Positions 1 to 64,000 of a DNA stretch of 64,000 nt are shown here, one piece after another; position 1 is the first letter of the stretch; the number at the start of each line of letters is the position of its first letter. Source of the stretch: a virus. The stretch lies in the IMG/VR virus record IMGVR_UViG_3300025070_000024, positions 16,917-80,916 of that record; one strand, written 5' to 3'. The notes under the pieces were generated by a model. The model had not been told where the DNA came from and ran no database searches. It saw nothing but the letters and a program-made list of their open reading frames with translations. A program made the position numbers and the translations under genes.

Positions 1-60
1 TTTAATAAAGCGACTGATTTCAGCTGCAATAGTTGCAGGAGTTTGTTTTTTCTTTCTCAT
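1..60 (-). CDS. 5' part of next virion/cargo gene (partial, runs off window)
   Basis: ATG at 60 overlaps the TGA of the upstream gene (ATGA coupling); open frame MRKKKQTPATIAAEISRFIK to the edge. Confidence 0.6.
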   Translation of the reverse strand, partial: MRKKKQTPATIAAEISRFIK

Positions 61-3000
61 GAGATCATTTTCAAGAATTCGGACGCATCAATCTTCATGT
101 CTGTAGCATCGCTAAATACATATGGACTTTCAACTGGCTGACCTGTAATAGGATCAATATAACTTTCAGTAGCACCTTGTGTCAAAACACCTCCGCTTTC
201 ATGCTTCGGGCCTTGAACTTGATACATATTAGATGCTACCTGTTTGTAGTTGCCATTATTAGTAGCCATAGGAGGGTCTTGAGGACTTGCCATCATCATC
301 TCCCCACCTTCAGTTTCATATTGCGGTGCATTCATAGCACCCCCATAGTTAGCAACAGTGTTGTACCCTGCTCCCCGCTCGTTCATTACTGAATTTACTT
401 GCTGAGAATAGTCTGCCAAAGCTCCTCTAACTGCCTCACCTGTTTGCAGATTAGCAGCATTGTCTGCTTCATTTGCAAGACGACGATCCCGACGCTGCTT
501 TACCAACCCTGCGATACCTGCTATTGCCGCAATAGGAGCTGCCCCAGGTATACCTAGCATTAAAGCTCCTGCGCCACCCTTAAGTGCGTTGCCTGCAAAA
601 GTTCCAAAGCCGTCATCTCCACTAGTCATAGTGTCAGCAGCCTTTCCAACTATTTGATTTACTCCAGCTGAAGCAAGATTCTTCAAGCCACCTGCCATTT
701 TTGTGAAATCTGCTATTCCCGTGCCTCCAGGATTCAGTAATTGATTGACGAGCTGAGCACGTCCCTCTTGACCTGCTGCTCCTTTTACATTATCAAGCAT
801 AGAATTTAATCCTCCTGATTGTTGCATCTGATTAAAAATGCCTTCCAAATTTTGAGGGTTCATCGGTGCATTAGAGTTGCCTCCAGGAACTGGAGTAAAC
901 TCAGGAATATTTAGTGCAGGCATAGAAGCATTCATAGAGTTACTAGCTTGATCAGCCATAGAACCCTGAGATCCAAAAGGAGTGCTATTTCCTGCGCTTT
1001 GAGCTTGATCTAAAACTGGCTGCAACAAATCCTGAGAGTAGTTAGCAGTATTGCCTTGAGGATAGCTCAACATTCTGGCATTCATACTTTGCTCTGGCAG
1101 AGGCTGATTGTACTCAGGATTACGAGGGCCAGCTGTATTTTGATTATTTATTGGACCACCAGGATATTGCCCAGTATCATTCATACTGAACAGAGGGAAT
1201 GTGCTAGTGTCTTGATCTTGGAAAGGAAACCCAAAAACACCATTACCTTGAGGATCTCCAGCAGTAGGTTGTGCAGGTCGATTTTGAGCATGGTACGCCA
1301 TGAGCTGCTGCTCATTACTCAACGTTGGGTTATTCATAATGAAGTCCATAGGCAAGTTCATCGCCCGTGGCTGCAAAATATGTTGCTTCAGTCCTTGACC
1401 TAAAGACATACCTGTAGGCACAGCTAAAGTTGTATCACCAAACTGCCCGTAATGCTCTGTAAGCTCTCCTACGTTAGCCGAGGTATCTTGGCTCCCTAAC
1501 ATGCCTAACAGCTCTGACACAGGACTGCCATAATTTGCTTTTGGAGGCGCAACTCGTGGTTTGGTCATCGTACCTCCGAAAAACCCTGTAGGTAGGTTTA
1601 GGTGTTTTTGAAGTGATGGTGGGATATCTAGCTTAGGAGGCGTAACTGGTGATACTGGTGGTTGGGTTTGAAACCTAAGCAACCCATCATTAGTTTTTAA
1701 TCTCATAACACCTTCCATTGCACGTTTACCGGTTAATTTATCTGGATACCCCATACCTCGAACTCCTAAACCAGATCGAACTTCATCCATATACTCTACA
1801 GGGTTTGTATATGCTCCAGCTTGGTTCTGTCCCGGGAATGGACGAATGGGACCATACCGAACTTGTAATTGCTGCAAGTTCTTTGGACTAGAAGCCGAAA
1901 GCTGTGGGACGTTTTCTAAATCGTAGAAATCAAATTGTCCCGTGTTTTTATTATAGTTGATATTCCCTCTGATATTGTCTAAGTCCAGACCGATACCTCT
2001 GTCCCGAAGCTGTCTTACTTGTTTCAGAGCTGATGCATAAGCATCTCTTGTCGGGAGTTCAGGTGCTCCTGGAACTGCTTCTTGTTTTTGCAAGTTCCTC
2101 ATTATAGTTAAGTCATTCTGACTACGTAGTGGAGCTGCTACATTTGGCATATCATCAGCAATCTCGCTAGTCCTGGCTATGAAATCATCAGTTGTTCCAG
2201 AATACCTGCTAGTCGGCAAGACAGCATTAGGATTGCTAAATTCTTGGTGAGGAAATTTTATTGCATAAGGACTATTCTTGAACTCATGTACAGTTCCAAA
2301 ACCTCCCGATCCTAACTGTTCACCAAAGGGTGTTTTAGCATAAAGCTCCGCATCCAATCTATCCGCATGCCCCCAATTAAGACTATTGTTTCTACTAACG
2401 CCTTCCGCAAGTTGATTGAATCCTGCCTCTGGATTCAAGTCCATTCTCATTGGATCAATAGGTTTATTGTAACCGAATAAAAAATGAGGCTTGTCTCCAA
2501 CATTTCTAAATCCCATAGGATTTTTCAGTGCAGGGTTTGCCTTATACAGATTTTTTACTCCAGTAACGCCTGCTTGCTTTAGAGCTTGTCTTGTTCCTGC
2601 TCCTGTTATACTTATTCCAGGTATTGCTCCAAGCGCATTTAATCCTGCACCAATAAAATTACCTTGACTTGCATCCCTTAAAGCATTCTTCCCATAGTTT
2701 ACCCAAGCAGCAGGGTTGACTAAATCATTTGCCACCTGCCCAGCTATAGTACCTTTTCCTTTGGCCTGATCGAACTCTACTTGAGAAGGCATTCCTTCTA
2801 CGCTTGGGTCGAGGATTGTTCTAGCAGTGGTGATTGGGTTAGCTGCCATCTCTAAAAGAGACGGATTGTCCTCTATGATATTGCCGTCTTCATCTACCTC
2901 AAAATCCCCTTGGGATATACGAGGCATTGCATTTAATTGAGACAGTGCATCTGAAGCAGCTAAATTTTGCTGCAGTGCATCTAGACCTCCCGCTCTTTCA

Positions 3001-3212
3001 ATCTGTTGAGCGATTAGTGGGTTGTACCCAGAATTGGTATCAGAAGTAGCTGTTAACGGCTTTAGTGGGTCTGTTTCACCACCAAGTTCATATGTGTAAT
3101 TTTTAGGACGCGGTTTTGCCTTAGAGCGATTTTTGCTCTTAGACTTTAAACCCAACACTACTTCAGCGAGGTTCCTTTTCTCACACCTATGACCGTTAAA
3201 CTTTTTGCTCAT
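57..3212 (-). CDS. Large virion cargo/ejection-like protein with internal protein-kinase-like domain
   Basis: 1051 aa, downstream of tail genes; C-terminal ETEGGE...GPKHESGG motif resembling crAss-like cargo proteins; Gly/Ala hydrophobic segments; internal LGSGGFGTV / YAIK / D-x5-N / DFYD kinase-like motifs. Confidence 0.65.
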   Translation of the reverse strand: MSKKFNGHRCEKRNLAEVVLGLKSKSKNRSKAKPRPKNYTYELGGETDPLKPLTATSDTNSGYNPLIAQQIERAGGLDALQQNLAASDALSQLNAMPRISQGDFEVDEDGNIIEDNPSLLEMAANPITTARTILDPSVEGMPSQVEFDQAKGKGTIAGQVANDLVNPAAWVNYGKNALRDASQGNFIGAGLNALGAIPGISITGAGTRQALKQAGVTGVKNLYKANPALKNPMGFRNVGDKPHFLFGYNKPIDPMRMDLNPEAGFNQLAEGVSRNNSLNWGHADRLDAELYAKTPFGEQLGSGGFGTVHEFKNSPYAIKFPHQEFSNPNAVLPTSRYSGTTDDFIARTSEIADDMPNVAAPLRSQNDLTIMRNLQKQEAVPGAPELPTRDAYASALKQVRQLRDRGIGLDLDNIRGNINYNKNTGQFDFYDLENVPQLSASSPKNLQQLQVRYGPIRPFPGQNQAGAYTNPVEYMDEVRSGLGVRGMGYPDKLTGKRAMEGVMRLKTNDGLLRFQTQPPVSPVTPPKLDIPPSLQKHLNLPTGFFGGTMTKPRVAPPKANYGSPVSELLGMLGSQDTSANVGELTEHYGQFGDTTLAVPTGMSLGQGLKQHILQPRAMNLPMDFIMNNPTLSNEQQLMAYHAQNRPAQPTAGDPQGNGVFGFPFQDQDTSTFPLFSMNDTGQYPGGPINNQNTAGPRNPEYNQPLPEQSMNARMLSYPQGNTANYSQDLLQPVLDQAQSAGNSTPFGSQGSMADQASNSMNASMPALNIPEFTPVPGGNSNAPMNPQNLEGIFNQMQQSGGLNSMLDNVKGAAGQEGRAQLVNQLLNPGGTGIADFTKMAGGLKNLASAGVNQIVGKAADTMTSGDDGFGTFAGNALKGGAGALMLGIPGAAPIAAIAGIAGLVKQRRDRRLANEADNAANLQTGEAVRGALADYSQQVNSVMNERGAGYNTVANYGGAMNAPQYETEGGEMMMASPQDPPMATNNGNYKQVASNMYQVQGPKHESGGVLTQGATESYIDPITGQPVESPYVFSDATDMKIDASEFLKMIS

Positions 3213-3340
3213 CCACTGCAGCTTTCACAATCCTCAGGACTGTCGGTATTACATGTAAGTTCACCACTCTTCAGTTTGTCAGCTGTATCCTTTAATTTCT
3301 TAGGATCCAGAAAAGTCGCTTCTTTCCATTCTTCTTCCAT
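3209..3340 (-). CDS. 43-aa acidic peptide ending CNTDSPEDCESCSG (RNR alpha C-terminal tail-like)
   Basis: Read manually: ATG 3340 to TGA 3209; start and stop overlap both neighbouring genes. Confidence 0.7.
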   Translation of the reverse strand: MEEEWKEATFLDPKKLKDTADKLKSGELTCNTDSPEDCESCSG

Positions 3341-3534
3341 TACTTCTTCTTTTTACGGGGTTTCACCACAGCCTTCTTAGGCATTTTGCTAGTACTAGTC
3401 TTACCACCGTATCCATATTGAGTCATTACTGAGCTAGGAGTTTTACCTCCGCGTCTCATAGAGCCAAGCATTTTCATAACGACATTTTTTGGGATTCCCC
3501 TTTTCATAAGGGTTTCAGCTTTTTTGTTTTTCAT
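3340..3534 (-). CDS. Small Lys-rich protein with MRRGG/YGYGG motifs
   Basis: Likely ATG at 3534 within track ORF 3340..3636; very basic. Confidence 0.65.
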   Translation of the reverse strand: MKNKKAETLMKRGIPKNVVMKMLGSMRRGGKTPSSVMTQYGYGGKTSTSKMPKKAVVKPRKKKK

Positions 3535-3538
3535 GGTA

Positions 3539-3844
3539 TTAACATTTCCAACGTCTACGTGCTTGACGTATACGTGAGTTAGGGTTGTTACGAGTTTTTG
3601 CACTGCTACGTTTGAGTTGTCCCAAAGAGCGAGCACAATATGATTTACGACGTCCTGCAGCCTTACTACCTTTTTTCACTTTTCCAGTTACAGCAGTTTT
3701 TAATTTACTTCCTGGATTTGCTTTACGATATGCCCGGACACCTTTTTTGGTCATCCCTGCACCAGATTTAGTAGGTCTGTAGTTCGCAGATTTTCCTTTC
3801 GTTGTTTTACGAATAGGAGTAGACTTTTTTCGTTTAGCAGGCAT
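3539..3844 (-). CDS. Small highly basic phage protein
   Basis: 101 aa Lys/Arg rich; RRKSYCARS...NSRIRQARRRWKC motif recalled from marine phage proteins. Confidence 0.75.
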   Translation of the reverse strand: MPAKRKKSTPIRKTTKGKSANYRPTKSGAGMTKKGVRAYRKANPGSKLKTAVTGKVKKGSKAAGRRKSYCARSLGQLKRSSAKTRNNPNSRIRQARRRWKC

Positions 3845-4017
3845 TACTTCTTCTTCTTTTTACGACGAGTAGTTTTCTTCGCCGTTTTTTTAGAATCCTT
3901 AAAAGCTTTAGAAGTGGGAGCACCTTTAGCTCCTTTTTTGCGCATAGTCTCACCAGACCCTGCCTTAATACGTTTACGCTTAGCGTGAATGTTTGCGTAC
4001 AATCCTTTACGTGCCAT
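3844..4017 (-). CDS. Small highly basic phage protein (MARKGLYANIHAKRKRIKAGSGE...)
   Basis: Read manually, 57 aa; stop overlaps next ATG; N-terminal motif recalled from marine podophage proteins. Confidence 0.75.
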   Translation of the reverse strand: MARKGLYANIHAKRKRIKAGSGETMRKKGAKGAPTSKAFKDSKKTAKKTTRRKKKKK

Positions 4018-4019
4018 AG

Positions 4020-4226
4020 TTATTTGTCCATTTGATTACGAGCTAAGAGCAGTTTTATTTCTGCTAAGTCGTCGACTACTTGCTCTAGCTTCTTATCTAC
4101 CTTTTCATTGTTATTCTCTAGAGAATATTGCTGTGCTTTTATAGTCATTACTTCACTATGAAGTTTGACATAAATGCCTACCATACCTATGGCAAGTCCT
4201 ATTATTTCATAATCAGTCAAACTCAT
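4020..4226 (-). CDS. Small membrane protein (TM + coiled coil; holin-like)
   Basis: N-terminal hydrophobic helix followed by heptad-like segment. Confidence 0.55.
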   Translation of the reverse strand: MSLTDYEIIGLAIGMVGIYVKLHSEVMTIKAQQYSLENNNEKVDKKLEQVVDDLAEIKLLLARNQMDK

Positions 4227-4256
4227 TGTTGTTGAATATCTATTTTCATGACTACC

Positions 4257-7200
4257 TCACCCCCTAGCAGTAGGTCTAACTTTCGCAGATATATCATACA
4301 AATATAATCCAATACCATCTTGACCGCTATCGCTACTTTTTATATACAATCGAATTACAGCATAGTCAGATTGTATACGCCTTTGCTCATACCACTCCAA
4401 TGTGCTACTAATATTAGTAGTAATCAGCTCCAAGTCTTCAGTCAAAAAAGGAAGAGATCTATCAGCAACAAGATCCCTAAAGCCATTAAAGTGCCAGCGT
4501 TCATGAGTGTGCCGCAAATTGTGTCCTGTAGTAAGACCTTCAGGAACAACTAAGTCGATAAACCCGCTGCAGTGCGTATCTGTATACACCAACGCTTTAG
4601 TGAAGGTATTTTCATAGTGAGTAAATCGCTCTTCTGGAAAAGACACAACACGAGTGTCCCAGTTAAAGCTGCTAAATACTCCTGATTGCCCTATCGGTGA
4701 TGGAGCATCAATTGTAGACTCATGCACTACCCCGTGAAACTTTCCAAAGGTGCCTGCTTGATTGTGAAACTTAGCAGAACGCACTTGTGGAGATAGAGTA
4801 CCATCGATATTAATATTTCGAACGCGCAGAGCATACACAGTATTCAGACCTTCTAACAAAGCTGTACTGTCATAGGTATGTCTACTAACCCACGCTTGGT
4901 TCAAGTAGCTGTAACTAATGAATTCATCTTTAGATTCAATACCTGCATTCTCATTGTACTCATCTTGAGTGTCGATTAGATAGCCTGCACTAAAATCTCC
5001 TGTGTAATCTGCGTTTCTGATTAAGAGTATAACTCTATCGTACCGAGAATCATACGTAGCATGAAGGCCTGGGAAGAATTTGAAAGTATTAGAGGAAGAG
5101 AAAGTTGTATCTAGTTTCAGTTTTTCCTGAAACCAATCTTTCATTCCAGACCTACTAATTTCTTTCAGGTCTGTTCCTGCTAAAGAAAAAACTTTGCGTT
5201 GGTCTGCGTCAACAAAGAAATACCCATGAGGCGTTAAAACACAAGATAGCAGATGTTGTGTGCCTGCATAGCCTTTATCGCTGGGTCGTATCTCTACAGG
5301 TTTTGTAGCCAATATGTCTGATTGACCTAAAGCTAGCTCTCCTGCTGTAGTCGATATCTTCTCCTGACCTTGAGTCATAAATAACCCCCGCTCATGGTGA
5401 ATAATAAGACGATCACCATAACCTTGAAGATTTTCAATCTCGCCACGGTCACGCTGCATATCAAAAAACTCTATGGGCTTAAACGCGATAACGTTTGTAG
5501 ATACTCCTAAAGACCCAATTTCACTACTGCGGACAATCCGATGGGGAAAATTATTTACGAATGTTTGCCCACTGCTAAAGATTCCTACAGGCTGATATAC
5601 ATTTTCTGCATACAACCGTGACGGGTAATCATATAGTTGATCATTACCAGGGCTAGCAGCTCTAAAAACATATTCGTTAGCTGATAGATTGACAGGATTG
5701 TCTAACTCATAGTTCAGATACTCGAACTTAGTGCGACCCTGAACCCTGTAATTGTATACTTGCGAAAGAATACCACGAGTAGAGTCTACGGTTGTGACTC
5801 GATTAGTACTTAGTAAATCAACAAGTTGCGTGGCATTGTTTCCGTTCGCTACAGCATCAACACCTACAGGAGCTGTTAGCCTATGCTTATAGAAACTCCT
5901 TACAATATCCCCAGCAACAAATGTGGTATCTATGCTACCTACATTAACAGATTCCCCATCAATTTGACCCAGCTCTGCAGAAGCTAATTTAGTGTAGGGA
6001 ATCACTCCTGTACACGCTACTAAATCTTGTGCAGCATAATTTTGGTAACAGGTAAATAGATGCTGTTTCAGATTTGTAATCCATATCGGATTCGAAGCCT
6101 GCGCTCCTGTATGTCCTGCAGTTAAGTTGCTGTTGATTCTAAAACCTGTGCCTGGATTCGAGGTGTTCCCTAAGTGCGTACCACTGGTGCTTTTTAAAAA
6201 GTCTTTCCAGTCTGTACTGCTTGTCGAATTCGCATATTCAATGTTAAACCCTATACAAGTCTCACAAAACCTATTGTCAATTTCTAACTCATCATCGATA
6301 GCGTTCGTTTCAACGTATCGGACAGTGCTGACCTTTCTGATTCGTACATTATTAGTAAGACTTACCTGCCTTCCATTCTCAGGAAAGAAAGCTTTGCCTC
6401 CTACCGTAAGGGCATTTGGAGCATTAAGTATATCTGAGTCACCCCAGTAACCATTGTCTGAATTATTAGTTACAAGACCATCTCCTATAAGCCCTACTTC
6501 ACCAGTAGAACTTAAACCATAATCAATCCTATAATCGATGTTTTCAATGTAAGCCGTTTCAGGAAGATTTACTCTAGACCGCAATGCCTCAAAGCAGTAC
6601 ATCCTACCCGTGGTTTCCTTTATCCCCGCAAACCAAGCATCATTATTAAGCTGGTCTGTCGCACTAGATATCGTGTCTATGTCAGAAACTTCTTGAGAAT
6701 TGTACTGAGGCAAGTTCATACCATGAGAACTTGTATAGTCATGGTAATCAGTTACAGTTTCAGCAATGTTAGAGTAGTGATTGTAGCTGCCATGAATCAA
6801 AATACTCTGTCCAATATGCAGACTATTGGTCAAATCTCTTTTAGCATGAAACATTCGTACACCTACGTACCCCGCAGGCATAGGAACATTTGCAAACCGT
6901 ATCCGCACTAAATCTGTAGCATCGCCCAGTATTGGGATTTTGTGATGACGAACTGGCTCACTAGCAAGAGTGTAGTCTGTAATACTGCCGGAGTTATCAG
7001 AAGTATCTTCTACGGTCCATTGCTGAACAGGGAAGTTTGAAGGATACGTTTCTGCAGAGTTTTCCCAGTAACCGCAAACACCTACGCCACTTGTCACACC
7101 AGTAGGAGTGTAAGCACTTGCATCTCCAAAGTACTCATGGGTATTCCGGGTATGGAAATACTTCATACCACTAACAGCTATATCGTTATCGTCTTCGAGA

Positions 7201-8408
7201 TAACTCAGACTAGAGTTTGCTGCTATCAACGATGCATCTGTAGATCGTATAGTGCCAGAAGCTCCTGTTTCTACAGCAGTAAGATGAGGCTGTCCTATTG
7301 ACCTTGGTGGAGACCCAGGAATATGGAAGGCTGGAGTTAGCGAACCGTCCTCACGCACATAGCTAACATAAAAAGCGTATACCTCTCCAGGTTGAAAGGC
7401 AAGTCCTCCAAAATTTAAGTCTTGTTCCTTGTCATTGCCATTGAAGCCTACTGTAGATACACCGTCTTCTGTGTGACCTCCATAGTATGTTTGATACAAT
7501 ACCTGAATACGATTGGCGTACTGCTGAAGATCAGTAACATCTGCAGTTGCAACATTGCCCATGTACAACCGATTTCCTTGTAGAGTCAAGGTTTTAGCTT
7601 GGCTGTAAACAATGTTCTGAACTAGGATTTCATCTAAAGAAATATCTTTTTGTAAGATGCCAGTCAGAGTAATAGTAGTTTCATTACCCTCATAAGGAAA
7701 GAAACCGGTAATGCCTGTGCTGACAGAATCATCATATACCGAAACAAAAGCTGCTGCTATGTAAGAATAATCAGAGTCTAAGTTGCTTAGCTTCAAAGAA
7801 ATAGTTTTCCCAGAATCATAGACGACATATGGTCCATTTAGATTATTGAACTCTAGGTAACTCTGGTCTTCGTAGGCATAAGCAATCGCGATATAGTGAG
7901 TACCAGAATTAAAAAATCCTTGACCGCCTAAAGAGACTTGGTTCTGTTCTATGTAAACAGGGTCGTGCGTAGGGCTGACCAAACTAGGTACAGCAGTGGT
8001 GTCTACATTTAGGTATTTCGGAGGAGAAACATCGTCCGTAAGAATAACAAAAGTTTGCCCAGAAGTAGTTTTAAAAGAGACTGCATCAATAACTGCATCA
8101 TCTGAAAATCCAAACACTCCGCTAGACAAAATTGTAGTCAGCGTCCCAACAACTTTTACTACGTAGTTTGTCGTACTGTCTGGGCGTTTGCAAAAAAGAA
8201 TGATTCCATCGTCAACTAGCCCACAGCCACCTAAGATGTAAAACTTAGGAGCACTATCGTCTGTAACACTTGAGTCATTTGTGAACCCGGCTTCTTGTAG
8301 AAGAGAGTCCATGTGCTCTCCATAAACAAAGTTTACTGCGTCTATGTAGAGACCCTCTGATACTTTGCTAGGATGTACATCCCGCATCATTCCTTTTAGT
8401 GGTCTCAT
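4257..8408 (-). CDS. Tail stabilisation / muzzle (nozzle)-like protein
   Basis: 1383 aa, MRPLKGMMRD start, beta-rich; crAss-like synteny after ring protein and IHF-like gene. Confidence 0.7.
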   Translation of the reverse strand: MRPLKGMMRDVHPSKVSEGLYIDAVNFVYGEHMDSLLQEAGFTNDSSVTDDSAPKFYILGGCGLVDDGIILFCKRPDSTTNYVVKVVGTLTTILSSGVFGFSDDAVIDAVSFKTTSGQTFVILTDDVSPPKYLNVDTTAVPSLVSPTHDPVYIEQNQVSLGGQGFFNSGTHYIAIAYAYEDQSYLEFNNLNGPYVVYDSGKTISLKLSNLDSDYSYIAAAFVSVYDDSVSTGITGFFPYEGNETTITLTGILQKDISLDEILVQNIVYSQAKTLTLQGNRLYMGNVATADVTDLQQYANRIQVLYQTYYGGHTEDGVSTVGFNGNDKEQDLNFGGLAFQPGEVYAFYVSYVREDGSLTPAFHIPGSPPRSIGQPHLTAVETGASGTIRSTDASLIAANSSLSYLEDDNDIAVSGMKYFHTRNTHEYFGDASAYTPTGVTSGVGVCGYWENSAETYPSNFPVQQWTVEDTSDNSGSITDYTLASEPVRHHKIPILGDATDLVRIRFANVPMPAGYVGVRMFHAKRDLTNSLHIGQSILIHGSYNHYSNIAETVTDYHDYTSSHGMNLPQYNSQEVSDIDTISSATDQLNNDAWFAGIKETTGRMYCFEALRSRVNLPETAYIENIDYRIDYGLSSTGEVGLIGDGLVTNNSDNGYWGDSDILNAPNALTVGGKAFFPENGRQVSLTNNVRIRKVSTVRYVETNAIDDELEIDNRFCETCIGFNIEYANSTSSTDWKDFLKSTSGTHLGNTSNPGTGFRINSNLTAGHTGAQASNPIWITNLKQHLFTCYQNYAAQDLVACTGVIPYTKLASAELGQIDGESVNVGSIDTTFVAGDIVRSFYKHRLTAPVGVDAVANGNNATQLVDLLSTNRVTTVDSTRGILSQVYNYRVQGRTKFEYLNYELDNPVNLSANEYVFRAASPGNDQLYDYPSRLYAENVYQPVGIFSSGQTFVNNFPHRIVRSSEIGSLGVSTNVIAFKPIEFFDMQRDRGEIENLQGYGDRLIIHHERGLFMTQGQEKISTTAGELALGQSDILATKPVEIRPSDKGYAGTQHLLSCVLTPHGYFFVDADQRKVFSLAGTDLKEISRSGMKDWFQEKLKLDTTFSSSNTFKFFPGLHATYDSRYDRVILLIRNADYTGDFSAGYLIDTQDEYNENAGIESKDEFISYSYLNQAWVSRHTYDSTALLEGLNTVYALRVRNINIDGTLSPQVRSAKFHNQAGTFGKFHGVVHESTIDAPSPIGQSGVFSSFNWDTRVVSFPEERFTHYENTFTKALVYTDTHCSGFIDLVVPEGLTTGHNLRHTHERWHFNGFRDLVADRSLPFLTEDLELITTNISSTLEWYEQRRIQSDYAVIRLYIKSSDSGQDGIGLYLYDISAKVRPTARG

Positions 8409-9205
8409 CGCATTAGACGTTCTTGAGTGTTATTCCCAATAAAGAAATCGGAGTGGGCATTCAGGTTTGGAACCATGCGCACCCACATATTTTTGAAGCT
8501 TTCCATCTTGTCGATACTCGGATATGCTGCATCGTTCTGAGCTTTCAGGCAGTACTCCCCCCACTTCTGATCCGCTGTCTGCCAATTGAACACAGGATGT
8601 GTGTACCCTCCCATTATCATCTGCCTTAGTATGTACCATTCAAGAGCTTGTTTGTAGTAAATGTTGTCAGGTACTTTAGGGTACCCATCATCACATACTG
8701 GATAGGCTGTAAAGTGAATCTTTATATTTCCTTCTTCGAAAGAAGTCTGAATATAATCAGGGTTAATCACATAATAGTCACCACCTCCATAGCTAGACGC
8801 TTTTATTGTTTTCTGCTGCTTGTATGTATTGTTGCCTAGGGGGTGTTCATTTGCTTGAGTTTGGAATACCGCACCTGTAGTAATTTCAGAGGGCGTGTAT
8901 GGCTGAGGATTTGTAGTGCGTTCAGCATTGGGCAGGTCATATCCTGTAACATCAGACCCGTAATGCAGATGGCTCCCGTTATATTCTACCTGGATAATGT
9001 CTACTAGTTCACAAGGCAGGGGAGAGCGGTGGTTGGAAATAGATACCGTACTTGCTTTCTTTTCTAATCCAGCAGAATACCCAATGTATTCTAAGCCCTC
9101 ACCTATCCACTCAACAGCGTCAATAACCCAATTGTCCGTAGTAGGTTTTAAGTCCCGGAATACTTTGGCAATGACTGCCTTCGACGATACGGTTTTGTAA
9201 ATCAT
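8405..9205 (-). CDS. Tail tubular/ring protein
   Basis: 266 aa; WIGEGLEYIG and GYPKVPDNIYYKQALEWY motifs; synteny. Confidence 0.65.
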   Translation of the reverse strand: MIYKTVSSKAVIAKVFRDLKPTTDNWVIDAVEWIGEGLEYIGYSAGLEKKASTVSISNHRSPLPCELVDIIQVEYNGSHLHYGSDVTGYDLPNAERTTNPQPYTPSEITTGAVFQTQANEHPLGNNTYKQQKTIKASSYGGGDYYVINPDYIQTSFEEGNIKIHFTAYPVCDDGYPKVPDNIYYKQALEWYILRQMIMGGYTHPVFNWQTADQKWGEYCLKAQNDAAYPSIDKMESFKNMWVRMVPNLNAHSDFFIGNNTQERLMR

Positions 9206-9660
9206 TTTTTAAAATTCAAGTATGCAAACTCATCTTCTCGTAGTTTTTTAACCAATGCTTTTTTATTTCCTGCAGCCCCTGCCGTAGGAGAAAACGTGTA
9301 TACACTCTTGTTCTTTACCATACATCTGTGCTTGTCCCAATTCCATCTGAAGTAGTAATCATCCGTGTAGTAGATAAGCTTGTTTATCCCTTCTTTCTTC
9401 AGCTTGTTAGTTTCATGCCAATCAATTGTGGGCTTATTAAATGACCTAGGAATACGCTTTATGCGGATCGTACCTAATCTATGCCCCATATTAAATACCC
9501 TGCCATCTAAAATAACTTTAGAAAGTTTCTTGTTAAACTCCGAAATGATATGCTTGTACAAAGCATAAGTAACGGGTGTTGTAGGGTTGTTCTTACAATA
9601 AGACTTGTAGGAATCCTTAGTGCTATATCTACTCTCGCAGCTGTACTTCGTCGTTGTCAT
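9202..9660 (-). CDS. IHF/HU-like DNA-binding protein (crAss type)
   Basis: Basic; ILDGRVFNMGHRLGTIRI HU-like arm; IDWHET motif; position within tail genes. Confidence 0.6.
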   Translation of the reverse strand: MTTTKYSCESRYSTKDSYKSYCKNNPTTPVTYALYKHIISEFNKKLSKVILDGRVFNMGHRLGTIRIKRIPRSFNKPTIDWHETNKLKKEGINKLIYYTDDYYFRWNWDKHRCMVKNKSVYTFSPTAGAAGNKKALVKKLREDEFAYLNFKK

Positions 9661-10279
9661 CTTGTCTATTCTCTAAACGCATTTCTGTTCCTAGGATACT
9701 TTGGGTGATCCGTTGAACCATGTCCATTGAAATTGGATATTCTTTATCTGCTGTAAAAACAGTAGTACCATCACAGCATGTGTAATTTTCTAACTCTTCT
9801 GGTTGCTCAAAAATGCCTTTTACCAGAATACTTTTAGGCCGAGAGTTGAGCACGTAGATTCTGTCCTTAGTATAGATGTACTGAGGAAGTTTATTGACGT
9901 ACTTATTGTGTTTACCGTACTCGGCTTGAACTGGCGTAGTTCTTTGGAAAGGTTCTTTTGCATCTGCCGTGCCTACAAATGCAAACTCGGAACCGTCATA
10001 AATGCGAACAGGCTTTGGGATAGTCTGTTTAGTACGCCAGACGTCGCACCCAATATCGACAGCAGAGCAACACTCTAAAGCGCTAGAAGCTTCCATATCC
10101 AAACAATCTAAAGATTGTACAAGCTGACTAGGAAGACTGTGATTACGGCGCTGATCTTGCCTTACAAACTGCGCACGGTAGTACCCTACCATAAACTTAA
10201 GACGTTCGCGTAAGACCGCATCATCTCCACGCTCTAGTTGTTCTGCGATATTGTAGATGATTTCGTTTAGCGTTGCCAT
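9629..10279 (-). CDS. Tail ring / structural protein
   Basis: MATLNEIIYNI start, Cys cluster, EYPIS motif; synteny. Confidence 0.6.
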   Translation of the reverse strand: MATLNEIIYNIAEQLERGDDAVLRERLKFMVGYYRAQFVRQDQRRNHSLPSQLVQSLDCLDMEASSALECCSAVDIGCDVWRTKQTIPKPVRIYDGSEFAFVGTADAKEPFQRTTPVQAEYGKHNKYVNKLPQYIYTKDRIYVLNSRPKSILVKGIFEQPEELENYTCCDGTTVFTADKEYPISMDMVQRITQSILGTEMRLENRQDDNDEVQLRE

Positions 10280-10719
10280 GGCAATTGATTTTTATCGATA
10301 GTGCGTACCACAAAGTAGCCCCCTATAGAAGTCATAAGAATGGTTTCATACATGTTTACCCAGACCTCACGGATTTCATACTCTACTGCTAAGGTGTCTA
10401 GTAGAATAAAAACAACTAAAAAAAGAACTAAGACCCCTACTATAGCAGGACGGATATTACGAGACAACCAACTTTTGCCCGCAACATCTGATTGCCAACG
10501 TTTAGTTATTTGTTTCTCGCTAACTATGCGCACAGAAGCTTTGAAGAGTTCATTAAACTCTTCTTTATCTCCAGGCGTCAGGCTTGCATCCGAATCTACT
10601 AAGTTCTTTATTACTCCTAGTATTCCGCTGTCAGGCAGTGCATCTGCTACTGACTCAAACAACTTTGGAGATTTCTTCTTAAGCCACGACCCTACTTTGG
10701 TGTCGCGCAATTTTTTCAT
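10267..10719 (-). CDS. 3TM-type holin
   Basis: RWQSD...SWLSRNIRP motif followed by hydrophobic helices and GGYF. Confidence 0.7.
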   Translation of the reverse strand: MKKLRDTKVGSWLKKKSPKLFESVADALPDSGILGVIKNLVDSDASLTPGDKEEFNELFKASVRIVSEKQITKRWQSDVAGKSWLSRNIRPAIVGVLVLFLVVFILLDTLAVEYEIREVWVNMYETILMTSIGGYFVVRTIDKNQLPWQR

Positions 10720-10874
10720 TACAGTCGTACTGTAAAGTTAAACAAAGTCAGTTGATATTGCTTTGAGCCAAAGTCTAATACTAAATCGTATACAGTGACT
10801 TTACCGAGCCTTATTTTGACAATGAACTTATCGCCGTGTTTGTGGGGATTACCCCATGTGTTTGTAACCTTCAT
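10719..10874 (-). CDS. Small hypothetical protein (51 aa)
   Basis: Read manually: MKVTNTWGNPHKHGDKFIVKIRLG...; fills the gap in the lysis cassette with overlaps at both ends. Confidence 0.55.
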   Translation of the reverse strand: MKVTNTWGNPHKHGDKFIVKIRLGKVTVYDLVLDFGSKQYQLTLFNFTVRL

Positions 10875-11355
10875 CAAAGTTTTGAATTTCAATTTCTACA
10901 TGCTCTCCCTTTTCTAAGGCTTGAGCGATGGCGGGATAAACAGCATTGTACGCCTGAGTACTGTTGTGCAACTCAAACTCTCCTCCTTGTACCAATGCGG
11001 GTCGGTAGCCTAGCAAAAGGCAACCAGCAGTGTGCTCGTCAGTATTGCCACAATGAACAAGAATGTCAGTAAAGCCTGGGACGTTTTGCAAGTGAAGCAT
11101 ACCCTTGTGGATTTTAAGAAAGCGTGTGCGGTACCGATCATGGAACCCCCCAGTCTGCTTTAAACACACATCATATATGCCTTGAGGTATTCGTGTTTCT
11201 CCATACACTTTAGTCTCTCGATACTCATCCTCGAGAGTAAAGCAGAGAAACTTAAAAACCCTCTTCCCTATCTCGTATGTACTTAAAGTATTCATATACA
11301 AGACACCTAAAGTGCTGTCTCTGTTCGAAGAGATTCGTTGAAGTAAAAGCTTCAT
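10849..11355 (-). CDS. DUF5675-like protein, putative endolysin
   Basis: TLG.L...CFTLED, ETRIPQG.Y, ILVHCGNTDEHTAGCLLLG motifs; next to holin. Confidence 0.7.
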   Translation of the reverse strand: MKLLLQRISSNRDSTLGVLYMNTLSTYEIGKRVFKFLCFTLEDEYRETKVYGETRIPQGIYDVCLKQTGGFHDRYRTRFLKIHKGMLHLQNVPGFTDILVHCGNTDEHTAGCLLLGYRPALVQGGEFELHNSTQAYNAVYPAIAQALEKGEHVEIEIQNFDEGYKHMG

Positions 11356-11368
11356 GACGGGGTTATGC

Positions 11369-11376
11369 TAAAGATA
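11369..11376 (-). promoter_or_regulatory. Bacteroidota-like -7 element (TATCTTTA) upstream of lysis genes
   Basis: Variant of TAnnTTTG in a short intergenic gap. Confidence 0.4.
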
Positions 11377-11386
11377 ACAGGGAATA

Positions 11387-11653
11387 TTACTCTAAAATAT
11401 CAGTAGGAAGGAAGTCTTCTGCAGGCCAACCAACCTTATTCAGCTCCAGCTTAACTTGATCATAGTCGTATGGACCTAGATATCGGTTTGTTGTTGCGGG
11501 AGTGTAGTTACGGTCATCAGTTTTAATGATGAAGTAAAGCCCGTCACTACGATATGAAAGATTGTCTGATGCCTCCAACACTTTGCTGAAATCAATATCG
11601 TTGAGGTCTAAGGCATCAATAAAGAAATACCTTCTTGTTGCTGGTATAATCAT
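11387..11653 (-). CDS. Hypothetical protein, fibre-associated
   Basis: 88 aa, coupled to the lectin-domain gene. Confidence 0.55.
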   Translation of the reverse strand: MIIPATRRYFFIDALDLNDIDFSKVLEASDNLSYRSDGLYFIIKTDDRNYTPATTNRYLGPYDYDQVKLELNKVGWPAEDFLPTDILE

Positions 11654-12651
11654 ATTGCTCCGTACCTATCTACATATGCATCAAAGTTCTGCTCTATCTC
11701 TGTGGCAGACAACACCCTGTTATACATCATTAGCTCATAGGTATTTGTAGACAAAGAATTAGAACTGACCCTTGGATTTCCATTGTATTGAGTGTTCAAT
11801 GGCGACACACCATGATGCCAATATTGACTGCCGTCTTTAATCTGGCTAGTAGTGTCATAAGTCAGGTTTGCACTAGACCCGCTAAGATTACTCATTGACC
11901 CCTGTGATGCGCTGGCAGTAAATGTTTGACCATTAATATAACAGATAAGGTTATTGCTTGAGCTAGAGGTTAAGTCAACGGTCATAGCAACATGGATCTT
12001 AGTGTTGGGCTTTAGTTCGTACTGACTTCGACTACTATTGTAATGGAAGTAAGTTGACATATTACTAGGAGGCTTTAGTCTAACAAGAGAGCCATAGTAA
12101 TTACTATGGTCAAACCCGTAAAGACCATATCTTAGGAGTGTACCTCTGGTAGAGGAAGAATAAGTTTGCCTTCTGCGCCTACTTGCCAATCCACAATATG
12201 CGTCGCTTACTACATACCCCGTGCTTCCATTTTCAGGAAAAGACAAGACAGCCATAAAGGTATATTGGTCCTGATCGTGGGTTTCACTACCACCAGAGGC
12301 CGAACCCGTTCCATAAAAGTAGTCACCTGAAGAAACGCTTATTTCGCCATAGTCATCAACCCCATCAAACTGTATGTAGTTGTCCCCTGCGTTAGGCTCA
12401 GTCGGACCATTGTTAAGGGCCATACTATATCCGTTAGAGCTTATGTCCGTCCATGTACTTGGGTTTGTGGATGAGTTATAACTGTTCTCATCTCCTGCAT
12501 TAAAATGCATCTCCAAGCCACTACTTACATAGTCGGTCAAAGATACAGATGTCGCCTCAGATCCGTTAAACTTCGCAATGCTTGCCTTAGCCGTGCTGTT
12601 AATCTCAGCAATAGAGCTTAGGGCTAAAGAATTTATTTTCTCAATAGCCAT
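11650..12651 (-). CDS. LamG/concanavalin-A-like domain fibre or receptor-binding protein
   Basis: GLEMHFNAG, FDGVDDY, YING, YNRVLSATEIEQN motifs. Confidence 0.75.
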   Translation of the reverse strand: MAIEKINSLALSSIAEINSTAKASIAKFNGSEATSVSLTDYVSSGLEMHFNAGDENSYNSSTNPSTWTDISSNGYSMALNNGPTEPNAGDNYIQFDGVDDYGEISVSSGDYFYGTGSASGGSETHDQDQYTFMAVLSFPENGSTGYVVSDAYCGLASRRRRQTYSSSTRGTLLRYGLYGFDHSNYYGSLVRLKPPSNMSTYFHYNSSRSQYELKPNTKIHVAMTVDLTSSSSNNLICYINGQTFTASASQGSMSNLSGSSANLTYDTTSQIKDGSQYWHHGVSPLNTQYNGNPRVSSNSLSTNTYELMMYNRVLSATEIEQNFDAYVDRYGAI

Positions 12652-13796
12652 TATGAAAGCTCTACGTAATCATCAGAAGGATTGAAGTAAATAAGCCCCG
12701 TGCTCAGAGCGTAACCCACTATACGAACTATGTCACCTGTAGTGTAAGAGCTGATGTCATTTGTAATCCCTGCGGCTGTAAGGCTTACATAAAGCGTGTC
12801 TCCTGGAGTGAAGCTATTGCTGAACGAAATGACACCTTTGATAAACATGCCATCGGTTGTAGCACTTGAGCCTAAAGCAATGCCTAACATACCCGCAGTT
12901 GTTGACTCTGCATCAGCATCTGCATTAGCCCATCTTGAGGAAGCAGGAGAACCTGCTGCACCCATATATCTTAACTGCCCAGCAGACATGCTGCTAGCGT
13001 TGCCCCACTTCAGCACCTCTCCTTCGTATGAGTCATTGGAGTACGCAGTATCCCTAGTTTCAACTTTTAGGTAGACGCCGTCTAATATGTACGGATCCCC
13101 TGGTATCGTAGGTGTGTTAGAAATATCTCCGTAATCGATACCGCTGGTATCACCGCTAAATGTTACAGTGTTTGCAGCACCAGAGAATGTAACATCTCCA
13201 GATACATCCAAAGAGCTGGTGTTCAAGTCTACTGCAGGAGCTTGTACGATGTTACTCATCTGCATATCTAGAACCTCAACTGGAGTGCCTGCATTTTCTA
13301 GATACACTTCCAACCTTCCATACGCAGAGTTCTTACCAGACGTATTGTTTAGGTCGTCCTCGGTAATTTTTAAGTAGCTACCATACAACCCAATAGATGC
13401 GCTGTGCAGATTTAATTCAAGTGTACCTGCATCGTCTCTGTCAGCTCCACCAGTGCCTTCTTTATGTCGAATCTTAGTGGTTCCAGAGTTATCTGAGTTT
13501 TCATCTTTTACTAGAAAGTCATCTATGACTTTTTTGTCGAAGATTGCATTAAGATCAGTTACAGTAGCAGCACGACTACTGTTCAGTACAGTACCGCTTT
13601 CGTCTTCTATTCCTCTATAGTCTAGTCCACTAAACACTACCGTAGAGGTAGTAGTATCTGTAATATCAATTCCTACAGAAATTATGCTGTTGTTACTAGC
13701 AGATAGTACACCTCCTCCATCATAAACTAGCCCTGTCCCTACGTCCGCTTTTAGAATAACCAGACCACCCTTGCTGTATATCTGAATAGTTTTCAT
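12651..13796 (-). CDS. Fibre/structural protein
   Basis: C-terminal W..ADAD...GMLGIAL...FTPGDTLYVS...VRIVGYA...YFNP domain. Confidence 0.6.
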   Translation of the reverse strand: MKTIQIYSKGGLVILKADVGTGLVYDGGGVLSASNNSIISVGIDITDTTTSTVVFSGLDYRGIEDESGTVLNSSRAATVTDLNAIFDKKVIDDFLVKDENSDNSGTTKIRHKEGTGGADRDDAGTLELNLHSASIGLYGSYLKITEDDLNNTSGKNSAYGRLEVYLENAGTPVEVLDMQMSNIVQAPAVDLNTSSLDVSGDVTFSGAANTVTFSGDTSGIDYGDISNTPTIPGDPYILDGVYLKVETRDTAYSNDSYEGEVLKWGNASSMSAGQLRYMGAAGSPASSRWANADADAESTTAGMLGIALGSSATTDGMFIKGVISFSNSFTPGDTLYVSLTAAGITNDISSYTTGDIVRIVGYALSTGLIYFNPSDDYVELS

Positions 13797-15358
13797 CCTT
13801 GCTCACACTTTGCTGTTACGGACAGATTTAACAAATAGAATACTGCACTAGGTGCATCAGGAACATAGTAGTCATACTCTATTTCAATTCTAGTTGTAGC
13901 ACTTATTACGTTATTAGCAACTCCTACATCAGTATCCCCAAATTCGTTTTGGTTTGCAAAATCTACTAGTGTAAGCGGTTCTTGGTTAGGTCTCGCATCG
14001 AAGGCTTCAGTAAAACCACCAGAAATTGCAGTGGTGGGACAATTTACCACCCAATTAAAATATTTTGTCTGCAGTACAGTTCCTGAACTGTTTTTCAGCC
14101 TCACCCTCGCAATAAATCCTAAGTTGTGATTTCCTTGGAGAATTCGTGTAAAGCCAATTACAGTAAACGCAGATAGTTTAATTTTTACTAGCCCATCTTG
14201 GAAGGTAGGGTCGCTTGCCCCTCCTGCATATTCAAATCCAAAGAAGCTTCTGTTAGAGCTTGTGGCACCTATGGATTCAAATACATCCCATGCTCCTACA
14301 CCAGGGGTACCATTTGCTGCTGTAAAGAAAAATTCGGTTTGATAGTCTGTACTGCCACTTTGAAGATCTGTAGCATCAGGCCCGCCTGCTGTAGCCCAGT
14401 CATCATTCTGGTAAGCAGTCTGAATCATTTCCACTGCATTAGTGGGGTCTGTAAGACCAGATGAACTTATCACGTATGAGGATGTAGATAGGGATAGATT
14501 TCCTGTGGGGTCGCCTAGGTTTGAGCCAAATCCCCCTAGGAAAATAATGAGGTCAGCAGAACCAACAATGCCGTCGCCGTCAAAGTCACCAATTACTCCG
14601 TTGTCTGGGTTTGTGTATGTAGTCTCTGTTCCTAGCCCAGCCTCAACAACAGCCTGTATCATTTGCTGCAAAATACTCCCAAGGAAATCATCAAAGCTCA
14701 TCGCCTTGTTCCTCTTGTCACCTGTATCGTATATAGGAAGTCTATAGTCTTCTGCGTCGTCTTGAAGGTCTTGTCCTGGAACTGTAGGATATGCATTGGC
14801 AGCTAATCCTATTTCAACCCAGTTATCTTCGCTTTCCCAATCGTCAAGTTCTATTGCGCTGTTTATATCTTCATCAGTAACAGAAACGTTTTCACTGCCT
14901 CCTCCAAGGACGGCACTCGCTCCTCCACTACTATGATCTAGACCAAACGGTTTTGTCTTGTAGACAAAGATTCTGGTTGAAGTGTCAAACCCATAAAATT
15001 GCTCGCTGCCTGTTATTACAGTACCTGTTAACCCAACTACTTCAGTAAAATCTGTTGCTGCATAAGTACCGTCTGCGTTAAAGTCGTATTCTGGAGAGGA
15101 GGTGCTGGTTGTTGGTTCATCGTCCACATCAAGAGTGCTATCAAAAGCACTAACCTCATTGTAAATCTTATCCCCATACAGAACGACTGCTACGTACCCA
15201 TAGCATCTTTTGTTTTCGGGTACAGCATCTCTGTCGGAAAAATTCCGGAAAATACCAAACCCTTTTATACCACCCCCAGAAGTAGCGTCCTTTGACGCAT
15301 CAATAACTGGATAGTCAGAGTTTACATTCTCAATTACATCAGCTAGCTTTATCGGCAT
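13793..15358 (-). CDS. Acidic structural protein with dockerin/EF-hand-like motifs
   Basis: GDFDGDGIVGSADLIIFLGGFG and DFNADG motifs; N-terminus similar to 18007..20097. Confidence 0.6.
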   Translation of the reverse strand: MPIKLADVIENVNSDYPVIDASKDATSGGGIKGFGIFRNFSDRDAVPENKRCYGYVAVVLYGDKIYNEVSAFDSTLDVDDEPTTSTSSPEYDFNADGTYAATDFTEVVGLTGTVITGSEQFYGFDTSTRIFVYKTKPFGLDHSSGGASAVLGGGSENVSVTDEDINSAIELDDWESEDNWVEIGLAANAYPTVPGQDLQDDAEDYRLPIYDTGDKRNKAMSFDDFLGSILQQMIQAVVEAGLGTETTYTNPDNGVIGDFDGDGIVGSADLIIFLGGFGSNLGDPTGNLSLSTSSYVISSSGLTDPTNAVEMIQTAYQNDDWATAGGPDATDLQSGSTDYQTEFFFTAANGTPGVGAWDVFESIGATSSNRSFFGFEYAGGASDPTFQDGLVKIKLSAFTVIGFTRILQGNHNLGFIARVRLKNSSGTVLQTKYFNWVVNCPTTAISGGFTEAFDARPNQEPLTLVDFANQNEFGDTDVGVANNVISATTRIEIEYDYYVPDAPSAVFYLLNLSVTAKCEQG

Positions 15359-15722
15359 CTTCTTTCACGATTAAGTAGTCCATAGCTGCAAGCAGAACAT
15401 TAGGCTCAATCGTCAAAGTGCCATCATCTATAAGAGTGACCTTCTTTAAACGGATTTTCTGTTCCGTATTTAAAAGATCCTCTACTTGATCACGAAATGC
15501 CGAAGCATCTTCTTCACTTACTTCTGGCTCTCCCTTCGCATCTGTAGATGCTTTGGTTTTTAGAACTGCGATATGAGTCTCTCGTTGCTCTTCAAATAAC
15601 TCTACTACAGGCTTAAGTTTTGAGATATTCTGAGCGAGCATCCAACTTGTTTTAAGTGGCAGCGTGTTAGTGCTGATTTGCTGGAAGGCACGGAAAACGT
15701 TGATACATTCTTTGAGTAACAT
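15339..15722 (-). CDS. Putative fibre chaperone / helical hypothetical protein
   Basis: 127 aa helical, LPLKTSWMLAQN motif, adjacent to fibre gene. Confidence 0.5.
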   Translation of the reverse strand: MLLKECINVFRAFQQISTNTLPLKTSWMLAQNISKLKPVVELFEEQRETHIAVLKTKASTDAKGEPEVSEEDASAFRDQVEDLLNTEQKIRLKKVTLIDDGTLTIEPNVLLAAMDYLIVKEDADKAS

Positions 15723-15752
15723 GAATACTATTCTTTGGTATGCTAATATACA

Positions 15753-17996
15753 TCAACCAATGATAACGATGTCAAATGCGTCGCCCGCAGTAGCGGCTGC
15801 AATGTATATCTTCGCCTTTTGAAGATCGTTGGCAATGAACTTGACATATACAATTTCATCACTATCGTTGGTGACTTGTACCAAGATTCTTTTCGTATTC
15901 AGATTGTGCGTTATTTCCGCATAGCCAGCAGTCACATTTGCTTCAGTCCACGCATATGCGTCAGACACAAACTTCTCTGCAATCTTGTTTTCTACAGAAG
16001 CTGCGTGGCTCCAGTTGTTGACTGCCCACACACTAGCACTGTGATCAAAGACAACTTTTGGATACTTATTAGCATCATCGGTAACGTAGCCTTTCTTAAA
16101 TGCTTCAATACCTATGTCAGTAGCCAGCTCTGCAGCATCATCATAGTCAGCATCAAGAGCGTCATCAGCATTACCAAGTGTAATGATGGCGTCTTTCATG
16201 TAGATATTCTCCTGCTGCAGATTGATTATAGTGCCACCACCAAGCACAGTAAAGTCTCCTTTTACAAGCAAGTCACCAGTAGTCAGCTTACCTCTATCAG
16301 CGGTACTTGAGGGAGTGAAGGTGAGATCATTTGTATCAATCTGCACACCGGTTACGGTCTCGCCATTGCCGGCTGTGGTTAGAACCACTTTGTGTGCGTT
16401 AGCATCGGTGCCTTCGGCAACCCCAACGTTAGTAAAAGTCTCTGACGTTAGGTATGTTCCGCTAATATCAGGTATATCATCTGCTGTTAGATCTGCACCT
16501 GCAGTAACCAAACCGTTAGCATCATACGTTATCTTGGTCTTTGTAGCACCTGTGATAGAAGCATTGGCTGTGAGTTTGGCATTGATTTGTGTCTGTATGG
16601 CTGAGGTAACTCCAGCTACATACCCGAGCTCTGCGGATGTAACAGCAGAAACACCAACTTTACCCGATGCATCAGATACCAGCGCTTTGCTTGCAGTAAG
16701 GTTATCACTGACTATCGTTGTAGCACCACCCGTAATGGTAGCTTGCTTGGCGTTGATTTGAGCCTGTATTCCACTCGTCACCCCATCAAGGTACCCAAGC
16801 TCTGTAGCAGTTACATCGGATACTGCAACTTTTCCCGATGCATCAGAAACCAGTGCTAAGCTAGCCCCAAGATTGTCACTAACGATAGTAGTAGCACCAC
16901 CAGTTATTGTGGCTTGCTTAGCATTAATCTGTGCTTGAATGCCGCTAGTTACTCCGTCTAAATGTCCAAGTTCTGTAGCAGTAACGTCTGAAACAGCTAC
17001 TTTTCCAGAGCCGTCAGAAACCAATGCAAGTGATGCTCCCAGGTTGTCGCTAACAATGGTTGTTGCGCCTCCCGTGATAGTTGCTTGCTTACTATTAATC
17101 TGCGCTTGGATACCACTAGTCACCCCATCCAAATATCCTAACTCTGTAGCTGTGACATCAGACACGGCCACCTTTCCAGAAGCATCGGAGACAAGTGCTA
17201 GGCTAGTACCAAGGTTATCAGATACAATGGTAGTTGCACCCCCAGTTATTGTACTTTGAAAACCGGTTAACAGGGGTGGAGTATACGTAAACTCACCAGC
17301 TTCATCATACGTAAGAGTACCAGTTCCAGATGCTGCATTTTGAGTAACATCAAAGTCTGTAAGCTCGATTCCCCCTCCTACACCAAAGTCACCAATATAT
17401 TTATAGCCTTGGATGTAGACTTTGTCGGTACCAGCAATAGACCCAGTCAGCGACGTTGAAGCTCCAAGCGTACCGGATTCGTTTTCGTTAACCCAGTATA
17501 GAATACCTGCCTGGTAATCAAAGTACCACTCTGCGGTATCATTACCCGGCTCAACTTGGAATACCTGTGCTCCCGTACTAGTTCCATTTGTACCTCCAAC
17601 AGTTGTTGCAACAGCGTCGGTGCCATTCCAACCGGCGGGTCCAACATATACTTTGACCAAGTAGTTAGCACCAAACTCCGGTGGAATCCAGTCTGTTTGT
17701 CCTGTTGTCCAGGACCGCTTAAATCCACTAATATTCGTGTTCTGTGCGGCAGACACAGCTGTACATTGTACAGTATCTGCACCAGTGTACAGCTCGACTT
17801 GAGACGTATCCGCACCTGGGGGAGACGTAGGAATACTACCTGCTTCTCTCCACAGCTTATCCGCACGCAACAGCAATGGACTCGCTGTAGCTTCACCAAA
17901 CGGATCTGTATTTTCAGACGTTTCAGTCTTAGCCTTACCAAAAGCTATCTTCTTGATAAGAAGATCTAGTTTCTCTTCAGTAGAAAATGATGACAT
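15753..17996 (-). CDS. Tail fibre protein with tandem repeats
   Basis: 747 aa Gly/Ala/Thr rich; TKITYDANGLVTAG fibre motif; C-terminal ITHNL domain. Confidence 0.75.
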   Translation of the reverse strand: MSSFSTEEKLDLLIKKIAFGKAKTETSENTDPFGEATASPLLLRADKLWREAGSIPTSPPGADTSQVELYTGADTVQCTAVSAAQNTNISGFKRSWTTGQTDWIPPEFGANYLVKVYVGPAGWNGTDAVATTVGGTNGTSTGAQVFQVEPGNDTAEWYFDYQAGILYWVNENESGTLGASTSLTGSIAGTDKVYIQGYKYIGDFGVGGGIELTDFDVTQNAASGTGTLTYDEAGEFTYTPPLLTGFQSTITGGATTIVSDNLGTSLALVSDASGKVAVSDVTATELGYLDGVTSGIQAQINSKQATITGGATTIVSDNLGASLALVSDGSGKVAVSDVTATELGHLDGVTSGIQAQINAKQATITGGATTIVSDNLGASLALVSDASGKVAVSDVTATELGYLDGVTSGIQAQINAKQATITGGATTIVSDNLTASKALVSDASGKVGVSAVTSAELGYVAGVTSAIQTQINAKLTANASITGATKTKITYDANGLVTAGADLTADDIPDISGTYLTSETFTNVGVAEGTDANAHKVVLTTAGNGETVTGVQIDTNDLTFTPSSTADRGKLTTGDLLVKGDFTVLGGGTIINLQQENIYMKDAIITLGNADDALDADYDDAAELATDIGIEAFKKGYVTDDANKYPKVVFDHSASVWAVNNWSHAASVENKIAEKFVSDAYAWTEANVTAGYAEITHNLNTKRILVQVTNDSDEIVYVKFIANDLQKAKIYIAAATAGDAFDIVIIG
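16576..17259 (-). repeat. Four tandem 171-nt (57-aa) repeats in fibre gene
   Basis: Q[SA]TITGGATTIVSDNL...ELGYLDGVTSGIQAQIN[SA]K repeated four times. Confidence 0.9.
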
Positions 17997-18006
17997 TATT
18001 CAAGTA

Positions 18007-20097
18007 TTAGACAGACCGAAGTCCAAGTTTAGAAACCTTATCTCCGGAATCTAGTTTGATTCTTACATAGATGTGCGAAGCGTACCCCCACCGGCTTGCA
18101 CCTGCGTCAAGAGTAACTTCTCTATCAGTCTCGTTACCATCTAGCACATTAGCTGCGCCATCAGCAACACCCGCTGAAGGTACCCCTTCATCAGTAACTG
18201 CGCTTGATTTAGTGACATGGCAGCTCAACCATCCATTTGTTGCAGAAGCAGCAGTCTCAAGACTATAGTCAGTAGGAGCAGTGCTGGAATCAAATGTCTT
18301 TACTAAAATAGTATCAAATGTACCATTGACAAACAGCTTAATCTTCTGCGCAACATTGTTCGTATCAAGCGCAATCTTAAACGTAGCAAATTGAGAGCCA
18401 CTTCTACCGCTTGTAGTATCCGGATTGTTTGTATCCGCAGGCAAGTAAGCGGTGTTACTGTAGTCTGTACCGCTCACGTGCTGAACCCCGTCTGGCAACA
18501 CCATAGCATCTTTTACATCCAAGTTTAAAGATCCGCTTTGATTGTTGCCAAACTGCCGGCTCCAATCTCCAAGCGCCCCACTAGGATCATTAGTATAGGT
18601 ACTTCCACTAGGTTCTGCTACCCGAATGCCATCTGTAGATCCTACTCCGTTGGAGATGCTATCTTCCATAACCAAACTATCGCTTTCGCTCTGAGTGCGG
18701 TCGCTGAACTGCATTAAGTAAAAAGCAGTGCTGGTATTAAAGTCTTGGTTCGCTAAGTTACCATGCACCGACTTGAAGTCATATCGCGGCCCGTTGCTAC
18801 TGTCAGACAAGTCAGAAATAGCATTCAGGCTTTGAAGCGGTACATCTTTACCAAAGGTGTAATCTGCAAGTCCTGGCGCGACAGACGTGTTGCTTGTTAC
18901 ATCAGGGTGATCTGTGTAGGCAAGGGAGGTGCCTGCAGCAAAGCATCCATGACTATTACCTACCGCCCAGTTAAAGTCTGTAGCGTTATTAGTGGTTGCT
19001 CCGTAAATCTTGGCGTCTGACGGTACTATGTCTACAACCGTGCAGGTAATATTCATAGTAAAGTCATTATTACCGCAGTATTTAATACCACTGCTGTAGT
19101 AATACGCTGCTCCAGAACCGGGAGTAAGGGTGCTTGACATCACCTTACCCTCATTTGACTCGCTGCTAATAGCAATGCTATTTACAGAGTTAGACTCTTG
19201 ATACCACAGCTTGTCGATGTTTGTAGTACCGTCTTCGGTAATTCGAAGTCTGTGGTAACCTACACTAAAGCTGGTTCCTGTATAGCTCCAAGCCAAACTT
19301 GTAACACCGGTGTAGAAATCCTCACCACTACCCGACGTAGGAAACCCTTCAGTCACCTTAGTCAGCGTCAAGTCTGACGTGGTAACAGTATCATCTGAAT
19401 CGTCTGCAGCAAGGGTAGCAGTCACATCATCTAAACTATCTTTAGTCAGCTTAGCTTGGTACTGAACGTTCTTAAGATCTGCAGTAGGTGAAGTAAGCAC
19501 AGTTTGGCTTAAAGCAGTATTACCGTTCCTCCAGTTTACTATGTCTCCTGCGCTAAGACTACCAAGCCCATTTACGGTGTGCGCAGTGTTTGTTACTCTG
19601 TTCTGGTTCGTGCTGGGAGTACTAACCACCCACTCGCTATTAGCTCCTGCTACTTGAGTAGCAAAGGTCTGTGGCGCTGTTGGAACTAAAGCACCCAACG
19701 TTTCATTCAGCTGATCAATAGCATCTACAATTAACGTATTTGCAGTAAACGATGCGATTGCAGGACTATTGTCTATTAAGGTACCGGAAGAAGGACTACC
19801 TAAAGTAGTGCTTCCCGCAGGAATCCAGTTTGTGCCTGCAGGATGGCCCCACTCATTACCAGAGTCGTTATTGCCGGTAATGATGCTATTACCTGTCCCT
19901 TTAAAGATGTAGACCTTGCCAGTATCTTTTGCAACAACGATAGACCCCGTACGTCGGGCATTTACCGGGATTGCAATGAGATGATCATTTGCAAAGTCGT
20001 CTACAATATGCACTCCTGCAACATTATCCCCGACCACATCCACAATCGGGTATGCGGTGTTTTGATTTTCAATTGTATCACCAAATTTAATTGCCAT
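18007..20097 (-). CDS. Structural/fibre protein
   Basis: 696 aa Ser/Thr rich; N-terminal module shared with 13793..15358. Confidence 0.6.
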   Translation of the reverse strand: MAIKFGDTIENQNTAYPIVDVVGDNVAGVHIVDDFANDHLIAIPVNARRTGSIVVAKDTGKVYIFKGTGNSIITGNNDSGNEWGHPAGTNWIPAGSTTLGSPSSGTLIDNSPAIASFTANTLIVDAIDQLNETLGALVPTAPQTFATQVAGANSEWVVSTPSTNQNRVTNTAHTVNGLGSLSAGDIVNWRNGNTALSQTVLTSPTADLKNVQYQAKLTKDSLDDVTATLAADDSDDTVTTSDLTLTKVTEGFPTSGSGEDFYTGVTSLAWSYTGTSFSVGYHRLRITEDGTTNIDKLWYQESNSVNSIAISSESNEGKVMSSTLTPGSGAAYYYSSGIKYCGNNDFTMNITCTVVDIVPSDAKIYGATTNNATDFNWAVGNSHGCFAAGTSLAYTDHPDVTSNTSVAPGLADYTFGKDVPLQSLNAISDLSDSSNGPRYDFKSVHGNLANQDFNTSTAFYLMQFSDRTQSESDSLVMEDSISNGVGSTDGIRVAEPSGSTYTNDPSGALGDWSRQFGNNQSGSLNLDVKDAMVLPDGVQHVSGTDYSNTAYLPADTNNPDTTSGRSGSQFATFKIALDTNNVAQKIKLFVNGTFDTILVKTFDSSTAPTDYSLETAASATNGWLSCHVTKSSAVTDEGVPSAGVADGAANVLDGNETDREVTLDAGASRWGYASHIYVRIKLDSGDKVSKLGLRSV

Positions 20098-20100
20098 AGC

Positions 20101-21138
20101 TTATGTAGTAAGAGTGATTGTTAAATCGATATCGTCATCAAATGCTCCGGTCTGGATAGACCTATAAACATTGTAATTTCTTGTGGCAGTTCCTGCTGTT
20201 TGGTTAAACCCACTTCCACCGTTGTCGTATAAGACAAAGCTATCAGTGTAATCGGCAACCCCTAAGCCGCTAGTAGTAGCAGCTATTTCTGTAGCTGTAA
20301 AGATACTCGGAATAATTAAGTAAGTGTACTTAGTAGTATCCGCAGTATTACTGCTGCAAGCAAAGGTAATAGTTTGCGATGGCTCATTAGGGTCAGCGTC
20401 CAAAAGTGTTCTCACTTGGTTGCCTGTGCTAATAAGGGATGCTATATCGCTAACTGTTGCGCTAGTGTTCGCGTAGACATATACAGGATGCCTGTAAATA
20501 ATCTTAGTCTGTTTTGTAATCGGAACTAAGGAACCCGTGCCATCTGTTAGATAACCTAAGGTGTGCGTGACTGTGTACTGCAGTCCATTGCTAGTTAAAG
20601 CACTGCCAGAAGGTGTTATATGGTTGCCTGTAGAAGCATTGTATGGGCTTGAAATATTAGACCAGTTAGGAGTACTGTCAATCAAAGAAGTTCCCTGATT
20701 GTAGTTGTAGGTAACCTCTAGTCCTGCAGTACTGTCTAGGTTTCCAATATTTGAAATAGTATAAATAAAGCCTCCAATAACTCTGTTGTCAAGACCAGTC
20801 TGCACAACATAGTTTTCTCCTTCGATTATATCAGGGAAGTTGGTTGACGACGGAATAACAGATACAATAACTGGCTCTAAGAATGGAGCTAGCAGGTCTT
20901 GAATAATCGTTTCTAAGTTCGTTCCTGCGCTGTATGTAGTTACACCCGCAATAGCATCACCAATAGAGTTGGTGACAACCAAATCAGAACCTAATTCAAA
21001 CGAAGATGCAGAACCGCTAGAGCCAGCACTAACAGAAAGAGATAACCGATTCTCACTAATAGTAACGGTGTTATTACTTTCTGTAATTTTAACCACATTA
21101 GCTATAGGCTGCGTTATGATGATTTTGTTTGCCATCAC
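20101..21138 (-). CDS. Structural protein
   Basis: 345 aa beta-rich, YNVYRS near C-terminus. Confidence 0.55.
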   Translation of the reverse strand: MMANKIIITQPIANVVKITESNNTVTISENRLSLSVSAGSSGSASSFELGSDLVVTNSIGDAIAGVTTYSAGTNLETIIQDLLAPFLEPVIVSVIPSSTNFPDIIEGENYVVQTGLDNRVIGGFIYTISNIGNLDSTAGLEVTYNYNQGTSLIDSTPNWSNISSPYNASTGNHITPSGSALTSNGLQYTVTHTLGYLTDGTGSLVPITKQTKIIYRHPVYVYANTSATVSDIASLISTGNQVRTLLDADPNEPSQTITFACSSNTADTTKYTYLIIPSIFTATEIAATTSGLGVADYTDSFVLYDNGGSGFNQTAGTATRNYNVYRSIQTGAFDDDIDLTITLTT

Positions 21139-21518
21139 TCAGTAACCTGTGGCTTGACTTTGAATTTCCCTTCAATGATTCTTTCTACGGAAGAGTCACT
21201 GTGCACTAGTTCTAGGTCATACACTCCCTGGTTAAAGGTCATTGCATCAGTAGTACTCGAAGGAATAGTCAGAGTGAACTTGCCGATATCGTCTCCTGAT
21301 TGTGTAGGAATATCGAAGTGAGCTAAATACCCTGTGTCTGCAGTATCGTTACTAGTAGCCCGATACACAAACTCCGTGTCTGTAATATGGTCTTTTACAG
21401 CCATACGCACCCTAGCACCAGTTAAACTGATTCCTGCATTAGAACTGTTCTTATACACAAATGTGACCTCGTGCTGAGATCCCTGCTCTACTATGAAGTT
21501 GTATTTACCAGATGCCAT
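21135..21518 (-). CDS. Structural adaptor-like protein
   Basis: GKYNFIVEQGS...GVYDLEL...RIIEGKFKV motif common in phage virion genes. Confidence 0.6.
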   Translation of the reverse strand: MASGKYNFIVEQGSQHEVTFVYKNSSNAGISLTGARVRMAVKDHITDTEFVYRATSNDTADTGYLAHFDIPTQSGDDIGKFTLTIPSSTTDAMTFNQGVYDLELVHSDSSVERIIEGKFKVKPQVTE

Positions 21519-22744
21519 TACAATACATATTCAAAAACGTTTGGTTTGCCCCTACCGTTATTCTCAATAACTGTATAACCTGGACTACTATTCCAACCAT
21601 TACTCTCTGAGTAAAAGTTGCCTGTAAATAAAGGTGCTACAGCAATTTGGCGGTAGTTTGCTTGATCTACGAGTTTTTCTTCTATAGTAGAGTATACTCT
21701 TTTTCCTTTGCGGGAATGCCAATGGCCTCCTAACATAACATTGTACATACCCTGCTTTCCATGCTCCCAAAAAGCCTTACCTAAATCACCTTTAGATATG
21801 TTGTAATGATTGTGGGTAAGCAGGTAGAATATACCGTCTACTTCTATTCCTAAAAGTAAAGGATGATGCTCAATATTTAAAGCAGTGTTTTCTTGCAGCA
21901 TATAAGCAAGAAGTGACGCCACAGAACCTTGAGGGTCTCCAGTTAGTTTTGGGCTTGTCCTGTCGTGGTTTCCACTAACTATAGCAACCCTGACGGCATT
22001 ATTTAAACTGGTCAAAAAGCGTTTGAGGATCGTATACGCTGTAATCACTATGTGCGAACCGTATCCATCCTTTTCTAACTCTTTCCAAGTTGATTCGTGG
22101 TTAATACCAGTAAAGGATTCTATAAAATCTCCTAGCAAGCATACCGTAACCTTCTTGTATTTGTGAGTATTTACGTTAGTAGCAACCTCTTGTAGTCGTG
22201 ACACTACATCCTTAGTACTGAAGCTAGGGGTATTCCCTATAGCGTCTACTTGTGCACCTATGTGAAAGTCGCTAAGAACAAGCACACACTCGTTTGTACC
22301 TGGTTGAGTGTAAATCTGAAAACCATCTACACTGGTATTCAAGTCCTCTTTGATTCTTGCCCAATCAACAGTTGACACTTTGGGCGTTAAGTGAACTTTT
22401 ACCTGATAGAAGGTTTTAGAACCTGTTTTTGTCGGAGCATCCCAACTGTTACAGGTATAGCGTTCTACTTCCCAAACATTTAAGTCTACTTTAAAGTGCT
22501 TTATAGCTTTATCTAAAGAGTCTATTTGCTCCGGTCCCTTGTAGGTCAGTACAGCATCTTTAGAAGATAGTGATTTACCTGTACAGGATTTAGGGCCGTT
22601 GCGTAACTCTCCTATTTTTCTACGTAAAGTTCGGTGACTTAAAGAAAGGGTATCATAATCTAGCAGAATAGTAGACGCAATCTCTGAATGAGATTTTTCT
22701 GAATACCTGTTACAGTAGTCGGCTATTATTTCTTCTAAGCTCAT
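21518..22744 (-). CDS. Calcineurin-like metallophosphoesterase with N-terminal HTH-like region
   Basis: SDFHIG, LGDFIE, SGNHDR, GHWH motifs. Confidence 0.8.
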   Translation of the reverse strand: MSLEEIIADYCNRYSEKSHSEIASTILLDYDTLSLSHRTLRRKIGELRNGPKSCTGKSLSSKDAVLTYKGPEQIDSLDKAIKHFKVDLNVWEVERYTCNSWDAPTKTGSKTFYQVKVHLTPKVSTVDWARIKEDLNTSVDGFQIYTQPGTNECVLVLSDFHIGAQVDAIGNTPSFSTKDVVSRLQEVATNVNTHKYKKVTVCLLGDFIESFTGINHESTWKELEKDGYGSHIVITAYTILKRFLTSLNNAVRVAIVSGNHDRTSPKLTGDPQGSVASLLAYMLQENTALNIEHHPLLLGIEVDGIFYLLTHNHYNISKGDLGKAFWEHGKQGMYNVMLGGHWHSRKGKRVYSTIEEKLVDQANYRQIAVAPLFTGNFYSESNGWNSSPGYTVIENNGRGKPNVFEYVL

Positions 22745-24471
22745 GCTTCAGAAATACTATACCTTATTTTGATTCGGTCTACAGGAAGAGTAGACCACAA
22801 TATATTATTCCTAGCAAAAGTCCAAGAACCTGTACCTAGAGAAGACGACGTTGCTGTAGTAATGAAATTAGTTTGATTCAGTTCTAGCGTAGGGAACAGA
22901 TCAATTTCGTAGTCTGAAGCTGTAATGCCTTCATTAGCAGTAAACGTAATCGTTATTGTCTCTGCAGCATCGTCTGGATCCCAATGGTTAGGGGACACTG
23001 ACAAGGATCCAACAGTAGCTAAATCCACCGGGGTGTCAGATACAGCTTCAAAATATATAAGATTACTTACTCGTTGGGATACCCAGCTAGTTTTAAAATA
23101 CAAATCTCTGTCTACAGTAGCAGGTAGTGTTACTGCAGTAGAACTCATAAATCCACCGTTGTCAGGTACAGAAATGGAAATGGTTTCGCTGACTTCAGGA
23201 ACCCCACTAAAATCTGAAGATGTGTAACCCTCTACCTTAATGGTGCTGTTATATACCTGAGAATACAGGCTGTAATAGATAAAGCCGGATGACGCAGGCT
23301 CATTCAACCGGAAGTTTACTACGTCAGACGGCTCAAAATCTACAGTAGTAGTAGTAGTACTATTAACCCAAACACTTGCTGCAGAAAGAGTAGCGGTTTG
23401 ATTCGATGTAGGTAGAGTAAGAGTATTCTTTGCCTCTAGGACATAAAATACCAATGCTACTGTACTATCAAAGTCGTCAGACAGATTGACGCTAGAAACA
23501 TATGTGCCATTTGCTTGAAGCGAAGTAAAGTCTAGACTGTGTGTAGAGACAGTGGAGCCATTTGACACCAGAACCTTTGCAGTAAGATCTGCTAATCCTT
23601 TCTTTTGCCCAGAATAGCTAGGGCCACTGCTAAGTGTTTGGAAGCTGTAATCAGTGGTTACAGGGGATATAGAAAACCCTACTTGATTATTAGGAATGAG
23701 CGGATTGTACTCAGATGTGTATAGCGTAACATTCAAGTGTTTAGCCGCACCTAAGCGAAAATCATAGGTTCTCCCTTGGTGAAGCAGGGTGTCAGCAACC
23801 GCGAGAAGGCCATCATTATTTAAATCTCCTAATGGAACATCTGGGAATGTTGTAACCAACCCTACAGAATCAGATGACTCTAGAGTTCCTAACGAATATG
23901 GTGACTCGCTGTACCCTAGCTTAACGGCTTGAGTGATAGCACCAGCTAATGCTGTAGTCACGGTGATTACTCCTGAATATGTATTCGGTATAGTAAAGGA
24001 GAAATCAGCATCATTATCCTCGGCATTTACTAAAACAATATTTGATGCAGAGTCTCCATATTGAGTGCTGATTACTGCATTAACCTCATATCCTGTTATT
24101 GGAGATAAGTCAGAAACACCGATAACCTCAAACGTTATAGTTCCCCCAGGAGAATATGTTGCTGTAGTGTTTTGGTATGTAGTAAAATTACCATCATAGT
24201 ACACCACATCGTAAGTGACGACAGGAGGGGTGTAGTCATCAAAGCCTGGATCTTCGGGGTCGTCTACATAGCCGTTTTTAGCTGTGTAGAGGAGGGTATT
24301 AATAAAGAAATCTTGCTTATCACAATCCCTATGCAGATCATACTCTGCCTTAGCAATATAGATTGCAGATGCGCCTGAGAAGTACTCATCTAGAGCAACA
24401 TTCAGGTCTGTAGTAGTATCGTAGTCAGCAGGTAAGAAAAACATTAAGAACAGCCGCAAATACAGGTGCAA
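22741..24471 (-). CDS. Structural protein (beta-rich, one dockerin-like motif)
   Basis: 576 aa; GDLNNDGLLAVAD; start uncertain. Confidence 0.55.
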   Translation of the reverse strand: MHLYLRLFLMFFLPADYDTTTDLNVALDEYFSGASAIYIAKAEYDLHRDCDKQDFFINTLLYTAKNGYVDDPEDPGFDDYTPPVVTYDVVYYDGNFTTYQNTTATYSPGGTITFEVIGVSDLSPITGYEVNAVISTQYGDSASNIVLVNAEDNDADFSFTIPNTYSGVITVTTALAGAITQAVKLGYSESPYSLGTLESSDSVGLVTTFPDVPLGDLNNDGLLAVADTLLHQGRTYDFRLGAAKHLNVTLYTSEYNPLIPNNQVGFSISPVTTDYSFQTLSSGPSYSGQKKGLADLTAKVLVSNGSTVSTHSLDFTSLQANGTYVSSVNLSDDFDSTVALVFYVLEAKNTLTLPTSNQTATLSAASVWVNSTTTTTVDFEPSDVVNFRLNEPASSGFIYYSLYSQVYNSTIKVEGYTSSDFSGVPEVSETISISVPDNGGFMSSTAVTLPATVDRDLYFKTSWVSQRVSNLIYFEAVSDTPVDLATVGSLSVSPNHWDPDDAAETITITFTANEGITASDYEIDLFPTLELNQTNFITTATSSSLGTGSWTFARNNILWSTLPVDRIKIRYSISEA

Positions 24472-25043
24472 GAACTTCCGGTACAGATGTTAGACATCAA
24501 TGTGACTTTTCGTTCTGCTGCTGTATAACGGGCTGCATTAACATCAAGTTGTGCACCTGTTCTAAGTGACACTAGCTCTTGCAGTGTCTGTAATTGCTGG
24601 GTCTCTTTACACTTATCGCATGAACTAGCTAAATAAGTGTCGAGCTTGGTAGAGATGCACGTATCTATAGTAGCTAAGTACAAAGTGTACTCGTCAAAAC
24701 TATAGGTAGTGCCTCCAAATGAGTAGTCAACTTGAAAACGATAAAGACCGTCCGGAAACGTACTGGTAGTTATCGAGGGAACTTTGGACGGAGTAATCTC
24801 TAACGGATTACCCCAAGGTTGGGCTAGAACATAATTGTATCCTGCATTAGATACAATCGCTTGTTCCTCAGCAGCATTTGCTCCTGTAGAAGTGTCTAAC
24901 AGAGTTTCTTCCTCAGGAACAGTATGTCGACTTGGAGTATTGACCTTAAGAAGTAAATCTTCACGTGCCGTGGCGTTAGGGGTGTGATCCTGTAATTGGA
25001 ACACACCCCCGACAACCTTAATTCTCCAATATCCTGTAGCCAT
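24444..25043 (-). CDS. Tail hub-like structural protein
   Basis: FPDGLY motif and Cys-rich C-terminus (CTCICGCS); synteny. Confidence 0.5.
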   Translation of the reverse strand: MATGYWRIKVVGGVFQLQDHTPNATAREDLLLKVNTPSRHTVPEEETLLDTSTGANAAEEQAIVSNAGYNYVLAQPWGNPLEITPSKVPSITTSTFPDGLYRFQVDYSFGGTTYSFDEYTLYLATIDTCISTKLDTYLASSCDKCKETQQLQTLQELVSLRTGAQLDVNAARYTAAERKVTLMSNICTGSSCTCICGCS

Positions 25044-25053
25044 AGTTTAAGGC

Positions 25054-25863
25054 TTATGCCAAGAAGGTATCCAACGTACCGTTCAAAGTAGTGTTAGAAG
25101 CAAGGGTATACAAAACAATCTCGTGAATGTCTGTACGGTCCCCATGCGTCTGCTCTACAAACAAACAAGTCCGATCGTATGTATAGGCTCCAGTAACAAC
25201 TGCAGGCTTTACTACGTTGGGTCCAGCAATGTTAGTCACACCTTGAATAGGAAGAGCAGCTTGAACTTCGGCATTTACATCAGCTGCAGTACCAATAGTA
25301 AACTCAGCTGGAGTAGCGTTAGTAACAGCACTAGATGCATCATTAGCTGCACCTCGCATATTAACGTTCAAAGGCATTGTGATTTGAATCACAGTAGTAG
25401 CACCACCCTTCTCAGCAGCTTCAACATCTTTGAAGATATCACGCTTAGAAGCATTGATGGCAATAACTAACTGATCAACAGCAGCAGCGTCATTAGCTGC
25501 TCCTACTGCTTCAAAAGTCGCAATAGTAAACTTCTCACGGCCTTCAGTAACATTAATCAGCTTAATGTATGCAGAACCATCAGCTTCAATCTTAGGAGTA
25601 ACCTCCAGGATTTGCTGAGTGCCATTATTGTGATCTTCAATTGTAGATGATTTTACATCTGCTCCTTTAAAAAGCAAAGAGCTTCCTTCACCAGTTTGAA
25701 ACTGAAAAGTTTTAGCTGCAGAATCAGCAGCATTAATAGCAGGCCATGGTGCACTGCTAACAGTAGCAGTACCATCAACAAAAGCGACAAGTTTACCGGG
25801 ATCTACAGTTGTAGCAGTGGCGGCGGCGTCATTAGAGACGAGAACAGTCTTAGTATGAGACAT
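25054..25863 (-). CDS. Auxiliary capsid/decoration protein (paralogue B)
   Basis: Ala/Thr rich; similar to 25896..27074. Confidence 0.5.
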   Translation of the reverse strand: MSHTKTVLVSNDAAATATTVDPGKLVAFVDGTATVSSAPWPAINAADSAAKTFQFQTGEGSSLLFKGADVKSSTIEDHNNGTQQILEVTPKIEADGSAYIKLINVTEGREKFTIATFEAVGAANDAAAVDQLVIAINASKRDIFKDVEAAEKGGATTVIQITMPLNVNMRGAANDASSAVTNATPAEFTIGTAADVNAEVQAALPIQGVTNIAGPNVVKPAVVTGAYTYDRTCLFVEQTHGDRTDIHEIVLYTLASNTTLNGTLDTFLA

Positions 25864-25895
25864 TTGTATGTATTAAAGAATTAGAGAATTGTCAA

Positions 25896-27074
25896 TTATG
25901 CGACTGTTGCTGCAGTATCTGTAGCTGCAGTTGATACGTTACCAGAAGTATCTGTAATAGTGGCGGTCGCAGTAAGCGTTACAGACGCAGCATAGCTATC
26001 GGCGGTTACGCCAGTATTTATTACACGAGCAGTAGTCGCATCAACAGCTACATTAATAGTAACATCTGCTTCTGAACCACTGCTGCTCAGTACAATTGTA
26101 CCGTTAGCTGCATCAGAGGCAAATGAGCCAGCAAGCGATACGAAGATTGCATCTGCATCACTAACATCATAAGTACTAGCAGAAGTCCCTTCCGCATCAC
26201 TTGCAAATGCAACTGAAGTAAACGCGGCCGGAGCAGTTAAGTCAACCACTGCACTGCCGAACATCTCTTCTAGCACCTCAAGTAAGTTGCTGTCACCTTC
26301 GTCATCAGCAATACAGATCCGCACGACTTCGTTCACTTTGCGGCGATTTGGAAGTGATTTTTCAATTTCGACAGTATAGATGCTGTAGTCAAGCCCTGTG
26401 CCAGTAGCAGAAGCAGGCACTACAATTGGAAACTCGTATTGATTGTAAGCACCCGCACTGATATATGCACGAGTCTCCAAATCAATGACATTTGATTGTT
26501 GGCCTAAGCGCCCATTGTTATCGCCAGAGACACTAACAGTTAAAGCGTCGTCACCAGTTACAACTACATCGCTTCCACGAGGAGTCACTGTGATAGCAAC
26601 GTCTGATCCACTAACAGCCATTGTTACGTTCTTAAAACGCTCTGTATCAGAACGTCCTGCGAAGTTGGCTACTATTTCGGTAGCGTTTTTGCCTGTCACG
26701 CCTAAAACATCGTATAACTCTACGCCGTTTTTTGCTTCTAAACGAATAGAGTTCATGGATGCCACGATATTACCTACTGTAATAACTTGATTAGTACCGG
26801 CATTTGGCTGAGAGAACTTGATATTTTTAATATCACTCCGCAAAAACTCTGTACTACTTAACGTGGCTAAACTTCCATCAGGTTGAGTATGAGCAGCAGT
26901 AAGCTTGATAAGACCATTTAAGGCTCCAGAAGAGTTACCAGCAATAACAGCTCCATCATGCTGCACAAATAGCTTCCCATCAGTAGCCGCATTTGCAACA
27001 CTTGTGGCTAAGCAGTTTGCTGCAGTAGAGTCGATGTCGCCGCGTACAACAAGAGTAGTTTCAGTAAAACTCAT
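25896..27074 (-). CDS. Auxiliary capsid/decoration protein (paralogue A, C-terminal Ig-like extension)
   Basis: DLTAP...TATATITDTSGNVS Big-like tail; downstream of capsid genes. Confidence 0.5.
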   Translation of the reverse strand: MSFTETTLVVRGDIDSTAANCLATSVANAATDGKLFVQHDGAVIAGNSSGALNGLIKLTAAHTQPDGSLATLSSTEFLRSDIKNIKFSQPNAGTNQVITVGNIVASMNSIRLEAKNGVELYDVLGVTGKNATEIVANFAGRSDTERFKNVTMAVSGSDVAITVTPRGSDVVVTGDDALTVSVSGDNNGRLGQQSNVIDLETRAYISAGAYNQYEFPIVVPASATGTGLDYSIYTVEIEKSLPNRRKVNEVVRICIADDEGDSNLLEVLEEMFGSAVVDLTAPAAFTSVAFASDAEGTSASTYDVSDADAIFVSLAGSFASDAANGTIVLSSSGSEADVTINVAVDATTARVINTGVTADSYAASVTLTATATITDTSGNVSTAATDTAATVA

Positions 27075-27766
27075 TATTCAGATTTTGATTGTTCAATCGA
27101 ATTTGTTTGGTATCTAGGAGACTCAATAGCCTCTATAATATTCTTTACTGCTAGGTCCACAATCTCTTGGTGAGTGTGGGTTGCAAGCTCGCAATCTAGG
27201 GACGAAGATAGGTTAATCTGTACCGGATTGCGAATATAGTCGACGAATACCGTTTTTAATATATACTTTTCGCCATCCTGGAAGACTCTTATTTCGTCAT
27301 CATGGATGAATCCAGAAGGTGCTACTTTGCTGGGTTTGGCGAAAGGATTCTCTATATGAGAATACATTTGATCTTGCTCTACTATACGAAGTTCCCGCTT
27401 AACTAAACTATCTGACGTGCTAACTGCAGTCTTACAATTATTAGTATGAAACTCTATTCTAGCATTGATTAAAAACATGTAGTCTACCGGAAGGTCGAAG
27501 TTCACAAACTCCAAAGCAGAGTTTGGAACAACGCCATCCGTGTAGTCTACCGTAATAACTAAGCGCAGGTCATCAACACGTTTTTGCAACTTGCTGAATC
27601 CGAGCTTTTTGCTATCAAATACAGGTGCCAAGCGATGCTTTATATATCGATCCTGAGCGCGGTTTAACCAAAAGTCAACCTCTTCAGGAAGGAAGTAATC
27701 GTAAACTGAGGATGCTACCTTTTGCAATCCCTGGTCTACGGCATAGTGCATCTCTTGTACAGTCAT
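27074..27766 (-). CDS. Head-tail ring protein
   Basis: MTVQEMH start, LP.DYMFL, CEL..HTHQEIVDLAV motifs typical of crAss-like ring proteins. Confidence 0.65.
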   Translation of the reverse strand: MTVQEMHYAVDQGLQKVASSVYDYFLPEEVDFWLNRAQDRYIKHRLAPVFDSKKLGFSKLQKRVDDLRLVITVDYTDGVVPNSALEFVNFDLPVDYMFLINARIEFHTNNCKTAVSTSDSLVKRELRIVEQDQMYSHIENPFAKPSKVAPSGFIHDDEIRVFQDGEKYILKTVFVDYIRNPVQINLSSSLDCELATHTHQEIVDLAVKNIIEAIESPRYQTNSIEQSKSE

Positions 27767-28573
27767 TTATGCGTAAGCCTTTAGTTTGGCTTTTATAGAA
27801 GTTAAAACATTGGAGTTCTTCTTATCCTTCAAAAACAAAATTGCTGCCTCCATAGAGTCTCCTAAAGATACATCTCCGTCGAGTATTGTATTCCCTACTT
27901 TTCTCAATACTTCTGTAGTCAGGCATTCGTTAATCAAAGACGTCAAGTCTAAGTTTTTATCTGTAACGATATCTAGGAAGTACTGAGGGTTGTCCTCAAG
28001 AAGTTCTTCTAACTGCAGCTCCTTCTCCTCAGCTTTTAAGTCTTTTGGTTTGTATCCATAGATAATAAGAACCTTGTCCATACGGTCAGAGTTGTCAGAA
28101 AGCTTGATATACTCCTTGTAAGCACTCTTACGTAAGTCTAAGCCCATCTTAGCCTGCTTCAGCTCTCTGCGGTTATCAGACAAGTAATACTGATGCTTCT
28201 TACTAGCAGACAAGTCTTCTTCATCCTGCACCACATATGGGTGGGCTAAAGCAAATTTGTAGCGAATAAAATCAGCACGGTTCAAAGGGTAGCCCTCTTC
28301 GTCTACTCCAATTTCTAAATCGACACCTCCCATAGGAATTTCCACTGTGAGATTCAGGTAGTAGTCTTTACAGGCTCTACCAAAGTTTGGGTCTTCTGCG
28401 CTTACGCCTAAAACTTCTGGCAGCAACTTTCGCTGTTCCGCAAAAGTCAGACCTCTAATGATATCACCGCTTCCGGTGTAAACAGATCCAATACGACGTT
28501 TGGCTTCGGTGTAAATGTCATCCGGAAGGTTTGTAGGGTTCGGGCGACGGTTAAGTGTAACTATATGTGACAT
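27767..28573 (-). CDS. Conserved crAss-like protein downstream of major capsid
   Basis: Likely ATG at 28573 (the track extension overlaps the terminator); synteny. Confidence 0.6.
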   Translation of the reverse strand: MSHIVTLNRRPNPTNLPDDIYTEAKRRIGSVYTGSGDIIRGLTFAEQRKLLPEVLGVSAEDPNFGRACKDYYLNLTVEIPMGGVDLEIGVDEEGYPLNRADFIRYKFALAHPYVVQDEEDLSASKKHQYYLSDNRRELKQAKMGLDLRKSAYKEYIKLSDNSDRMDKVLIIYGYKPKDLKAEEKELQLEELLEDNPQYFLDIVTDKNLDLTSLINECLTTEVLRKVGNTILDGDVSLGDSMEAAILFLKDKKNSNVLTSIKAKLKAYA

Positions 28574-28604
28574 ATCTATTGTAACTAATGGGTTTCTAGG
28601 AATG

Positions 28605-28640
28605 AAAAAGGGGAGAGGGTACATTTCCCTCCCCCCTTTC
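28605..28640 (-). terminator. Intrinsic terminator after major capsid gene
   Basis: GGGGAGAGGG/CCCTCCCC imperfect hairpin followed by a T run on the minus strand. Confidence 0.65.
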
Positions 28641-28658
28641 TCGGTTTTGTAAGTCTAA

Positions 28659-30089
28659 TTAAGACTTAGTGCACTCTAAGTGCAAGCAATTGGTAGCGCG
28701 ACGAATCGCAACACCACACTCCTTCATGAAGTGGACAGAAGATCCGTCAACATCAGTAGCGCGGAGAGCGTTACCACCAAATCCTGGAGGAACACTAGCA
28801 CCTGCAACTGCCCAACGAATCAGCTCACGTCCCTTACGAGAAATGTACTGAACATTCTTCTCTCCATCGTATGTGCTCATATCGAGGAAGATCATCCGAT
28901 AGCTCTCCATAGGGAGACCAGTGACCGGGTGACGATCAGCATTCAACGCACGAGCACCATGGTCAAACAAGGGCAAGTGGCGAACAGTGATGGTATGACC
29001 ATCAATGTGCTGATAAGAAGTAAAGAAGCCACCAAGCTGCAAGTTGCTTCCGCTTCCGCTGATAAAGCTACCTGGGTCAGTGTTCTTAATGTATTGTCCT
29101 GAGCTAATCTCAGACTTCATAGCATTGTCGAACTCTTCCATTCCACCGATACCAGTGAACAGAACGATGTTCATCTGCTGAGCATCGGTAGCTCCATACA
29201 GAGCATCACGAACAACAGACTTCAACTTAGAAGCAGTCAACTGAGAGTATGTATCCACGTTAGGAATCTGCTCAAGCACACCAGAACCAATGGTAATTGG
29301 CTTGCCGTTGTCATCCTTCAAGTGAATAAGTCCGTTAGCATCACGGTTGTACTGGCTGTACCACAGTGCATACTCAGACTCTTCCTTCCAACGCAACATA
29401 TGCTGATACTCCTCAAAGTCGTACCACAAGTTGGTTGAGCGTCCACCAACATTGAACTCGAAGTTCACAACGCGATCAGGCATGTTGCCTTCATACGCAT
29501 AAGACTTACGGATCAAGCTGATTTGGTTACGCATCTTGGAAGGAGCAACCCAATGGCTTTCGTTTCCGCGAGATCCGCTCATTGCAGCTGGAGCATACAA
29601 TTGAACAAACATCTTGTTTACGAAAGTGTCAGAAGCAGCAGTTGCTGCACCATCGGAAGCAACAAGCTGAACGCTATACTCATAGCCGTCGGCTACGGGA
29701 GTAGGGTCATCCATCACACGCACTTGAGTTCCATCAGGAGCCTCCAAGATGTATTGACGCACGAACCAACGCTCAGGGAACGTTAACTTGATCCGGGTGT
29801 GGTTTGCACCTTGACCAGATTGTCCAGTACACTCAACAGCCTTGTTCATACGACCCATAACTGGGTAATCGTACTCAACGTCGTTGATGTATTTAGTAGC
29901 GCCCATGCCTTCAGTTAAAAAGCTAAGCGGGAAACGCTTGTCTTCTTGACCAGAGAGATGAGTGATAACAGGAGACAGCACATCAGGCTGAGTGAGGAGA
30001 GCAGCAGCTAAGCTGTTCTCGTCAGTCATCGAGGAGCTGTTAAAGGTGTCTTCGTATAGACGAAGTTTTTTCAAGTTGTCTGCGGACAT
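28659..30089 (-). CDS. Major capsid protein
   Basis: 476 aa; RNQISLIRKSY, GSGVLEQI, HIDGHTITVRHLPLFD motifs; portal-scaffold-MCP synteny. Confidence 0.85.
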   Translation of the reverse strand: MSADNLKKLRLYEDTFNSSSMTDENSLAAALLTQPDVLSPVITHLSGQEDKRFPLSFLTEGMGATKYINDVEYDYPVMGRMNKAVECTGQSGQGANHTRIKLTFPERWFVRQYILEAPDGTQVRVMDDPTPVADGYEYSVQLVASDGAATAASDTFVNKMFVQLYAPAAMSGSRGNESHWVAPSKMRNQISLIRKSYAYEGNMPDRVVNFEFNVGGRSTNLWYDFEEYQHMLRWKEESEYALWYSQYNRDANGLIHLKDDNGKPITIGSGVLEQIPNVDTYSQLTASKLKSVVRDALYGATDAQQMNIVLFTGIGGMEEFDNAMKSEISSGQYIKNTDPGSFISGSGSNLQLGGFFTSYQHIDGHTITVRHLPLFDHGARALNADRHPVTGLPMESYRMIFLDMSTYDGEKNVQYISRKGRELIRWAVAGASVPPGFGGNALRATDVDGSSVHFMKECGVAIRRATNCLHLECTKS

Positions 30090-30109
30090 GTGTAGTAATT
30101 ATATAAAGG

Positions 30110-31222
30110 TTAGAGTAGTTCAGATAAACTGGGCAGCTTATTGCCTTTACTAGAGTTTTGTGTACCACCTTTCATCCGTTTGGAAGCAGGCTGGTTGTTC
30201 TGCAAACGCTTCTTGAGATTCTGAGCCTTTTGAGTTGCTTTAACGCCTTGAACTAACTTGTTCAAGTCAAACTTTTTATAGAGTAAATACTCCATAGCCA
30301 GTTGAGTTTCTAAATCCATTCCTTCTTGATCAAGCATGCGCTGTGTGCGTCCTTGATTGTCTTTGGCATCACTCATCCAAGAATAAAACTTAGACTTGTC
30401 AGATTCAGGAACTGTGAATCCTCGTAGCTCGCCTTGCTTAATAGTATCTTGAATATTGACCCATTGCTGCTGCACTTGTTGCTGATATTGCTCAGCTTCT
30501 TTCCTTTGAGACTCAACCACATTTTTGGCTTGGCGCTCTTGAATGACCTTCAATTTAGACAAACCGCGATTAGCATGTTTTTCTAAAATACCTGCATCAA
30601 TGTAATCTTGAACAGTTTCTGAAATTTCTTCCTCGCTGTAATTCATCATACGCAGATGTTCTTGAACTACTGCACGTTGGGTGCTTACGTCGTCTGCTTC
30701 AATTTCTAGGGAGTTGTAATCCACTGTTGGTGAAGAAGCTTGGAAGTATTTTTTGGGGTCGCCGCCGTTGTAGCGAAACTGCAAATACTCTTGAACATCT
30801 GGAAACTGAGAAAATACAGAGTCTAGTTGCTCTTTTGCCATCTCTCCCGCTACAGTTTGAGTAAACTGTGCTACTCCATCGTAGTCTTCGGTAAAATCGC
30901 CTACTACATCGTAACCCATTTTCTCTTTCAGAACATCGATTACCGTAAGGCTATCTGAAGCATCCTCATCTTCTCGCTCAGATTCGATAGGAGCTTCAGG
31001 TGTGTTTTCTGTGTTATCGACTTTTTCAGGTTCTGAAACTTCTTCAGGTTGTTCCGCAACACTTTCTTCTGATACCTCAGCTTCTGGTAAGGAATTCTCT
31101 GCTTCTTCAGGTACCGATGATTCGGCTGAAACCTCCTGTTCTAACACCGGAGCAGGCGCTTTGTCATCAATAAGGTTATTGAATGACACTTGGCTTAAAT
31201 CAAGCTTTATTTCTTCTGACAT
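30110..31222 (-). CDS. Scaffold-like acidic protein
   Basis: Glu-rich N-terminus and coiled coil, between portal and MCP. Confidence 0.6.
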   Translation of the reverse strand: MSEEIKLDLSQVSFNNLIDDKAPAPVLEQEVSAESSVPEEAENSLPEAEVSEESVAEQPEEVSEPEKVDNTENTPEAPIESEREDEDASDSLTVIDVLKEKMGYDVVGDFTEDYDGVAQFTQTVAGEMAKEQLDSVFSQFPDVQEYLQFRYNGGDPKKYFQASSPTVDYNSLEIEADDVSTQRAVVQEHLRMMNYSEEEISETVQDYIDAGILEKHANRGLSKLKVIQERQAKNVVESQRKEAEQYQQQVQQQWVNIQDTIKQGELRGFTVPESDKSKFYSWMSDAKDNQGRTQRMLDQEGMDLETQLAMEYLLYKKFDLNKLVQGVKATQKAQNLKKRLQNNQPASKRMKGGTQNSSKGNKLPSLSELL

Positions 31223-31227
31223 CTATA

Positions 31228-31235
31228 CAAAAGTA
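31228..31235 (-). promoter_or_regulatory. Bacteroidota -7 promoter element TACTTTTG
   Basis: Exact TAnnTTTG, 5 nt upstream of ATG 31222. Confidence 0.55.
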
Positions 31236-31292
31236 TTATTTATACCAATAATTAGGACAACTCTGAATACCTATAAAAACCTGTTTATTATA

Positions 31293-33482
31293 TCAACTTT
31301 TTGAACGCGCAGCGTCTACTTTCTTACGTTCTATTTCTAATCTTTGACGATCAATGTCGTCTCGCCGACCATTCCCATCCGCATCGCTGCTCACTTTAGT
31401 AGCGACTTTCATTCGTTCCACCTCTAGTTTGACCACGCGGTCTTTCTCGTTTTGGTCTGCCTCAAATGCCTGCTGCTGATTCTGAATCTGTTGTTGAGCC
31501 TCAGCTACTTGCTGTTGTTGCTGTTGTTGCATCTCTTGTTGCATCTTCTGAAGCTCTTTTTGCTTTTCGTCTACCTCTTGTAAGAGCTTTTTGACTTTAC
31601 TGAAGTTGTTACTATCAATAATTTCAGCAACTGTTGCTGGTTGCTGACCATTTTGAGCAAACGCCATAGCCAATCCTTTAAGCTGTTGCAGCTTATCCAT
31701 TTCACGACTACTGCTTTTGACAAAGACTCCGTACTCAGACTCTTGATACTCTTCGGGATCGATATTGAGCAAGGCAGTTCTTAAATCGCTCGCGACATAC
31801 GTCATCTTTTTTCCGTCTCTCCAGGCAATCTTGCTTGTGTCTAGCAACCCAGCATACTCACGCTCCATAAAAGCCTCAAACCTTCTAAATATTTCTTCAG
31901 AAATAACTGAAGATTGGAAAATAGCGCGTTCGGTAGTGCCAACGCCGTCTGAAGAATTGACCTGACCCTTACGCTGCCTAGAAACACCGACCATTTCTTC
32001 CCACTCTGTCTTAATGGCTTGAAGAAGCTGGAACTGGGCAGCGATATATTGCCCCAAAGACATATCCAATACTTGGTACTGGTTAAATGTAACCCTCTCT
32101 CTGTTTTTGCCCTCTGCAGTAGAATCAACAAAAGCAAATCCCATGGCATCAGCGTAGTACATGAATTTTTCCTCATCCCAGCCGTGTCGTTTTGGGATAG
32201 TATTCATTTCCATAAGCATAATCTTGTCCTTGTTTTTAGCAATGGACAATTCTAAGCGGTAGTGGAAGACATTGTACAAGACCTGGTAGGCCAAGCCCAT
32301 AGAAATGATAGATATGCTGTCAGAGTGCCTGTTACTGTATACTCTGCCATTGTAGGGCATCTTACACACAGACAAGTTGTTCATTTCGTTGCGTTGCACA
32401 ACATGGGGATTCATACTGACATAAATGTTATTGTCAATTTGATATCCTTCCCAAACCTCATTTACCCAGAAATATTTTATTTCTTGGCCCTCGTCTTTTT
32501 TGTACGTTTCGTCGACCACCATCTCTTGAGGAGATCCCATCTCATCTGTATAGGATAGAATGCCAACTCTAGCAAAACTCTTCCAACAAACATGAAGCAC
32601 TTCCACCATCCGATCACTTTCGTCATCTTCCGGCTTGTTGACGAACATGCTTTGGTGTCCTCCGTAGCCATCTCTATATTTTCCATGAGGAGCTTCTAAA
32701 TTGTCGATGTCTTTAGGAGACAGCACATCGTAAAAACGATCAACTACCTCATTTACACTCATAATCTTGCGACGCACAACCCAATCAGCGTCTTCAATGT
32801 AGTCCGTATCAGGAGACTTCTCATAGTCGATATCCAAGGGGCTTACGACTTGATAGTCCACATCATTCATGCATACATCCTTATAGGTGTAGCATTCACC
32901 GGCAACTAACCAGTCGAAAAACAATTTTTGAATGTTGTCTTCTAGACCGAGCCAGTCAAAAAGATAGTTCAGTGCTTCCTGACCTACAATGGCTCTAGAG
33001 TCTCTGTAGTTAGAAAGAACTTGTTCCTGATAGTTCTTAGGGTCTTCTTCTGGAGCGTCAGGTTCTTCTCCTTTAGCTTTGCTCATCTCTGAAACAAAAA
33101 TCTGTTCCAGATATTCTTGGTACTGCTTCTGCCGATACTGGTCAAATCGTGATTGTATGTCTGCATTGCGAACAACTACTTGGTATGCTTGGGGACGCTT
33201 TGCTTTTTCTCCTAGCAGTAAGTCTACGACAGGCTTTAGGATATTATAATTGCGTAATCGCGCAGGGAAGTTCTTCTTAGCCCAAGCCTCGCTATTGTAG
33301 GGGTTTGTAACATAGTTGTAATCAGACTCCTGAATATTACCGTTGTAAGCCTCGTAATACTTTTGAGTAGTATGTTTGGTGCTACTACTAAATGCAGACC
33401 TATTAATAAAAGCCCTTATAGTGTCTTTAGCCCAATCTTTGGTTTTACGTGATCGGGGGACTTTTTGTTTAGGTATATGCAT
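31293..33482 (-). CDS. Portal protein
   Basis: 729 aa after TerL; FPARLRNYNILKPVVDLLLGE, GVSRQRKGQ motifs; Gln-rich C-terminal coiled coil. Confidence 0.85.
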   Translation of the reverse strand: MHIPKQKVPRSRKTKDWAKDTIRAFINRSAFSSSTKHTTQKYYEAYNGNIQESDYNYVTNPYNSEAWAKKNFPARLRNYNILKPVVDLLLGEKAKRPQAYQVVVRNADIQSRFDQYRQKQYQEYLEQIFVSEMSKAKGEEPDAPEEDPKNYQEQVLSNYRDSRAIVGQEALNYLFDWLGLEDNIQKLFFDWLVAGECYTYKDVCMNDVDYQVVSPLDIDYEKSPDTDYIEDADWVVRRKIMSVNEVVDRFYDVLSPKDIDNLEAPHGKYRDGYGGHQSMFVNKPEDDESDRMVEVLHVCWKSFARVGILSYTDEMGSPQEMVVDETYKKDEGQEIKYFWVNEVWEGYQIDNNIYVSMNPHVVQRNEMNNLSVCKMPYNGRVYSNRHSDSISIISMGLAYQVLYNVFHYRLELSIAKNKDKIMLMEMNTIPKRHGWDEEKFMYYADAMGFAFVDSTAEGKNRERVTFNQYQVLDMSLGQYIAAQFQLLQAIKTEWEEMVGVSRQRKGQVNSSDGVGTTERAIFQSSVISEEIFRRFEAFMEREYAGLLDTSKIAWRDGKKMTYVASDLRTALLNIDPEEYQESEYGVFVKSSSREMDKLQQLKGLAMAFAQNGQQPATVAEIIDSNNFSKVKKLLQEVDEKQKELQKMQQEMQQQQQQQVAEAQQQIQNQQQAFEADQNEKDRVVKLEVERMKVATKVSSDADGNGRRDDIDRQRLEIERKKVDAARSKS

Positions 33483-33493
33483 TTTCGGTATTA

Positions 33494-35497
33494 TTAGAAG
33501 AAGTCACGATTAAAAAAGCTGTTGGCGTCATTCTGCTCTGCTTTTTCGACTTCTAAATTAGATAAGTCTTTCAAGTGGAACATACCTACAAGCATTGCAG
33601 ATACCCTGTCAAAGTTACCTCTAGAGTTGTATTTAATTAGTTCGTCTATTAATGCAATATCGTATATATAGTGCAAGTTTAACTTAGCTTCTCCTGTTTC
33701 TGTCTTGCCCCTCTTAGTCTTCAACCAGTCTCGTAAGTACAGCTCTGCTTGGCTTTTACGCTCTTTGCTACCCATGCTCATGCCGTACTTTCTTCCAAGC
33801 TTTTTGATTTTAACATTTTCAGATTTGTCAAAAATCTCAGCTTCTGGCATAAGCATATGTAGTTGCTTTGTACGCTTAGCGTATGGTATTACTTCTCCCC
33901 GGTCATTCTCAAATCCTATACGGGCGTTATAATACTCTGAAAGCAAAAATAGTGAATTATTGTATTCATCCTGAGAATCTGGTCGTCCTACATAAGATGC
34001 TACAATCATATCGTCAGGACTTGAGATAGAATTGACTCTTTTTATTACATAAGCTGCTCCCAAAGAAGTGCCGTAGCCATCTTGTGCATACGGGTCGTGG
34101 ACAATAATGTACAGATCGTCAGGTGTAGATCCTTGCGAGTATGGTGCTTGGTAAATCACTACGCATCCTCGGATATCATCTCCTTTTTGAGCAGGAAACT
34201 TTTCTATAGGGCGCAGCATGTCATCTGGCATAAACTTTAGACCTTTTTTGCCTGTGATTAGTTTGCCTGCAACACCAATATTCCTGTAAGCCCCAGAGCG
34301 CATGAGTTCATTGCGCCATTCTAAAAGTTGAGCAGAAGGAAATATGTTAGAGGTGTGCTGCATAAACGCCTCCTTAGGTGTAAAGGGATACTCTGTAATA
34401 TGCTTATCTAAAACACCTCCGTCTTTTGTGTCTCTCTTAATCTGCTCACGTCGTGCTTCTTCAGCTTGCTTTGCATTCTCGATATTACTGTTGCCCTGGT
34501 TGTCCATGTACCCCACCATGTTTTTGTAGGCTGGAAAAAAGAACCCGCAGTTAGAATGCTCTGAGCCATTGTCCCAAGTATTTTGTACAGGTAAAAGATT
34601 GTATGCTAGAGGGTTATAAAACATTGACTCAAAGTCTATAGTTCCACCAGACATGTCTCCACCAGTACCAAACAAAATCATTTGGCCTGTTGTAATTCCG
34701 CCATCCTCAACTGTCGGCTTAGTTGCCAAAAATGAAGCTTTGAGGTTGTCGAAAGCTCCGCACTCCTCGAATATCACAATGCTTGCATCTTTACCACGAG
34801 CTGCATCAGGGTTGTCTTTAAATGTAATGGCTTCGACTTCGGATTTATAGCCCTTCTCAATAGGCTGCCCACCGACGTACTCTAAAAAGCTAGCCCTTCT
34901 GTGATTCTGCTTATCGACAACTTGTCGTCGCTTGCCCCAGCCGGTATGCTCGTTTAAGAAGTTCATATTGTCGGTAACCATAGCCATGATTCCCTTCGGG
35001 TACAAGTACTTTTTGTCAAACGCACAAAGTAAAGTGTAGCTGTTTCGATCATTATTGAACGTGTTAGCTACTAAAGCAGCATTCTTGTATGAAAATCCCT
35101 TACGTCTAGCTTTACCTACTATCAAATGCCGACCTCCAGACATAAACTCAGGGTCGACAACAGTCGAAAGGTTTAAGCTTTTGTATTTATCTGCAGTAAT
35201 GCCTTCTCTGGCAATGTTTTGCAGCCAAAAGTATTCGTAGTCTCCATCCCAGAAGTTTGGGAAAGCAACAATCTTTTTATTTCCCTTAGCGGTCAGTTTA
35301 ATCTGAACGAAGTTCAGGTAGAAGTAGTGGTGACCGGTAATGGTTGTGTCTCCTACAGTATAGCCGTGGGTACAACGACGAAGTCGTTCGGCCCAGTACT
35401 CATAATGACCTGCGGTTCCTTCTGGCTGGCTACAATAGTACCCATGCTTCAGGAAGTGTTGAGCGTCACGACAAAACTCTTGAGTATTGACCAGCAT
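33494..35497 (-). CDS. terL: Terminase large subunit
   Basis: ITGHHYFYLNF, Walker A KARRKGFSY, Walker B VIFEECG, GTGG, nuclease DPY...NFDRVSA. Confidence 0.92.
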   Translation of the reverse strand: MLVNTQEFCRDAQHFLKHGYYCSQPEGTAGHYEYWAERLRRCTHGYTVGDTTITGHHYFYLNFVQIKLTAKGNKKIVAFPNFWDGDYEYFWLQNIAREGITADKYKSLNLSTVVDPEFMSGGRHLIVGKARRKGFSYKNAALVANTFNNDRNSYTLLCAFDKKYLYPKGIMAMVTDNMNFLNEHTGWGKRRQVVDKQNHRRASFLEYVGGQPIEKGYKSEVEAITFKDNPDAARGKDASIVIFEECGAFDNLKASFLATKPTVEDGGITTGQMILFGTGGDMSGGTIDFESMFYNPLAYNLLPVQNTWDNGSEHSNCGFFFPAYKNMVGYMDNQGNSNIENAKQAEEARREQIKRDTKDGGVLDKHITEYPFTPKEAFMQHTSNIFPSAQLLEWRNELMRSGAYRNIGVAGKLITGKKGLKFMPDDMLRPIEKFPAQKGDDIRGCVVIYQAPYSQGSTPDDLYIIVHDPYAQDGYGTSLGAAYVIKRVNSISSPDDMIVASYVGRPDSQDEYNNSLFLLSEYYNARIGFENDRGEVIPYAKRTKQLHMLMPEAEIFDKSENVKIKKLGRKYGMSMGSKERKSQAELYLRDWLKTKRGKTETGEAKLNLHYIYDIALIDELIKYNSRGNFDRVSAMLVGMFHLKDLSNLEVEKAEQNDANSFFNRDFF

Positions 35498-36060
35498 CAG
35501 TCTTCAAACATTCCTTTTTTACCTCCTCCCTTAATCCGAGTATCACTGGCTTGCTCTTTCTTTATTTTCTCTTCTAGGGTCGAGATGTTGTCTATTACCT
35601 TAGGCAGCTTTTCTCCGATTTCTAGCATTCGTTGCACACTACGCACTAATCCGTCTAAGTCCTCAACTTCATCTTGCTTTAGCTCTCTCTCTATACGTAT
35701 ACGCAATGTGTCAATAAGCCTTGAACTGGTCAACAAACCTTCACGGATCGAGGTCAGTGTTTTAATTGTTGGAGTCTGTGCAAATTTGAGATACTTCTCA
35801 ATGGCTGCTTGCACTTTGAGATCTGGGACGTAGTCCTCCGCCAAACCTAAATCTTTACTTACCCGGATCAACCGCTCGTCAGAAGCATAAATAGCATAAG
35901 GGCTTTTGTGGTCGTGCATAAAATAGATGTACGCCAACTCCCGCACACAACCTTGCTTACTTTGACTTCTGTCACGTTTATACAAAGCTTTGAACTCTGG
36001 TATCAGCTGCACTTCGGGGTCAGGAACGACCTTAAACTTTTCTTCTCTTAGTAAGCGCAT
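35497..36060 (-). CDS. Conserved protein upstream of TerL (TerS candidate)
   Basis: 187 aa helical; ELAYIYF..D.KSPY motif; coupled to terL. Confidence 0.5.
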   Translation of the reverse strand: MRLLREEKFKVVPDPEVQLIPEFKALYKRDRSQSKQGCVRELAYIYFMHDHKSPYAIYASDERLIRVSKDLGLAEDYVPDLKVQAAIEKYLKFAQTPTIKTLTSIREGLLTSSRLIDTLRIRIERELKQDEVEDLDGLVRSVQRMLEIGEKLPKVIDNISTLEEKIKKEQASDTRIKGGGKKGMFED

Positions 36061-36265
36061 GATTGAGGTTGTATAAACGCCTAGGTTTCACATAAAACTT
36101 GCCTAAGTATGGCATACGTACTTGAGAAAAGTCTCCCTTCTCCATAGTCTGGCAAAGAAACTTAAACTGGCTCTCTACTATATCCTGAATCTCTACCAGG
36201 CTCCCACCATTCTCCTCTACAATCTCTAAGCAGATTTCTTTTTTTATTTTATTCGTTCTAGCCAT
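36032..36265 (-). CDS. IHF/HU-like protein
   Basis: IVESQF...VRMPYLGKFYVK HU-like pattern. Confidence 0.6.
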   Translation of the reverse strand: MARTNKIKKEICLEIVEENGGSLVEIQDIVESQFKFLCQTMEKGDFSQVRMPYLGKFYVKPRRLYNLNHALTKRRKV

Positions 36266-36399
36266 ATATAGTATAGTCTAATAAATAGCAAAACTCCCCT
36301 ATAGAAAGTTGACTGTCGTACTGCACACATTGAAGACTCATCAGAGATGCTATACGCATCTCAAAACTCAGAACTACGTCCAGGTCGTACAGCTCATAA

Positions 36400-36747
36400 C
36401 TAAGCTGGTACTTTGGAGTCTGAGAAGATGAACTTAAAGGTAATGGAGTCAAGATCAGAGGGGGGTTTAACAATAGGTATATAGCGGTAGACTCCTTTAG
36501 AATCCTTACCAATAATTTTCTTGTCCTTCAAGCTCTTTACGTAGTTGTTTAATACACTTACGCTTTTGAAGTTCATAGCATCAGAAACATACTTCCTAGA
36601 AGCCATGCTACATGCCACCTCTGGGTCGTACTCTATGAACAACACTAATGAGTCTAACTCCCGTGGAGTCAACCTCAAAATACCATTAAGTAATTCTAAG
36701 TAGTTCCTTAGAAAGTTCTTCTTACTTGTCCGAATACTCAGCTCCAT
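36400..36747 (-). CDS. Winged-helix DNA-binding-like protein
   Basis: LTPRELD...VLNNYVKSLKDKKII pattern. Confidence 0.5.
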   Translation of the reverse strand: MELSIRTSKKNFLRNYLELLNGILRLTPRELDSLVLFIEYDPEVACSMASRKYVSDAMNFKSVSVLNNYVKSLKDKKIIGKDSKGVYRYIPIVKPPSDLDSITFKFIFSDSKVPA

Positions 36748-37030
36748 TTTGCTCTTGATATTTTGCTACTCTGTCAATCTTACGATTCAATCTCTTCTTG
36801 AACAGATTCCTCACATTCTTCAGTAGAAGAATACAACACTGGTTCTCGACAGAAAAGTTTTTCTTCTGTAGTTCATACAACCTGTCAATTAACATAGACA
36901 CTACCTCCTCATTGGTAGTTCCAGAGTTGTATGCAGATCCCTGCTTCTCAGTAAACCTTACAGTTTGATACTCAGTCTCAGACTTAAAATTATGTAGTCT
37001 GTATTCGATACCTGGCTTTACAACATCCAT
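36722..37030 (-). CDS. Tad1/Acb2-like helical-hairpin protein (putative immune-signal sponge)
   Basis: YQTVRF...GTTNEEVVSMLIDRL..LQ...FS.EN...KR; likely ATG at 37030. Confidence 0.55.
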   Translation of the reverse strand: MDVVKPGIEYRLHNFKSETEYQTVRFTEKQGSAYNSGTTNEEVVSMLIDRLYELQKKNFSVENQCCILLLKNVRNLFKKRLNRKIDRVAKYQEQNGAEYSDK

Positions 37031-37118
37031 AGCAGTTCTGTTCAAGTATAAATATAAAACTTCTATATAATACTACCGCATTGCCTAGGGTCATGTCAGC
37101 TTAGTATAGAGGTTTCTA

Positions 37119-37268
37119 TTATTCTGTGTAAACAAGCTGCGCTATAGTATGGTCTACAAATTCGCCTGAATAGGTGTAAGCCAAAATCAACTCAGAGTCA
37201 TTAGGCAGAGTATACGCAACAAATATTGCCCCCTCTACCACAGCTATCCCCTCTAAAAATTTTAGCAT
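37119..37268 (-). CDS. Small hypothetical protein, probable first late gene (49 aa)
   Basis: ATG 37268 lies 4 nt after an exact TAnnTTTG. Confidence 0.45.
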   Translation of the reverse strand: MLKFLEGIAVVEGAIFVAYTLPNDSELILAYTYSGEFVDHTIAQLVYTE

Positions 37269-37272
37269 GTTC

Positions 37273-37280
37273 CAAAGATA
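37273..37280 (-). promoter_or_regulatory. Bacteroidota -7 promoter element TATCTTTG at head of late operon
   Basis: Exact TAnnTTTG at the strand switch. Confidence 0.55.
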
Positions 37281-37383
37281 TGAGTTTGAGTACCACCACG
37301 ATTTAACTCCCCCCACCAAAAACGGACAAGAACCACCCCCCTGCTCCGCCTGCAAAGGCAATGACAAACCCAAATTCAACAAC

Positions 37384-37713
37384 ATGATTGAAATTAATTC
37401 TCTCAGAGCACAGCTCGTCAAAAAGATTGGCGATAACAAGAAGAATGGTCAGAAGTACAAGAAAAACGTTTTCGTTATTCATGCACCGAACCATCCTGCG
37501 CCGGAAGGACTATGCATTATCGATGCCTTTCATACCAAGGCTCTTTACCAAATGATTGGTGAGGCCAAGGTGGACAGGCTGAGACAAGGCGTAAACTTTC
37601 CTGCAGTGCAGCAGACGAATGATGGCGATTGGATGCGCATCACAGTGCGTCCGAAGGTTAACGACCCTAGAAAGTCGTACTTCGACATCACACCCTGCTC
37701 AGCTCCTAAGTGA
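37384..37713 (+). CDS. First early gene, hypothetical
   Basis: Likely ATG 37384 after A-rich leader; followed by GGGGG/CCCCC hairpin. Confidence 0.55.
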   Translation: MIEINSLRAQLVKKIGDNKKNGQKYKKNVFVIHAPNHPAPEGLCIIDAFHTKALYQMIGEAKVDRLRQGVNFPAVQQTNDGDWMRITVRPKVNDPRKSYFDITPCSAPK

Positions 37714-37868
37714 TTACGGGGGGCTAACAACCCCCTTAACGCATCACTATCATCAGCACGACAACACTGCATGCATTCTCATACCAGGGAGTGTGTGCAG
37801 TGTTTTCAATGAATTTGGGTATTCAACACGACAAAACTTTCATTGATATAAACTTTACAACTACTCTC

Positions 37869-38090
37869 ATGAACATTGAAGCAAGACAAAAACGTGAAGA
37901 GCTATGCTCTACATTACAGCAACAGCATACCACAGCATGGAATGAGTACCACATGTTGGTGCAAGATCTAAAGCAGCACATCCCTTCAGATAAGCAGGAT
38001 GAGGTTATGACTATCGTGAAGCGCATGTGTGATGCACACGGCAAAGTCATGGTAGCTAACCATCGCTACGAGGAAACAATGAAATCTTGA
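37869..38090 (+). CDS. Hypothetical helical protein
   Basis: Likely ATG 37869. Confidence 0.55.
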   Translation: MNIEARQKREELCSTLQQQHTTAWNEYHMLVQDLKQHIPSDKQDEVMTIVKRMCDAHGKVMVANHRYEETMKS

Positions 38091-38698
38091 ACACAACAAG
38101 CAAGACAATGGGTATAGTATACTTAGGGATATTCCTACCACAGAAATCTATTGACCAGCTATTGGTTCCAATAGACACAAACATCAAGCATCCACACATT
38201 ACCATGAAGTACTATGGTACATGGAATCTTGATAGGCTATCTGAAGAAGATCACAGTAAAGTAGGAATACATACTGAGATACATCCTTGGGCTATGATTA
38301 CCTCTAAGGATATTGATGTCCTTATATGTAGAAGGAGTCATGAAGGGATGGGTGATATGCCGCATGTCACTCTGCGGGCGTCTAATGGTGCTTTGCCTGT
38401 GAACTCTAACAAGTACACAGAAGCATACACTAAGATATTCAAGGCTAGGGTATTCGACTCTAGTCCTCTTGGTGATGCTCAATACGAAGCCCTAGACTTC
38501 TTTGCCAAAGAGCATCCAGATGCTAAAATCTTCAAGTATGGTACTATTTCACCCATTGCCGCAAGGTGGGGTGTATATACTAGCGAAGGTGTTAAGTATC
38601 AACTGCCATCTAAAAGACTGCCAGGCCCAGATACAATAAGTATCCACCATCCAGACAACTGGAGGTGTATCGAGCCTGAGTATGATGCATATGACTAA
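38087..38698 (+). CDS. 2H phosphoesterase (cyclic phosphodiesterase-like)
   Basis: Two HxT motifs (PHITM, PHVTL); Y.GIFL start and PVNSN motif resemble tRNA-ligase CPDase domains. Confidence 0.7.
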   Translation: MNTTSKTMGIVYLGIFLPQKSIDQLLVPIDTNIKHPHITMKYYGTWNLDRLSEEDHSKVGIHTEIHPWAMITSKDIDVLICRRSHEGMGDMPHVTLRASNGALPVNSNKYTEAYTKIFKARVFDSSPLGDAQYEALDFFAKEHPDAKIFKYGTISPIAARWGVYTSEGVKYQLPSKRLPGPDTISIHHPDNWRCIEPEYDAYD

Positions 38699-38912
38699 TA
38701 ACATGATTATGAAGAACAACGCTATTCTTACAGCACTAGTCTCTTTTATTACATGTATCTATACATGTACCATTGGACTACTCGTAGGTCTCATCAACTC
38801 TGATGACCTACATCCTGACCCCAACGCAACACTTCTATTGGCTCTCATTGGAGGGCTAATAGTTGTGTGCCTATGGATTGCTTTAGCATCTGCCAACAAC
38901 AAAGAATCTTAA
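38682..38912 (+). CDS. Small two-TM membrane protein
   Basis: Two hydrophobic helices. Confidence 0.55.
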   Translation: MMHMTNNMIMKNNAILTALVSFITCIYTCTIGLLVGLINSDDLHPDPNATLLLALIGGLIVVCLWIALASANNKES

Positions 38913-38914
38913 TC

Positions 38915-39583
38915 ATGTTAATACATCAAGTAATTATCTTACGAGGTCTGCCCGGTGCCGGTAAAACTACCGTGGCTTCTACCTTAGCATTAGCGTCACG
39001 TGGTACAATATGCTCTGCTGACCAATACATGGTTGACAGCAATGGCGAGTACCACTTCGACCCAAAGCGACTGAAAGATTGTCATAACCTCTGCTTCGAT
39101 AAATTCTGCAAAGAGTTAACCAATGCAGTTCAAGACAAGCATTACGACCTTCGTAATCAGGCGTACACTATCATTGTAGATAACACCAACACTCAGTATT
39201 GGGAGTTCCAGAAGTATATCAACAAAGTAGCGAACGTGAATCTTCTGCTGAAAGAACTCGGCTCTAGCGACAAATTCATTGTTACTCAGCTCATCGTCGA
39301 GAATCCATCAGGATTTCAGTCTACACATGATGTTCCTAGTGCTACTATCGCCGCGATGAAAGACCGGTTTGAGGTTTATTTAGGTCCAGACCATCAGCTT
39401 AGTGACTGTCAGGAAGAACAGGTTCAAGAACATCCACCTTACGAAGAAGACGAGTGTGTAGGGTGTGGCAATTTGTATGATGTCAATGACCCACATTGTG
39501 AATGCACTGATCGCGAGGAGCAAGCTCAGGCTATGATGACCGAAGACATGCAAGATTCTATAGACCCTGACTATGATGAATAA
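38915..39583 (+). CDS. P-loop polynucleotide-kinase-like protein (AAA_33 / N4BP2-like) with Cys/acidic tail
   Basis: ILRGLPGAGKTT, SADQY, IVDNTN, HDVP...MKDRFE motifs. Confidence 0.8.
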   Translation: MLIHQVIILRGLPGAGKTTVASTLALASRGTICSADQYMVDSNGEYHFDPKRLKDCHNLCFDKFCKELTNAVQDKHYDLRNQAYTIIVDNTNTQYWEFQKYINKVANVNLLLKELGSSDKFIVTQLIVENPSGFQSTHDVPSATIAAMKDRFEVYLGPDHQLSDCQEEQVQEHPPYEEDECVGCGNLYDVNDPHCECTDREEQAQAMMTEDMQDSIDPDYDE

Positions 39584-39893
39584 GACTCTAACTAAAATGA
39601 GTAGTAGACAGATTCAACACATCTTACGTGATGAGCTTAGGAATCAAAAGCTCAAGCACAGGTCTATGGCATATTTAGCTGACCGGCATCTGTCAGAACT
39701 AAAGAAGTATGCAGCCCTTAAAAACTTTGAGCAAATAGATATTCAATCTCGTTTGCACTCTGAATTTTGCCGAGAGCAACATATATCTAGTGTTGAAATC
39801 ACGCGTTTAGAGAAAGAGCTGAAATATCAGCAACCTGCACCCAACAGAGTTGCTAAGTTTGTGATGAAACTTAAGATGAGGTTTAACCTATAA
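39573..39893 (+). CDS. Hypothetical protein
   Basis: 106 aa, coupled to upstream gene. Confidence 0.55.
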   Translation: MMNKTLTKMSSRQIQHILRDELRNQKLKHRSMAYLADRHLSELKKYAALKNFEQIDIQSRLHSEFCREQHISSVEITRLEKELKYQQPAPNRVAKFVMKLKMRFNL

Positions 39894-40150
39894 CATTGTA
39901 TGATGCCTTGCCTAGGCACCTCAATCTTAAGTAACACGGGGTTTGACTGTGCCTTGTTACCCAATTCAGTTACTATCTAAAAGTCCTACGCTAATCAATC
40001 GTAGGCATTATTTATCAGTCAAGCAATAGTGTACGTGTTACCGCTTGATGTATAGACCACGTACCTGTCCCAGCTTGGACAGCTTAGTCATAGTTAGAGG
40101 GGGTGTAGCTGTTAGTGACGACTACGGTCTCAGTACACCCCTTCCATTTC

Positions 40151-40232
40151 AGCACAGTCAGGTTTGATAAGCATTTCATTTCATCAGAATGGATTACAAA
40201 ATGCTTATGTGGTTCAATTCCACACTGTGCTC
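40151..40232 (+). ncRNA. tRNA-like RNA lacking a D stem
   Basis: Acceptor AGCACAG/CTGTGCT; T arm TGTGG-TTCAATT-CCACA; 9-bp TAAGCATTT/AAATGCTTA stem in the anticodon position. Confidence 0.55.
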
Positions 40233-40261
40233 AATCAACTAAAACATCGAATACACACAAG

Positions 40262-40777
40262 ATGGATATCAGCAAAACAAAGTTCATTAAGAACCTAGTG
40301 TTCAAACAGAGAAGCTACATCGAAGGAGGCAAAGTGTCTTACGGTGACAACCAGAGACACATCAACTATCAAGCTTGGCTTCACCTTCCAAACAAGTACA
40401 AGCTCTCAATTATCACTGGCCCTGTTGGGACAGGACTAAAATCTGTTCCTAACGTCTATGAAATTGGGTTCTTCTCTTCACTTCATGGAGAGATGATTAA
40501 GGCACACAAAGAGGTGTACTGTTTCACCAACAAAGAAGGTGTAGAGAAGGAAGTTATTGACTACGATAGCACTGCTGGCTACTTCACTCTTGAAGGGCTT
40601 GAAGAATACCTCGTAGAGATTAGTGGGCGTCCAACTCGTACCATCGAAATGGAGATCGAAGAGGGTTACCTCTGTTCAGTACATAAGACAGAGTTAGAAT
40701 ACTCTACCAATAGCCAAGTAATGGAACGCGTGTGTCCTAAATGCGAACCTGGACTCTTTAAATCTGAAGCCGAGTAA
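40262..40777 (+). CDS. Hypothetical protein with C-terminal Zn ribbon
   Basis: Likely ATG 40262; CSVH...CPKC. Confidence 0.6.
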   Translation: MDISKTKFIKNLVFKQRSYIEGGKVSYGDNQRHINYQAWLHLPNKYKLSIITGPVGTGLKSVPNVYEIGFFSSLHGEMIKAHKEVYCFTNKEGVEKEVIDYDSTAGYFTLEGLEEYLVEISGRPTRTIEMEIEEGYLCSVHKTELEYSTNSQVMERVCPKCEPGLFKSEAE

Positions 40778-40779
40778 TC

Positions 40780-41244
40780 ATGAAAACTATTAAAGAAGAT
40801 ATCTTTTTAGGATGGACAGCAGGTGAACTAGCTATAACATACAAAAGGGCAGCGCTAGATGGACCAACCATCAAAGCACCTGAGCATACTATCAAACTAC
40901 TACGTAGATGCTACTCAGATACTATTGAGATACGTGAGTCAGCTATATGCATAGGTATATCCCGCGCTAATAGAATACGCTCAGTATTTATAGTAGGGGA
41001 AGGCGGTACAGCCGGATGCGTGATTGACCCTAAGCTAGTATTCAGCAGACTGCTGCTAGAAAACTGCTCTGCCTTTATCTTATCTCACAACCATCCTAGT
41101 GGCAACACAAACCCTAGTATGGCAGATAAGAAATTGACACGTGATTTTCGAGCTTGTGGTAAAGTACTCGACATACCCTTGCTCGACCACATAATAGTCA
41201 CCGACAACTCACACTTCTCGTTTGCTACACACGATATGCTATAA
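40780..41244 (+). CDS. JAB/RadC-family protein
   Basis: E...HNHPSG...PS.AD...LLDHIIV motif. Confidence 0.88.
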   Translation: MKTIKEDIFLGWTAGELAITYKRAALDGPTIKAPEHTIKLLRRCYSDTIEIRESAICIGISRANRIRSVFIVGEGGTAGCVIDPKLVFSRLLLENCSAFILSHNHPSGNTNPSMADKKLTRDFRACGKVLDIPLLDHIIVTDNSHFSFATHDML

Positions 41245-41518
41245 CACTATCATCATGCCGCATCCTAAACTCACTCCGACACTCAAGTCCAAGTATCAAA
41301 ACAAATGGTACAAGGCCTTAGTAGACAAGATCCAAAAGGATCCCAATGTTCCAGATTGCGAAAGAGTTCAACTCAAACAAGGGTATATATTCATTTCTCG
41401 TGCTGTAGAACTTGTATTCGAGCACAGCGCAGAAGCACATGCTCTTCTACTAGAACTAAATGAACAGGAACACCTGGATACAGATCCAGATGCTACTCGT
41501 CTTTTTGATCCGCAATAA
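41222..41518 (+). CDS. Hypothetical protein
   Basis: Open frame; true start probably the internal Met (MPHPK). Confidence 0.5.
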   Translation: MLHTICYNTIIMPHPKLTPTLKSKYQNKWYKALVDKIQKDPNVPDCERVQLKQGYIFISRAVELVFEHSAEAHALLLELNEQEHLDTDPDATRLFDPQ

Positions 41519-41669
41519 CTCTATTTCGGAGATACGCTAGTTCTTGATGAAGCTCTCCTATCATTTGTATGAGCTTTAAGTTTTGCTGACGCAACTCATC
41601 TATTGTTGATTCCAAATGCTGGATTCTATCCATCATTTTCAGTATAAGTTTCGTCTTCTTAAACATCAT
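41493..41669 (-). CDS. Antisense small coiled-coil protein (58 aa)
   Basis: Read manually: MMFKKTKLILKMMDRIQHLESTIDELRQQNLKLIQMIGELHQELAYLRNRVIADQKDE; exact TAnnTTTG at 41683-41690. Confidence 0.6.
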   Translation of the reverse strand: MMFKKTKLILKMMDRIQHLESTIDELRQQNLKLIQMIGELHQELAYLRNRVIADQKDE

Positions 41670-41708
41670 TGCAGAGTATTCTCAAAAATACGATAATTAT
41701 AGTAAACT

Positions 41709-41999
41709 ATGACGTCTATACTTCAAACAGCTGAGCGCAAACACATGCATTCTATTGTTCAATCATATGAATCTATCAGAATAAACTTAATATTAGTTTA
41801 CCTCTTGATTTTTCTGTGTCTACTTTCTATGTGCCTGTTTGCCCTTATAAGCAAATCATACACTGCAGATCTGTGTATACAATTCGTACACTCCCTAGGT
41901 TTTTTGTATATTGGTATTCGGTATGCTCATACCCGCATACTGCTGAAAAAAGCAAAAGAACAATATGACGTTGCCTTCGAAACCAGAGGTGTCCTCTGA
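41709..41999 (+). CDS. Membrane protein
   Basis: Two hydrophobic helices. Confidence 0.55.
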   Translation: MTSILQTAERKHMHSIVQSYESIRINLILVYLLIFLCLLSMCLFALISKSYTADLCIQFVHSLGFLYIGIRYAHTRILLKKAKEQYDVAFETRGVL

Positions 42000-42115
42000 A
42001 CCAGTACGAATTTATACTTACTTCCGCAGCGGAGTAGAATTGATTAGCCCCTCTCTGAATATTTCTTTATCCAGGAATGATGGGCATCAACAAGTAACTT
42101 ACATAGAGTACAACT

Positions 42116-42388
42116 ATGATGAACCCTCCTGATGACCCAGAGCTTAAGCTCTATAGTGGCGACGTATTTTTAACGATATGCGTTGTACACACAAAGACAG
42201 AAGCTTCTTCTATAGAAGAACTAGAGCAAGACACTCTAAAAGCTGTCAGACGTTTGCTTTCTCCTGATAGTTCAGAGATTGCTAGCATCAACATAGAGTT
42301 AGAAGACTCTGATTTAATGCAAGTCAATCGCGAGCCAGACTGGTGGGATAAAGTTGATGAGGCTAGGGATCATCTTAAAAATAAATAA
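42116..42388 (+). CDS. Hypothetical acidic protein
   Basis: 90 aa ORF with ATG. Confidence 0.55.
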   Translation: MMNPPDDPELKLYSGDVFLTICVVHTKTEASSIEELEQDTLKAVRRLLSPDSSEIASINIELEDSDLMQVNREPDWWDKVDEARDHLKNK

Positions 42389-42393
42389 TCTAA

Positions 42394-42588
42394 ATGGCTA
42401 CGATTTTTGAAAATGTATTCAAATGTGTAGTAGTGCGAGACAAACAATATCGCACTGCTTTCTATTCTCACACAGCAGAACTAGCTAAGCGAGAAGCACG
42501 TATTTATGTACGTGCAAACAAAGACAAAAACATTACTTATGAAATCACACAGCCTGTACAGGTATTTGTGAATAGGCCATATATCTAA
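42394..42588 (+). CDS. Hypothetical protein
   Basis: 64 aa ORF with A-rich leader. Confidence 0.5.
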   Translation: MATIFENVFKCVVVRDKQYRTAFYSHTAELAKREARIYVRANKDKNITYEITQPVQVFVNRPYI

Positions 42589-42623
42589 TATCTATATGTA
42601 CTTGCTCATATCAAATAAAGCAG

Positions 42624-42631
42624 TATATTTG
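42624..42631 (+). promoter_or_regulatory. Bacteroidota -7 promoter element TATATTTG
   Basis: Exact TAnnTTTG in intergenic DNA with TTG about 20 nt upstream. Confidence 0.55.
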
Positions 42632-42760
42632 ACTGTGTAGTATAGAGTATATGCAAGTAAGAATGTTTTTCCAAAGTACCTCTTGCACTCACAATATAGA
42701 CTTCATATATGTGACGAAAGAGACGTTGTAAGCAGTTTGTTTTATTTGGTTATAGGTAAG

Positions 42761-42777
42761 AGGGCTTCGGCCCTTTT
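42761..42777 (+). terminator. Intrinsic terminator
   Basis: AGGGC-TTCG-GCCCT followed by T-rich tract. Confidence 0.7.
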
Positions 42778-43084
42778 ACTTTTTCTTCGTGTTTCGGCGA
42801 CGAGATGAGGGTTTTTTCCCCTTCTTCATGCCATTACGAGCACGATTCTTTGACTGTGATTCCATCACAATCTTACCGCCTTTTGTATGGGAGGCATCCT
42901 TTTTATCCTTATTACCATACGTCCCTGCGCGTCTGTTAGCTCTATTAGCAGCGACGCGCTTCTTTACCGCTGATTTTTTCTTCTGGTATTGAGCATCATA
43001 CTTACGCTTCTTTGCGATACTCCTCGCAGTCATGCCACGTTGTTTATACGTGCGCCCTTTACCAGCTAATGAGTTACGTGCCAT
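42776..43084 (-). CDS. Highly basic protein, possibly degenerate HNH-like
   Basis: 102 aa Lys/Arg rich; KDASH...GG...NRARN. Confidence 0.65.
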   Translation of the reverse strand: MARNSLAGKGRTYKQRGMTARSIAKKRKYDAQYQKKKSAVKKRVAANRANRRAGTYGNKDKKDASHTKGGKIVMESQSKNRARNGMKKGKKPSSRRRNTKKK

Positions 43085-43140
43085 GCCCTAAAATTTAATC
43101 AGTACTAATTTAAATCTTTTACCTCTATTTTTTAAGTATC

Positions 43141-43653
43141 ATGAGTAATCAAGCTAAGAACTTTGTTCGTGTAGTATCCCATTCTATTCAATCAGACAAG
43201 AATGGTCGTGAGTATAACCGTGTGACTCTTCAACAGTTGCAGGGTCGTGAAGAGATTGCTGACCCTGAGACAGGCGAAGCACTGGCTGTCATTGGTCCAG
43301 AGATGACTGTCAATATTACTGGATACAAAATCCCGTACTACTTTGAGCTGGATGACCCGAAGGCACGTCCTGATTATGTGTGGAATGCACGTGAAGGGCA
43401 GGCTATTCAAGGTGTCATTGTTCGCACTACGGTAGAGCCATATATGATTGGTGAACGTACTGTCTCTACAGCTACTGTGTTTGTGCAGGGCGATCCAGAC
43501 GGTGCCGACTTTGAGATGCGTAAGTCTCAAGCCTTTGAGCGTAGCGGTCGCACAATTGTACATCTCGGTGCATTGTTTAGTGACGACAGCGTAGTACCTA
43601 CTCGCGGCAATCGCATTGTAGTACCCGTGTCAAACGAGTCTATCGAGATTTGA
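43141..43653 (+). CDS. Putative ssDNA-binding (OB-fold-like) protein
   Basis: DKNGREY beta-rich N-terminus; precedes replication genes; has own terminator. Confidence 0.4.
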   Translation: MSNQAKNFVRVVSHSIQSDKNGREYNRVTLQQLQGREEIADPETGEALAVIGPEMTVNITGYKIPYYFELDDPKARPDYVWNAREGQAIQGVIVRTTVEPYMIGERTVSTATVFVQGDPDGADFEMRKSQAFERSGRTIVHLGALFSDDSVVPTRGNRIVVPVSNESIEI

Positions 43654-43672
43654 GCACTAAGTAGGTCTTAAG

Positions 43673-43706
43673 AAAGGGGGAGTGGCAAATGCTGCTCCCT
43701 CTTTTT
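43673..43706 (+). terminator. Intrinsic terminator
   Basis: GGGGGAGTGGCA/TGCTGCTCCCTC hairpin followed by T run. Confidence 0.7.
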
Positions 43707-43731
43707 ATTATCGAGAAGTAAAATATTCAAC

Positions 43732-44064
43732 ATGCCAGTAAAAATACCAACTGAACCTAATGAGGTAGTATACCGTGATAAGAACGGTAGAGAGTTTAGC
43801 ATCGACCAATTAAGCGAAAGCCAGCTCGCGGTAGCACTGTATGATATGTTGCAGAGAAAAGCCAGACATAATCATAAGGTAAATAAGATGTTTGACGTAG
43901 CTGACAAGCTTAGTCAAGTCGTTGTAGCTATCCACAAAGAGCAAGCATCACGCAAGGCTCCTATCACACTAGAGCCTTACTATAAATTGCAATGTGCTGC
44001 AGACCAAGGCACATTGACATGGGTGCAAACCCAAGTAAACCTCGTGATAGAAGAGGATGAGTAA
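43732..44064 (+). CDS. Hypothetical protein
   Basis: 110 aa ORF. Confidence 0.55.
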   Translation: MPVKIPTEPNEVVYRDKNGREFSIDQLSESQLAVALYDMLQRKARHNHKVNKMFDVADKLSQVVVAIHKEQASRKAPITLEPYYKLQCAADQGTLTWVQTQVNLVIEEDE

Positions 44065-44077
44065 CTAATTTAACGTA

Positions 44078-45973
44078 GTGAAATACGTTATCTACCCTCC
44101 ATCAGTATCTGTCCCTGACTCTACACAGTATGAGCGTATGACATTTAACAATGCGTGTGCTGCATTGCATAGTGCTACATTCTTATACATAGACTTAGAG
44201 ACTACAGGTTTTGATTTTCTCAATGATGATATACTTACTGTACAGATGGCTACCGATCATCTTAATCAGTATGTATTCATCTTGGGAGATGACCTAGATA
44301 TACCTGACTTGATACCTACCCTAGAATCAGCATCTATGCTTGTAGGTCACAACATAAAATTTGATCTCAAGTTTCTACGTCGAGAGCCATACAGCTATTC
44401 AGCTAAGAAGGTGTTCGACACTATGATTGTAGAACAGATACTGGTCAATGGCACTAATCAACGTGCGTCTCTACTAGCTGTGGTTCAACGCTACTGCCAA
44501 GTAGATTTAGATAAATCTGTCCGCGCATCATTTGGCAATACCAATGGGAATGTTATGCTCACTGAACGTCAGATTCTGTATGCTTTAGACGACGTAGTAT
44601 ACCTACCAAGTATACTCACGACGCAGATAGAATCTCTTCAAGAGCACAATCTTATGAAGATTGCTGAACTAGAATGCCATGCTGTCCTCGCCTTCACTGA
44701 GATAGAATACAACGGTCTCAGTATAGATGTAGACCGGTGGAAGAAACAGGTAGAAAGTCTTAAGGTTGAAGCTATACAGCTAGAGATCGATATGAATACT
44801 ATGGTCGACACCGACCCAGTATTTGATTCGGCTCGACATACAACATATCAAACGGATATGTTCTTATCAGATTCTGACGTATCCGGTACACGTATTAACT
44901 GGGAGTCTCCTATGGAAGTGCTCAAAGTATTTCAGTGTATCGATAAGAAGTTAGAATCTTTTGGAGATAGCGAAATCATCAAGATGATGAGCAAGACTAA
45001 GCTCGCACCTATGATGAAGGAGTACCGAGAAAAGTCCAAGAAAGTATCTTCCTTTGGAGATAAGTTCTTGTCTAATATGTGGAGTGATGGCAAGATTCAT
45101 CCTCGATTTATTCAGATCAAAAGGACTGGTCGTGTATCCTGTAAAGAACCTAACATGCAGCAGATACCTGCAGATAACAGCTATCGTAACTGTTTCATCA
45201 CAACGCCAGGTAATGTCTTCGTGTCAGCTGACTACTCTTCCCAAGAGTTATGCATTATAGCGCACGGGTCTAAAGACCCTGTGTTTAATCATGCTTTGCA
45301 GCAGAAGCATGATTTGCATTCTGTATGTGCAGAGCTTGTATTCGGACAGGAATGGAAAGATGCTGCATTAGATGACTGCGCATATTATGCCGGCAAGAAA
45401 AAATGCAGCTGCCCTGAACACAAGAAGCTACGGACTACTGTAAAGAGTATCAACTTTGGACTTGCTTATGGTATGGGGCCGAAGAAGTTATCTGAAACTA
45501 TGAGCATACCTATGAAGGATGCTTCAAGTTTAATAGATAAATACTTCCAAGCTTTTCCAACTATTAAAGAGTTCCTAGATTCACAATCACGTTACGGAGT
45601 ACGTAACGGTTGCATCAAAACATTCGACCCTTGGGGACGTATACGTTGGTTTGACGATTGGTCACCAGGGTATATGGACATGGCAATCAAGGGAAGGATA
45701 GAAAGGATTTCAAAAAACACACCTATTCAAGGTACTGCAGCAGACATGACTAAGCATGCCTTAGTACTTTGCCACAGCTATATCAGAGATAACAACTTCC
45801 CTGCTACTCTCGTCATGACTGTACATGATCAAATAGATACAGTCTGCGCAGAAGAAAATGCAGATGAGTGGGCTGCTATTCTAAAAAAGCTAATGGAAGA
45901 AGCAGCACAACACATAATGGGAAATGACCTACTCAAAGCAGAGGTCGAGATAACAGAAAAATGGAGCAAGTAA
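44078..45973 (+). CDS. polA: Family A DNA polymerase with 3'-5' exonuclease
   Basis: Exo DLETTG, GHNIKFD, YALDD; polymerase ADYSSQEL, KSINFGLAYG, TVHDQ. Confidence 0.93.
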   Translation: MKYVIYPPSVSVPDSTQYERMTFNNACAALHSATFLYIDLETTGFDFLNDDILTVQMATDHLNQYVFILGDDLDIPDLIPTLESASMLVGHNIKFDLKFLRREPYSYSAKKVFDTMIVEQILVNGTNQRASLLAVVQRYCQVDLDKSVRASFGNTNGNVMLTERQILYALDDVVYLPSILTTQIESLQEHNLMKIAELECHAVLAFTEIEYNGLSIDVDRWKKQVESLKVEAIQLEIDMNTMVDTDPVFDSARHTTYQTDMFLSDSDVSGTRINWESPMEVLKVFQCIDKKLESFGDSEIIKMMSKTKLAPMMKEYREKSKKVSSFGDKFLSNMWSDGKIHPRFIQIKRTGRVSCKEPNMQQIPADNSYRNCFITTPGNVFVSADYSSQELCIIAHGSKDPVFNHALQQKHDLHSVCAELVFGQEWKDAALDDCAYYAGKKKCSCPEHKKLRTTVKSINFGLAYGMGPKKLSETMSIPMKDASSLIDKYFQAFPTIKEFLDSQSRYGVRNGCIKTFDPWGRIRWFDDWSPGYMDMAIKGRIERISKNTPIQGTAADMTKHALVLCHSYIRDNNFPATLVMTVHDQIDTVCAEENADEWAAILKKLMEEAAQHIMGNDLLKAEVEITEKWSK

Positions 45974-46218
45974 AAACCCGCATAAGAGTACCTAATAAAG
46001 AGTACTACTTGATGAATCAGCAACAGCGTATTAATTACTGGGCTGATTATTTGAACCGATTAACTAGTTACATGGCTATTGAGGAGAGCCTATCTCCCCT
46101 ACAAATTCAACGGATTTCTAACGAGATTCAACACATAACCCAATACCTTAAAGTTTTAAGTAATGCCCCAGCACGTACCCATAAAAGCGGGACCGACCTC
46201 TCGCCAAGCAATGTTTGA
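45961..46218 (+). CDS. Hypothetical protein
   Basis: 85 aa, overlaps polA stop. Confidence 0.5.
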   Translation: MEQVKTRIRVPNKEYYLMNQQQRINYWADYLNRLTSYMAIEESLSPLQIQRISNEIQHITQYLKVLSNAPARTHKSGTDLSPSNV

Positions 46219-46921
46219 TGTACCTGTACCTACAGCAACACGTACATATGGACCTATACCTAACGCAGACCTCTACAACTTTGTAGTTAGTCGTATCAAA
46301 GAACAGAACCTCTCTATTACCAATGAATCTTTTGGTACAGATGCGGGAGGACAAGTGATGCTATGCAAGTTGCACATCTCTAGCAATGACCTAGAGATGG
46401 ACCAAATGCTAGCCTTTTGGAATAGCTACAATAAGACTCGTGCAGTAACATTTACTACTGGCAGTGTAGTGCGCGTATGTACAAATGGCATGATGTGGTC
46501 TGATGGAGATATCCAAAGACACAGGCACTACCGGGATCGTTGGCAATCTATTCAAGACGACCTAGGTAAGGCTATCGATAAGATTGAACCTAAGTTCAAG
46601 AAGTGCCAAGCGCTGCGTAAAGAATGGAAGCGTGTGCCTATTGACTATACTAACACCGGCAAGCTTGCAGGGCAGCTATATTTTGACAATATCATTACGC
46701 CTCGTATGCTTAGTGATATCAAGAAAGAGACAACAGAGAGTGAGAACTTCTCATATGTCAATGCCGATGGTGAGCTTCGTGGCAACATGTGGCAGTTCTA
46801 TAACAACTGCACTCAAGCATTGAAGCGTAGTCGTGCCTCTACTTACGGTGAGTACAATGATCGGTTGACTAAGCGGTTGGCTCACGTCACTGGTCATGCC
46901 GACATTGTAATGGGAGACTAA
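46163..46921 (+). CDS. DUF932-like protein
   Basis: TYGPIPN, NSYNKT, VRVCTNGM, WQFYNNCTQALK motifs. Confidence 0.7.
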   Translation: MPQHVPIKAGPTSRQAMFDVPVPTATRTYGPIPNADLYNFVVSRIKEQNLSITNESFGTDAGGQVMLCKLHISSNDLEMDQMLAFWNSYNKTRAVTFTTGSVVRVCTNGMMWSDGDIQRHRHYRDRWQSIQDDLGKAIDKIEPKFKKCQALRKEWKRVPIDYTNTGKLAGQLYFDNIITPRMLSDIKKETTESENFSYVNADGELRGNMWQFYNNCTQALKRSRASTYGEYNDRLTKRLAHVTGHADIVMGD

Positions 46922-46922
46922 G

Positions 46923-47201
46923 ATGGACATCCGTGAACTCTCAACAGTTCAAGCGGCACTGAGTGAGGCCCAGCGTGTAAGTAAAGCACTGACTATTAGT
47001 AGCCAGGATAAGTCTTTCTTCCGCTGGGCTATACTCAAAGGCCCCCACCCAAAGACCTCAAGCAACGAAATATTCTACATACTTGTAGATCTACGCACTC
47101 AATACACCGTATGCTATATACGTGACTTGAACAAGCTTGAGCAGAAGTGTAAGAAGCACAATGTAGATGTAAATAGGATTGTGCTCCAATTCAATACATA
47201 A
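46923..47201 (+). CDS. Hypothetical protein
   Basis: 92 aa ORF, coupled to next gene. Confidence 0.5.
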   Translation: MDIRELSTVQAALSEAQRVSKALTISSQDKSFFRWAILKGPHPKTSSNEIFYILVDLRTQYTVCYIRDLNKLEQKCKKHNVDVNRIVLQFNT

Positions 47202-47545
47202 TGGCACACTCTTTTCATCACAGCCAAAGTTCTGCACGAATTCATGGTGGTACACCTGACGACTACTTACCTATCCATAATTGGTTAGATGCAAGTAAAT
47301 CCTCATATGCTGACCACCGACACCGCGCCCTAAGACATCACACTCTTGGAGTCTTTTGGGCAGAAGAACATTTCGGTGTCACAATAACCAACAGTGATGG
47401 CAAAGAAGTTCCAGTTAGGACAATTGCCGAACAGCACATCCGAGAAGATCTCGGACGTATACCTACAGTAAAAGACTGGCTCCAAAACCTACCCAAAGAG
47501 TTCTGGATGACCGGTCGTAAACTACCTCAACATGCTATCAGCTGA
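47201..47545 (+). CDS. DUF6915-like His-rich protein
   Basis: MAHSFHH..SS...GG...DY..IH.W.D.SK...RHRALRHH...EQHIRED. Confidence 0.75.
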   Translation: MAHSFHHSQSSARIHGGTPDDYLPIHNWLDASKSSYADHRHRALRHHTLGVFWAEEHFGVTITNSDGKEVPVRTIAEQHIREDLGRIPTVKDWLQNLPKEFWMTGRKLPQHAIS

Positions 47546-48026
47546 TATACTTCCAAAAGCACTCAACACTATCATCAATGAATGCTATGCTCTATCTCGT
47601 GTCACACCTACTGACTATCCTGTCATCAAGATTAACTACCACGGTGTAGGTGATTCAGGCGGCATAGAATCAGTTATGTTCCTTACTCCCAAAGGCGCTG
47701 AACTGGCTCACAAGAATGAGATTCCTCCAGTCTTCCCTAGAGAAGAGATGCAGGAATACTACGCTACTACTACGCATACTTATGTATACAATGCAAATGA
47801 GTCTAAAACATGTATTGTTCCTTTAGAGATAGACCTCTGTGATCCTAAAATGTCATCCGGTTGGGCTACCATAGAACAATGGATATACACTAGATTTTCA
47901 CTTTGCGAAGTAAATGACGGGTGTATGGCTGACATTTTCGTTGATCAACCTATGGGAGCTATCTGGGGTACACGTACAGATTTTGTCACTGAAGAGCACG
48001 TTACACAGTTCCGGTATGAAAATTGA
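47532..48026 (+). CDS. DUF6878-like protein
   Basis: Y.G.GDSGGIE and E.NDG motifs; adjacent to DUF6915-like gene. Confidence 0.55.
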   Translation: MLSADILPKALNTIINECYALSRVTPTDYPVIKINYHGVGDSGGIESVMFLTPKGAELAHKNEIPPVFPREEMQEYYATTTHTYVYNANESKTCIVPLEIDLCDPKMSSGWATIEQWIYTRFSLCEVNDGCMADIFVDQPMGAIWGTRTDFVTEEHVTQFRYEN

Positions 48027-49260
48027 TTTAAACAAACTTGCAAGACAAAAACAAGTCATCAAAAGGTGGACTGAATCAGGTAGACGTGGAACACTAGAAG
48101 CTGTGACAGGTTTCGGAAAGACTTATGTATCTCTCCTTATCCTAAAAAACCTCCAGGAAAATAAACCAGAAGGTACAGCCTTAGTTATTGTGCCTACTAC
48201 TAACCTTAAAGGTCAATGGGAAGCTGGGTGTCGTAAACTAGGAATTACCAACACTCAGGTAATGGTGATTAACACCGCTGTGAAGACAAGTCATAAGTGT
48301 GATTTGCTTGTACTTGATGAAATTCACAACTATACTTCGAAGATCTTTGGCACCATCTTCGAAATTGTAGACTACAGTTACATCCTTGGATTGACTGCTA
48401 CTCTAGACACTGAAGACCCGCGTTTTTATCTCATTGATGAGTACGCACCTGTCATAGACCGAGTAACTCTAAAAGAAGCTGTCGATAACGGTTACGTATC
48501 GAAGTTTTTGATACTGAACCTCGGTGTACGGATGAATGCCGAAGAAGCTAGTACATACAAAGAAATTGTCGATTCATACTACAAGCACTTTGCTCTATTC
48601 AATAACCGCTACAACATCGCTATGAGTTGTGGCAACAATCGCCAATACTTGCAGGCGTACACCCAGCAACTTAACGGGTGGACAGAGCAAGAGGTGCTGA
48701 ATAAAGCTCGAGCTTGGAGAAAGGCTATGCAAGCTAGAATGACATTCATCTATAACTCTGTAAGCAAGCAAGAAGCTGCTAAAGAAATTATAGATATGTA
48801 TGATGTTCCTATGATAACCTTCAGTCAGAGCGTAAAATTTGCCTCAGAATTAGATAAAAAAACACAGCCTTGGAGCAAGGCATTCCACAGCAAAATCAAC
48901 AAGGCTAAGCGTAAGCAAATCCTTGAAGATTTCTCTGACCCTAAAACAGATACTCACATCATCCATACTGCAAGAGCTTTGGATGAGGGTTTTGATGTGG
49001 ATGGAATTGAATTAGCGATAATTTGCTCAGGTTCTGGAACTCCAAGACAGGATCTTCAACGTACAGGCCGTGCAATCCGTTGGAAAGAAGGAAAGCTCGG
49101 CGTTGTAATAAACCTTTATCTAAAAGATACACAAGATGAAACATGGCTCAGAAAGAGGCAAGCCAAGAGTACAGGAGTGCAGTACGTCAACTCCTTGCAA
49201 GAGATATCACGTCTCATCGGAAACTCTTTATTCCGAAATCCTCATGTTAATCACGGATGA
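48016..49260 (+). CDS. Superfamily 2 helicase
   Basis: AVTGFGKT, LDEIH, GLTAT, LDEGFDV, QRTGRAIR; likely ATG 48016. Confidence 0.9.
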   Translation: MKIDLNKLARQKQVIKRWTESGRRGTLEAVTGFGKTYVSLLILKNLQENKPEGTALVIVPTTNLKGQWEAGCRKLGITNTQVMVINTAVKTSHKCDLLVLDEIHNYTSKIFGTIFEIVDYSYILGLTATLDTEDPRFYLIDEYAPVIDRVTLKEAVDNGYVSKFLILNLGVRMNAEEASTYKEIVDSYYKHFALFNNRYNIAMSCGNNRQYLQAYTQQLNGWTEQEVLNKARAWRKAMQARMTFIYNSVSKQEAAKEIIDMYDVPMITFSQSVKFASELDKKTQPWSKAFHSKINKAKRKQILEDFSDPKTDTHIIHTARALDEGFDVDGIELAIICSGSGTPRQDLQRTGRAIRWKEGKLGVVINLYLKDTQDETWLRKRQAKSTGVQYVNSLQEISRLIGNSLFRNPHVNHG

Positions 49261-49397
49261 TACATGTGAGGTAAATGATTCTGCATGGAGATTTCAATTG
49301 AAACTCCAGGAAGAATTTAAAACAGTAGCTACGTTGAAAGAGGTAAAAAGCGTAGTCCAAGAAGTCTTAGTTAATATGAAAATAGAACAGGTAAGTA

Positions 49398-49955
49398 ATG
49401 GTATTCGCTCTTGATAAATATGTAGACGTACTAGTGAGTTTAGGCATCAACCCTACTCAGCTATTCTTCTGTCAAATTATTTATGAGCGAAGACATGACT
49501 TGCTATACAAAATCGCTCAAGAAGGATTCTCTTTCCCCAGAGAGTATTTAGACCAACTTGAGTTGATAGGACTTATAGTCAATACTAATCCCTCAGGTGA
49601 CAACACCTTTGCAGACTACTACGAAGTGACAGACAAGTTCGTTAAGGAGTTCTACACTGCTACTAAGCAAGATGGAGAGGAGTTTTGGAAGAAGTATCCT
49701 GCATACTTGAACATCTCAGGCAAAAGCATTCCTGCCAAAGGTGTGAACAAAGAGGAGATGATTAGGTGGTATCACCAAAACATCGGTACAGTTCATAATC
49801 ACAATGAGGTTATGGGTGCTTTAGAGTATGCGGTGAACAAGAAGCTCATCAATCAGCGCATTGACAAGTGGTTAGAATCAGAAGCCTTTGTCGATATATG
49901 GGAAATGATGAAAGACGATACGTCTGAGTCATTACCTCACGAGCGTATCATATGA
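49398..49955 (+). CDS. Conserved replication-module protein (possible initiator/loader)
   Basis: EEFWKKYP motif; directly upstream of DnaB. Confidence 0.45.
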   Translation: MVFALDKYVDVLVSLGINPTQLFFCQIIYERRHDLLYKIAQEGFSFPREYLDQLELIGLIVNTNPSGDNTFADYYEVTDKFVKEFYTATKQDGEEFWKKYPAYLNISGKSIPAKGVNKEEMIRWYHQNIGTVHNHNEVMGALEYAVNKKLINQRIDKWLESEAFVDIWEMMKDDTSESLPHERII

Positions 49956-50932
49956 GAAACGACCAGAGTCTGCTAGAAATTACTAGCATGGGATCGGCCT
50001 TGGAAAAAGCAGAGAATAGTATCAAGTCGTACTTGACTGGTACTGTTCCTGTTCTTAAGACAAGGTGGAAGAAAGTAAACAAATCTCTCCTTGGAGGATT
50101 TCAGTTTGGCATGCTCTACGTAATAGCGGGAGCATCAGGACATGGTAAGAGTATGTTTCTTAACAACCTTATCCGAGACTTTACTTCTCCTGCTATCAAT
50201 CCAAGCGACCCCGTGAAAGTCCTGCACTTCACTTTTGAGATGAGTGCAGAGATGGAAATACTACGTAGGGTTTCTGCTTTGAGTAAAGTTGGATTAGATA
50301 AGATGTTGCAAGCAGATGAATCTCTTACAGACATTGAACAAAACGTTGTTCGAGACAAGTTGAGACAAATTGATGAGCCTAATATCTACTTTGTAGAAAG
50401 GCCAGGCAATCGCATGCAAATCTTTGAAGCGATCATGAATTTCTTAGAAGCTAATAAGGGTAGTAGAGTGGTAGTCTGTTTAGACCACACTCTTCTTGTA
50501 AGTCCTATGAGTGGAGAGAATGAGATACAAAGTCTTGCTGAGTTAGGTAAGATGTTTATTCAGATGCGAAAAGAATATGGCATTATGGTCATCTTGCTTT
50601 CTCAGCTCAATGATAAGATTGAAGGCGAGCACAGACGTAATCCAGATTCTCCTGCTCTTCACTACCCAATGAAGACAGATATACATGGTAGCAAGCAGCT
50701 TTACCATGCAGCAGATGTGGTCATGGTACTACACCAACCGCAACTACTAGGATTAGTAAACTATGGAAGAAACAACTTGCCTACTGCTGATTTAGTAGCC
50801 TTGCATTGCCTCAAAAACAGACATGGTCAAGCAAGTATTGTTTTACTCAAAAACAAATTAAGACATGGCACATTCGAAGACTGGGACAACAGTGTCTCAA
50901 ACCGTAACAGTTCGCAACCCCAGTACGGTTAA
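49952..50932 (+). CDS. dnaB: DnaB-like replicative helicase
   Basis: AGASGHGKS, FEMS, LDH, LSQLN, ADVV, KNRHG. Confidence 0.88.
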   Translation: MRNDQSLLEITSMGSALEKAENSIKSYLTGTVPVLKTRWKKVNKSLLGGFQFGMLYVIAGASGHGKSMFLNNLIRDFTSPAINPSDPVKVLHFTFEMSAEMEILRRVSALSKVGLDKMLQADESLTDIEQNVVRDKLRQIDEPNIYFVERPGNRMQIFEAIMNFLEANKGSRVVVCLDHTLLVSPMSGENEIQSLAELGKMFIQMRKEYGIMVILLSQLNDKIEGEHRRNPDSPALHYPMKTDIHGSKQLYHAADVVMVLHQPQLLGLVNYGRNNLPTADLVALHCLKNRHGQASIVLLKNKLRHGTFEDWDNSVSNRNSSQPQYG

Positions 50933-51227
50933 AGAGATAGACGTAAACTATGGAGATGTCTTTATCCAATGTTTTACGTGGCAACTCCAGCCAAAAAAAC
51001 ACCTATCTCAGTGCAACTACAAGGCAACTATAATTTTGCCTGATGCACATCTGTCATATTGGAGCAGCGCTGATGAGATTGAGTTCATCAAGCATAAAAG
51101 CTTCACTTTAGGTGACCAAATGAAAAGGGTTGTCAACCAAGATCAGCTAGATTATCTGCGAAAACGTATCTTGACCAGCCTTAGAATGAACTTAGCAAAT
51201 CTTGAAGCACATTGTAAATTATCATGA
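50865..51227 (+). CDS. Hypothetical protein
   Basis: 120 aa, fills the gap between dnaB and the ATPase. Confidence 0.5.
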   Translation: MAHSKTGTTVSQTVTVRNPSTVKEIDVNYGDVFIQCFTWQLQPKKHLSQCNYKATIILPDAHLSYWSSADEIEFIKHKSFTLGDQMKRVVNQDQLDYLRKRILTSLRMNLANLEAHCKLS

Positions 51228-51913
51228 AAGTAGAACCTAAAATAACTGAAGCAGCACAAAGCCCACACAGGTTGTTCCTGTATGGCAAGCCAAAAACAGG
51301 CAAAACCACAAGTGTCTCTAAGCTACCTAGACACCTTATCATTGACACTGAAGTAAAGGGTGAATATGATGGAGAGTTAAAAGGTGGCACTAGCTACTGC
51401 GATGGTGCATATAGTATTGTAGTTGATGGATTACCACGACTACGCGCTACCATGGAGTATGCTAAAGAACACCAGAGTGAAATTGACTTTGTTGTGTTAG
51501 ATACGATTGACCACATTGAACAATGGGTGACTGACGATATATGCGCTAGCCATAAAGTCAAACACATTGGCGACTTACCTCATGGTAAGGGCTGGTCTAT
51601 GATGAAGACTAAGGTGATGCAAATCATCGAAGCCTTTGCGCGTATTAGCAAACACCTTATAGTCATTGGTCATCAAAAAGATGGTCACGGAGAAGGTGAA
51701 ATCCAGGTGGATCAAATCAACCTCACTGGTAAGCTGAAGACTCAAATGTGTTCAGTAATGGATGGCATCGGTAGAGTATATCGTGATGGGGATACCCTCA
51801 TGGTAGACTTCCGAGGTGGCACAAACACCGATGCTGGAACTCGCTTACCTGCCTTAGCAGGAAAGTTTTGCCCCCTTGAATGGTCAACTATTTACCCAGA
51901 TATGATTAAGTAA
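51224..51913 (+). CDS. AAA_24 / Sak4-like ATPase
   Basis: YGKPKTGKTT, IIDTE, VVLDTID, LPHGKGW, VIGH. Confidence 0.8.
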   Translation: MKVEPKITEAAQSPHRLFLYGKPKTGKTTSVSKLPRHLIIDTEVKGEYDGELKGGTSYCDGAYSIVVDGLPRLRATMEYAKEHQSEIDFVVLDTIDHIEQWVTDDICASHKVKHIGDLPHGKGWSMMKTKVMQIIEAFARISKHLIVIGHQKDGHGEGEIQVDQINLTGKLKTQMCSVMDGIGRVYRDGDTLMVDFRGGTNTDAGTRLPALAGKFCPLEWSTIYPDMIK

Positions 51914-52530
51914 TGTACGGATTCGACGAAAAAACACCAGAAGCAGGAGGCAGTAACAGACTGCCCGCAGGTATTAATGAAAATGTCTTTCTAAGGGACA
52001 TTCTGTTTGAACCCTTGAAGCCTGACAGCAATGACAATGTCATTCAGTTCTTATTTAGTGACGCTAATGGCGCAACATTTAAGCACCTTGAGTGGCCTCT
52101 TGACTACAACAAGCTTGTGAACCTTGCTAAGGGTTGGAACAAGCCTCAAACAGAAGCTGAGAAATGGGCTAAGGAACAGTTTACCGAACAAGGTCAACGT
52201 GTGCAGCACATCTTAGCATCGTTCATCCCTAAAGACAAGTGTGTCTTTAAGGCAGATAGCTTTGATCAGTTTGCTGCAGGCATCATCAAGCTGTTGGGCA
52301 ATCAACATACTGATAAGCCTGTGCGGTTGAAGATTGTATACAAGAAGAACAGCCAGTATACTTCTTTTCCTAAGAAAGCATACAAGGCTTTCATCCAACC
52401 AATGTCTGAGCCTAACCGCTTGCGCATTGACCCTAAGTACGATATTGTAGATGCTCCTGAACCTGACCAGGAGGATTCATTTACACCTAGTACGGAGTCT
52501 ACTGGAGAACTATCCGGTAAGTCCTGGTAA
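51913..52530 (+). CDS. Putative ssDNA-binding protein
   Basis: LPAG N-terminal motif, acidic C-tail ending in Trp; follows Sak4-like ATPase. Confidence 0.5.
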   Translation: MYGFDEKTPEAGGSNRLPAGINENVFLRDILFEPLKPDSNDNVIQFLFSDANGATFKHLEWPLDYNKLVNLAKGWNKPQTEAEKWAKEQFTEQGQRVQHILASFIPKDKCVFKADSFDQFAAGIIKLLGNQHTDKPVRLKIVYKKNSQYTSFPKKAYKAFIQPMSEPNRLRIDPKYDIVDAPEPDQEDSFTPSTESTGELSGKSW

Positions 52531-53576
52531 TGTATGAACTTGCACCAGATATCACAAGGGAGTATATCCTTAATAAGCTTTCTCAAGAGCAGATTATGGA
52601 GCGCTACCTTGGGTGCAAGATTCATTTGAAGAAAAGGTTTTGCTCTCCTTTGCGTGAAGACACCAACCCTAGTTGTGGGTTCTTTTACAATAAGGAGGGC
52701 GACCTGCTCTTCAATGATTTTGCAGGGTTCTTTACTGGAGGCTGCTTCAAGATTGTTATGCATATGCACAACTGCAGTTTCAGAGAAGCCCTGAATCTCA
52801 TAGCCGAAGACTTTGGATTGCTTACAGGTAATCCCGTACCTAAAGAAGAGCATGAAAAAGTAGTGGGTGGCAAGTCCCATACCATGATTGAAGTCAAAAG
52901 ACGTTCATGGGATGATCGCGACCGCAAATACTGGACACAATTTGGTATATCAAAAGCCACTCTAGAACTGTTTCATGTATCTGCAGTAAGCATAGTATGG
53001 GTCAATGGGAAAATCGTTTACGGCGATAAGACCAGCGATCCGGCTTATGCCTACAACTTTGGAGGAGGCAACTACAAAATTTATTTCCCTTTAAGAAGTG
53101 CAAATAGATTTATGTGTAACTGCCAAGTAGTTCAAGGCAGTCATATATTCAGAGATTACCGCAAAGGAGTAGTCCTTACCAAGAGTCTAAAAGACGTCAT
53201 GGTATTTCATGAACTTGGAATTACTGCTGTAGCTCCTCAGTCAGAAACAGTGTATCCTGACTCAAGTTACATGGAGGAGTTGATGTCACTGACCCCACAA
53301 ATAGTAACGGTCTACGACTTTGATAGAGCTGGCGTTACAATGGCTAACTACATACGTAAACAATATGGTATCCCTGCATTGTTCTTTACCAACGGTCGTT
53401 TTGGAACTGAAAACTTTGGAGGCAAGGATATTAGTGACGTAATCAAATACCAAGGAAGAGCTTGGGTAAACCAAGTAGTATCTTCGGCATATGCCAACTA
53501 TTGCAACGGTAACAATACCTCAGTTCATCACTCACGTGAAGATGAGCAACCGGAGACGAGCAACTTACTACACTAG
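52530..53576 (+). CDS. dnaG: DnaG-type (TOPRIM) primase
   Basis: SPLREDTNPSC, TKSLKDVM, APQSE, YDFDRAG, KDISD. Confidence 0.82.
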   Translation: MYELAPDITREYILNKLSQEQIMERYLGCKIHLKKRFCSPLREDTNPSCGFFYNKEGDLLFNDFAGFFTGGCFKIVMHMHNCSFREALNLIAEDFGLLTGNPVPKEEHEKVVGGKSHTMIEVKRRSWDDRDRKYWTQFGISKATLELFHVSAVSIVWVNGKIVYGDKTSDPAYAYNFGGGNYKIYFPLRSANRFMCNCQVVQGSHIFRDYRKGVVLTKSLKDVMVFHELGITAVAPQSETVYPDSSYMEELMSLTPQIVTVYDFDRAGVTMANYIRKQYGIPALFFTNGRFGTENFGGKDISDVIKYQGRAWVNQVVSSAYANYCNGNNTSVHHSREDEQPETSNLLH

Positions 53577-54075
53577 TAAAGATAAGATTCCAAAGAAGTA
53601 CCAAGATCCAACCTTCGGATATGACCGAAAGGGTAGGCTATGTACTAACGATGGACAGCCAATCATTCGTAACGCAAGGAGTGTAAACACCCCGCGTATG
53701 AAGAAGATTAACGGTCAAGACTTCTATGCTGGTAACACAAGACCAGTCATGCGAGTCAAGATAGTTAATGCAATCAAAGATGCTTTCCGCCCTTACCTTA
53801 GGAAGGTTCGAAAGATTAAATCTTTTCCTGTTAAGCTACACTGTGAGTTTCACGACATGCCTGGTAGAGCAGATTGGGATTTAGACAACAAATGGATTTA
53901 CTGTAAAGTGTTCCAAGACTTGTTGGTTCAAGAAGGAAAGTTGCCTGACGACAACATAAAATTTGTCAGTCAAGCTGCAGCCATGGAGTTTTATCCTGTT
54001 GAAAAAGAGGAAGATAGGAAGTTGGTTTTCCATATAGTAAGTGACGATAGAAATCACTATAGTTTTTATACATGA
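53491..54075 (+). CDS. RusA-like Holliday junction resolvase
   Basis: DWDLDN...K...D.L....LPDDN catalytic pattern. Confidence 0.65.
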   Translation: MPTIATVTIPQFITHVKMSNRRRATYYTSKDKIPKKYQDPTFGYDRKGRLCTNDGQPIIRNARSVNTPRMKKINGQDFYAGNTRPVMRVKIVNAIKDAFRPYLRKVRKIKSFPVKLHCEFHDMPGRADWDLDNKWIYCKVFQDLLVQEGKLPDDNIKFVSQAAAMEFYPVEKEEDRKLVFHIVSDDRNHYSFYT

Positions 54076-54524
54076 TTAATGTAACAGCACGAATTAAACA
54101 AGGACATTTAGAAGTCCACCAAGAAGCAGAATGGGCAGAAGAGCTTAACAAGCTCAATGGTCGCACAGTAGAGATACTGGTAAGGCCAATCAATTTGCGC
54201 AGCCAAAAACAGAACAAGTACTATTGGGGTACTCTTATCTATATGATTTGGAGTGACTTAGTAAGTAAGGGATGGCGAGCAGATGATTTAGACCCCCTGG
54301 ACTACCAAGGGTCTTTAACTAAGAATCATGTACACGAGTACATGCGATACAAGTTTTTAGAAGCTGACGTATTTAACGCAGTAACAGAAGAAGTAGAGGG
54401 AACAGAATTCCGTTCTACTAAAGGATTGTCTACTACAGAGTTTATGACCTACGTAGAAGACATTAGAGAGTGGGCAGTAACAGCTCTGGATTTAGATATT
54501 CCAGACCCAAATGAAATAGCATGA
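54072..54524 (+). CDS. NinB-like protein
   Basis: RSQKQNKYYWG...STKGLSTTEFMTYVE...IPDP. Confidence 0.65.
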   Translation: MINVTARIKQGHLEVHQEAEWAEELNKLNGRTVEILVRPINLRSQKQNKYYWGTLIYMIWSDLVSKGWRADDLDPLDYQGSLTKNHVHEYMRYKFLEADVFNAVTEEVEGTEFRSTKGLSTTEFMTYVEDIREWAVTALDLDIPDPNEIA

Positions 54525-54724
54525 GTAAGATAAAGAATTTCTTTCACGATCAAATCTCTGAGCAGCAGAAGCCTGACACAGAGTATGGAGTAACTAGTAT
54601 GTTAACTGTCCAACGACTCACACAAGAGTATTTGGAGGACAAAATAAATGCCCAAGCATATATACTAGGTGTGATGCTCGAAGTAAAAAACTTTGAGAAC
54701 ATGCATACTCCTACAAAACCATGA
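54521..54724 (+). CDS. Hypothetical protein
   Basis: 67 aa, coupled at both ends. Confidence 0.5.
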   Translation: MSKIKNFFHDQISEQQKPDTEYGVTSMLTVQRLTQEYLEDKINAQAYILGVMLEVKNFENMHTPTKP

Positions 54725-55671
54725 CTAGAGCTGAGGCTTTTGCAGAGCTACAAGCAGATGCTCCGCATGCACAAGGTTCTCTCTATAGCTATCACTCTGG
54801 TCCTTCAATATGGGAATGTCGACCTACTACTCTATGGAGATTAGGCATTGAAGCAGAGAAAGAAGACTATGATGGTAAAGCAATATGCGAGCAATATCAA
54901 GGATATCAAGAGATGTACTTACCACACTCGTGGAGAGCTGAGCGAGATGGATCCTTACACTATGGTGGGTTTGAGCTAGTAAGCCCTATCTACGATTTAT
55001 TTAGCCCTGAGATACATAACCATATCTACAACCCTGTTTTAGGATTCTTATTGAACTCTGAAACAAGTATTCGTTGTGGTGGTCACATGACTATATCCAA
55101 CCAAGGCAAATCTGGATTAGAACTGTTTACGGCAATAGAACCTTTTGTTCCACTGCTCTATGCTCTCTTTCCTAAAAGAGCTAAGGTTCGCGGCTACGCA
55201 GCCTTTGTAGACAAGGATATGGAGAAGAACAACAAGTACTGTGCATTTCATATTATGTCAGACAAAGTAGAGCTTAGGCTATTCTCAGGAATCAAGTCTC
55301 CAAAGCAATTGTCTTGGAGAATTAACCTATTGAGGATTATAGCTTTAGAGTCTTCTAAGTCTCCAATAACTGCAGATAGAATTTATGAGATGCTACTTGA
55401 CCAGACTTCTAATTTGCACAGACATCTAGCTAAAGTCTACACTAAAAAGTTGGGCGAAAAGATTATGCTAGTACATGCTTATACCAAAGCATACAAGAAA
55501 GAAGGAGTATTCACTTTTACTGAATATTCAAAAATCAAAGCGAAGGTGCCAAAGGGTGTCTTCGATGGGAGAGTACCTGTACTTCCCGCAAAGTCCGTAA
55601 GTAACTCTAACAAACAACAACTGTCATTAGATGTGTGTGATTATATCGAAGAGAGTCCAAGGGAAGCTTGA
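54721..55671 (+). CDS. COOH-NH2 ligase (amidoligase) family enzyme
   Basis: GIEAEKE, ERDGSL, GFELVSP, CGGHM, VELRLF motifs. Confidence 0.82.
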   Translation: MTRAEAFAELQADAPHAQGSLYSYHSGPSIWECRPTTLWRLGIEAEKEDYDGKAICEQYQGYQEMYLPHSWRAERDGSLHYGGFELVSPIYDLFSPEIHNHIYNPVLGFLLNSETSIRCGGHMTISNQGKSGLELFTAIEPFVPLLYALFPKRAKVRGYAAFVDKDMEKNNKYCAFHIMSDKVELRLFSGIKSPKQLSWRINLLRIIALESSKSPITADRIYEMLLDQTSNLHRHLAKVYTKKLGEKIMLVHAYTKAYKKEGVFTFTEYSKIKAKVPKGVFDGRVPVLPAKSVSNSNKQQLSLDVCDYIEESPREA

Positions 55672-56599
55672 CTCAGAAATTGCTGCTAAGAGTATTCTGC
55701 TGAACCCTCATGGGTTTGGCATACTCTTGACAGATTCTGGAGAAGTGTACAAAACAATGGACCCACAAGAAGCCTATGATTGGCTTCAAACTGAAAGACC
55801 TTATGTCTTCCATGCCAGGTTAGCAACTGTTGGTCCAGTTAACATGGACAACACTCAACCTATCAAAATCAATGAGAGGTGTTGGCTGTTCCATAATGGT
55901 ACAGTCCAAACTCCTCGTAGTTGGGATACTTCTATGAGTGACAGCAGATTCGTGGCTGAAACGCTGCGTAGTATTTCAGGCCATAGTTGGAGAGATATCT
56001 TGAGTCTTACTGATTCTCGGTTCCTAACTTCTTTGAGTACTAAGCAAGGGGTTCGTACCAGTGTTACAGGTAAGTGGTTCAAGCGAAATGATATTTTCTT
56101 TAGCAAAGAGAATGTGCTGAAAGGCGAGCTTGTAGCTGTGTATGGTACACTAAGACGGGGATATGGTAATAACCATTATCTAAACAACGCTCAGTATCTA
56201 GGTACAGGAAAGACCAAAGACAAACTCAGAATGATTTGCGAAGGCATTCCATTTGTCTTATCCGGAGACCATGAAGATGGTGATCATCTTAAGGTAGAAG
56301 TCTATCTTGTTCCTAAGGAGAGTATGCCTAACATAGATAGGCTAGAAAGCCATCCAGAATGGTACCAGCGAAAGAAGACTACTGTTTACTTAGATGGTAG
56401 TATACCTGTAGAATCTTGGCTGTATTTCAACGATCAGCATAGTCCTGAGAACCTTGCTTTTTACAATGATTTTGCAGACTACAAGCAGCCAGATCCGATT
56501 ATGTCTTCTGACAACTTCATGTTTGATGAACATGAAAACAAATACTTTGACCTAAATGCAGGTGAGTATGTAAACGACGCTCAAATCAAAATGTTTTGA
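55631..56599 (+). CDS. Class II glutamine amidotransferase fused to gamma-glutamylcyclotransferase
   Basis: MC start, NPHGFG, HARLATVG, FHNG, SDS; then VAVYGTLRRG...EVY...DRLE. Confidence 0.85.
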   Translation: MCVIISKRVQGKLDSEIAAKSILLNPHGFGILLTDSGEVYKTMDPQEAYDWLQTERPYVFHARLATVGPVNMDNTQPIKINERCWLFHNGTVQTPRSWDTSMSDSRFVAETLRSISGHSWRDILSLTDSRFLTSLSTKQGVRTSVTGKWFKRNDIFFSKENVLKGELVAVYGTLRRGYGNNHYLNNAQYLGTGKTKDKLRMICEGIPFVLSGDHEDGDHLKVEVYLVPKESMPNIDRLESHPEWYQRKKTTVYLDGSIPVESWLYFNDQHSPENLAFYNDFADYKQPDPIMSSDNFMFDEHENKYFDLNAGEYVNDAQIKMF

Positions 56600-56880
56600 G
56601 TAAGAAGAAGAAGGGAAGAGCACAAGTATTTCTTGTTACCTACCAAGCTGTATTTGTAGGTAGCGATACTTGGCATGGCACTGTTAGCGTCAGCGGTACT
56701 GATGATGAAAGCTCTACATCTATAGAAAAGAAAGCAAGAAATCAAATTCACTCTATCTTGAGGAACAGATTCAAACTAACTGTAGACGAAATGCCTGAAG
56801 GCACATACCTTAAAACCTCTGACAGAATTACTGCGGAGTTAGAAAACGGAACATATGATCCAACAGAATCAAAAGATTGA
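56596..56880 (+). CDS. Hypothetical protein
   Basis: 94 aa, TTG start, coupled. Confidence 0.45.
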   Translation: MSKKKKGRAQVFLVTYQAVFVGSDTWHGTVSVSGTDDESSTSIEKKARNQIHSILRNRFKLTVDEMPEGTYLKTSDRITAELENGTYDPTESKD

Positions 56881-57884
56881 TGGACTACTTTGATATACCT
56901 GCTATCAGTAACAGCTCATTAAACTACATCGACCCTAATGCGGGAGGTAGTCCTAAGATGTTCAAGATGTACATGGATGGAAACCTGGAAAGTTACAGCT
57001 CTTCTGGATTCGAACTAGGTACTCTTGTTCATCAGCTCATCTTAGAGCCTGAAACTATCGACATGGAGCCTACAAATGTTCCAGGGCCGAAAGTGAAGGA
57101 GCTTATAGATAAGTTCATGAGCATGCTGAGTATGGACCATGCGGGGTTAGAGAATGAGTATTCGCTAGAAGATTTCTTCAACGAGTACAATGTAGAAGAC
57201 TTGCTTATAGATTTCTATAAAAGTCGTTCTCTCGAAAGCAAAATTAATACTCTGCTGAAAGAGGGGTCGTCGTACTGGTCAGACTTGTGTATGCTGAAGG
57301 ACAAGACTCTGGTTAGTCCTGAGGTATTTCATCAAGTCCACAATTGCTACGATGGTATTCAATCTAATGACCTTGCTAACTTCTTACTCCTTGGAGGAGA
57401 AGATAGCGAGTTTACAGAAGCTCGTAATGAGATTGAAATTACTTGGAAAGAAGAATGGCATGTTGGATTAGATGAACCCCCAGTTCCTTTGAACATGAAG
57501 TCTAAGGTTGACAGAGTGCTTATCAATGAAAATGATAAGTCTATTACTCTAGTCGATTTAAAGACTACTCGTACTCCGCTAGGTAGATTTCAAGAGACTC
57601 TTGAGAAATACAACTACCACAGGCAGATGGCTTTCTACCAGTTTGCTCTGTCATATGCTTTTCCAGGATATACTTTAAAGAATGTATACATCGTTGCTGT
57701 ACAGACTAATAAGCAATACCCCTGCGAAGTCTTTCATATTCATGACAGCTATCTAGAACTCGGATGGCATCAAGCATGTCAGTTGATTAACAGAATATGC
57801 TTGCATACTCAATCAGGTAATTGGTCTAGAAGCCAAGAGAGTCTATTGGGTGGTGCTATAGAATTAGCTTTGGAAGATGAGTAA
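56877..57884 (+). CDS. PD-(D/E)XK exonuclease (RecE/ExoVIII, Cas4-like)
   Basis: ISNSSL, GTLVH..ILEP, KSKVDR, VDLKTT, YHRQMAFY. Confidence 0.82.
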   Translation: MMDYFDIPAISNSSLNYIDPNAGGSPKMFKMYMDGNLESYSSSGFELGTLVHQLILEPETIDMEPTNVPGPKVKELIDKFMSMLSMDHAGLENEYSLEDFFNEYNVEDLLIDFYKSRSLESKINTLLKEGSSYWSDLCMLKDKTLVSPEVFHQVHNCYDGIQSNDLANFLLLGGEDSEFTEARNEIEITWKEEWHVGLDEPPVPLNMKSKVDRVLINENDKSITLVDLKTTRTPLGRFQETLEKYNYHRQMAFYQFALSYAFPGYTLKNVYIVAVQTNKQYPCEVFHIHDSYLELGWHQACQLINRICLHTQSGNWSRSQESLLGGAIELALEDE

Positions 57885-58560
57885 CACATATGAGCATGTA
57901 GTCGGTCCTGGTTGGTCGGAACATCTGAACACAGAGTTCCAGTCTTCTTACATGAACAAGCTTCGAGATAAAATTGATATCTGTTACACCTTCAGTACAG
58001 TATTTCCTGAGCAAAAAAACATCTTTAGGGCTTATCGCAAAACTGATTTCGATAAGGTCAAAGTTTTGATTCTAGGACAAGACCCCTATCATGATGGAGC
58101 GGCTACAGGTTTAGCCTTTGATGTAGGTAGTAGCACTAAAATAAATCCGTCTTTGCGCAACATAAAGAAAGAGGTATACAATAGTGTTGGAGCAGAAATA
58201 TCAGGTGGTAATCTAGAACCCTGGGCTGACCAAGGAGTATTCCTATTGAATACTATTCTAACAGTAGACAAGGGTTCTCCTAAGTCACACGACGGTTATG
58301 GTTGGGAAAAATTCATTGCAGCTACATTGAGCGCATTGAGTTTTAGAAAGGCAGAGTTACCTCTAGTAGTTATGCTTTGGGGTAAAGCTTCTCAAGTGTA
58401 TGAGAAGTTCTTTACGATGCCTCACCATCTGATACTCAAAGCTCCTCATCCTGCCGCTGAAGCATATGCTGGTGGTAAGGCTGGTTACTTTGGATGTGAT
58501 CATTTTAAAAAAGCTAATGATTGGCTTTCTAAACATGATACGACTACCATAGATTGGTAA
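57877..58560 (+). CDS. ung: Uracil-DNA glycosylase (family 1)
   Basis: GQDPYH, GLAF, PSLRNI, GVFLLN, HP motifs. Confidence 0.93.
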   Translation: MSNTYEHVVGPGWSEHLNTEFQSSYMNKLRDKIDICYTFSTVFPEQKNIFRAYRKTDFDKVKVLILGQDPYHDGAATGLAFDVGSSTKINPSLRNIKKEVYNSVGAEISGGNLEPWADQGVFLLNTILTVDKGSPKSHDGYGWEKFIAATLSALSFRKAELPLVVMLWGKASQVYEKFFTMPHHLILKAPHPAAEAYAGGKAGYFGCDHFKKANDWLSKHDTTTIDW

Positions 58561-58567
58561 TCGGGTA

Positions 58568-58653
58568 GGCTGAGTGGTGGAATTGGTAGACACGACAGAC
58601 TTAAAATCTGTTGAGCCGAATGGTTCGTGCGGGTTCGAGTCCCGCCTCAGCTA
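58568..58653 (+). tRNA. tRNA-Leu(TAA)
   Basis: Cloverleaf with long variable arm; ACAGA-CTTAAAA-TCTGT; T arm GCGGG-TTCGAGT-CCCGC; CCA not encoded. Confidence 0.92.
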
Positions 58654-58668
58654 CAAAAACTTGAAACA

Positions 58669-59046
58669 ATGAGAATATTAGTTACGTTTATTTTTTTGGT
58701 ACTACTATCGTCCTGCTCACTGCAGCACATAAACCGAGCGCCTTGCCCAGCTTATGTGGAGAACGCTGTGCCTGCAGGGACATATGATTACAATGGTCCT
58801 TATGAGTGTGGAGTTTGGTATGAAAACCGATACTGTTGGGTATGGTCCTCTACAAATAAAGACGATGCCTTAGATCTGTGGAACAGAATTACTGGCAGAC
58901 CTATGTATTTTGAAATACAGGGTAGCTTTCGATATTCTGTAACAGCCAAGGACGGATTTAAATACTACTTTTGGAGATACGAATCTACAGAGTATATAGT
59001 TACTGCTGAGCGTCCTCGAAAAGACTGGAATACAGTACCCATATGA
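58669..59046 (+). CDS. Predicted lipoprotein
   Basis: MRILVTFIFLVLLSSC signal peptide and lipobox; ATG 58669. Confidence 0.65.
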   Translation: MRILVTFIFLVLLSSCSLQHINRAPCPAYVENAVPAGTYDYNGPYECGVWYENRYCWVWSSTNKDDALDLWNRITGRPMYFEIQGSFRYSVTAKDGFKYYFWRYESTEYIVTAERPRKDWNTVPI

Positions 59047-59336
59047 GCTTCAATAGACTGCTAGCATATACCTGTTTAGCCTTAATAGGGATTATGATTC
59101 TTGGGGCTTTGATTGGATGTGAATGTGTCGATCAAAACTACAGGACTGCACCCTGTGATATTTACAAGATTGTAAACGATTCTACGTTAGAATTCGTAGA
59201 GCAGAGGTGGGTACAAGAAAATTGTGGATGCGATGATTTACTACAGAGGTTTGAGCTAATGTCACAAGATCCCTCTACGTGTATTATCTGTGAACACCCT
59301 TATGGTAAATGCCCTCTTTACAGCAGTTGCAACTAG
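59043..59336 (+). CDS. Cys-rich secreted/lipoprotein-like protein
   Basis: Hydrophobic N-terminus ending LIGC; many Cys. Confidence 0.55.
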   Translation: MSFNRLLAYTCLALIGIMILGALIGCECVDQNYRTAPCDIYKIVNDSTLEFVEQRWVQENCGCDDLLQRFELMSQDPSTCIICEHPYGKCPLYSSCN

Positions 59337-59349
59337 AGGATATATAAAT

Positions 59350-59381
59350 AAAAAAGAGAGCTTATTTCAGCTCTCTTTTTT
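59350..59381. terminator. Bidirectional intrinsic terminator
   Basis: AAAAAAGAGAGCT-TATTTC-AGCTCTCTTTTTT near the convergence of the two gene blocks. Confidence 0.8.
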
Positions 59382-59382
59382 C

Positions 59383-59455
59383 GCGCTTGTAGCTCAGTGG
59401 TTAGAGCATCCGACTCATAATCGGCAGGTCGTAGGTTCAAGTCCTACCAGGCGCA
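59383..59455 (+). tRNA. tRNA with CAT anticodon (probably Ile2/lysidine type; Met possible)
   Basis: GCGCTTG/CAGGCGC acceptor; CCGA-CTCATAA-TCGG; GTAGG-TTCAAGT-CCTAC. Confidence 0.88.
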
Positions 59456-59456
59456 C

Positions 59457-59627
59457 TTAATCTGTAGGTGTCTTACGACGATCAGGAATAATCGCACTTA
59501 TCAGTGTATCAAGATATCCAAATATCTGATTGTCCTTCTCCGTTGGAGTTAAGTTCACAATAATCTTCAGAAATGCCAGCAGACCAATAATCAGTTCTGC
59601 AAGGTTCTCAGTAATAAAGTCTAACAT
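59457..59627 (-). CDS. Small membrane protein (holin-like, 56 aa)
   Basis: Read manually: MLDFITENLAELIIGLLAFLKIIVNLTPTEKDN...; TACATTTA element 4 nt upstream. Confidence 0.65.
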   Translation of the reverse strand: MLDFITENLAELIIGLLAFLKIIVNLTPTEKDNQIFGYLDTLISAIIPDRRKTPTD

Positions 59628-59650
59628 AGTATAAATGTAAGTGATTAAAA

Positions 59651-59779
59651 TTAACGGCCTTGACCACGGTACTGTTTCTGGTAGTTCTTACTACTCTTAT
59701 TAGAACTCTGCTTAGTCTTTGCGGTAATCCCTGGACGCTTATTGCGTGAGGGTTGATAGTTGGAACTTTGGTTCTTCAT
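59651..59779 (-). CDS. Small basic protein ending YRGQGR
   Basis: Likely ATG 59779 within track ORF 59651..59950. Confidence 0.6.
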   Translation of the reverse strand: MKNQSSNYQPSRNKRPGITAKTKQSSNKSSKNYQKQYRGQGR

Positions 59780-59792
59780 ATAATGTTTTTTT

Positions 59793-62700
59793 TTACTGTG
59801 GCTTTGTAGAGATGTTGTACTCCATACGCTGCAATGCATTTCCAGCAGGGAATAACTTTCCTCCATGATGCAGCAGGCGTGACCTTCCTGCATATACACC
59901 TGTCGGAATAGTCGCGTCTCCTGCCATCGTCTGCATAGTAGCTTCTGCAAACTTAAACAAGTCTCCTAAAGTTTCCGTAGTAGGCATTCCTTTTGTGACT
60001 TCCTGATAGCTTCTAGGATTGTAGAAGTAACTAAGGTCATTCTTTAATCTATCTGCGATGTTCATCAAGAAAATGAGCATGCCCTTTGCATCGTCATCTT
60101 CTTCATCATCTAAAGCGACCTTAAAGAAAGCAGCCATCATCATTAAGGACATGTACTGATACAACTTAGCATATGCTTTTCGAGCATTCTCTTCAGTAAC
60201 AGGGTTAGAGAAATCTAACTCCGCATGCCTACGGTATATAGGAATCAACATCTTAGGCAGCTGCGCAAACCATTTGCCTTTCTCTCCCCATATAGAGGGT
60301 ATCATACCCTGCACTTCTCGCTCTAAATGCAAATCATAGATTTTACCTTGGGCTTCTTGAGCAAAACCTTCTGGAACCCAGCTCTTAAATTGCATAAGAG
60401 CCGGACCTAACATAGTCTGTTTCAAGGCAATAGGACTTTGAGGGTCGTAGTTGCCATGAATGTTCATGTTAATTTGGTTGATCTTATTGGTCAGCTTAGT
60501 CCATTCTTTTTCTCCTGGCTTAAAGCCTTCTGCTTGAATAACACCCTTACCATCCATTAACTCCCAAGCATTGCTCTCGCCAATTTTAGTCCCAAGCAAA
60601 GCAGCGATAGTAGCGTGACCATACGTGAAATACTCTGAGCTACGTTGCAGTTCATATACGCCAAAGGCTTTAACAATCTGATCAAACGTAGTCTCGTCGT
60701 CAAGCGGATCATATCGAACCTCCGTAAAGTCTTTCAATACATCAAGACGCAGCATCATGTTCTGAATCTTCTTTGCTGTTTCTGTTTCAGACAACCCAGA
60801 CCTAAGTGTAGCCGTATGCAAAGACATGTGGAGCATAGTTCTAAACGCCTTATCTGCATCACGCTCATCGAAGTCTGTTCTCCTAGCAGCGTGTTGATAC
60901 ACAGCCATCGAGCCAAAGATGTAGTTTGTGAATGCAGCAGGTACGTTCCAACCCATACCACGAGCTTGAGTAAACTTAGTTAGACCTCTGAGAACCTTTC
61001 CTAAATCAACTTTACTGCCTATAGCATTTATCTTGTCTATAACGGGGTCTACAATCTCAATATGCTGCTCCTCAGTTATCCGACCATTCTCTAATCTTTC
61101 ATCTGCTTCTTTTATTATTTCTTCTAGCTCTTTCTTTTTTTGCTTTTCCTCAAGTGTACGAGCGCGTTTTGCACCTACTAAGTACTTCTCGTTCATCTGC
61201 TTAGATTGACCATAAAACTCTCTAATGCTTGCGCTAGCCGCCTTCGTTATGTTTTGTCTAGCATCGCCACTCTCTCGTACATAAGCTAATCCTGTAAGCT
61301 TATTGATTCTCTTTTCTCCCTTACCATTCGTAACAGAGACTCCAACATTATTCAAAGTTGTTTCGGTAATCCTTACAATATCCTCTACCTCATTCTTTGC
61401 CTTATAAGTAGTTGCCATCATGGTAAACTTCTTATACACTTTGTCCATATTGAACTCTTGCTCTTTCAATTCAGTAAACCTCTTCATGAAGTGAACAGGT
61501 ATGTCTCTTCGGAACTCTCCGGTTACAGGATCAATCAGCCGAGCCTCTAACTCTTCATCATTACTTGTAATACTTTCGACAAATCGACTGTGCTGTTTTA
61601 AGACTACTTGCTTAGGACTGATGCTATCCATAGCCATCTTCTTCCTGATAGCAGGTAAAAACAATCCCTGCTCTACAGCATGAATGTTTTCTGCGTAAGT
61701 GTCCAGCGGCAAGCTTGCCATCATCTCCTTAAACTGGGACCGCAAAAAGTTGTAGTACGCTAACGCATCATCTTCCCTTTGCAGATCTTCAAACCTTTCA
61801 TCTAAGAACCCAGTCTCTTTACCCACTACTTTAGGTAGAGGCATATGATACAAAAATTGGTTTTTAGCATTAGCCGGACGCAGCTCTTTGCCACTAAAGT
61901 ATTTATAGTGAGCAGCAGGACTGTTCAAGTTTACCCAAGCAATCTTCTGTGCTTTGCGACTTTCTTTAGCATCTTCGCCTGTCGTATTCATATCGATGAC
62001 ATCAAACGCTGCCACCTTAGCATCAGCATAACGATCCATCAACTTGTCCTGTCTAGCTAGAAGCTCTCTAGTACCAACCTTACCAAACTTCTTTTCCAAC
62101 TGAAGCATGTATGCTGGGTCGTCTTTGCGCGTAACCTCTCGAATGTCTAGGTTGTACAAACGCTCCACATCGATACGATCAGTATGTTCAGTAAGCCACT
62201 CGTAATAGTTCTTCCATCCAGACTCACTGTTTTCAGTAAGAGCCACTGTTCTACGCTTATGCTCTTCAAGACTCCACTTGCCGCTTACAGGACTGATAAT
62301 TTTAGGAGTAGGTTTCCCGTCGGCGTCTAGCTCTACCAGTCCCTCCCAACCATGCTTCTTATAGTAGTCAGTTTTCTTAAACGCAGCACTCAGAATTTCA
62401 TAAGCCTCAACACGCGTAGTATAGTCAGTCTTCTGACCGTCATATGCAACCTTAAGAATATCGTCTAAGAAAGAAAGCTCAATCCTACCTTGACGACCAG
62501 CAGACATCAAGTTGGCCTTGAGGAAATTGATAGCCTCCATAGTCTCAAAGCTGTCGTCCGTGATCTGATCTGCTGTAGGACTACCCGCATACAACTGCTT
62601 AGCGTACTTGCGTAATGCCTCACGAAGGATGTCTAAGTAGTCATCTTGCATCGCATTAGCACGACCCACCAAGTCCCTAACTTTTTCTCGGCTCTCACGG

Positions 62701-63998
62701 TTCAACTTAACCTGTTTAGCAAACCTACTGTAAAACGCAAGAGCAGTCTGAGCACTGAGAATACTCGTCATGTAAGCCTTGTTAGGCATCTTACCTGCCA
62801 TACGATACATAACATTGTCGATGTCCTCAAGCTCTCGCTCAACCATCATCAACACAGACTTTGCGGTTACACTATCATCACTTAGTGCTTCTATGTCTGC
62901 CTTCTCTTTAGCTATCCTTCTATCTATACTTTTCAGCGCACTGTTGTTTCCTGCAAACTTTGCTCGTACAGCTTTAAACTCTTCCATACGAATCTTCTTA
63001 TAAGCAATCATAGAATCTACATTCCGAACGTCTCCCTCTTTACGAGGAGTAAACATTCTTTTTTTAGACTCTACTTTACTTTTTTCAGAATTAATAAAAG
63101 GTACCTTGGCACCCAAAGACCTTGCTCTCTTGCTTATTACAGAAGCTCCTATAGCTGAGATTTCTGTAGCAGCATTAGCACCAAAGGTGAGGTTCATTGC
63201 TTCGAGCATATCAGCTGCAAGCTGTAGGATTTTATTCCATACACTAGTACCTCTAGCTTTAGACAATCTCTCCCCAACCTTACTGTCAACTTTTGCTAGC
63301 TGCTCAGCAAAGCGAGCGTTGGACATCGTTTCCGATAGGAGTTCTTTTATATCTGTCAAGCCATAAAACTTGTCTTGATTCTCCTGCTGGGTAAAAAAGT
63401 TGTAGTCGCTTTGGGCATCTGCATCAAAATCAGACAGACTCTTCTTACGGAATTGTATATCCTTAAATACTCTAGTTCCTCTCAAGAACTTTTGGTATTC
63501 GCTAAACTTCAAACCCATTGCAGCTAGACCTTCTGCGCTTGTAAGCTTCCGCCGCAAAGTTTCAAGCTGCTGCACCTGCTGCTTCACACGCGGATCTTTA
63601 CTAGTGACTGCCCACACAGTATATGCGTGAACCAGCTCATGAGTAAACTCTGCATCTGTAATATCCGCACGAACATCGATAGTATGCGTTTTAGAGTTGT
63701 ACGTAGATGGCGCATTCATATTAGACAGAACACGTATCCGTACTTGCTTTTCTTTTGGAATCATAGACTCCATCAGCATAATCTTCTCTAAAACCGCGTT
63801 TAGCTTTGTCCCGTTACGGTTTACAAAAGCTTCTACAGGACTTTCTTTTACAGGTACTACAACTCGAGTCCTAGGAGAAGCAGAGAAGAGACTGCCATCG
63901 CCATCATCGTCAAAATCCATATTATCATAGTCTGCAGCTTCAGTACCTGTAATTAATGAATCTGTAGTTTTGTCCTCACCTTCAGTACCAAAAGCTTT
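59793..63998 (-). CDS. C-terminal part of giant virion protein with zincin motif (possibly RNAP-associated cargo); partial
   Basis: Frame stays open from 63920 to the window edge; FTHELVH (HExxH) near 63627-63641; long helical region; IHGNY...LMQFKSWVPE motif. Confidence 0.7.
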   Translation of the reverse strand, partial: KAFGTEGEDKTTDSLITGTEAADYDNMDFDDDGDGSLFSASPRTRVVVPVKESPVEAFVNRNGTKLNAVLEKIMLMESMIPKEKQVRIRVLSNMNAPSTYNSKTHTIDVRADITDAEFTHELVHAYTVWAVTSKDPRVKQQVQQLETLRRKLTSAEGLAAMGLKFSEYQKFLRGTRVFKDIQFRKKSLSDFDADAQSDYNFFTQQENQDKFYGLTDIKELLSETMSNARFAEQLAKVDSKVGERLSKARGTSVWNKILQLAADMLEAMNLTFGANAATEISAIGASVISKRARSLGAKVPFINSEKSKVESKKRMFTPRKEGDVRNVDSMIAYKKIRMEEFKAVRAKFAGNNSALKSIDRRIAKEKADIEALSDDSVTAKSVLMMVERELEDIDNVMYRMAGKMPNKAYMTSILSAQTALAFYSRFAKQVKLNRESREKVRDLVGRANAMQDDYLDILREALRKYAKQLYAGSPTADQITDDSFETMEAINFLKANLMSAGRQGRIELSFLDDILKVAYDGQKTDYTTRVEAYEILSAAFKKTDYYKKHGWEGLVELDADGKPTPKIISPVSGKWSLEEHKRRTVALTENSESGWKNYYEWLTEHTDRIDVERLYNLDIREVTRKDDPAYMLQLEKKFGKVGTRELLARQDKLMDRYADAKVAAFDVIDMNTTGEDAKESRKAQKIAWVNLNSPAAHYKYFSGKELRPANAKNQFLYHMPLPKVVGKETGFLDERFEDLQREDDALAYYNFLRSQFKEMMASLPLDTYAENIHAVEQGLFLPAIRKKMAMDSISPKQVVLKQHSRFVESITSNDEELEARLIDPVTGEFRRDIPVHFMKRFTELKEQEFNMDKVYKKFTMMATTYKAKNEVEDIVRITETTLNNVGVSVTNGKGEKRINKLTGLAYVRESGDARQNITKAASASIREFYGQSKQMNEKYLVGAKRARTLEEKQKKKELEEIIKEADERLENGRITEEQHIEIVDPVIDKINAIGSKVDLGKVLRGLTKFTQARGMGWNVPAAFTNYIFGSMAVYQHAARRTDFDERDADKAFRTMLHMSLHTATLRSGLSETETAKKIQNMMLRLDVLKDFTEVRYDPLDDETTFDQIVKAFGVYELQRSSEYFTYGHATIAALLGTKIGESNAWELMDGKGVIQAEGFKPGEKEWTKLTNKINQINMNIHGNYDPQSPIALKQTMLGPALMQFKSWVPEGFAQEAQGKIYDLHLEREVQGMIPSIWGEKGKWFAQLPKMLIPIYRRHAELDFSNPVTEENARKAYAKLYQYMSLMMMAAFFKVALDDEEDDDAKGMLIFLMNIADRLKNDLSYFYNPRSYQEVTKGMPTTETLGDLFKFAEATMQTMAGDATIPTGVYAGRSRLLHHGGKLFPAGNALQRMEYNISTKPQ

Positions 63999-64000
63999 TT

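Follow-up and report, generated by a model that had tools for sequence, protein, structure and literature searches.

A minimal protein-kinase-like domain in the exchangeable middle of a candidate cargo protein from a crAss-like phage

The protein P0001 of a crAss-like phage carries in its middle a real but stripped-down protein-kinase-like domain which, as read from its sequence and a predicted model, keeps the full catalytic set and belongs to an undescribed kinase family. The window analysed here comprises 64,000 nt of the virus record IMGVR_UViG_3300025070_000024 (positions 16,917-80,916), and all coordinates below are window positions. P0001 is translated from a single open frame of 1051 aa (57-3212, minus strand) in which one enzymatic domain is recognisable. 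The whole protein matched no Pfam family at E<=1, leaving it below the gathering threshold of Pkinase (PF00069), and no PHROG family was found for it. We think it somewhat probable that P0001 is a late-made ejection protein whose exchangeable middle carries an active kinase directed at host proteins.

The minimal kinase core

The initial annotation had listed a series of kinase-like motifs in ORF 57-3212, and every quoted string is present there in kinase order. The core and its key positions are as follows:

1911..2348, minus strand: minimal protein-kinase-like core, aa 289-434, delimited by conservation, AF2 model and structure matches
2295..2312, minus strand: Gly-rich loop GSGGFG, aa 301-306; G301 and G303 in 39/39 rows, G306 in 37/39
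2256..2258, minus strand: K319, the beta3 ATP-binding Lys, in YAIK; 39/39 rows, on model strand 47-52
2100..2102, minus strand: M371 of TIMRNL; 39/39 rows
1983..1985, minus strand: D410, catalytic-loop Asp after beta6, in GIGLDLDNIRGNINY; 38/39 rows, following model strand 138-140
1962..1964, minus strand: N417, catalytic-loop Asn before beta7, in GIGLDLDNIRGNINY; 39/39 rows
1920..1922, minus strand: D431, DFG-equivalent Asp (YDL), in FDFYDLE; 39/39 rows

The counts refer to an alignment of 39 kinase-core segments, 29-89% identical to that of P0001, and as judged from this alignment the conservation of the motifs exceeds chance. V308 is kept in 38 of the 39 rows and the alphaC position D343 is acidic in 30, while family-wide conservation stops a few residues past D431. 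The D...N motif previously proposed for the catalytic loop is there, with the correction that its conserved Asp is D410 and not D412, which is D in 14 of the 39 rows. Canonical kinases have a spacing of 5 between the catalytic Asp and Asn. Here the spacing is 6 residues in 31 of the 39 rows and 7 in P0001, and N417 and D431 are 14 residues apart. The His and Arg of HRD are absent from the catalytic loop, and one family member (P0035) has Gly at the D410 position. Since the loop lacks these two residues and exceeds the canonical one by 1-2 residues, kinase activity is not assured.

A protein-kinase-like fold had been put forward for this region, and the check with AlphaFold and Foldseek agrees: a kinase fold was predicted for the core and kinases were matched. 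The AF2 model of the kinase region has a pLDDT of 80.2 (>90 over most of the core) and a pTM of 0.75. Its elements follow the order beta1, Gly loop, beta2, beta3 with Lys, alphaC, beta4, beta5, alphaE, beta6, Asp, Asn, beta7, beta8 and DFG-like Asp, with the Gly loop and Lys on model strands 27-34, 37-42 and 47-52. After the DFG-like strand, the C-lobe is replaced in the model by no more than two or three short helices.

Structural searches with this model returned kinases. Foldseek against the PDB gave 21 matches at E<=1e-3, and every row listed is a kinase (Rio1, Rio2, RIOK3, OspG, NleH1/2, HopBF1, CDC7 and APH, with a probability of 1.00 in the top rows). In VIA-align against 48,161 chains, the best 50 rows are protein kinases throughout, among them NleH1 (4lrj_A: Z 9.2, rmsd 3.7 A, 143 aligned of 160) and OspG (4q5h_A: Z 8.7, rmsd 4.0 A, 145 aligned of 169); these scores are middling, as models that lack a true match often reach a best Z of 7-8, and the TM-scores are 0.3-0.55. 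BFVD gave 23 matches at E<=1e-3, annotated for the most part as viral kinases, and the nearest named Atlas clusters were YrbL, T7-kinase, Pkinase, OspG, APH and ABC1/RIO1. A profile search against PDB sequences found SteC (E 7e-4) as well as B-Raf and CK2alpha (E ~0.015, from the Gly loop to beta3). The top row of that search, the designed repeat protein 'Pizza', was rejected as a spurious match. In Pfam, Pkinase was matched by 2 of the 39 segments with a best E of 0.097, a level at which unrelated families score equally, and no OspG_kinase, APH or choline-kinase signature was among the families matched by the 39 segments.

The peculiarities of the core might suggest a pseudokinase, a nucleotide-binding or structural domain for refolding, oligomerisation or channel assembly that transfers no phosphate. 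The loss of the HRD His and Arg, the lengthened catalytic loop, the missing C-lobe and the Gly for D410 in P0035 would all fit this reading. Pseudokinases, however, usually lose at least one of Lys, catalytic Asp, Asn and DFG Asp, and these four are retained in 38-39 of the 39 diverged rows. Such retention despite an overall identity of 29-50% points to selection for catalysis, and we regard a pseudokinase as improbable, even though cargo proteins must unfold and refold according to the available text of PMC10172136. With all residues for ATP/Mg binding and phosphotransfer retained in the sequence, the domain most likely functions as an active kinase.

The substrate could also be a small molecule or an envelope component; examples would be lipids, precursors of LPS or peptidoglycan, nucleotide immune signals and antibiotic-like compounds. 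The same fold includes small-molecule kinases of the APH, choline-kinase and Kdo-kinase types; APH(2'') and MphH appear at Foldseek ranks 42-50 with probabilities of 0.5-0.84, and an APH-carrying cluster is among the Atlas neighbours. The missing C-lobe is the site of the peptide-binding platform of protein kinases, and the cell wall is the target of orthologues in the same genomic slot. Against this, protein kinases, Rio included, make up the Foldseek rows at E<=1e-3 and the best 50 rows of VIA-align, NleH1 and OspG, the closest matches, show the same truncation and are titled effector protein kinases in the PDB, and the Pfam signatures of APH and choline kinase are absent. We therefore consider a small-molecule substrate unlikely, and a kinase acting on proteins remains the reading that we favour.

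Genomic position and protein backbone

The record is an 80,916-bp virus genome whose MCP is ~35% identical to those of crAss-like phages. The gene had been placed in the cargo block of such a phage, and its position agrees with this: it lies between the muzzle and the virion RNA-polymerase genes. The backbone of P0001 and its upstream neighbour comprise the following features:

57..3212, minus strand: whole P0001 gene, candidate cargo/ejection protein in the post-muzzle slot
4257..8408, minus strand: upstream neighbour of 1383 aa, muzzle-like (crAss001 gp44 homologue), matching the virion structural protein phrog_15100 (E 3e-23)
3078..3212, minus strand: basic N-terminal leader, aa 1-45 (MSKKFNGHRCEKRNL...YELGG), common to slot orthologues
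723..1655, minus strand: Q/N/P/G/S/T-rich, low-charge region by composition, aa 520-830, without a detectable domain
498..587, minus strand: probable transmembrane segment, aa 876-905, strongly hydrophobic and followed by KQRRDRR
60..374, minus strand: C-terminal domain, aa 947-1051 (YETEGGE...GPKHESGGV...SPYVFSD...LKMIS), common to all slot orthologues

The muzzle-like protein matches gp44 in BLASTP colinearly (E 4e-6 and 5e-5). It is followed by P0001, proteins of 1227 aa and 540 aa, a giant ORF homologous to gp47 (E 3.5e-17) and gp50 (E 6.6e-15), and a gp49-like ORF, and the same slot order occurs in three other contigs (L004, L005 and L006). Among 10 IMG/VR contigs with the kinase domain, 4 have it in the post-muzzle or pre-polymerase block and 5 right after the portal gene, with one (L014) unclear.

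The N-terminal leader was seen in 11 of the 12 slot proteins printed, the exception (P0004) beginning later. In the stretch of aa 520-830, no Pfam family was found and the sole match was a non-significant resemblance to T4 lysozyme at aa 765-840 (E 0.19). The hydrophobic segment contains the Kyte-Doolittle maximum of P0001 (19-aa mean 1.88) and, in alignment, is kept in the kinase-less orthologues P0008 and P0009. The C-terminal domain was found in 12 proteins and has 39 invariant columns in a 6-row alignment. It may, from sequence comparison, be related to the portal-binding crAss_CARG1 domain. Compared with gp45 and the CARG1 of L013, it gave an hhalign probability of 20.7% (E 0.0011, 41 columns) from shallow alignments, and the two sets of alignments have the motif GPxHExGGV...YVFSD in common. 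The crAss_CARG1 model itself (PF25725) found nothing in the genome of P0001 at E<=10, and the best BLASTP match of P0001 to crAss001 gp45 was non-significant (E 2.0). As a positive control, crAss_CARG1 was matched in L013 with E 4e-13 and E 2.7e-16; this 1691-aa protein of a relative combines the kinase-like domain (aa 56-199) with a true crAss_CARG1 (aa 453-575).

Lacking a match to gp45 or CARG1, the cargo assignment of P0001 draws on gene position and on a relative. This would leave room for a late cytoplasmic or membrane protein that is never packaged, with the kinase acting in the producing cell on assembly, lysis timing or superinfection exclusion, all the more because packaging is read from gene position alone. 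Several observations argue against such a role: the slot between the muzzle and virion-polymerase genes, the fusion of the kinase domain to a true CARG1 portal-binding domain in L013, five other contigs in which a large protein bearing the domain is encoded immediately downstream of the portal gene, and conserved ends and a hydrophobic segment like those of ejection proteins. An unpackaged P0001 thus appears quite unlikely to us; the protein is probably packaged in the virion and injected into the host.

The closest positional counterpart is crAss001 gp45 (Bayfield et al. 2023, PMC10172136), which, in the available text, likewise follows the muzzle and precedes the virion RNA-polymerase genes. 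The crAss001 genes between gp44 and gp47 are described there as encoding the cargo proteins C1 and C2, which mass spectrometry detected in virions (PMC10172136). gp45 also has a length similar to that of P0001 and a predicted transmembrane helix, but its record, unlike P0001, has no annotated enzymatic domain.

Exchange of the kinase cassette

The kinase core lies within a longer cassette with these parts:

1695..2984, minus strand: mobile cassette, aa 77-506, defined by the match to P0005 and made up of upstream module, N-extension, core and short C-extension
2598..2927, minus strand: upstream module, aa 96-205 (LEMAANP..., VNPAAWVNYG..., GNFIGAGLNALGAIPG), a separate module also found without the kinase
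2616..2663, minus strand: GNFIGAGLNALGAIPG, aa 184-199, the GAGL..LGAIP segment, Gly-rich second helix of a hairpin
2427..2549, minus strand: kinase N-terminal extension, aa 222-262 (YKxNP...FxNxGDxPHW/FxxGY...DPxxxDL), just upstream of the core

A swappable slot had been suspected at this site. Orthologues indeed hold other domains at the kinase position, and the cassette recurs in an unrelated backbone: it is 76% identical to aa 203-643 of P0005 over 442 aligned positions, and the remainder of the two proteins is unrelated. Slot orthologues keep the N- and C-termini and have cell-wall hydrolase domains replacing the kinase. The post-muzzle slot is occupied in L004 by a kinase form of 1017 aa, in L005 by a protein of 872 aa that weakly matches DUF2272, and in L006 by one of 603 aa with Glucosaminidase (PF01832, E 3.6e-19). 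The hydrolases of the orthologues act in the periplasm; if the variable part stays there, the kinase would be without ATP.

The upstream module (~110 aa) occurs in many large phage proteins with or without the kinase; many homology matches span this part of the query only, and its consensus was also built from 34 kinase-less proteins. Within it the AF2 model is confident only for a helical hairpin at ~aa 167-196, in which GNFIGAGLNALGAIPG is moderately hydrophobic (Kyte-Doolittle 19-aa mean 1.33; model helix 97-107). Proteins with the module carry ART-PolyVal, SET, SLT, LysM and YkuD. The N-extension, by local phmmer (query ~95-178), is kept in the kinase-bearing P0031, P0032, P0033, P0034, P0037, P0046, P0054 and P0056.

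The GAGL..LGAIP segment had been called pre-toxin-like. As a statement of family membership this failed, with no Pfam family at E<=1, but the analogy survives, since the module precedes ART-PolyVal too: in P0090 and P0070, an ART-PolyVal ADP-ribosyltransferase lies ~115-120 aa downstream of the module and replaces the kinase. A true pre-toxin family member in a bacterial-type polymorphic-toxin locus would likewise precede different enzymes. However, the 8 Pfam families in the 34 kinase-less module proteins include no pre-toxin, neither an immunity-like gene nor an array of toxin cassettes was observed beside the gene, and pattern scans of 185,579 prokaryote genomes found no relatives, so that a locus of this type seems very improbable. 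Returning to an ejected phage protein, one could speculate further, though we hold this with considerable doubt, that the upstream module and the following enzyme form an exchangeable unit for injection that is complete in itself. In this unit the Gly-rich hairpin would act as the adaptor for delivery or membrane crossing that takes its passenger, the kinase in P0001 and an ADP-ribosyltransferase in other proteins, into the host cytoplasm. crAss-like phages would trade the units between post-portal and post-muzzle slots as a phage counterpart of polymorphic toxins, and the new minimal kinase would phosphorylate host proteins of defence or gene expression only seconds after adsorption.

Known systems and the proposed mechanism

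NleH, OspG, SteC and HopBF1 are bacterial type III secretion effectors that work in eukaryotic cells and are not phage proteins. NleH1/NleH2 (4lrj, 4lrk, 4o96) and OspG (4q5h, 4bvu) are the best structural matches of the core, with Foldseek target TM-scores of 0.51-0.55. Together with SteC (8jbi) and HopBF1 (6pwg), they have ~160-175 residues and a vestigial C-lobe and are delivered ready-made to the target cell. They differ from P0001 in sequence (13-17% identity), and the catalytic loop of P0001 is longer and without His; the 39 segments did not match the Pfam family OspG_kinase, so membership in the NleH/OspG sequence family was not found. T7 gp0.7 is an early product made after infection and not a virion protein. 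No sequence match between it and P0001 was found, and a cluster with Phage_T7_kinase on 11% of its members is among the Atlas neighbours. The available text of PMC5512222 describes gp0.7 as a phage-encoded protein kinase phosphorylating host proteins.

The initial annotation had proposed for this locus a polymorphic virion-effector system. The exchange is borne out, and the proposal largely coincides with the concept of polyvalent proteins set out by Iyer, Burroughs, Anand, de Souza and Aravind (2017; PMC5512222). In its available text, truncated kinases are described in injected polyvalent proteins from phages of Bacteroidetes; these have lost the C-terminal subdomain and kept the residues for ATP binding and phosphotransfer, and their injection was predicted (PMC5512222). 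P0001 resembles the Kinase-PolyVal family (PF18762), as described there, in a core also without C-terminal subdomain but with the active site retained, and in placing the kinase inside large multidomain proteins encoded beside virion genes. It resembles polyvalent proteins generally in lying among virion genes, with a cassette on an unrelated backbone and a module joined to varied enzymes. Nevertheless, the PF18762 model matched none of 6 virus records with the domain at E<=10 (this genome and 5 others), nor was PF18762 among the families matched by the 39 aligned segments. By our own mapping of the signature given in the available text, only 7 of the 39 rows have the Glu that precedes strand 2 (position 305), the Gln of the last N-lobe strand is replaced by Met371 in 39/39 (Gln in at most 2 rows in neighbouring columns), and no catalytic-loop His is conserved in aa 403-417. 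Head-packed enzymes injected with the DNA to act before phage expression are exemplified in the same text by T4 Alt and the N4 virion RNA polymerase (PMC5512222). T4 Alt, an ADP-ribosyltransferase, and the N4 polymerase have other folds and chemistry, and packaging and injection are experimentally shown for those two.

For P0001, we infer packaging, ejection, activity, substrate class and site of action as follows. Synthesised late, the protein would be enclosed in the particle and be extruded into the host together with the DNA or ahead of it. Its backbone would combine the basic leader, the hydrophobic and probably membrane-inserting segment and a C-terminal domain that perhaps docks on the portal. 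In P0001 a cassette of 430 aa would form the exchangeable middle, in which the helical upstream module leads into a minimal kinase that has an N-lobe, the catalytic loop and the metal-binding Asp, with two or three short helices where the C-lobe would be. This kinase would phosphorylate host proteins (or, less likely, phage proteins) at the onset of infection, ahead of phage gene expression.

The importance of the finding is limited, since the 2017 work had already predicted the concept and tblastn against 50,697 phage records gave 0 matches to the domain, which leaves us without a cultured system at hand. Injected truncated kinases are already known as an idea for polyvalent proteins, and what is new here is the kinase family. 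The small, defined domain (~150-300 aa) is open to expression and assay. crAss-like phages count among the most abundant phages infecting Bacteroidota, and to our knowledge what they inject beyond DNA and RNA polymerase is largely unknown. A kinase or a hydrolase on one backbone, and the cassette in two virion slots, make a concrete map of injected-enzyme exchange. With a pre-made kinase among its cargo, the phage would have a means of rewiring the host ahead of all phage gene expression.

P0001 and its genome

The candidate cargo protein P0001 is encoded by a single open frame of 1051 aa (window 57-3212, minus strand). When the coordinates were checked, all the strings quoted in the initial annotation were present in this protein, each in its place, and the span 1790-2670 singled out there corresponded to P0001 aa 182-475. 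The record behind the window is an 80,916-bp IMG/VR virus record with a CheckV completeness of 100%, of which the window represents bases 16917-80916. The minus strand of the window carries a phage late operon that includes:

Minus strand, large terminase (phrog_6681, E 6e-140)
Minus strand, portal (phrog_6547, E 1e-120)
Minus strand, major head protein (phrog_11589, E 4e-96)
Minus strand, several further families annotated as 'virion structural protein' PHROGs

The head protein matched 143 phage records, every one at less than 60% identity, and its best matches came from crAss-like phages of Bacteroides alongside Flavobacterium phages. Because these best matches were only about 35% identical, the genome is assigned by sequence comparison to a distant crAss-like phage.

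Searches with the whole of P0001 returned no Pfam family at E<=1, no PHROG at E<=0.01, nothing better than E 0.19 from the PDB (phmmer) and no tblastn match among 50,697 deposited phage records; the kinase segments alone likewise matched none of these phage records. Two pattern scans with A4 and A5 across 185,579 prokaryote genomes found no relative, which is weak evidence of absence since the scans needed exact short peptides. A lysozyme domain at P0001 aa 765-840 (window 693-920) was not accepted, the resemblance to T4 lysozyme having an E of 0.19. That resemblance spans lysozyme residues 37-118, leaving the first 36 residues outside the alignment.

The kinase-like domain

Conservation within the domain was quantified in A2, an alignment of P0001 aa 270-520 with 38 further core segments (39 rows, 29-89% identical to the window sequence).

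Table. Conserved positions of the kinase core in A2 (P0001 numbering; rows conserved; location)
G301, G303; 39/39 each; Gly-rich loop
G306; 37/39; Gly-rich loop
V308; 38/39; beta2
K319; 39/39; beta3 Lys
D/E343; 30/39; alphaC acidic residue
N357, A359, P361; 37/39, 38/39, 36/39; beta4
M371; 39/39; beta5
G406; 38/39; before beta6
D410; 38/39; catalytic-loop Asp
N413; 35/39; catalytic loop
N417; 39/39; catalytic-loop Asn
N421; 36/39; after beta7
D431; 39/39; DFG-equivalent Asp

The His and Arg of the HRD motif are absent from this family, whose consensus reads R-D-[KR]-G-I-x-L-D410, and the catalytic loop is one to two residues longer than the canonical one. Conservation across the whole family ends right after D431, so that only two or three short helices are left of the C-lobe, and these are conserved in closer relatives only. 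Ahead of the core, an extension of about 40 aa (aa 222-262) is conserved in the kinase-bearing relatives.

The initial annotation had claimed a kinase-like fold from the order of these motifs, and the claim held up when the structure was modeled. AlphaFold2 on A2 gave a mean pLDDT of 80.2 and a pTM of 0.75, with 133 residues at a pLDDT of at least 90, and arranged the elements in canonical kinase order: K319 lies on beta3, D410 right after beta6, N417 right before beta7 and D431 after beta8. Foldseek of this model against the PDB yielded 21 matches at E<=1e-3, and the listed rows were kinases without exception (Rio1, Rio2, RIOK3, OspG, NleH1/2, HopBF1, TkArkI, CDC7 and DAPK, with APH and Mph enzymes lower down). 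The TM-scores were modest (0.3-0.55), with their highest values under normalisation to OspG and NleH, the closest structures to the model. The BFVD matches were mostly annotated as viral kinases. VIA-align against 48,161 chains returned 35 at Z>=8, and protein kinases filled all of the best 50 rows, including NleH1 (Z 9.2, rmsd 3.7 A, 143 of 160 residues aligned), Rio2 (Z 8.9) and OspG (Z 8.7, rmsd 4.0 A, 145 of 169 aligned). Since this search often gives a best Z of 7-8 even without a true relative, the fold call rests on topology, on the invariant residues and on how uniform the match lists are, taken together, and not on Z alone.

Profile searches at the sequence level were less uniform. 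Pfam gave scattered weak matches on the 39 A2 segments, with Pkinase on two of them (best E 0.097); the unrelated LEDGF, DUF1699 and HEPN_AbiV scored as high as Pkinase or YrbL, and Pfam therefore supports neither side on kinase identity. The A2 profile against PDB sequences matched SteC (E 7e-4) as well as B-Raf and CK2alpha (about 0.015) over the region from the Gly loop to beta3. The first row of that search, the designed repeat protein 'Pizza', was dismissed as spurious, as no stretch of it passed alone. The Atlas feature neighbours that carry names all belonged to the kinase clan (YrbL, T7 kinase, Pkinase, OspG, APH and ABC1/RIO1). Overall, we regard the fold as kinase-like with high confidence, and predict, with rather less assurance, that the domain is catalytically active.

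Modular architecture and exchange of the middle domain

A word-indexed search with P0001 retrieved 13 proteins at E<=1e-3, and these relatives (A1) were modular. One set shares the P0001 N-terminus (MxKKFNG..RNL) and keeps its last ~100 residues (YETEGGE...SPYVFSD...LKMIS), with differing middles; the other has ends unrelated to P0001 and aa ~95-520 in common with it. When aa 95-520 served as the query for a full HMMER search of 1.84 billion representatives, 87 proteins passed E<=1e-3, 32 of them also E<=1e-10 and 15 of them E<=1e-30. Many of these matches spanned only query positions ~20-135, the upstream module, and many others only ~195-340, the kinase core. By these alignments, the two are separable modules, and the proteins containing them range from 240 to 2132 aa. 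Of 98 proteins collected, 50 in addition to P0001 carry a near-complete kinase core. One of them, P0015 (1855 aa), has two kinase-like cores (aa 1173-1347 and aa 1684-1838), the second of a divergent type also found at the C-terminus of P0011. The alternative backbone (P0005-P0007, P0010, P0011, P0023 and P0050) starts with a weak DUF192 match (E 2.7e-6 to 3e-4), for which P0023 alone cleared the 27-bit cut-off, with 27.9 bits.

The string GNFIGAGLNALGAIPG, labeled pre-toxin-like in the initial annotation, is part of the conserved upstream module at P0001 aa 96-205 (consensus LANPMTTL ... VNPAAW..YG ... EGN..GAGLNALGAIP). Its hydrophobicity is moderate (1.33). The AlphaFold model of the module (A8, aa 90-265) had a mean pLDDT of 55.0 and a pTM of 0.31, and a helical hairpin at about aa 167-196 was its only confident part. 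Among 34 module-bearing proteins that lack the kinase, Pfam recognised DUF192 in six, LysM in four, YkuD in three, ART-PolyVal and SET in two each and SLT in one. Module and ART-PolyVal lie at 467-585 and 700-837 in P0090, and at 507-580 and 702-841 in P0070, a spacing similar to that between module and kinase in P0001; in the other module-bearing proteins, the recognisable domains were far off, or upstream of the module (SET, DUF192). The label therefore stands as an analogy, a constant piece before a variable enzyme, in two proteins besides the kinase set. As a statement of family membership it fails, because the segment matched neither the pre-toxin families of polymorphic toxins nor any other Pfam family.

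The initial annotation had also raised the prospect of other domains occupying the same place in orthologues, and hydrolase-type domains were indeed found there in place of the kinase. Three contigs retrieved through the C-terminal domain (L004, L005 and L006) have an identical gene order: proteins of 216, 152 and 266 aa, the muzzle, a variable protein X, the next gene, a protein of ~520 aa and the giant ORF. X is the kinase form in L004 (1017 aa), an 872-aa protein with a weak, below-cut-off DUF2272 match in L005 (E 1.1e-4), and a 603-aa protein with a Glucosaminidase domain in L006 (E 3.6e-19). P0014 and P0103, which have the same ends as P0001, matched DUF2272 above cut-off, and no recognisable domain was found in the slot proteins P0008, P0012 and P0100. 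The near-identical phages L004 and L008 both retain the kinase, so the swap is visible at deeper divergence only. At a second level, the cassette itself is shared between backbones: P0001 aa 77-506 and P0005 aa 203-643 are 76% identical, and the rest of both proteins is without similarity. These comparisons argue that the slot is exchangeable at two levels, the orthologous slot and the cassette.

Short sequences recur at the borders of these modules. The segment PLIAQQIERAGGLD... (P0001 aa 62-95, window 2928-3029) immediately precedes the cassette and recurs in the unrelated backbones P0006 and P0011 immediately before their cassette copy (A1); it may serve as a tag at the junction or mark a point of recombination. 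Peptides of the form aromatic-x-x-Gly-Gly also lie at P0001 module borders:

Window 3078-3092, YELGG, aa 41-45 of P0001, module border
Window 1572-1583, FFGG, aa 544-547 of P0001, module border
Window 339-356, ANYGGA, aa 953-958 of P0001, module border

The GG after the N-terminal leader is kept in both backbone types (A1), and xxYGG or xxLGG stands right ahead of the conserved C-terminal domain in 12 of the 12 slot proteins listed.

The cargo slot, known systems and topology

In crAss001 the gene order is gp44 (muzzle), gp45 (cargo 1), gp46 (cargo 2) and gp47. Here, the 1383-aa gene upstream of P0001 shows weak, colinear homology to the gp44 muzzle (E 4e-6 and 5e-5; phrog_15100). The surrounding features are as follows (L002 denotes coordinates outside the window):

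Window 3539-3844, minus strand, 101-aa ORF lying between muzzle gene and P0001, matches DUF6321 above cut-off (E 7e-11)
L002 13293-16976, outside the window, minus strand, 1227-aa protein, first gene downstream of P0001, borderline Glyco_hydro_19
Following the 1227-aa gene, 540-aa protein, second gene downstream of P0001
L002 1-11706, minus strand, giant ORF (more than 3902 aa) with homology to gp47 (E 3.5e-17) and gp50 (E 6.6e-15) of crAss001
Window 59793-63998, minus strand, gp49-like ORF at the other record end (E 2.4e-8)

In the giant ORF, a gp47-like part of the crAss virion RNA polymerase is joined to a gp50-like one. This ORF does not continue in frame across the record ends, where a first stop comes 15 codons beyond the junction, and one gene spanning both ends is accordingly not claimed. 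With a muzzle-like gene before it, polymerase-like genes after it and the order of crAss001, P0001 lies exactly in the cargo slot. PMC10172136 reports gp45, gp46, gp47, gp49 and gp50 of crAss001 as detected in virions by mass spectrometry, and describes gp45 as having a portal-bound domain and a predicted transmembrane helix. Strong hydrophobicity marks P0001 aa 876-905 (Kyte-Doolittle mean 1.88), a segment followed by KQRRDRR, and the protein also contains a long Q/N/P/G-rich stretch of low charge. The 1227-aa protein matched Glyco_hydro_19 (GH19) over aa 184-238, just short of the cut-off (E 1.8e-5; 25.1 bits, cut-off 25.5); in this phage, a cell-wall hydrolase may thus sit in this next cargo gene and not in P0001.

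Direct comparison did not establish homology to gp45. BLASTP was not significant for P0001 against gp45 (best E 2.0) or for the 540-aa protein against gp46, and the Pfam crAss_CARG1 HMM found nothing in this genome at E<=10. By hhalign, the C-terminal family and gp45 with a relative's CARG1 aligned over 41 columns (probability only 20.7%, E 0.0011), with the motif GPxHExGGV...YVFSD in common. When the portal (A9) and the C-terminal domain (A3) were modeled as a complex, the score was 0.00, which counts neither for nor against binding. The strongest link of P0001 to cargo is an indirect one: a 1691-aa protein of contig L013, encoded upstream of a polymerase-like gene, unites this kinase-like domain (aa 56-199) with a true crAss_CARG1 domain (aa 453-575; E 4e-13 and E 2.7e-16).

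The context of the kinase domain was examined in ten IMG/VR contigs by BLAST against the ORFs of this genome. It lies in the post-muzzle or pre-polymerase block in four (L007, L008, L013 and L016) and in a large protein immediately after the portal gene in five; the placement of the tenth, L014, is ambiguous. The five post-portal proteins all precede the head-protein gene:

L009 7520-11728, L010 2217-6230, L011 8249-11284, kinase-bearing post-portal proteins
L012 3-1907, L015 3780-6872, kinase-bearing post-portal proteins

A weak Phage_lysozyme match was also seen in the L015 protein (aa 36-157). The portal-to-head-protein slot is unoccupied in this genome. The post-muzzle and the post-portal position are both ones where internal virion proteins typically lie, and we consider it likely that P0001 is packaged and ejected.

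Polyvalent proteins, as defined by Iyer et al. in 2017 (PMC5512222), provide a close comparison. The term covers large multidomain proteins that phages and conjugative elements encode among virion genes and for which injection along with the DNA is predicted; P0001 would work likewise. A monophyletic group of kinases without the entire C-terminal subdomain was described in these proteins, chiefly from (pro)phages of Verrucomicrobia-Chlamydia and of Bacteroidetes (PMC5512222). None of six virus records carrying the P0001-type kinase domain matched Kinase-PolyVal (PF18762) at E<=10, and the three signature features named for that family in PMC5512222 are not kept in the P0001 family (A2). By these comparisons, the P0001 kinase is not a detectable member of the PF18762 family.

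Taken as a whole, the observation in the initial annotation was confirmed; of its interpretation, the kinase-like fold, the cargo slot and the exchangeable cassette were borne out, and the pre-toxin family membership was not. That the kinase targets host proteins in the cytoplasm at an early stage of infection is a tentative suggestion. Since a kinase depends on ATP and the variable part of orthologues holds hydrolases that act in the periplasm, topology is the main problem: the cassette either crosses the inner membrane, perhaps helped by hydrophobic segments, or acts elsewhere. Our search of the published literature turned up no account of a crassvirus cargo protein containing a kinase. What is new here is a minimal kinase family outside existing models; the cassette that carries it is exchangeable and lies in the cargo slot of a crAss-like phage.

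Follow-up and report, generated by a model that had tools for sequence, protein, structure and literature searches.

Can a stretch of phage DNA that keeps the acceptor stem and T arm of a tRNA, and has no anticodon loop, be a functional RNA, and if so, what would it do? The question arises at positions 40151-40232 of a 64,000-nt stretch of viral DNA (the window, positions 16917-80916 of an 80,916-bp viral record with a completeness rating of 100%), where an original prediction made from the sequence had recognised a tRNA mimic without a D arm, acting either as a decoy or as an mRNA processing signal.

In this genome the structural genes occupy the minus strand up to about 36 kb of the window, and from about 37.3 kb onwards the plus strand carries the early and replication genes. 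A tblastn search with the family-A DNA polymerase was led by crAss-like gut phages at 26% identity (matches listed, ranked by coverage times identity), and 60% was reached by no record among the matches listed; on this basis we regard the phage as an uncultured, distantly crAss-like virus. The sequencing runs in which the stretch occurs are labelled marine or seawater metagenomes, and at least half of its sampled words are present in eight runs from 2017, six of which may be the source samples. The tRNA-like element itself sits between two plus-strand ORFs that are 368 nt apart (39894-40261), the start codon of the second following 29 nt past 40232 (Table 1), and is 18 kb away from the real tRNAs of the phage, tRNA-Met and tRNA-Leu, at 58.6 and 59.4 kb. 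A scan of 38800-41400 returned seven sigma-70 promoter-like sites against 5.6 expected and two terminator-like sites against 1.5 expected, both at the level of shuffled sequence, and none of either kind on the plus strand at the element.

Table 1. Positions in the window of the parts of the tRNA-like element and of its neighbours
Feature	Position	Strand	Remarks
Upstream ORF, 106 aa	39573..39893	+	no Pfam or PHROG match
Module A, two hairpins	39937..40017	+	start 39937 is a cassette boundary in relatives
Module B, conserved structured RNA	40018..40150	+	31 predicted pairs, 9 compensatory, 10 sequences
Acceptor stem 5' strand, AGCACAG	40151..40157	+	helix 1 of family alignment, 99.3% paired
Miniature D hairpin UCA-GGUU-UGA, 3 bp, GG-containing loop	40158..40167	+	helix 2: 2/2 pairs changed on both sides, 100% paired
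Long arm replacing anticodon arm, 40 nt	40168..40207	+	helix 3: 8/8 pairs changed on both sides
T arm TGTGG / TTCAATT / CCACA	40208..40224	+	TGTGG 40208-40212, loop TTCAATT 40213-40219, CCACA 40220-40224; fits GGTTCRANYCC; helix 5: 3/5 pairs changed on both sides
Acceptor stem 3' strand, CTGTGCT	40225..40231	+	pairs with 40151-40157, 7/7 Watson-Crick
3' tail N-C-N-A, UCAA in window copy	40231..40234	+	second base C in 22/22 variants
Downstream ORF, 171 aa	40262..40777	+	ATG 29 nt past 40232; no Pfam or PHROG match

Most of the anatomy foreseen in the original prediction is present in the window copy: a perfect 7-bp acceptor stem, a T arm in tRNA geometry with a 5-bp stem that directly abuts the acceptor 3' strand, and, instead of an anticodon loop, a 9-bp stem (TAAGCATTT at 40168-40176 with AAATGCTTA at 40199-40207) that encloses a variable interior of 22 nt. 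The T-arm motif GGTTCRANYCC takes the form GGTTCAATTCC at 40211-40221 and GGTTCGATTCC in relatives. The predicted lack of a G3:U70 pair was also borne out, as position 3:70 is C:G in the 7-bp numbering (A3:U in the 6-bp numbering). One part of the prediction has to be corrected: the 10-nt linker 40158-40167 (TCAGGTTTGA), described as unpaired in place of a D arm, turned out to be a covarying miniature D hairpin with a GG loop, which ViennaRNA forms once the acceptor and T stems are enforced. The minimum free energy (MFE) fold reproduces the acceptor, T-arm and long-arm shape at -24.8 kcal/mol, compared with a mean of -14.06 (sd 3.31) for shuffles (z = -3.24), an equally good fold occurring in 2 of 200. 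When the geometry was written as a descriptor (seven Watson-Crick acceptor pairs, a 5-bp T stem, a TTCRANN loop and exact adjacency), the 64-kb window gave two matches, the element itself and a minus-strand match at 35976-36078 inside coding sequence, whereas matches averaged 0.005 in 200 dinucleotide shuffles of the window, only one of which had any. The geometry of the element is thus not explained by chance.

Gene finders did not treat the element as a tRNA. ARAGORN at default settings reported only the two real tRNAs of the window, in keeping with the pseudo or missing call that had been anticipated, and on 39851-40350 it made no call in five of eight option sets; the other three, all with lowered thresholds, called a tRNA-Asp(atc), an mtRNA-Asp(atc) and an intron-bearing tRNA-SeC. 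Rfam 15 at gathering score likewise returned just the two real tRNAs in the window and nothing at the element, and at E up to 10 it added five weak and irrelevant matches (top 18 bits), RF00005 remaining silent on the element. Copies in relatives received no call from default ARAGORN or at the Rfam gathering score either, their best clan match, to tRNA-Sec, scoring 14-17 bits where the gathering score is 47. Over the whole 80.9-kb genome, a relaxed descriptor and ARAGORN with -ps90/-ps95 found noise, the two real tRNAs and the tRNA-like element only. Seen against the parts of a decoding tRNA, the element has the stack of acceptor stem and 5-bp T stem together with the 7-nt T loop, a GG-looped hairpin (2-4 bp, loop 3-4 nt) stands in for the D arm of 3-4 bp with its 7-11-nt loop, and the connector nucleotides 8, 9 and 26 are absent from all parsed variants. 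An anticodon arm of the decoding type (5-bp stem, 7-nt loop, U33) is replaced in the window copy by the 9-bp stem and its interior, and the sole 7-nt loop that can be read there, UCAUCAG, has C at position 33 and is not retained in relatives. A tmRNA was considered and rejected, as the element has C3:G70, a long arm closed as a hairpin, no tag frame and no pseudoknots, and as ARAGORN gave no tmRNA call and Rfam no tmRNA match even at E up to 10; the suggested mimicry of tmRNA towards SmpB is not supported, on the same grounds. By the tests made, the element lies outside tRNA, tmRNA and every Rfam 15 family.

The element is not a singularity of this genome. Family members were identified at 34 other viral and marine-metagenome loci, some of which may be the same assemblies, with 24 distinct sequences. 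An exact scan with the 19-21 nt of the T arm and acceptor 3' strand matched six viral contigs, five with the tRNA-like element and one (L008) atypical, and 39 metagenome contigs, 29 with the element and ten unrelated; together with the window copy, these exact-scan members comprise 21 distinct sequences. They form about five subtypes, alike in acceptor stem and T arm but very dissimilar in linker and long arm. Since this pattern had set the 3' half, members were also sought without it, and a structural descriptor with two covariance models yielded three beyond the exact pattern, at L020:8614-8708, at L002:3589-3646 and, weakly, at L008. The first of these (L020a) has the acceptor ACACAG/CUGUGU and the T stem UAUGG/CCAUA. 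The second (L002b, the same as L025:2710-2767) is only 58 nt long, with the acceptor GACACA/UGUGUC, the T stem GAAGG/CCUUC and a 7-bp hairpin replacing the long arm, and requires one unpaired C at the T-stem junction.

The pairing of the family, for which the original prediction had named a covariance search in related phages as a check, is conserved by compensation. The covariation alignment consists of 25 matches to model R2 (24 distinct rows), and it should be kept in mind for all its values that it was fitted to the structure and that the rows stem from a handful of lineages. Paired cells amount to 98.8% against a shuffled mean of 83.3%, and 17 of 26 pairs show changes on both sides against a shuffled mean of 8.8; none of 500 shuffles reached the observed value on any of five measures. 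In a control where the 3' partners were slid by 1-3 columns, 24-54% of cells were paired. Compensatory changes are present in all five helices, and an independent parse of the 22 sequences of alignment A2 agrees with this picture. We conclude that the tRNA-like element is a conserved RNA family that is selected as RNA; the predicted non-decoding tRNA-like RNA is real in the sense of a conserved family without an anticodon loop.

Several wider searches delimit the family. A pattern with a free T stem matched 53 loci, of which L005, L006 and L009 were members found before and all others real tRNAs or unrelated sequences; the 5' half of type 4 matched ten loci and that of type 2 at least 120, with no new member among the former or among the matches listed for the latter; and a pattern for two divergent T arms found L007 only. 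Covariance models R1 and R2 detected no further copy in the window or in G000, and there is one copy per genome in G000, G002, G003 and G004. The element is absent from the records of two relatives, G001 (87% complete) and G005 (68% complete), and therefore appears dispensable. Among cultured phages, a blastn ('distant') comparison of 39600-40800 and of L013:2400-2700 with 50,697 phage records gave no match.

Members of the family measure 58-96 nt. The build shared by all 22 parsed variants is a 6-bp acceptor, a very small hairpin, a long arm whose closing stem has 5-9 pairs, the T arm, the acceptor 3' strand and a four-base tail, joined in a four-way junction without an unpaired base. The conserved unit begins at G40152, as the base before it (position 1) varies among relatives. 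A pair between this base and position 72 forms in 13 of the 22 variants, so that the acceptor is reliably 6 bp only and the acceptor/T stack has 11 bp, one fewer than usual in tRNAs (12). The D arm is very small but not lost, since the same position forms covarying hairpins of 2-4 bp in relatives (UCA-UGG-UGA, CUA-UGGU-UAG, CU-UGG-AG, ACUU-UGGU-AAGU), always with GG in the loop. In tRNAs the GG of the D loop docks on the T loop and so builds the elbow, and the GG loop of the miniature hairpin could dock in the same way here. With the acceptor and T stems enforced, the tRNA-like fold lies 0-2.3 kcal/mol above the MFE in every one of the 22 variants; the unconstrained MFE swaps the T hairpin for another pairing in 13 of them, at a gain of just 1.1-2.3 kcal/mol.

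The four bases of the tail are UCUA in 15 variants, ACUA in two, UCCA in two (L012 and L020a), ACCA in one (L004), UCAA in one (the window) and UCCU in one, so that the second position is C throughout. In these phages the genuine tRNA genes have A-C-N-N as their next bases and mostly do not encode CCA, and we accordingly regard the N-C-N-A tail as a tRNA-gene-like flank. The long arms are where the family is free: in relatives they measure 18-53 nt with apical loops of 4-13 nt and differing sequences, the distal part of the window copy differs even from that of its closest relative, and an anticodon loop is conserved in no member. The recurrent long-arm motif ATTTGG is missing from the window's own copy, and a search for a local pairing partner gave none, CCAAAT occurring at no more than one site within 500 nt of each of the 22 copies, at scattered positions. 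The acceptor and T-arm sequence is, by comparison, near-invariant across subtypes with wholly different long arms (the 3' half was fixed by the search pattern, the 5' strands were not), which could mean a sequence-specific partner and not recognition by shape only.

The genomic setting is equally regular. The element is intergenic and always on the same strand as its neighbours. These vary from locus to locus, and Pfam and PHROG searches with ten neighbour proteins gave nothing for nine of them, the exception being a DUF1287 protein. In 19 of 34 loci a script located a same-strand ORF start at most 75 nt downstream, and inspection by eye added three close starts that the script had mis-set (the window, L002 and L025). 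On its upstream side, the element directly follows module B, a conserved structured RNA with helices at 40031-40037/40058-40064 and 40065-40070/40077-40082 and a long hairpin at 40097-40144 that stops 6 nt short of it. Module B is also present without the element in L003 and L010, and RNA of the module-B type immediately precedes the element in 9 of the 25 distinct upstream contexts in the family. Module A, which precedes B in the window, recurs in L020, L004 and L002.

In L020, the closest relative, a type 4 tRNA-like copy is followed by two bases, module A, module B, a type 1 copy and a gene, and by comparison the window has lost the first tRNA-like copy through a clean deletion adjoining 39937. 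The order in L002 is tRNA-like, gene, A, B-like and mini tRNA-like. Contigs of relatives lose similarity exactly at 39937 and at 40232, and in run X22 a DNA contig has module A 4 nt past the 3' end of a tRNA-like copy. These breaks and the X22 junction suggest that the modules behave as shuffled cassettes bordered by the tRNA-like element. In uncultured marine phages, a covarying, tRNA-shaped family is found here bordering other conserved structured RNAs. A contig of 163 nt from an RNA library (X24, depth 3.1), which may be DNA carry-over, covers 39937-40099 and ends short of the element; its start coincides with the break in DNA contigs at 39937, and it counts neither for nor against transcription of the element.

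Of several possible explanations for these features we favour, tentatively, that the element is a processing signal for RNase P and RNase Z, comparable to the t-elements of plant mitochondria. This reading is suggested by what has been kept, namely the acceptor/T-arm stack, the T loop, the GG and the tRNA-gene-like 3' flank, when the features for decoding are gone. A role as punctuation also fits the same-strand intergenic site, the position directly 3' of module B and the arrangement in L020, where two copies flank A and B. The element would be transcribed within an early plus-strand transcript, on the assumption that the locus is a single transcription unit. Host RNase P would then cut at its 5' edge (about 40151/40152) and RNase Z or an exonuclease just past the acceptor stem (about 40231-40234), so parting the upstream modules A and B (39937-40150) from the downstream mRNA and releasing a small, stable, tRNA-like by-product that may receive CCA. 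RNase P is described as measuring from the T loop and elbow along the T-stem/acceptor stack, with a D loop that appears dispensable and a T loop, or something similar, that is required, and its substrates other than tRNA include tmRNA and MALAT1 (PMC4919913). With regard to the options of the original prediction, the mRNA processing signal is the one that placement fits best, whereas cleavage itself is something we infer. Against a processing signal speaks the GC hairpin with a U run that follows the element in L004 (L042, L043 and L049 start with the same downstream letters), as this arrangement is more like that of a stand-alone RNA gene. The near-invariant acceptor and T-arm sequence, the absence from G001 and G005, the alternative pairing of the T region in 13 variants and the 11-bp stack weigh against it as well.

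The main rival is a tRNA mimic that acts in trans. It would be matured like a tRNA, perhaps CCA-tailed, and would engage a host or phage protein that recognises the upper half of tRNAs (for instance EF-Tu, an aminoacyl-tRNA synthetase, a nucleotidyltransferase or a toxin that modifies tRNA ends), whether as decoy, as sponge or as cofactor. The strong conservation of acceptor, T arm and GG-containing D hairpin beside a free distal arm would be expected of such a molecule, and the terminator-followed copies and the three NCCA-like tails point the same way, but 17 of 22 tails read CUA rather than CCA, the element is missing from some close relatives, and no neighbour gene is common to all loci. 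A P-loop kinase (AAA_33, E 3.5e-10; PHROG 'polynucleotide kinase', E 1.5e-7) is encoded upstream in the window, preceded by a 203-aa protein with two HxT motifs and no Pfam match. The two, which the original prediction had pointed out as a nearby RNA end-healing pair, could be seen as favouring such a mimic; since the pair is upstream in only 5 of the 26 loci examined, all of the window type, we see no specific link to it. We consider a mimic acting in trans unlikely, though a serious contender, and a processing signal and such a mimic are not mutually exclusive. A version that joins the two, where a mini-tRNA trimmed by host enzymes and CCA-tailed works in trans as decoy or sponge, or is charged for non-ribosomal use, and the same cuts release modules A and B as non-coding RNAs from an 'RNA island', seems rather improbable. 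Another explanation is a decoy for anticodon nucleases, or a mimic of tmRNA towards SmpB. The tRNA-like domains of tmRNA have a GG-containing loop in a reduced D region, and the upper half and D-region loop of the element resemble them; but anticodon nucleases would find no conserved 7-nt anticodon-like loop here, as the tip of the long arm differs from copy to copy both in its sequence and in the size of its loop, and this pair of explanations is extremely unlikely.

It is also very improbable that the element is a tRNA pseudogene decaying without a function of its own. The family presumably descends from a tRNA, the lowered-threshold tRNA-Asp(atc) call and the gaps in its distribution could be read as signs of decay, and the original prediction had accepted a normal tRNA at this site in relatives as proof of it; none was found among the relatives examined. 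Decay would, moreover, hardly leave compensatory changes in five helices, a covarying D stem and an identical closed four-way junction in all 22 variants, and the element resembles neither the tRNA-Met nor the tRNA-Leu of the phage. Still less probable is an element acting at the DNA level, either an attP core that copies the 3' half of a host tRNA or a recombination junction for the shuffling of cassettes. Such an element would account for the 23 nt of T arm and acceptor 3' strand that are identical across otherwise different subtypes and for the loss of similarity in relatives' contigs exactly at 40232 and 39937, although breakpoints at conserved edges can also be a by-product of homology. 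An attP core needs neither a complementary 5' acceptor strand nor covarying helices, the 80.9-kb genome contains no tyrosine integrase (PF00589), and the 19-nt core occurs at four places in 185,579 species' genomes, none of them a family member or a plausible host: two lie in unrelated tRNAs of Lachnospiraceae, and at the other two a complementary 5' strand is missing upstream.

Among non-decoding RNAs with tRNA-like parts, the tRNA-like domain of tmRNA shares with the phage element the acceptor and T arm, the reduced D region with GG and a long helix replacing the anticodon arm; the phage element differs from it in having no G3:U70, no tag frame and no pseudoknots, and in a long helix that is capped by a loop. 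YrlA, a bacterial Y-RNA-like RNA, is likewise non-decoding with a tRNA-like module and is sometimes found near RNA-repair genes. Its free ends, however, are at the anticodon-stem side and its acceptor-like stem is closed, whereas the free ends of the phage element are at the acceptor stem, and no Rfam family was matched. In phages, RNAC and RNAD of T4 have tRNA-like ends. These two small RNAs come from the T4 tRNA region, and the part of PMC3014915 that deals with them assigns them no role. The likeness, drawn from description, is that they too are phage-encoded, small, non-decoding RNAs linked to tRNA genes; they lie inside a tRNA cluster, unlike the element in the window with its distant tRNAs.

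Closer parallels to a processing signal exist outside bacteria and their viruses. In the account of Forner et al. (2007, PMC1920247), the t-elements of plant mitochondria are non-canonical cloverleaves with a perfect T arm (GGTTCRANYCC) and acceptor stem; they adjoin other genes in polycistronic transcripts, where they are proposed, and in part demonstrated, to guide the cuts by RNase P and RNase Z from which adjacent RNAs acquire their ends, and once released they can gain non-templated C and A. The phage locus has the same combination of a non-canonical fold carrying GGTTCRANYCC with a site beside genes, at an RNA boundary in what is probably one same-strand transcription unit, and it is known here from its sequence. 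The t-elements are organellar and have no sequence relation to the phage element, which differs from them in its miniature D hairpin, its junction without an unpaired base and its 7-20-bp arm of free sequence. A second parallel is mascRNA, a tRNA-like module directly 3' of the structured non-coding RNA MALAT1, where RNase P, by cutting at the 5' edge of the module, gives MALAT1 its mature 3' end and frees a small tRNA-like RNA (PMC4919913, PMC8457004). The site directly 3' of a structured RNA is shared, with modules A and B in the place of MALAT1 and a cut that we infer for the phage; mascRNA belongs to a eukaryotic nuclear lncRNA and is unrelated in sequence.

Phage non-coding RNAs are poorly charted. 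Our literature search found no description of this family, nor of tRNA-like punctuation or an 'RNA island' in a phage, and a catalogue of 10,006 candidate viral RNAs from IMG/VR (PMC10690425, 2023), described as including 'tRNA-like' ones, may list the family. If RNase P and RNase Z do cut at the element, phages would use the 'tRNA punctuation' of mitochondria to carve their transcripts without adding decoding tRNAs, and the element would mark where phage RNAs such as modules A and B start and end. With its short members, very small D hairpin and junction free of unpaired bases, the family would also offer a natural minimal substrate for the enzymes that act on tRNA ends, and could serve as a ready scaffold with which to probe what these enzymes need.

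Both structured RNA modules that lie 5′ of the tRNA-like element recur in other loci. Compensatory changes were identified in 9 of the 31 predicted pairs of module B, based on 10 sequences, and a search of Rfam gave no match to this module. Module B is present without the tRNA-like element in two of the compared loci (L003 and L010), and a U run comes after the final hairpin of the module in L003 and L028, an arrangement resembling a terminator. Module A is also found in the closest relative (L020) and in two further contigs, L004 and L002; similarity to the relatives' contigs ends at 39937, exactly at its first base, and a 163-nt contig from the RNA-library sequencing run X24 covers window positions 39937–40099.

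Features of the window (window coordinates)
Feature	Position	Strand	Description
Acceptor + T-arm-like stretch	35976–36078	minus	7-bp acceptor stem, T-arm geometry, loop TTCAAAG
203-aa protein	38087–38698		two HxT motifs, at residues 37 (HIT) and 93 (HVT)
238-aa protein	38867–39583		P-loop kinase (AAA_33)
Module A	39937–40017		two hairpins
Module B	40018–40150		conserved structured RNA, three helices
Real tRNA genes	58568–58654 and 59383–59456		

Relatives carry further tRNA-like copies. In L020, a second element of subtype 4 (L020:8614–8708) is located immediately 5′ of module A, and, relative to L020, a clean deletion joining ACAC to GGGG accounts for its absence from the window (39930–39940). 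A miniature element of 58 nt (L002:3589–3646, equivalent to L025:2710–2767) differs in both its acceptor stem and its T stem (GAAGG/CCUUC) and carries a 7-bp hairpin capped by GGCA; in L002, module A and a B-like hairpin precede this element.

The AT-rich stretch with acceptor/T-arm geometry on the minus strand spans the junction of two minus-strand genes, within coding sequence, and is probably due to chance, even though any such geometry occurred in just one of 200 dinucleotide shuffles of the window. T-arm-like sequences also stand in a row in L008 (3600–4020), a separate 39 kb phage with inverted terminal repeats. This row contains a weak match to the tRNA-like family (27.7–32.5 bits) as well as a tRNA match of 30 bits, and may be a tRNA array whose members are degenerate or do not decode.

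In the real tRNA genes of the window and of L003, L004, L009, L012 and L018, an encoded CCA is mostly absent, while the C directly after the discriminator is retained (CUU, CAA, CGA, CUA, CUC and, once, CCA). The tRNA-Met genes of unrelated phages (L050–L099; viral contigs of several samples, among them 3300045988) have the acceptor stem C-GCACAG ... CUGUGC-A-ACCA, in which six pairs are those of the tRNA-like family and 1:72 is a C:A mismatch. The shared stem may be a coincidence or a hint of ancestry.

The 203-aa protein gave no match in searches of Pfam and PHROG. Its HxT motifs, together with the AAA_33 kinase, are consistent with the original prediction of a 2H protein plus kinase.
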